Part shown: positions 1-25,036 of the stretch, in pieces | Numbering within the stretch: the first letter of the stretch is position 1 | How the letters are laid out: each line of letters begins with the position of its first letter | The notes under the pieces: generated by a model | Databases searched by the model: none | Seen by the model: the letters and a program-made list of their open reading frames with translations, nothing else | Told to the model about the DNA's origin: nothing | Assembly (NCBI GenBank): GCA_023515725.1 | Contig: JALDTO010000076.1 | Location: forward strand, 1-25,036 | Source: Amoeboaphelidium protococcarum X5 | Lineage: Eukaryota; Fungi; Aphelidiomycota | Reading direction: 5' to 3' | DNA: 25,036 nt | Made by a program: the position numbers and the translations under genes

Positions 1-1030
1 TTCTAACCTTAGCGTGGGAATATTGCGGCATGAGGCGCAGCAGCTCCATGTGGATGTTTGATCATAAATCTGACAAAGCTGAACGGGCAAATTATTCAGA
101 TTAAGATGTTAAAGAGCCGCGATAACTCAAATAACTATGAAGTCTCTAGTCAGCTTCAATTCGTTACTACAGGCCATCATCTCCCATAAACAGATTCCCA
201 TGATTGCGAATTGACCCGCTGGTTGTTTCTCTGCTGGGAAGAGGCTAAGAGTTTTACTACTAACGCAGTCCACTTGTTAACGGAGAAAAATTAACATCCG
301 CAAATGCAGCATCACCGCGCATGGAGGAAGTGGTAGCACCACGGCTCGACAATCGCTGGCGCAACTGATCAAAGCCTTATCTGAGACGCGTCACTCCATG
401 AGCAGAATCACGACCGCCATTCTACATATCTCTCTGGCCATCGCTAGGCAAAGCAAAGCAGTTTATCAGCAATAATTGAACTAAAACAATTTTAAGCGGG
501 ATAATCATCATCATTCTATTGAATATCTTTATACGATAAACTGAAAATTTGCTAGTAAAAAGGGGGCTATCAACACATCGCTTTTGTAAATTCAAACTAC
601 GATGTGTGAACTTTTACACGCGGTCTGTAACGTTACACACGATATGGATGCCACATGTTATAATGTTAATGGAGCCTTGCGCACAGACAATCTATTTTAA
701 GCAAGACGATACAAGAAATTAAATCGATAAAATAACGCGCTAATCAACCAATTTCTCTATTTAAATCTTTATAACCTCATCACTCTTCCTACGGACCCCC
801 CAGCCATCCGTGAAAACTCGGCTCACGACTATTAAGCAAACCAGGATTGTTTCTCAAAATGCGGTTTATGCCGTCATGAGATTAATCCACTAAGTCTTGC
901 AGCTCTTACTGAGTACGTCTCTGCGCCTCTTAAAGTGGAGGCACCTATTATTGAGCGTCCTCATTACTTATCTCGGCTGCAGCTTCCTACAACGCGCGCA
1001 TGACAGGATCATTCAAATAAGACCTCCCAA

Positions 1031-1582
1031 ATGCACCATGATCGTCATTCTGATTCTCTTAAACATTTTCAGTCTCAATATCTTACTATAACTATCTCTG
1101 ATATCCACGGCCAGTGGACGATTGATCGGGAGATGTTATTGCCGGATCCGAAGCCACTCTTCGATATCCTTGACGCGGGCCAGTAGATTGATCTGATCTA
1201 ACAAAGCCAGTCTGTGGAAGCTCTACTTCAGTGCTGGCACCACCAGTATGACCAGCACTGGCTGAGCGACTTGCACCATATAGACGCGTCAGACCACTAG
1301 TTAAAGGCTGAAACTCAACTGTTTGACCACGACGACGATGCGCATTCGCAGGATAGCTATTACCGCTCATTCCTCTGTGCAATGGATAATACTCTTGAGG
1401 CTAAGGCTCGCTATCCAAACTACCAGAAGACGAAGAAAGCAGACCTTGATCATGGTGAGACGGACGTCGTCGCAATCTTTATCTGCTGTTAGAACCACGT
1501 TATGGGTCAGTGGCTAAAGCTCCCACCAGTACAAAGGCGATTATAATTGCTCTAATCATCATTTAAAAGCTTCTATATCTGA
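1031..1582 (+). CDS. Hypothetical protein (~183 aa with TAR=Gln); possibly the 3' part of a longer interrupted frame starting at ATG 602
   Basis: ATG 1031 to TGA 1580-1582 is open when TAA/TAG are read as Gln (MHHDRHSDSLKHF...SFKSFYI). No recognisable domain. With only one stop codon, ORFs of this length can arise by chance. Confidence 0.3.
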
Positions 1583-1981
1583 ATAAATATGTGTTCCAAA
1601 ATTGTGTATTCGTAATGTAAAATGAAGGCGGAGATTTAATTCTAATCATCACAAAAATCACGCACAACACCAACGTGGAACTGTAACCTCCTGATATGAA
1701 ACGGGTGCGAGGCAACCTTGTGTACTAGCTACGTATATATGCTAGACTGTGCATACGATCAGAGCTATAGCTTACGTATTAGTGACTTGTTTTACTGAAT
1801 TATGCTGTACAGGCTTCGTCACGTTTTAATCGGGGAGATTACGTATGGTTGCTAGGCTGATTAATGGATCTTTGCTGGAACAATCCGCTGAACGTAGATC
1901 CTCCGGCAAAGGCAAGATTAGACTACTCTTAGCTTCTTGGTACAATCTCAACTTTTGGGTTACTCTTAAGACTACTACTGC

Positions 1982-3340
1982 ATGTTCACTGCTTTACTGC
2001 TGTCTTTGCTAGGCCTTGTATCAGCTGGTGATGTTATGCCTCGCTTCGCCGGTATTATCAGTTGCGCATCAACGTCTGTAAATTACGCTTCCCAAAAGAT
2101 GTATGCTGCGCGCAATGATGGTTAGGAGTATGCACCTACTATCATGCAAATCAATGGAGTCTATATGAGTGTTGCTAAGCATACTGACTTTTACCATCGC
2201 TTAAGTAGTGTTGCCGCTGTCAGTGAGGACCAAGTGGTCTATGGTGCTAGTTACGTCAATGGTCGAGTCGTGATGCTCTCGTAGGCAAATCTTTAGTCCA
2301 GTAATGTTCAATAGAAGTAAACTGGCTTAAAGTTATAATGGCCTGTGGATGAAATGGGGTATGTAGCGGTTGGAAATGTCAATGGTGGAGCGTATTTTTC
2401 GCTAAACAAAAACTATCGTTTACTTACGGCAGCAACTGTCCTCCTAACTAGTAAGTGTCAATGAGCACTAATGTCGGCGATTGGTAGTCAATACCCAGTG
2501 CTGTTGTATTAAACAGCACTCTTTACGTGATAGGCGTGAGACAGTCCGCATCTGTGATTGCCTCGTTTTTCAGTGAATAGTTGACCATGAAAAAGGTTAT
2601 GCAACTGTCAAATGCTACTACACTGCGCTCTCTGGTTGTCGTTGAAGGTCAAATTTATGCTGCTGGAAGCATTCAACTTAGCAGTAATGAAACTGGACTT
2701 TCATCGACAAGTGATCGTAACGCGTTTTACGGCCAGTTAAACACTGACAGTCTTGCGTTAGTTAACTCCAAGTTGGTTGGTAATCAAACTGCCAATGAAG
2801 TTATTACCACTTCATTTTATGATAAAATCAGTAAGTAGTTGTACTTTGTTGGCTACTCGTCGTAGAATACCTATTCAAATGCTCGTAACTTGATGTACGT
2901 TAGAGTTGGGTTAGAAACCGAAGGCAGTGAGTACAAGTCATTCCGCACTTACGATAATTTAAATGTTGAGCCTAGAAGTATTTCATCTTGGAATGGGACA
3001 GTTGTCATCGTTGGCGAATACACCGGTGTGAGGGGAGGGTTTCATTGCAGTTATAAACAACGGTAGTATCACGAACAATGCGGCTGAATACAACGGTGGG
3101 GGAGTAATAGATCCTGATTACAGAAAGAAGACACCACTGTTTGGTGACGGGACAGTTTTGGCATTACTTATAGCTCTTGTCGCGGGGATACCTGTTTTGA
3201 TGATTATCTGCGCCATTGTCTTCTTCGCGAAGAATCGCACACGCAGTAAGATATCTGCCAATGCAGCTGCCGCGGGGCCTTTGTCTTCGACTCCTACGGG
3301 CAATGCGTACGTTGAGATGGAACCTAATGAGAATCATTGA
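1982..3340 (+). pseudogene. Frameshifted paralog (copy 1) of the adjacent type I membrane protein; pseudogene or assembly indels
   Basis: Starts MFTALLLSLLGLVSAGDVMPRF and is colinear with 3788-5131 over its length. It needs one base added in the A5 run at 2408-2412 (otherwise TGA 2462-2464) and one base removed at TTT 3040-3042 (otherwise TGA 3085-3087). The TM segment VLALLIALVAGIPVLMIICAIVFFA and terminal TGA 3338-3340 are retained. Confidence 0.75.
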
Positions 3341-3787
3341 ATGTCTTAGAATGGTTTTAATTCTATTCAATACTGTTTCACTTTAAGTCTGATTAAATCA
3401 GCTTTAATAAAAACATCATCAGATTGTTTCAACCAAAACTTCATACAAAGCAAATCACAACAAAGTCGAAGCTTGATATCTTTAAAACACCTAGATCGTT
3501 CATGTATATCTTATACAGTAGTAGCCGTAGACATCTAGTACCAACTAGTTTTGATTTTATGACTGAAGTTAATATGGTGCCGCATTTTCTTCCATGGTTA
3601 CCATTCGCTATGTATAGTAACACTCCACCTTAATCTACTGTACGTAGACCTTTCTCTCGTGGTTACCATCTCTAAAGATAGACACACGTATATCTAATCA
3701 ATAGTGAGCGTACAATGACTAGCGTTTTCTCTTTAAAGATCATCTAATTCATAATATAGTGTCTGCTGAATTATACACTGTCAGCTT

Positions 3788-5131
3788 ATGTTCACTGCCC
3801 TGTTGCTGTCTTTGGTTGGCCTTGTATCAGCTGGTGATGTTCCTCGCTTCAATGGCATATCTAGCTGTACCTCAGTGACTGTCGATTACAATGCATCAAA
3901 GATCTATGCTACATGCAACCATGATTATGAGTATGCTCCGGCTATTTTGAAAATTGATGGCGGTCAGATGAGCGTTGCCTAGCACACCCAGTTTTACTAT
4001 CGCTTGAATTGTATTGCTGCTATTGGTGGTGACTAATTGGTATACGGTTCAACGGAGTCTTTCTAAGACTCTGTGATGTTGACGTAGACAAATCGCCTGT
4101 AGAATGTAGTTCAACAATCCAAGACTGGTCTTCCATCAGGTTACTAACCAGGTTAAATGGGATGCTTGATAGCTGTAGAGGCCGGTAGTGGAGTTTACTT
4201 CTTCTTAGGACGAGTATTACTCTACTTTAGGGGATTTAACTCTGCCGTTAATTACTAGTTGGTGGTGAGCCAAGAGGTCAATAGTTGGCAGTAGGTGCTC
4301 AGCGTTGTTTTATTGAACAATACTCTCTACGTTGCTGGAGTTAAAGAGTACAAGTCCATAGTCGCCACTTTTACCGCCGAGTCGTTGAATTTGATAAAGT
4401 CAGTTCATCTGTCGAATGCTACTTCAGTCGAATCTCTAGTCTTAGTAGAAGGTTAGATATACGCTGTTGGAAGCGTGAAAGGTAACAGCACCGACACTGG
4501 TCTGACGTCCAAAAGCAATGAAAACGCATTTTACGGTCAGCTAGATTCGACATCTCTTGCATTATCAAATGCCAAGCTGATCGGTAACTAGACTGCCGTT
4601 GAAGTTCTAACAAGTGCATTTTACGATAAAACTAATAACTCTCTGTACTTGGCTGGTTATTCCTCTTCTGAATCGAAGTAGTATGACCGTAAGTTGATGT
4701 ACGTTAGAGTTGGGTTATAATCCGAAGGCGGCGAGTATTACTCTTTCCGTAATCCTAATAGTGCTAATCTTAGGCCAAAAGGTATTGCGGCGTTGGGCGG
4801 CACTGTGGTAATAGTAGGTGAGTTTCCTGGTGTGTATGGTGGGTTCATTACTGTCATCTAAAATGGTAGCATTATTAATACGGCGTCCGATTACACTGGC
4901 GATGGACTCAAAGATCCTAATTACAGAGATACTTCGTAGTGGGGCGATCCTTCGTTTTGGATATTCTTCTTTATCCTATTATATGGTCTACCGTCGTTAA
5001 TCTTTCTATGTATTGTTGGTTACTGTGTCAAAGTGTGTATTCGACGCCAAGTGTAACCTGCACTTACCGCTTTTTCATAGCCATAACAACCTGGTCCAAA
5101 AAGTGATGGATATATGAAGATGTAAGCTTGA
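3788..5131 (+). CDS. Type I single-pass membrane/surface protein (447 aa): signal peptide, beta-strand-rich (propeller-like) ectodomain, TM helix, short tail (copy 2)
   Basis: Uninterrupted ATG..TGA frame with TAR=Gln. N-terminal MFTALLLSLVGLVSA, blade-like motifs (NTLYVAG, GQIYAVG, NSLYLAG, GTVVIVG), hydrophobic FWIFFFILLYGLPSLIFLCIVGYCV followed by basic residues. The fold is inferred. Confidence 0.88.
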
Positions 5132-5321
5132 ACTTTTTGGAGCTTCCTCAAATGTCGTTTGTTTGAATAATTTGTGATGAATTAAATGAATGGACTTATG
5201 TCCCTTACTACCGCAATCTTTTGTATCTAACGCGTTACAATAGTTAGGTAAAGACAATGGACAATGGGATAAAGATATATCTGAGGATTGAATGACTTAT
5301 TTATCTGTATTAATTTAAAAG

Positions 5322-6122
5322 TCATGACTCAACATCATCATCGATAATTTCTCTAGCAGCAGAGTCGGGCTGTCTGCAATTGGGACAATTACCCGAGATG
5401 GGCAACCATTATTTGATGCAGTCAAAGCAGAAGCAATGCCGACAATCCAGAGACACAGGATCTTTCAAAGTGTTGAGACATACAGCGCAATCATCATGGG
5501 CAGAATCCACAGGTCGCCGCTACCTCAAAAGATTCTCATCAACTTGATACGTCTTGGATTACAAATTTCTCCCGCCATTAAGTGAAGACTATTAAAAATT
5601 CGGATCTTGCAGGCGGCGGTATAAATCAGATAGGTCAATCGGCTGGTGAGTGGCTGAGTTTTATCGACTCGTCTACGGCGTCTCTATGAAACTGTTATGG
5701 TGAAGATACTACCCATATATATCACTCTACTATCTATCAGTCGCGTGTAATAGTTGATCTGATGACGAGCTCTAAGCACTGCCTGTTGCATCATCATCAT
5801 CATCATCATCTATATCAGCGAATACTTCATTTTGAGCCTCTCTAATTTGAACTCTTATCGGACACGTAACATCATCTTCATTGATATCCCACACCGTTTA
5901 CACTGAACCAAACTAACGGGCAGATTACGACGCGCCCAATGGTTAATGACCAGCATTACCAGAATTTCTATCCAGTAGCTCTTACGATAAACTGGTGCCT
6001 ATATAATCTGTAGATCGATATTCAAATGGCGACGTATAGCTGTGCCTTGGTGTATTCACTGGGGCACCTGTAATGTGTGAGATCAGCAGCAACGCGATCA
6101 ACGAAACAATGATAAACAACAT
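5322..6122 (-). CDS. Signal-peptide protein with C-terminal C3HC4 RING finger (266 aa); putative E3 ubiquitin ligase
   Basis: Minus-strand ATG at 6122 to TGA at 5324-5322 with TAR=Gln. Begins MLFIIVSLIALLLISHITG|APVNTP, has a polar/acidic linker with D7, then CAVC-x11-CRHCFCFDC-IKQWLPISGN-CPNC at 5489-5376, which matches RING-HC spacing including the Trp after the sixth ligand. Confidence 0.9.
5790..5810. repeat. (ATC)7 trinucleotide repeat encoding poly-Asp in the RING gene
   Basis: Seven perfect ATC units, read as in-frame GAT x7 on the minus strand. Confidence 0.9.
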
Positions 6123-6594
6123 GATATTCTATCTATAAATTCTAAACTCTTTCTCATAAAAGTTTGAAAGCAGCTTAGCACAAAGCAACTTGAGTCTCGA
6201 TTTGATAGATGATTCATGTGAGTAGCGAAACATCTCTATCTCATTCACAACTGGGCTGACGTCTGCGGCTAAGCCACGTATTAAAGCGGCGCTCCTCGAG
6301 GTTACAATCAATCAGCGAATCTTTTTAAGACGTCCGCATGATAAATATAGCAGTTCAAATGAGCCTTCTTCTAAAGCGGGACTAATTGCACACAAAAGTT
6401 CTTCAAGTTATGCATGTATTTGACTTGAATTATTTTAATTTATTTTCTACTATGATTGAGCGTTATCAGATCGCGTCCTGATCTTAACAATACATTTAGT
6501 ATCATCACTTCATCAACCGCTGATCGCGTTCTCTGAACTTTAAAATAACACCGAAAATTTAAATATAAAAGAAATTTAAAGAATAGACATATTG
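6123..6594. promoter_or_regulatory. Divergent intergenic/promoter region between the RING gene and RPC34, with two GATCGCGT motifs
   Basis: Head-to-head ATGs at 6122 (-) and 6595 (+). GATCGCGT at 6469-6476 and 6522-6529 in an AT-rich context. Confidence 0.5.
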
Positions 6595-7605
6595 ATGGCT
6601 GATAAAATCGAGCAAGTATTAGAAGTTATACAGTAGAGAGCGAATGGAATATCATCGCAGGATATATTGAAGGAGGTGGACGTGAAAGTGGAAGATCTTG
6701 GTGGTATAATCAATCAACTATCAGGCCAGAAGAAAATCACCATCATGACTGGTGATAACAATGAGGTGATCTTGAAAGCTGTAAGTGAATCTGAGCAGTA
6801 GTTGATGAAGCAAATGACTCCCGAAGAGTATGGAATATACACACACGTGCAGGCGTCGGGCGGCAGTGGTATCTGGATGAGGGACATTCTGAACAAGACT
6901 GGCTTTCACAGGTCGGTGGTGACGAAGGCGATCAAGAATTTGATGAATTTGAATTACATCAAGAGTATCACCAACGTGAAATGTCCCACACGAAAGATGT
7001 ATATCTGCTGTGGAGTCACTCCTAACTCCGAGATTGTCGGTGGTATGTTCTACTAAAACTCTACGCTTGATGCAGACCTGGTGAGGTAACTGACTCTGGC
7101 CACGACGCGTTTTATCGCCAGTCAAGATGGCCCTGATGCGCGGGGAAGTAGTTCTATGCTTGCCTCAGTCGGTCATGGCGTATGGAGTCAGAATGGTGGT
7201 TATGGATAATCAAGTGGTGGCAGTAGTGGTTCTGGTAGTAGCAATAATATCTCGCTTGAAGTCCCCACTCACAATGGAGTAACATCCAACTAGATTCTCA
7301 AGTTTGTCAAAGAGTAGACGATATCAGAGATGGAATTATCGCTTGCAGATTTGGAACAGTTGTTGACTATGTTAACCTACGACAGAACTCTCATCCAATA
7401 TCAGGATGGTAATACTGTGAAATGGCGACTGCATCCTCAATCTGCCTAATCTCAACTTAGTAGCGACGGTGGTTCGCACATTAAATTCAACAATTGGAGT
7501 AATTCAAGTCCATGTTCAATGTGCCCTGTTCATAACGAATGTACTCCTGGTGGCATAATCTCGCCACAATCTTGCGTATACATTAAAGATTGGCTGGAGA
7601 TATGA
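6595..7605 (+). CDS. RPC34: DNA-directed RNA polymerase III subunit C34 (RPC6/POLR3F), 336 aa
   Basis: Single frame with TAR=Gln. Winged-helix motifs GIWMRDI...KAIKNL...IKSITNVKCPTRKMY...PNSEIVGGMFY, and C-terminal PCSMCPVHNECTPGGIISPQSCVYIKDWL. Confidence 0.92.
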
Positions 7606-7884
7606 CCATGTATCTTTGTTATTTATTGTATTCAATGAGACAGTATATCCGACAATATTAATGCATGATATTAAATAGCTACAGTATTTCCCACGCTTTA
7701 GTATTAAAAGTCATCTAGTCAACGTCGATCCATCTCCAACAGTGATCGGCGCGCTTTTGTTGTTTCTCTCACGGCTTTTGTTTCTCTTTTCGTTACTGCT
7801 CAGACTTGGTCAATTTAATTACTGTAAATACTTTTGTCAACCTTAGTGCCTATATATTATACTGAACCCTATTGTATATTTAAT

Positions 7885-9123
7885 ATGTCCTCTTCTACAT
7901 TGTATCGTTCAATCTAAAAGAAGAGTTAGTTGTGCAAGTTTATTTAAGAAGATTATGAATCTGCGGTGAAGTACAATGTAAAGTTTTCGGGATCTAAAGA
8001 CTTGAATGGTGACCAGGTGATTATAGTTGACTTGAATGATGATCTTAAACCTCAGGAATTCTATCTTATACTGGAAATTGCCTCAGAATTACATAAACAT
8101 AATAATAGTGATGACCGTGTTGGTAGTGATAGCAGTGAGACCACTGTGGATGGTGTGCAAGTGTAGTAGTAATAATCATAATTAAAAGTTACCATGATTT
8201 TTGATTGTGAGAATCTGACAGCCAGCTATGGTATTAACGTCGCCAATTACTTTGATCATATTAAATAGCTGAATAGAAAGTATCCTCACTGTATCAATGT
8301 GTGCATGTTTGTAAATATGAATTGGATTGTGAAGGGATTCTTCTCCGTATTACCAACATCTAGTAATAGCAGTAATGGTTTGAACATGAACCGAGTAAAG
8401 TTCATCTCCAATTATGATGATATTACAGAGTACATTGATCCTAGTCAGGTGCCAATCAAGTACGGTGGGTACCATCATCTACCTTATGATGATAATGCCG
8501 ACTATTATCAGTTTGTTATGCGTTAGCTGATGGAAATTGATTCTGTCAGAGAGATGGTGGAGCGAATATAATAGGATCAATCAGGATTACCTTTGAATGA
8601 GATCCAGGAGAGTCCTCCGTCATCGGATAATCTTCTCCTGGTGTCTTCTTCTTCATCATCTTTTACTGCTGCTGCAGCTGCTCTTTATCAATCTGGTGAA
8701 GGTGTCGAATCTCTAGCTCTATCTAATGGCCTTAAGAATGCCTACTCTCTATTTGACTCTATGCATCAGGATAGTGAAGATGAATATGTGGATTGCAGAG
8801 ATGATGCCATGAGTGTAATGTCAAGAGAGTAATAGTATCATACTGCCAGATCTTTTCGTAGTAAAGTGTCCGTCCATCCTAATGAGGACCTGTAAGCTGA
8901 TCGTGATGATGATGATGATATTCAGTTGTAGGGTGATGGCAAGATTGGTGGTCGTTATAAGAATACTCTGAACAAGATCAAAAATTGGTTTTGGATTATT
9001 ATCAGATTAGTGCAAAAGTATATAATTTCTAATTTAACAAGTTAGCTATCATTCAAGGAGAAGTTTTTGGCTCTGTTGATTAGTCTAGTCATTCTCAGAC
9101 GTATATATCCGAAGTAGAACTGA
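7885..9123 (+). CDS. Divergent CRAL-TRIO/Sec14-like protein with an acidic FFAT-like region and hydrophobic C-terminus (412 aa)
   Basis: ATG 7885..TGA 9121-9123 with TAR=Gln. Sec14-family motifs MIFDCENL, YPHCINVCMFVNMNWIVKGFF and ITEYIDPSQVPIKYGG, then DSEDEYVDCRDD, and C-terminal KFLALLISLVILRR. Confidence 0.82.
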
Positions 9124-12100
9124 TGTTGATGTTATTATTATAATTGCTGTAGTCTAAGCTTTGACTTCCTTTACCATTTATGCTATTCGTATGACCACCA
9201 GCTATAATAGTTTCGGTTATAATTTCTAGAAATTCAATCATAATATGAGCATTCATATCCTTATTTGTGAGCATTCGCAGACATCTCTGGAATGACTGAA
9301 CCGTATTGGAACTTCCCAATAAACGGAAAGCATATCTGGGCAGAACATCATTCGACTGCTCCAAGTATTCCATCACTACATCGTTCAACTTATCGACGGC
9401 ACCATCTATTATGATGGCGTCTTTAGCAGGAGGCTTGTAATTGGGCACTGTAGAGTACCATTTCCTCTCTGGCAGTGGCCAATACGAATCCATGAGACTT
9501 TACAACCACAGCTTCATCTAAGAATCTATAATCACTTACTAGGAGAGGTACTCTGCACTGCCGAAAATACTCTCCTCGATCAATGACACCATCTTGTTGG
9601 ACGATTTAGTGTCAAGATCACTCAGGGCCCCACCGCCGCCAACACTTACACCACTGCCAACGATACTTTATTCCAGGAACAAGGACCGTATAATCTGCAA
9701 ACCTTTACGCCTTAGCCATTGATTTTTGGCATTGAGATCGAAAAATTCAGTCACCAGAAGGAATCCTTGATTGATCAAATCTGGCAATTCCTACTAAGTG
9801 TTGACGCTCTGTTGATACACTGTAGTCCCCGTTGAAGATGCGATAGATAGCCGACGTTATGGTGACTTTGAGCCCAGAGGATCTCTGACAGACGTTGCCT
9901 AACTCTGTGATCTTCCCCTGGTGGAATGATGTGGACCATCTTTTTATTACCCAGCATGACTTGAATGTTAAGTTTACTAGCCAAAAGTGGGCAGAGATCT
10001 GAGTATCTTATTAAGACTCTCGCGAACATTCTCCGAGATATTACCAGATCTCAGCTGTTTTATACTAGTACCAGTGGGACCTCCCTACAGAGTTGCCGGA
10101 GTGGCAGAGCGAAGCACCGGGCCAAGCCCAGAGTGACCTCCATCCGGAGTAAAGAAGAGCTGCATGGCGCGAGATTCACAAATCAACTGATCCCCGACCA
10201 ACATTTTTAGGTAATGATCAACATCATCTTTCAGTCTACGCAATCGCTATTCATTATCATTGATCTGCTGCTGACTACTACTACCTAAAGATTGAGGCCG
10301 GCTCAGAGTGGGTAAATCAATCTTGCTCACCTTCGGGAATAGAGTCTTCAACTGAGTGTGCAGTGCCAGAATGTCTGGATAAGACCGTGATAGAAGCCAA
10401 CCTTTCAGATCACTCTATTGCGGCTCCACTTGCAACAAGAATACTGTATTCTTGAGCCGCTTAGTCAGAGATTGGCTATTAATTGAACCAGTGTTACTCT
10501 ACTGGCGCAATTGATCAAAGTTCTATTAAGCAGTTGAAATCATACGCTTGGTCAGTCCAGTCAAAGCACCCACAGAATTAATGAGCTTACTACCACCACC
10601 ACTATTACTACTTAGTGTACTGTTGCTTGCATTCAAAGTATTACCACTACCACTGATCATTGTTGAGTTTCCGCTTCTATCAAGATCAGAATCAGCGACT
10701 ATTGTAACATCCATCACGCTCACTTTGATCGCTGTCAGATGTAGACGTTCTTACAACTGCACAGATTCCACTTGTTAGCCTCTCTCACTTTGCTAATCGA
10801 TATCCTCCTGAGAAGAAGAAGAAGATCGCGCATTAATATTATTATTAGCCATCATCATATCATTAGCCGAGGTGACCAGCATTGCCATTTAACGCTCCAA
10901 ATCTTTCTTATTCCTGGTCACCTTACGCAACTGAGATCCAATCTCAATACTAGGCATCGGCATGGCATTCTGCTTACGCTTCAGATCAGCCATGCGGTCA
11001 GAAAGAAGATGATGTTACTCCCTAAGCTATGTTATAGCTGCAGCCAAATGGAGCAAAGCCTCTTCATCGGCATTCAATGATTTATCTTGACGCAAACTAG
11101 ACAATTCATCCGCGCCGACTTCAACCCGCTAAGCGTTAGATTAAGAAGTGACATCTGCCGATTGCGGGACTTCAGTCGGTACGAGATTAACATCGTGCTC
11201 CTTCTAAGTAGACGCAGATGGATTTAAACCAATTGATTAATCAGAAGGCTAGTCTTTCAATTTTTGAGAAGGCAGAAAGGTCAACTCACTACTAGTAGTT
11301 TCATTATCCTGATAACTCTACTAAGACGAGGATGCATGTTCTTATATAGATTCTTTAACATCAGTCTAAACATCGTCATTAACGACAATATTCTCAAGAG
11401 GTTTGGATTCTTGATCGATACCAAAATACTTTTTAAACTTTTCAGACTTTTTAAATCCATCCAAGTAATCAGACTCCAAGATATTTAACACGTAATCCTT
11501 GGTCTTATCAAAGCATTCAGCAGATATATGACCGCTATCTTCCAAAGCTGACTTCAACTCTTTAACTCGCTCTTCATGAATTTACTTGAGCTACTACTCC
11601 ACTTTATCAGCATCAGATTTATCAGACAGAGTCAGATTCTCTAAATAGCTGCTCGGCATAGTGGACAGGGATACCAATTTTATGGGCAGTTCTGCGTACG
11701 GAGCAAAATGAGCATCAAACACTGTCCTGGCATCAGCTCTAATAAGATCCATAGCATGTTATCTATCACCGCCAATATCACTAGAATTCAAATTATCTCC
11801 AACATCCAATGACTGGAGCTCTTTCAGTTATAGCGAAGAAACTTGACAGTAGATATCTACATTAGTCCAGAAACGGAGATACGATGGAGCATTAATCTAT
11901 TCCATATACTCCATAAACATGGCAAACAAGTCATTCTTTTTTAGCACGTCCATAGTGGTGAGCTGGACAGGTGCAATTCCATGCAACGATTTACGCCTCT
12001 CCTACTACAGCTACTAACTATTAGCATGGCCACTCTGCTGCAGACTCTTGGCAGGATCCTTGACGAGCATTCTCAATATGATGCTGCACAAAATCTCTGG

Positions 12101-12955
12101 TTGGGCGTAATGTTAAACTATGGGCCATAACACGCTGCCAGACAGCAATTCTTACACAATCAACCTCATGCAAGGACTTTTAAAATCATCCTCTGGCACG
12201 AGAGCCTGGAGTAATCTATATGCTACATCTCCTAATCGCTAGACATAATTCTTTTATCCAACCTGTATTTATACATTCAATCTAGTAAATTCATCCCAAG
12301 ATTACTCTGACAGCTCAAATTACCGATAATATCCGAGACTTTTAATCAATGAAGATGACAGATAGGATAGCGTTTTCATAATCTTCCTCTTATCTATACC
12401 ATCAGTTGATTGAAATGCACCAACCTTCTTCATGATTACATAGAATCTATTGATGGCCACAGAGAGGGCACTTCTAACTTAATTGGGAAAATTGAGGCTT
12501 TTAGATACATTCAGAGAATCATACCAGAAGTGGATAAAATCTTTGAGAAATAGATCCACCAATTCATTCAATACAGGATCCAAGACTATACAAGTGTCCA
12601 ACTTTGTCAACAATGACGACACTGACTAAGAGTGGTGAGATTTATTTTGTAAATGATGATGTTCCGCGTCTGCATCGACAGAATTTAAGCTTTACACCGA
12701 CTTGGCAGTGATTTTGAACTCATTCTACTAATAGGAAGATTATTAGGGATTAGGCAGGAATACAATATAACCAGCAATAAATCCAATTCCAGCAAATATG
12801 ATTAAATGCATCAATTTAGTGTAGAATAAGACAAATGTACAGGCCAATACAGTGAACACTATGGAGATCGATTACAGAGGATACAGTGCACAGAACAACT
12901 TGACATCATCCCATGTAAACTATTAACTCACAACCTTCCACACCACGTCCCACAT
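9095..12955 (-). CDS. Mdm1/SNX13-14-25-like sorting nexin: N-terminal TM hairpin, PXA, RGS, coiled coil, PX, C-terminal nexin domain (1286 aa)
   Basis: One uninterrupted 3861-nt frame with TAR=Gln. PXA (LVDLFLKDFIHFWY; FKSPCMRLIVQELLSGSVLWP), RGS (LFAMFMEYMEQINAPSYLRFW), PX (TVFLLQVE...WLLSRSYPDILALHTQLKTLFP...YLKMLVGDQLICESRAMQLFF), nexin-C (EFFDLNAKNQWLRRK; DSYWP). Confidence 0.9.
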
Positions 12956-13283
12956 GATATTTCCTCTTTAAAAAATATATATATGAATACACAAGCGAGA
13001 ATTAAAACAAAATCAGCGTTGCAATTACAGTAATACACTATGAGACAGTATTTCTGCACACAGTTTTGTTGTTTCAGTCAAAGCGCGAAAGAGGAAAAAC
13101 AACCAAATCGAAAAGTCAAAACGGAACGATTCGAAATCGGGGAGATGAAACGACTTAGTTTGAAGTATGGGCTGCTTAAACATCGTTGTGCCTATTGTTA
13201 CTCCACATTTAGAACAAAGTTGAAATCATAAAATAGAAGCAAGATTCTAAAATATCTAATTTCTCTCTCTCACACACCTCTTT

Positions 13284-15620
13284 TCAAAAATCAAACTTAT
13301 TCTGTAGTTCATCAGCTAGCGCGTCCAAATCATCAACCTTGGCCTTTCCAGTTTGAGATGAGGCCATCATATCAAAGTTGTTACTATTCGAAAAGCTAGA
13401 TCCCATCACATTAGGCTGTGGAATACTACCAAATGCAGTCGATATGTCGGCCGTTTATCTCGTGCTCATCTGGCGGCGGACAGAAGCATTCCTCTGCACA
13501 GCACTTGATGATCCCATTGCCTGAGATGAGCCAGCGGCAAACTTATCACCAAACAGGTCCGGTTGCTGTTACTGCTGCGAGATGGATGCAGAAGAGTCAG
13601 CATTAAACCTACTGCTCACAGAAGCGCGTCTGTTCAGATCCGATTTACCTTCTGCAGATGGCACTTGGGATGTTCCTCTGACAGAGGCAACAGGCACAGG
13701 AGGCTTGAAATCGAACGATTCTGGAGCCTTGGCTTGTTTGCGCTTTCTAAAGCAACAACAGTAAATAGCCAATGCTAGCAATAAAACTATGACAACACCC
13801 ACTGCAATCACAGCCCACTAGAAGGATGCCCAAATTCCTAGCAATGCACCGAGCAACGCATTTCCATCAATAATTGGTCCGTTTGTCTACGTTGGTGTGG
13901 ACGTGGCACTCACCTAAGACACACTCAAAGTCTCAGTGATCGTCAAAGTGGCATTCAAAGACGCGGTAGGCAGAGAAGACTGGGCACTGATAGTAGTCGA
14001 TGAAGGCACAATAATCGGTCCAATTCTCGCAATGAAACTAGTTGAATTACCCCAAGCATTCTTGTTTATGCTAAACAATTGTCCCTCGGATTGACCAAAT
14101 ACGTACAACACGCCATTCGTGCTATCTACTCTCAGCTCACGTGTAAAACTTTCAAATGGCTTAGGCAACCCCCATTACCACACATCCAACACGGAACCAT
14201 CAGTGGTGTTCAAAGACATGATAAACATATCTCTCTCGCCATAAAACGGAAGTCCACTAAAGAGTGGAGATTTAGCATTTCCACCAACGTGCAGGATACC
14301 GCGCGAGGAGTCCAATGTGCCGGTGGTCAAGAATTCTGAGAATTGAGTGCCGTACATCGCGGTCCAAGTTAATTCAGCACCAGTGTCATTGATAGATAAT
14401 CTGGTGACGAACAAGTCTTGAAAGCCCTTATTCGTGTAGTTGGAGCTCATATTACCAAAAGAGTATCCAAAGACAAACAAGCTCTTTCCATCTGAGGAGA
14501 CAGACATTCCAGTAGGTGTATCAAATCCGACATTTTGATCAAGATCATCAGTACCAAACACAAAAGTCCAGTCAGGTTTGCCGCTAAATTCCTAAACTAC
14601 AGGAGATGGACTCGACGAAGCTGTTGTTGCCTCATCGGTTGTGGTAGTGGTGGATTCAGTGGATGATGTAGATACCTCAAGCGAAGCTGTGCTGAAGGTA
14701 GAAGACATATTCACATGTACAGTAGACACTGTTGAATTGGCAGACATCAAGGTAGTAAACATAGCAGTGGTAGTGGTAGTAGTAGTAGTCTCACTAGTAG
14801 TATCAGCAGTCGTCGTAGTTGTAGTACTAGTGGTAATGCCAAGTTCAGTAGGTGTCTTCATGTTCATACGCGCCACAAACACATTCTAAACACCTTTCAC
14901 TGCGACTCCGTTCACTGAAGTACGCTGGGCACCACCCAATACAAATACGATACCAGCGTCTGCAGCCAAAGGGGAAGTTCTTAATTAAGTAGGAATCTAC
15001 GCTGCATCATCAATCTGAAAGAAAGCCACAACAGTATTGTTACCACCACCAGGATGCCTAGTGACAACATACTGGAAGTTGTTATTTGTTCCCAGTACAT
15101 AGATGTCACCAGTCAGACGGTCTACAGTAAGATGAACCGGATTGATAACTCTGTCATTGCCGGCCTAGTTACTCGTGTCATAGGTGACTGTCTTCAGAAG
15201 ACTACCAGTGACTGGATCAATGACAAAGATCATATAAGAGCTATGCTAAAGATCAATGTCGTACTGAGTCAACACATAGCTCATAGCATTAGATCCAGAC
15301 TAGCCACAGAATGCTCCTTTCATCTTGTATTCGGAGGGTACAGTATAGAAGTAGTCAGCAGATGCAGCGCTGAAGTTACCACCATAATAAGAGCTAAACA
15401 GGCCACCAGTTGATCCACTGACATTTTAAAAAGTTTAGGCAGCAAACAATTTGTTGTCACTTCCCAAACACAATCTTTAACCGGATGATACATAATTATC
15501 ACTAAACTAACTAATGACTTTAGGCGTACCAGCTGAAGATCTAAAGCGCGGAAGATTGGAGGATGCCAAAGAGACTGATGCTATTGCAGCGATTAGAACA
15601 AAATGATTGATTGAGACCAT
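13284..15620 (-). CDS. Type I membrane protein (778 aa): signal peptide, beta-propeller-like ectodomain with Ser/Thr-rich insert, TM plus CCC, long cytoplasmic tail
   Basis: Joins four same-frame ORF-track fragments with TAR=Gln. MVSINHFVLIAAIASVSLA signal, repeats GVQNVFVARMN / GFQDLFVTRLS / GERDMFIMSLN and GDIYVLG / GILHVGG / GVLYVFG, TM WAVIAVGVVIVLLLALAIY-CCC-FRKRK, ends NKFDF-TGA. Confidence 0.88.
14604..14853 (-). repeat. Low-complexity Thr/Ser-rich (ACT/ACC-repeat) mucin-like coding segment
   Basis: Runs such as TTSTTTTTTADTTSETTTTTTTT, seen as GTA/GTG triplet repeats on the + strand. Boundaries are approximate. Confidence 0.8.
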
Positions 15621-15947
15621 TGTTATAACTATAATCAGTTAATCAATGAGGTGCCAGCAGTATATATAAACAGTATATTGTCACAATCAATACACAAAAT
15701 TTAAAATTTACAACTTTACAAATGTTTGAACAATTAACTATTAAAAGGCGCATTACTATGTAAATGAATTTTTATATCTCCAAGTAATTCCATGTGTGCT
15801 ATAAATAGATCCATGGCAACCATGTTTTGAGTAACGACCGGCAATCGAGGTGTTAAACACAAGTGAGCTTAAAACGAAGCGCATAATAAAAACTACCATG
15901 TTCCTCATATTTATCAAATTTACAAATTCATACACCAACCATACAAA

Positions 15948-18900
15948 TCAAGCCATAAAGTCACTGTCATCTTCCGATTCTTCAGTGTCATCATCTGACA
16001 CGTCAAACTTCTTGACCACCTTCTTCTTCGCTGGAGCCTTGCTCTTAGAAGCACCTTTCTTGCCTTTCTTTCCTGCACCACCAGCCTGTTGAATTCCTTT
16101 GGTAGACTTGAGATCTGCTTCATTCAAATCAGACTCCATCTTGTTCCATTCGTCCATAAAGTCATTCAGATCTCTAATCCACAGATCTTTGACACCGGTT
16201 GCTAACAACTCATCAAGTTCCTCTTGCTTCTTGGCGCGGTCCTCCTTCAACTTGGACACCTTTTCCGCAGTCAAACTCCAAATAGCCATAGAGAGTAAAT
16301 AGTCATAGCTACCAGCCATCGACGGGCCACTCTCATCATCACTATCATCAGCATTATCATCGGATGCCTTCTTACCAGTCTTTGGCATCGGCTTATAATC
16401 GCGCTTCTGCAGCTCAGCGATAATATCATTCTTCTTTCGATTCTGAACCACTAACTTTCCCTAAATAATCTCCATAATGAAGCGCACCTTATTGTCCAGC
16501 ACGGTCCAGTCTTGAGTCAGTTGATCTGCAAGGAACTCTTTACGCTTCTGATAGTACTGGAGACGAAGATGATAGAATTCTAATAGAATCTCCAAGGGAT
16601 TGGCATATTTTTTAATTCTTCCTTCTGGATCAAAGCATACCATGTTGGACGTGGAAATTGAAGAGACCATCTTGAACTTCTTTTCCAAACCTTCCTTCTC
16701 AGCAGCAGCCATATTGGCCTCCGTCAAATGAATCACAAAGTGCACAGTGGAGTCAGAGTGGTATTCCTTGTAATCCTTGATGAACGCCGGAGTCTTTTCA
16801 TTTCCAGTCAGCAGAGACTCCAGAAACTCTTTGTAAGTCTGTGTCCAGAAGCGTACAGGAAGTTCGGTAATTTCCAGAGTTGTCGCATCAACCTTAGTAA
16901 TCTTACCGCACACATTATACTTTCCATTTCCCAAATCTACCAAATCGCCATGGAATCCGCGATACCATGGATGCATTTGTACCATCTCATGATTCAACAT
17001 CAATCTTTTCAAATTCTCAACGATATCTCTTGGATTGTAATTAGGAATAGAACAACTCCACCCAGTACCAATACCTTCACCTCCATTAACCAACAACAGC
17101 GGCATCACGGGAATGTACCAATCAGGCTCAATCTTCTGGCCATCATCAGTCAGATAATTCAACAGATTATCATCAAATTTGTGAAATATTTTACGAGCGA
17201 TAGAAGTCAGTCGAGTGAAGATATAACGAGCGCTTGCAGCATCTTTGCCACCTTGCAAGCGACTACCAAACTAACCGATAGGTTCCAGTAGATTGATATT
17301 ATTGCTACCAACAAAGTTCTATGCCAAACCAACGATGGAAGACTACAGACTCACTTCACCATGATGATACGCAGAGTGCTCAGCAACATAACCACTCAAC
17401 TGCGCAACCTTGATCTCACCCTTCACTAGATTTCTTTTGAAACAAGCATAGACAATCTTGCGTAGACCAGGCTTCAAACCATCAACGACGTTAGGGATAG
17501 ATCTGATATTATCAGCCATGCTGAACAGGATGAGCTCTTTATTGATAAAATCTGATACACTAATCTGATCAGTGCTGTGATCAATAAACGTACCAGGCTT
17601 GAAAGCTCTCAGCCACTCCTTTCTATTATCCGTCTTCTTCTTATTGAAAGCCATATCAATCATATCGCGCTCCTCTTCAGAAATCGGACCAAACTCCTTC
17701 TTATGATGAGCAAGATTCAAGAAATACTACTTGGCATCTTCCTTGGTACTGGTTCCGAGACCTTTGTAGTATTTGATACTCCAGCCAACCGCGCCATCAG
17801 TCTCCTCGAGCCACTACTCGTACTCAGGTATAGTATAAAAAGTAACAGAGTTCTTCCCTTTCGTAGCTTTCACAATTGGAGTGATAAATTCACACAAGAA
17901 ACCTTCCAGATGAAGCAGCTCAGGGAAGAAATGATCCAAGAAATTCAATATTAAGCCTTTGATGTGAGAACCATCGTGATCCTAATCAGTCATGATCATC
18001 AAATGTCCATAGCGAAGAGTGGATGTATCAGTGTACTTTTTACCATGCTACAGGCCCATAATCTGCTTGATGTTATTAATCTCCGCATTCTCCATAATCT
18101 GCTTGTGAGTAGCTTCACGGACATTTAGTAACTTACCACGCAATGGAAACACACCATAATAGTCTCTACCAATGACACCTAAACCGGTAACAGCCAGCGT
18201 TTTGGCACTGTCTCCCTCAGTGACAATCAAGGTACACTTGGAGCCATCCTTGGAACCGGCCTTGTTTGCATCATCAAGCTTTGTGATTCCAGCAATTCTG
18301 ATTCGCTTCGATCCATCAGTCTTCTTCAACATGAGATCTTACTTGGACTTAGCCCAATGCAAGACATTCTCAATCAGACCAGACTTTTTCATCTTATTAA
18401 CAAACTCATCACTAATTGCACATTTGCTTCCAAATTGACTAGATTTTAAAGTCATATTCTCTTTAGTCTAAGAATCGAAGGCAGGATTTTCAATAAGACA
18501 ATTGATGAATAGCCACATTTGATTCTTGATTTAAAATGACTTGACAGGTGCAGCCTTGTTCTTCTTCTGAATGGCATCAATAATCTTGGACACAACAGTA
18601 TCAGCAACATGGTTGACGTGAGTACCACCCTTCGACGTAGAGATAGAGTTCACAAATGATACCTACTAAAATTGGCCTTCACTGAGAGTAAAAGCAACCT
18701 CCCAACGATCATTCACAATCTCATGAACCACAACAGGCTTCTGGCCGCCCAGAACAACAGCATTGTTATCCTTGGATGAGACGAAAAGATCAACGTATTA
18801 CCTAAAATTCTTGATTTTGATACGCTGATCATTCAAGTACACCTTGACATTCTTCAAACAACCAGCCATGTCCACCACACGCTTTTGCAGCAGAGCCTCA

Positions 18901-20027
18901 ATATCATGATCGATTCCATCCATTCCAAACTTACCAAAATCAGGCTTGAACGTGATTTTAGTGTACTCTTCTTCTCTAGAGTTGGAAGACAACTTCGGCT
19001 CTCCCTTCACTGACATATTCTTCGAAAATACCTACTTATACTTTCTACCAGACACCTTGTCAGCAGTTTCCACGATAAACTCTGTACTGAAAATGTTACA
19101 CAACTTGGCACCATAACCATTTCTACCACCAGTGACTTTACGATCATTGTCATCATAATTGCTAGAGGTCAAGAGATGACCAAAAATCAACTCTGGAACA
19201 TACACTTTCTCCACAGCGTGAATCTCAATAGGAATACCCTTACCATTATTGTGAACGGAAATCACACCATTCTCCTTGTCGATGACCACCTTTAGAACAT
19301 CCATAGACGGATCTCTCTGCTTATTATCAGCCGCATTCACCAAGATCTCGTCAAATATTTTATAGAAGCCAGGCACGTAAGAAATATCACGAAAAACCAT
19401 AGTACCACCATGCTCATTCTCAGCCTACTCCCACACCCACATTTATTACTTGATAGATTCAACAGAGCCAATATAGGTGTCAGGTCTCAGCAGAATGTGC
19501 TCCAATTGACTCTTCTTCTGATAAATCTCTTCAATAGTCTTACTCTTTTAGTTTTAGCCATTTGAAGCAGTTGGCTGGGCGGCAGGACGGACATTCTCCT
19601 GCTCTACCTCAGCTGAAAAACTATCACCACCATCCTAGTCGTCGTCAGCATCAGATTAAACCAAGATCTTTTGCTTACTTGCCGCTGATTTAGTCGACTT
19701 GGGCGCACTTTTAGTCTTGGCCACTTTAGACACTGCCGGCTTTGACTTTTTCTATGGAGCCACGAAACTGTCAAATTCATCATCATCATTATCAGATGAA
19801 TCAGCACCACCATGGGCAGCAGATGACTGAGTTAAATCAGAAGATGCAATTTTCTTAGACTTCTTGCTTTTACCAACACCACTGGCAGCCTTTGACTTTG
19901 TCGTCTTAGAAGAAGCAGTAGCAGTCTTTGCCAGCTTAGTCTTCTTTGGTTTAGGTGAAAAATCATCAAAACTAGCCTGGTATGAAGACTCAACCATGGC
20001 ACCAAACTCACTATCACTATCAGACAT
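15948..20027 (-). CDS. TOP2: DNA topoisomerase II (eukaryotic type IIA), ~1359 aa, intronless
   Basis: All ORF-track fragments share one frame. Motifs EHILLRPDTYIGS, KIFDEILVNAADN, GGRNGYGAK, TEGDSA, PLRGK, IMTD(TAG)DHDGSHIKG, SAYHHGE, ASARYI (catalytic Tyr), ending in TGA. Start chosen at MSDSDSEF; an in-frame ATG at 20156 is an alternative. Confidence 0.97.
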
Positions 20028-20159
20028 AGTATGCTTCAAATTCTTTATGTATACTTCAGATACTCGAGTAGGAGGAAGAGAAGCAGCAGATGAAGATGAA
20101 GATGCCAAAGAGGCGAGAGAAGAGATTCCATAAGAGTCTTTGAAACTGAAACACATTTC

Positions 20160-20380
20160 GTTTCACTCTGACGCGTCTTTATCGATTTCCATTTCCGTCT
20201 GGAAGATTGTTGAGGCGAGAAGGGCAGAGAGAGAAGACACACACGGGATCTTTTAACGATCGCGACCGAAACGCGTAAAAATTTACTTTTTTATGGTTTC
20301 GTAAGAGGATTTAGTGACTTGAGATTTAGAAACGTTCAGTCTGATTTTAATAAATATCTAACTCAAATTAACGCGATCAC
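20160..20380. promoter_or_regulatory. TOP2 upstream region with MCB-like ACGCGT boxes
   Basis: ACGCGT at 20171-20176 and 20271-20276, GATCGCGA at 20258-20265, ACGCGATC at 20371-20378. ACGCGT is the fungal MluI cell-cycle box; its function here is inferred. Confidence 0.5.
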
Positions 20381-20416
20381 TTCACTAAATCTCCCATTTG
20401 ATGATTGATTGTTAAA

Positions 20417-21694
20417 TCATTCGATAATCTCAGTAACCAGGCCAGTGGCGACGGTACGGCCACCCTCACGCACAGTGAATCTGCTACCACTCTCAATGGC
20501 AATATCAGTGGCCATCTGCATTGTGGCCTCCACCTGATCACCTGGCATGACCATTTGCACAGAATCTGGCAATACCACCGTGACTGTAGCATCTGCAGTC
20601 CTGGTAAATAGCTGCGGTCTGTAGTTGGTGACGAACGGCGTGTGTCTACCACCTTCATCCTTGGTCAGAGCGTACAGCTGAGCCTTGAACTTCTTGTGTG
20701 ACTTGATACTACCCGGCGCGGCCAACACCATACCGCGTCTAATATCTTCACGCTTGACACCACGCAAAAGGATACCCAGATTATCGCCGGCTTCACCACG
20801 ATCCAGTTCTTTGTGGAACATCTCCAGACCGGTCACCGCAGTCTTCAGCTTGCTTCCAAAGCCGACAATCTCCACTTCCTGACCCTTAAGGATGGTACCA
20901 CGCTCAACTCTTCCAGTCACCACTGTACCACGACCGGCAATACTGTGAGTATCTTCAACAGGCTGCAAAAACGGCTTATCCAGACCACGTTCTGGCGTAG
21001 GGATCCACTCGTCAACAGCCTTCATCAACTTGAGAATGGCCGTCTTACCAATACCATTATCATCCTTGTTCTCTAGTGCGTAAAGAGCACTACCAGCCAC
21101 AATCGGAGTATTATCACCGTCAAAATCATACTGAGTCAGCAGTTCTCTCATCTCCATCTCCACCAGTTCCAACATTTCAGGATCATCCAGTTAATCAACC
21201 TTGTTCACAAAGACAACGATGTGCTTGACACCAACCTGACGCGCCAATAGCAAATGCTCTCTAGTCTACGGCATGGATCCATCTGTGGCTGCTACAACAA
21301 TAATCGCTCCGTCCATCTAGGCAGCACCAGTGATCATATTCTTGATGTAATCCTTATGGCCAGGACAGTCCACATGGCCGTAATGTCTGTTGTCAGTTTC
21401 GTACTCAATATGAGCAGTATTGATAGTGATACCACGCGCCTTCTCTTCAGGAGCATTATCGATATCAGAGTAAGCCTTGGCTTTTGCCTGACCACTCTCA
21501 GACAGGACTTTAGTGATAGCAGCACTCAGCGATGTCTTACCGTGATCAACGTGTCCGATAGTACCAATGTTCACGTGAGGCTTCTTCCTTTCAAATTTAG
21601 CAGCAGCTTCAGATGCATAATAACGCAGACTTCCCTTTGCAGTCAAGTGCTTAGATGTCAATTATTTACTCAAAACGCGTAGAGATCGCTACAT
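20417..21694 (-). CDS. TUF1: Mitochondrial elongation factor Tu precursor (425 aa)
   Basis: Presequence M(TAG)RSLRVLSK(TAA)[16 protein letters not shown] is basic with no acidic residues. Then [24 protein letters not shown](TAG)MDG, MP(TAG)TREH, NKVD, REGGRTV, ending in TGA. Confidence 0.97.
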
Positions 21695-21933
21695 AACTGT
21701 GGTCTTTTCTTTTAAATTAGATCAGTATTTGAACACTCACGCTGTATCAGCAATTCGTTAGACAGAGAAAACGTCAACGATCAGCCGATTTCAAATTTCA
21801 AATTTTACGCGCGCTTTGCTGCAGAAGTCCGATGATGAACCCAAACTTTGATCACTCACTTTAGCAAAAAGGTCATAATAGGAAAAATCAACGGCACACT
21901 ATAGTCAAGAGAATATGTTCAAATTATTCACGT

Positions 21934-24138
21934 TCATTGTTAGAGATAAGACGATTAATTGCCTGATTACTGAGACTTTAACCAGTTTTCTAAACCATCC
22001 TTGACAATGAGCTTCTGGGCAACGACACCCAACTGAGGTAGACGAAATTCGTTTGCAGATTAGTCATACACTCCAGAAGTCGACAAGACACCTCGATTAA
22101 AATCAATCTAGGCCATAATTCCAGTATTAATGGTTGGAGTATTTACAGACTATTGATTAAACTTACTACGCAAAGACTATACCAACTAAGGACACTCTAG
22201 ACATATCAAGCCATTGTTGAAAGAATTTCTCTTATAGATATCTGAAAACGATTCGGCTATGACCAGTCTGATACCTCTAAACTTGAGACACGTCGCAGCT
22301 TATTCCCTGGATGAGCCACTTCCAAAATTCTTGCCGCCAACCAGGATGTCTCCTTTAACTGCAATCCGCTAGAAATTAGGATCGTAGTTTTCCATCGCCA
22401 CTTCTGCCATCTCTTGAGGTGTTAAATCGTCTTTATACGTGTACTTGCCAGGATATATTCCATCGGTGTTCAAATTGTCAGCATTACAGAATAATAATCG
22501 GCCAGATATCCGCGACTAAAACCCATCAAGCATTTCAATATTCTGGCAATCAGGGTTGAGAATTTTGTTCTGCTTAAACTGGTACTATACATTTGATTAC
22601 TAATTCTGCGACTCGGCATCGTCTTAATAAGATTAGCCTTATAAATGATGAGGAGCACAAATGAAGCCAGCTATAGCACTCGCAGTCACAACTGATGGAC
22701 TAGCTAAATACGTCTAGGCATTTCTACTTCCCATCCGACCTTTAAAGTTGCGGTTAGTAGAACTAATGCCAACTTCGCCATCTTTAAGTAGACCAGCACC
22801 CAGTCCAATACAAGGACCACATCCACTAGGTAACGGTCTAGCTCCAGCATCGAGCAACACCTGCCAATCACCGCTCTATTCAGCATCTCTCTGCACTTGA
22901 CTAGATGCAGCAGATACGTACAGCTCCACATCAGGATGGATTTGTCTCTCACCCACAGGCAACGCTTTTAAGACTTTTGCAGCCGAATGCAAATCAGAGA
23001 GTCTGGAATTAGTGCATGACACCAGATACGCTTTCTATATCTTTATACCATCACTTGCCTAGTTATTTGGTATTCCACTGGAGGAAAGAGATGATATCTA
23101 AGTGCCAATCTTGACCGCGTCAGGTCCACTCACAAACTAATCTCTAATAGAACTGAGATCCAAAGTAATCTCTCTACTATACACAGCCGTTGTGTCGGCA
23201 GCCATCTCACCGCTAGATAATTGTTATTTCAAGCTATCAAGCAATTAACTGTTAAGGCGTGGATGACGAGACCCAGCAACTAATTAGGACTTGACCGATG
23301 GAACATATTGATAATCTAGATCGATAATTTACCTCATGGCGGCATTGCCTTAGCGATATTGACTAAACTCTTAATTGACGCGAGATACCCTGCTCTAATA
23401 CCAGTCTATACATGTCTGATCCAGGGGGAATAAGCCAGCAAGAGCACCCCACTCAGTCGTCATATTAGCTATGGTAAGACGGTCATCGATGCTCAAAGAC
23501 TTGACGCCTTCACCGTGGAATTCCACAGCGCAATTCAAAACTTGATCTTTATTCAATAGTCCACATAAAGCAATAATAACATCCTTACCAGACAATTACC
23601 CATTCTTGGAAGACAGAGTTCCTGTCAAATTAACACGCACTACAGGCGGTACAATCCACCACGTCTAGCCAGACACCCAGATACCCGCTGCATCACTTCT
23701 CACTACAGGAGTCCCGAGACAGCCAACACCGCCGTACATGTTAGAATGAGAATCAGAGGCAACGACAAGCTTATTCGGACTAGCGTACCCCTCTTCAATC
23801 ATGATCTGATGCCCAATTCCACGTCCCGGCTTGTAACAGTCAATGCCGGACGACTAGGCAAACCGCATCATATCCTAATACTTGGCCAAGTTTTTCTCTG
23901 ACGTATCTTGTATATTGTGATCAGCGGTAAACACTATCTAACGCGGATCTCTAATTTGATAGCCAGCGAAAGACTTGCGGTACTTTTACAGGACTGCAGC
24001 AGTATTGTCATGAGTCATACAATAAGACGGTCGAATGCTCACAAAGTCTCCCGAGTATATTCTCTTCTGGGCGTGAGAGCCCTCCAATCCAACAACAAAT
24101 TTCTATACTATTTTTTCCACCACCGTCTATCCTCTCAT
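21934..24138 (-). CDS. LYS4: Homoaconitase (alpha-aminoadipate lysine pathway), single-chain fungal type, 734 aa
   Basis: Continuous frame with TAR=Gln. Motifs [45 protein letters not shown] (Fe-S Cys), [32 protein letters not shown](TAA)AAT. Confidence 0.94.
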
Positions 24139-24540
24139 ATTCCTTAATAAATATGGCAGTTAACCGATGTTTCGTATATTCTAAGAACGATAATTGTTGA
24201 GGTACAGACAGACTAAAAAAGATCACGCAGCAAATCTTCGATCCGACCTGCCGTTGAACTTTCTCTTATGGGAACTGGCTGGAAGAACGGACGCGCGTCT
24301 CTATCAGAATAAAGTAGTTTCTCTTGATGAAATTTCTCTCATCAATCATCGAATCAGCAGAGAGCAGGCACTTGACACGCTCGCGAGAAGACGAGAGAGA
24401 TCTCGAACTTGAACTTTTCCGTGAGACGAAGAAGTAACGCTAATTTGTTGGATCTCTGTGTTATTTTTTGGATAACTTTTGGTAATCTTTTGTCACATTG
24501 GGTATAGATTCTATAAAGAATATAACAACTGTCAATCGAT
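24139..24540. promoter_or_regulatory. Bidirectional promoter region LYS4/SAR1 (402 bp) with CGCG motifs
   Basis: Head-to-head genes. ACGCGCGT at 24291-24298 and TCGCGA at 24381-24386. Confidence 0.5.
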
Positions 24541-25036
24541 ATGTTTATTTGGAACTGGTTTATGGACGTGTTGGCCTCACTTGGTATGATTAATTTTACT
24601 TGATTTTATGGTGTACAATTGCCAACTTTGGTGATGTAGGCTTGGTGAATAAGAATGCAAAGATTCTGTTCCTCGGTCTGGATAATGCTGGTAAGACTAC
24701 CTTATTGCACATGTTGAAGAATGACCGTCTTGCCACGCTGCAACCAACTTTACATCCAACTAGTGAGGAACTTTCCATGGGCAATGTCAGATTTACCACC
24801 TATGATCTTGGTGGCCATTAGCAAGGTGAGTCTGTCTCGTTCTGGTTCTGGTTTTAATGATGCCAATCATGAATTACTATCATCTATATATTTGTAGCAC
24901 GTCGCTTGTGGAAAGACTATTTTCCTGAGGTTTCTGCTATTGTGTACCTGGTTGACGCTTCTGATGTTGGTCGTCTGCCAGAATCAAAGGCTGAGTTGGA
25001 TGCCCTGCTCAGTATTGAAGAGCTGTAACGCGTCCC
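24541..25036 (+). CDS. SAR1: Small COPII GTPase Sar1, 5' part; exons 24541-24583, 24640-24825, 24898->25036 (truncated by the window)
   Basis: Spliced translation [59 protein letters not shown]...DLGGH(TAG)[13 protein letters not shown]. Confidence 0.96.
24584..24639 (+). other. Spliceosomal intron 1 of SAR1 (56 nt, phase 1)
   Basis: GTATGA...TGTAG. Removal restores ASLG-LVNK. Confidence 0.92.
24826..24897 (+). other. Spliceosomal intron 2 of SAR1 (72 nt, phase 1)
   Basis: GTGAGT...TGTAG, containing an in-frame TGA. Removal restores GGHQQA-RRLW. Confidence 0.92.

Follow-up and report, generated by a model that had tools for sequence, protein, structure and literature searches.

SP-RING1, a 266-aa protein encoded in a 25,036-nt stretch of Amoeboaphelidium protococcarum X5 DNA (contig JALDTO010000076.1, positions 1 to 25,036; hereafter the window), is probably a secreted RING-type E3 effector that would act in the cytosol of the algal host, judging from its sequence and that of its relatives and neighbors. 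Aphelids are phagotrophic algal parasitoids placed next to fungi and crash algal mass cultures; to our knowledge, no effector has been characterized in them. SP-RING1 is a good candidate to become the first effector of this group known to manipulate its host. In the literature, we found no report of RING effectors or such secreted RING proteins in aphelids, which agrees with the preliminary description of this DNA, where no characterized example was known in the lineage; the infection transcriptome paper does not mention RING proteins (PMC8657485). If SP-RING1 is a secreted E3, aphelids would manipulate a living host before eating it, and secreted RING ligases would have another independent origin in addition to those of insects, nematodes, plasmodiophorids and microsporidia.

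The SP-RING1 gene and its RING domain

The gene, its parts and flanking genes, and its other copies are as follows (window coordinates).

5322..6122, minus strand: SP-RING1 coding sequence, 266 aa in table 6, a single open frame with no intron needed, matching NCBI protein P0005
6066..6122, minus strand: putative signal peptide, residues 1–19, rule-based, predicted cut Gly19/Ala20
5490..6065, minus strand: linker, residues 20–211, polar and probably disordered, with a presumed substrate-binding or targeting role
5556..6065, minus strand: lysine desert, residues 20–189, 170 residues without Lys
5373..5489, minus strand: C3HC4 RING, residues 212–250, over cut-off for PF00097 and PF13639
6123..6233, minus strand: upstream in-frame ATG and 37-codon open extension, most likely untranslated
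6595..7605, plus strand: RPC34 (RNA polymerase III subunit), divergent neighbor that begins a housekeeping block; dN/dS control, 0.06
3788..5131, plus strand: signal peptide, putative surface domain and C-terminal TM, convergent neighbor
Other copies: MIR68_006298 (homeolog on C192); MP228_013103 and MP228_010828 (second assembly, GCA_023515745.1)

Read from 6122 to 5322 in table 6 (TAA and TAG as Gln), the frame is open and ends in TGA, while the standard code would place 16 stops in it. Table 6 is the code of the window, since topoisomerase II, EF-Tu and RPC34, all close to SP-RING1, are full-length only with it; frames of at least 150 aa number 47 in table 6 against 4 in the standard code. 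The preliminary description had proposed a real gene hidden at this place. Hidden it is in the standard-code ORF track, but GenBank already contains an identical 266-aa translation, unnamed and annotated as hypothetical. In the 23.6 Mb genome, the locus occurs again on C192 (86% identical), and there are four copies in two strains, the three others being annotated from the same ATG; from the locus tags, we take the MIR68 copies to belong to X5 and the MP228 copies to strain FD95. An artefact or pseudogene is ruled out because the frame is open in all four copies and under purifying selection, and the claim of a real gene is confirmed.

The RING is intact and under selection. It scores 36.5 bits for PF00097 (cut-off 21) and 38.7 bits for PF13639 (cut-off 27.3), has its ligands in C3HC4 spacing (C212, C215, C227, H229, C232, C235, C246 and C249) and matches RING2, Pex10, RNF146 and TRIM RINGs in the PDB with E-values from about 1e-8 to 1e-6. 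Across four copies and two strains, no variation was seen at the eight zinc ligands or at V214, L216, W239, P247 and R250. From established RING knowledge, we take the first four of these latter residues to be the E2-binding face and R250 to be the linchpin. Values of dN/dS are 0.12 in the RING (Fisher p = 7e-4 against neutrality), 0.45 in the linker (p = 3e-5) and 0.37 over the whole gene, the last against 0.06 for RPC34 and a range of 0.06–0.17 for RPC34 and CRAL-TRIO. The linker is 192 aa long, has 68% polar or disorder-promoting residues and gave no match in a Pfam search of residues 20–211. A single-sequence AlphaFold2 model assigned it pLDDT < 50 and left the RING unfolded too, which makes it weak evidence for disorder. 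Both the polar, disordered linker of about 190 aa and the complete C3HC4 RING reported in the preliminary description are in agreement with these results.

It could be argued that a secreted RING serves for binding, or as a decoy for E2s, and not as a substrate ligase, or that translation from ATG 6233 yields a type II surface protein whose RING is external. In phylloxera, the RING region of one SPRING mediates binding to host proteins (PMC6892190), and the nematode effector RHA1B has an E3-independent function (PMC6461251), both of which would suit a role other than substrate ligase. However, the invariant linchpin Arg250 and Trp239 suit catalysis, and it is an active ligase that would gain most from a lysine desert. 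For the surface form, all four copies contain ATG 6233 with an open frame behind it, but the 37-codon extension is unconstrained as protein (see below). We consider either version of this alternative very improbable.

SP-RING1 is small, lineage-specific and fast-evolving. Searches of protein collections and of metagenome and viral contigs gave no full-length relative outside A. protococcarum, bearing in mind that protein searches need shared words and may miss very distant kin; the remaining protein matches cover the RING region only (12–36% of the query). The preliminary description had considered that conserved housekeeping orthologs would speak against an effector. None appeared in the protein, metagenome or viral searches. 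A viral origin of the RING was also set aside: Atlas matches to Nucleocytoviricota clusters score < 0.9, leads at most, and the tree gives no placement. Separately, a 169-aa RING protein, P0008 (L054/L055:6001-6510), lies on prokaryote-like contigs beside an archaeal-looking ribosomal S28e gene and matches SP-RING1 in the RING only.

Signal peptide, signal anchor and start codon

Residues 1–15 of SP-RING1 are an unbroken apolar run (best 11-residue Kyte–Doolittle mean of 3.49), followed by a predicted cleavage site in which Ile17 occupies −3 and Gly19 occupies −1, and then by Ala20-Pro21; Pro at +2 recurs among neighboring secreted proteins. The homeolog carries Leu11Ser in its h-region and Cys19, likewise small, at −1, a position held only by Gly or Cys across the four copies. 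In a rule-based check, all four copies satisfied the hydrophobic-core and (−3,−1) rules, and hydropathy over the N-terminal 19 residues of SP-RING1 (2.44) is also of anchor strength. The dN/dS of the signal peptide is 0.29. The hydrophobic N-terminus with a cleavage site at ITG/APV, as first described, fits the rules in four copies, but with a hydropathy that would also serve an anchor. The companion claim that no other hydrophobic segment exists was borne out: past residue 35, the best 19-residue window averages 0.39, and post-signal maxima are 0.36–0.64 in the four copies against about 3 for PA-TM-RING helices.

The main competing explanation is that the segment stays uncleaved as an N-terminal signal anchor (N-lumen, C-cytosol). 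SP-RING1 would then be a cytosol-facing E3 on the parasite’s own ER, mitochondrion or vacuole membrane, and the Lys-free region a substrate-binding arm like those of yeast San1 and Slx5. Such an arrangement needs no extra translocation step; it is compatible with the lack of glycosylation sequons and consistent with the uncharged N-terminus, the anchor-strength hydropathy, a weakly basic downstream flank (His16, Arg26, His27) and the lysine deserts common among cytosolic E3s, including those of this genome. On the other hand, the apolar run spans just 15 residues and leads into a (−3,−1) site of the standard kind that all four copies retain, no basic cluster adjoins the segment, the homeolog tolerates Ser within it, and a species-restricted gene with raised dN/dS is unlike housekeeping ligases. 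Moreover, secreted neighbors with shorter signals (11–14 apolar residues) and no RING share the desert, which an anchor cannot explain. We regard the anchor as unlikely. An uncharged signal is also present in the type I surface-protein neighbor (3788..5131), and the N-terminus of a second island protein, SP-RING2, is interrupted by Lys, Gln and Asn and is, therefore, a poor fit to an anchor.

ATG 6122 is the likely start, judged by the comparisons that follow. An in-frame ATG at 6233, 37 codons before it and conserved in the four copies, had been overlooked in the preliminary description. The extension that it opens has a dN/dS of 2.8 and differs from the coding region (p = 0.04). The A+T content of the preceding 30 nt is 0.80 for ATG 6122 against 0.50 for ATG 6233 and at least 0.67 in 18 of 20 other starts, a comparison that is not fully independent since some of the 20 were picked by the analyst. 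Out-of-frame ATGs are found at −122 and −95 of the upstream region, and all four GenBank models begin at the downstream ATG. An upstream in-frame ATG is expected in a genome with a single stop codon; 7 of the 20 other genes have one, among them a ubiquitin–S27a fusion gene for which homology settles the start. Examples are found at 15951-20162 and 13287-15680 of the window, in the ubiquitin–S27a gene of L037 and in the SERCA gene of L049. With such frequent upstream ATGs, calling the first one overextends N-termini and can mask signal peptides. Taking together the dN/dS, the A+T-poor context and the frequency of upstream ATGs in other genes, ATG 6233 is disfavored as a start. If it were used, basic residues would precede the hydrophobic segment, and the RING would still be expected outside under the positive-inside rule.

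Lysine avoidance in an island of putatively secreted genes

SP-RING1 is located at the border of the housekeeping block, adjoining a run of signal-peptide genes, and this arrangement is syntenic in all four copies. Four genes that combine signal peptide and RING lie within C192:446554-461593, a 15-kb island of secreted genes. Its further members, and a repeat inserted in one of them, are listed below.

76..514, minus strand: 5′ part of SP-RING2 (signal peptide and Lys-free linker); the gene starts at 514, with the RING located on contig C292
1..76, minus strand: end of a dispersed repeat, LTR-like and about 170 nt long, with TG...CA ends, a 5-nt target duplication and about 20 genome copies
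780..1562, minus strand: disordered 260-aa protein, secreted and RING-less, with 10% Arg and, in the FD95 copy, a mature chain devoid of Lys
780-1562 of the window, minus strand, with L053:14561-15343, 17706-18500 and 19108-19770: RING-less signal-peptide disordered proteins (three proteins, 0–1% Lys, about 10% Arg, no sequons)
C192:459479-461593 (L035:2479-4593, minus strand): tandem pair with signal peptide and RING-H2, homeologs on C17 (L036)

SP-RING2 (signal peptide, linker and C3HC4) is intact in the C192 copy and in both FD95 copies; on the window contig, it is interrupted by the LTR-like repeat, whose insertion in the coding region (window 1-76; L027, C292 1-76) explains the contig break. 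Two copies of this repeat are about 2 kb apart on C155. The tandem pair shows an apparently folded domain between signal and RING-H2 and forms a second family of such proteins in the island. In the window, positions 1982-3340 and 3788-5131 hold tandem surface proteins with C-terminal TM; the former is fragmented by frame changes, and its FD95 models have 449–452 aa.

The table-6 search for further signal-peptide and RING paralogs without TM, as suggested in the preliminary description, yielded four genes in this neighborhood, SP-RING1 included, with 50 RING-bearing frames read of about 114 places in the genome. Eight of the 50 frames belong to the four genes, and two, on C158, have a signal and internal hydrophobic segments. 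The set is no large expansion among the loci read. The C158 case (L037:3279-6058, plus strand) is a tandem pair with signal-like N-termini and a variant RING, and no homeolog of it was seen in the RING match lists. Common origin of the SP-RING1 and SP-RING2 RINGs received weak support in one tree (85/70) and none in a second; their linker alignment (P = 0.04) is unconvincing after multiple tests, and RING trees left SP-RING1 unplaced. The sole clear linker paralogy among island proteins is between the RING-less L053:17706-18500 and 19108-19770. A motif of about 8 residues, Phe-x-Pro-Leu-Thr-Ser-Gly-Leu, found 55–70 residues from the start, is common to SP-RING2 (L053:15613-15900) and a RING-less neighbor (L053:14561-14800); spotted by eye, and with a whole-linker alignment that is not significant, it is a possible shared linear motif.

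What several of these proteins have in common is a scarcity of lysine. Mature SP-RING1 has 3 Lys in 247 residues (1.2%, against 6.9% Arg), and its Lys-free stretch takes up 69% of the mature chain, a scarcity that distinguishes it from the cytosolic RING proteins of the genome (P = 0.002). In SP-RING2, the stretch reaches about 260 residues, and the three RING-less disordered neighbors have 0–1% Lys and about 10% Arg. Elsewhere, Lys content is 2.4–4.1% in surface proteins, 5–11% in housekeeping proteins and 4.7% in pooled cytosolic RING proteins; the two RING-H2 proteins of the island have a normal 6–7%, and the 3788..5131 protein, used as a control, is also normal in Lys and carries many sequons.

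Lysine avoidance in the island genes is actively kept. Pooling four of them, chosen for being Lys-poor, 0 of 198 minority-state amino-acid changes were to Lys against 10.9 expected from codon neighborhoods, and Lys was the most avoided of the 20 residues; four control genes gave 5 such changes against 4.7 expected. SP-RING1 alone had 0 against 1.9–2.5 expected, which is not significant. Avoidance of Kex2- or trypsin-like cleavage was discarded as the cause, for the proteins are rich in Arg and in Arg-Arg pairs, and Lys is missing throughout and not just before Arg. The avoidance fits exposure to ubiquitin machinery after secretion. Deserts also occur in the genome’s own cytosolic RING proteins (e.g., L010, L007, L015), so in a RING protein a desert shows exposure to ubiquitin machinery and not whose machinery it is. 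Proteins that stay in the ER lumen, or that remain extracellular, do not encounter this machinery, which makes the deserts of the RING-less neighbors the best indirect pointer to cytosol entry after secretion. N-glycosylation sequons point weakly in the same direction: none is present in SP-RING1 (2.2–3.0 expected, P 0.04–0.08) or in the three RING-less proteins (1.8–3.0 expected in each of the four), a trend that contrasts with the sequons found in surface neighbors.

With 170 Lys-free residues and the pooled island result, SP-RING1 belongs with the lysine-desert proteins. Like San1, Slx5, BAG6 and the A chains of ER-trafficking toxins, it places a long, disordered, Lys-free and Arg-rich stretch next to ubiquitin machinery; unlike them, the island deserts are in signal-peptide proteins of a eukaryotic parasite, some without any catalytic domain. 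Such deserts are known to curb the ubiquitylation of E3s and of toxin chains reaching the host cytosol (PMC10169902, PMC13696103); the words effector, secreted and pathogen are absent from the lysine-desert review.

We tentatively propose, at somewhat less than an even chance, that aphelids deliver signal-peptide, disordered, Lys-free and glycan-free proteins to the algal cytosol, some of them with RING heads, and that lysine avoidance is the footprint of this delivery. We know of no host-translocated effector and no described translocation route in the aphelid lineage. If the proposal holds, lysine avoidance could serve to single out the effectors that are translocated into hosts in this sister lineage of fungi. 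The lysine-desert signature of the secreted island as a whole is the most novel result of this work and lends itself best to testing: being shared with RING-less secreted neighbors, it offers a simple marker for host-exposed proteins and leads to the question of how such proteins cross the host membrane.

Secreted RING ligases of other parasites and a model for SP-RING1

The preliminary description set SP-RING1 against signal-peptide RING proteins that normally have a TM helix. Its case was overstated; a signal peptide combined with a RING and no TM is an established parasite design, known from SPRINGs, RHA1B, PbE3-2/PbRING1 and NemLGF2, and secretion and E3 activity have been proven for it in other parasites (PbE3-2: bioRxiv 10.1101/2022.10.26.513834; RHA1B: PMC6461251; cf. 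SPRINGs, PMC6892190). Apart from cleavage, which is predicted by rule, SP-RING1 has the sequence-level features of secreted RING effectors.

A close parallel in architecture may be drawn with SPRINGs of the grape phylloxera Daktulosphaira vitifoliae, which, like SP-RING1 with its putative signal peptide, combine a signal peptide with a RING and no TM, lack homologues and are clustered in the genome (PMC6892190). Their median length is 252 aa against 266 for SP-RING1, and their dN/dS is likewise raised (median 0.57 against 0.37). They differ in being proteins of insect saliva, in number (138 genes against four here) and in having feeding-stage expression and host partners demonstrated (PMC6892190). 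We detected no sequence relationship between SP-RING1 and SPRINGs. Microsporidia grow in direct contact with the host cytosol. In one of these early-diverging fungal relatives, Nematocida displodere, NemLGF2 proteins join a signal peptide or N-terminal TM to a C-terminal RING and have been proposed to engage the host ubiquitin system; the family differs from SP-RING1 in having more than 230 members averaging 467 aa (PMC4928854). SP-RING1 falls outside NemLGF2, as no Nematocida protein is among its named matches (candidates of 146–465 aa).

Plasmodiophora brassicae, like A. protococcarum, is an endoparasitic protist of hosts in the plant lineage, and secreted RING ligases without a TM are few in it as well (3 of 60). 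Its PbE3-2 has proven secretion, E3 activity and a substrate, RD21A (bioRxiv 10.1101/2022.10.26.513834), but is a longer RING-H2 protein (RING Cys at 423) of an unrelated lineage, Rhizaria. RHA1B of Globodera pallida is a signal-peptide protein with a C-terminal RING E3, which uses host E2s; its mature chain has a single Lys, needed for activity, a scarcity comparable to that of SP-RING1. Unlike SP-RING1, it is RING-H2 and stylet-injected, with activity and targets proven (PMC6461251).

PA-TM-RING ligases (RNF13/RMR type) and ATL-type RING-H2 ligases share with SP-RING1 an N-terminal hydrophobic segment and a C-terminal RING. ATL-type proteins are defined by a RING-H2 with a basic region after the N-terminal TM. 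SP-RING1 was rejected as PA-TM-RING, having no PA domain and no internal TM helix before a RING-H2, and as ATL-type, since its fifth ligand is Cys (C232) and no basic cluster follows the segment. True PA-TM-RING genes do exist in the A. protococcarum genome (L005/L006, L009/L011).

We hypothesize that SP-RING1 is made from ATG 6122, enters the ER, loses residues 1–19 and is released at the parasite–host interface. It would then reach the algal cytosol by some route, the weakest step of the model, where the C-terminal RING would recruit host E2~ubiquitin via its canonical surface. The fast-evolving disordered linker may bind host substrates, which would be ubiquitinated with host E2s, and the lysine desert could shield the ligase from self-tagging and host proteasomes. 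The secreted, host-targeted E3 of the preliminary description gains from the architecture, the RING, the lineage restriction, the paralogs and the desert, but secretion alone would not carry the product into the algal cytosol: the trophont of a related isolate, FD01, occupies the space separating the host wall from the plasma membrane (PMC3577820), so a further membrane crossing is needed. No translocation motif was found in SP-RING1. It also counts against the model that a zinc-binding, Cys-rich domain would have to survive the oxidizing ER.

Alternatively, a secreted and, by prediction, catalytically competent SP-RING1 might cross no intact membrane, acting through the penetration tube at injection, on cytoplasm exposed by breakdown of the host plasma membrane or on newly engulfed cytoplasm in the food vacuole. 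The tube reaches into the cytoplasm of the host, whose membrane breaks into fragments late, and the parasite feeds by phagotrophy (PMC3577820); E1 and E2 genes of the host go up in the course of infection (PMC8657485). However, E1, E2 and ATP would presumably be short-lived in a digestive vacuole, and long-term selection against Lys better fits sustained exposure, which leads us to give this route little chance. Entry into the algal cytosol remains our preferred reading.

As a minor observation, an Arg-Gln-Arg-Arg sequence similar to furin/Kex2 sites is found just before the RING (residues 200–204; 5511-5525, minus strand). The residue that follows it is Pro in three copies, and its first Arg is missing in one.
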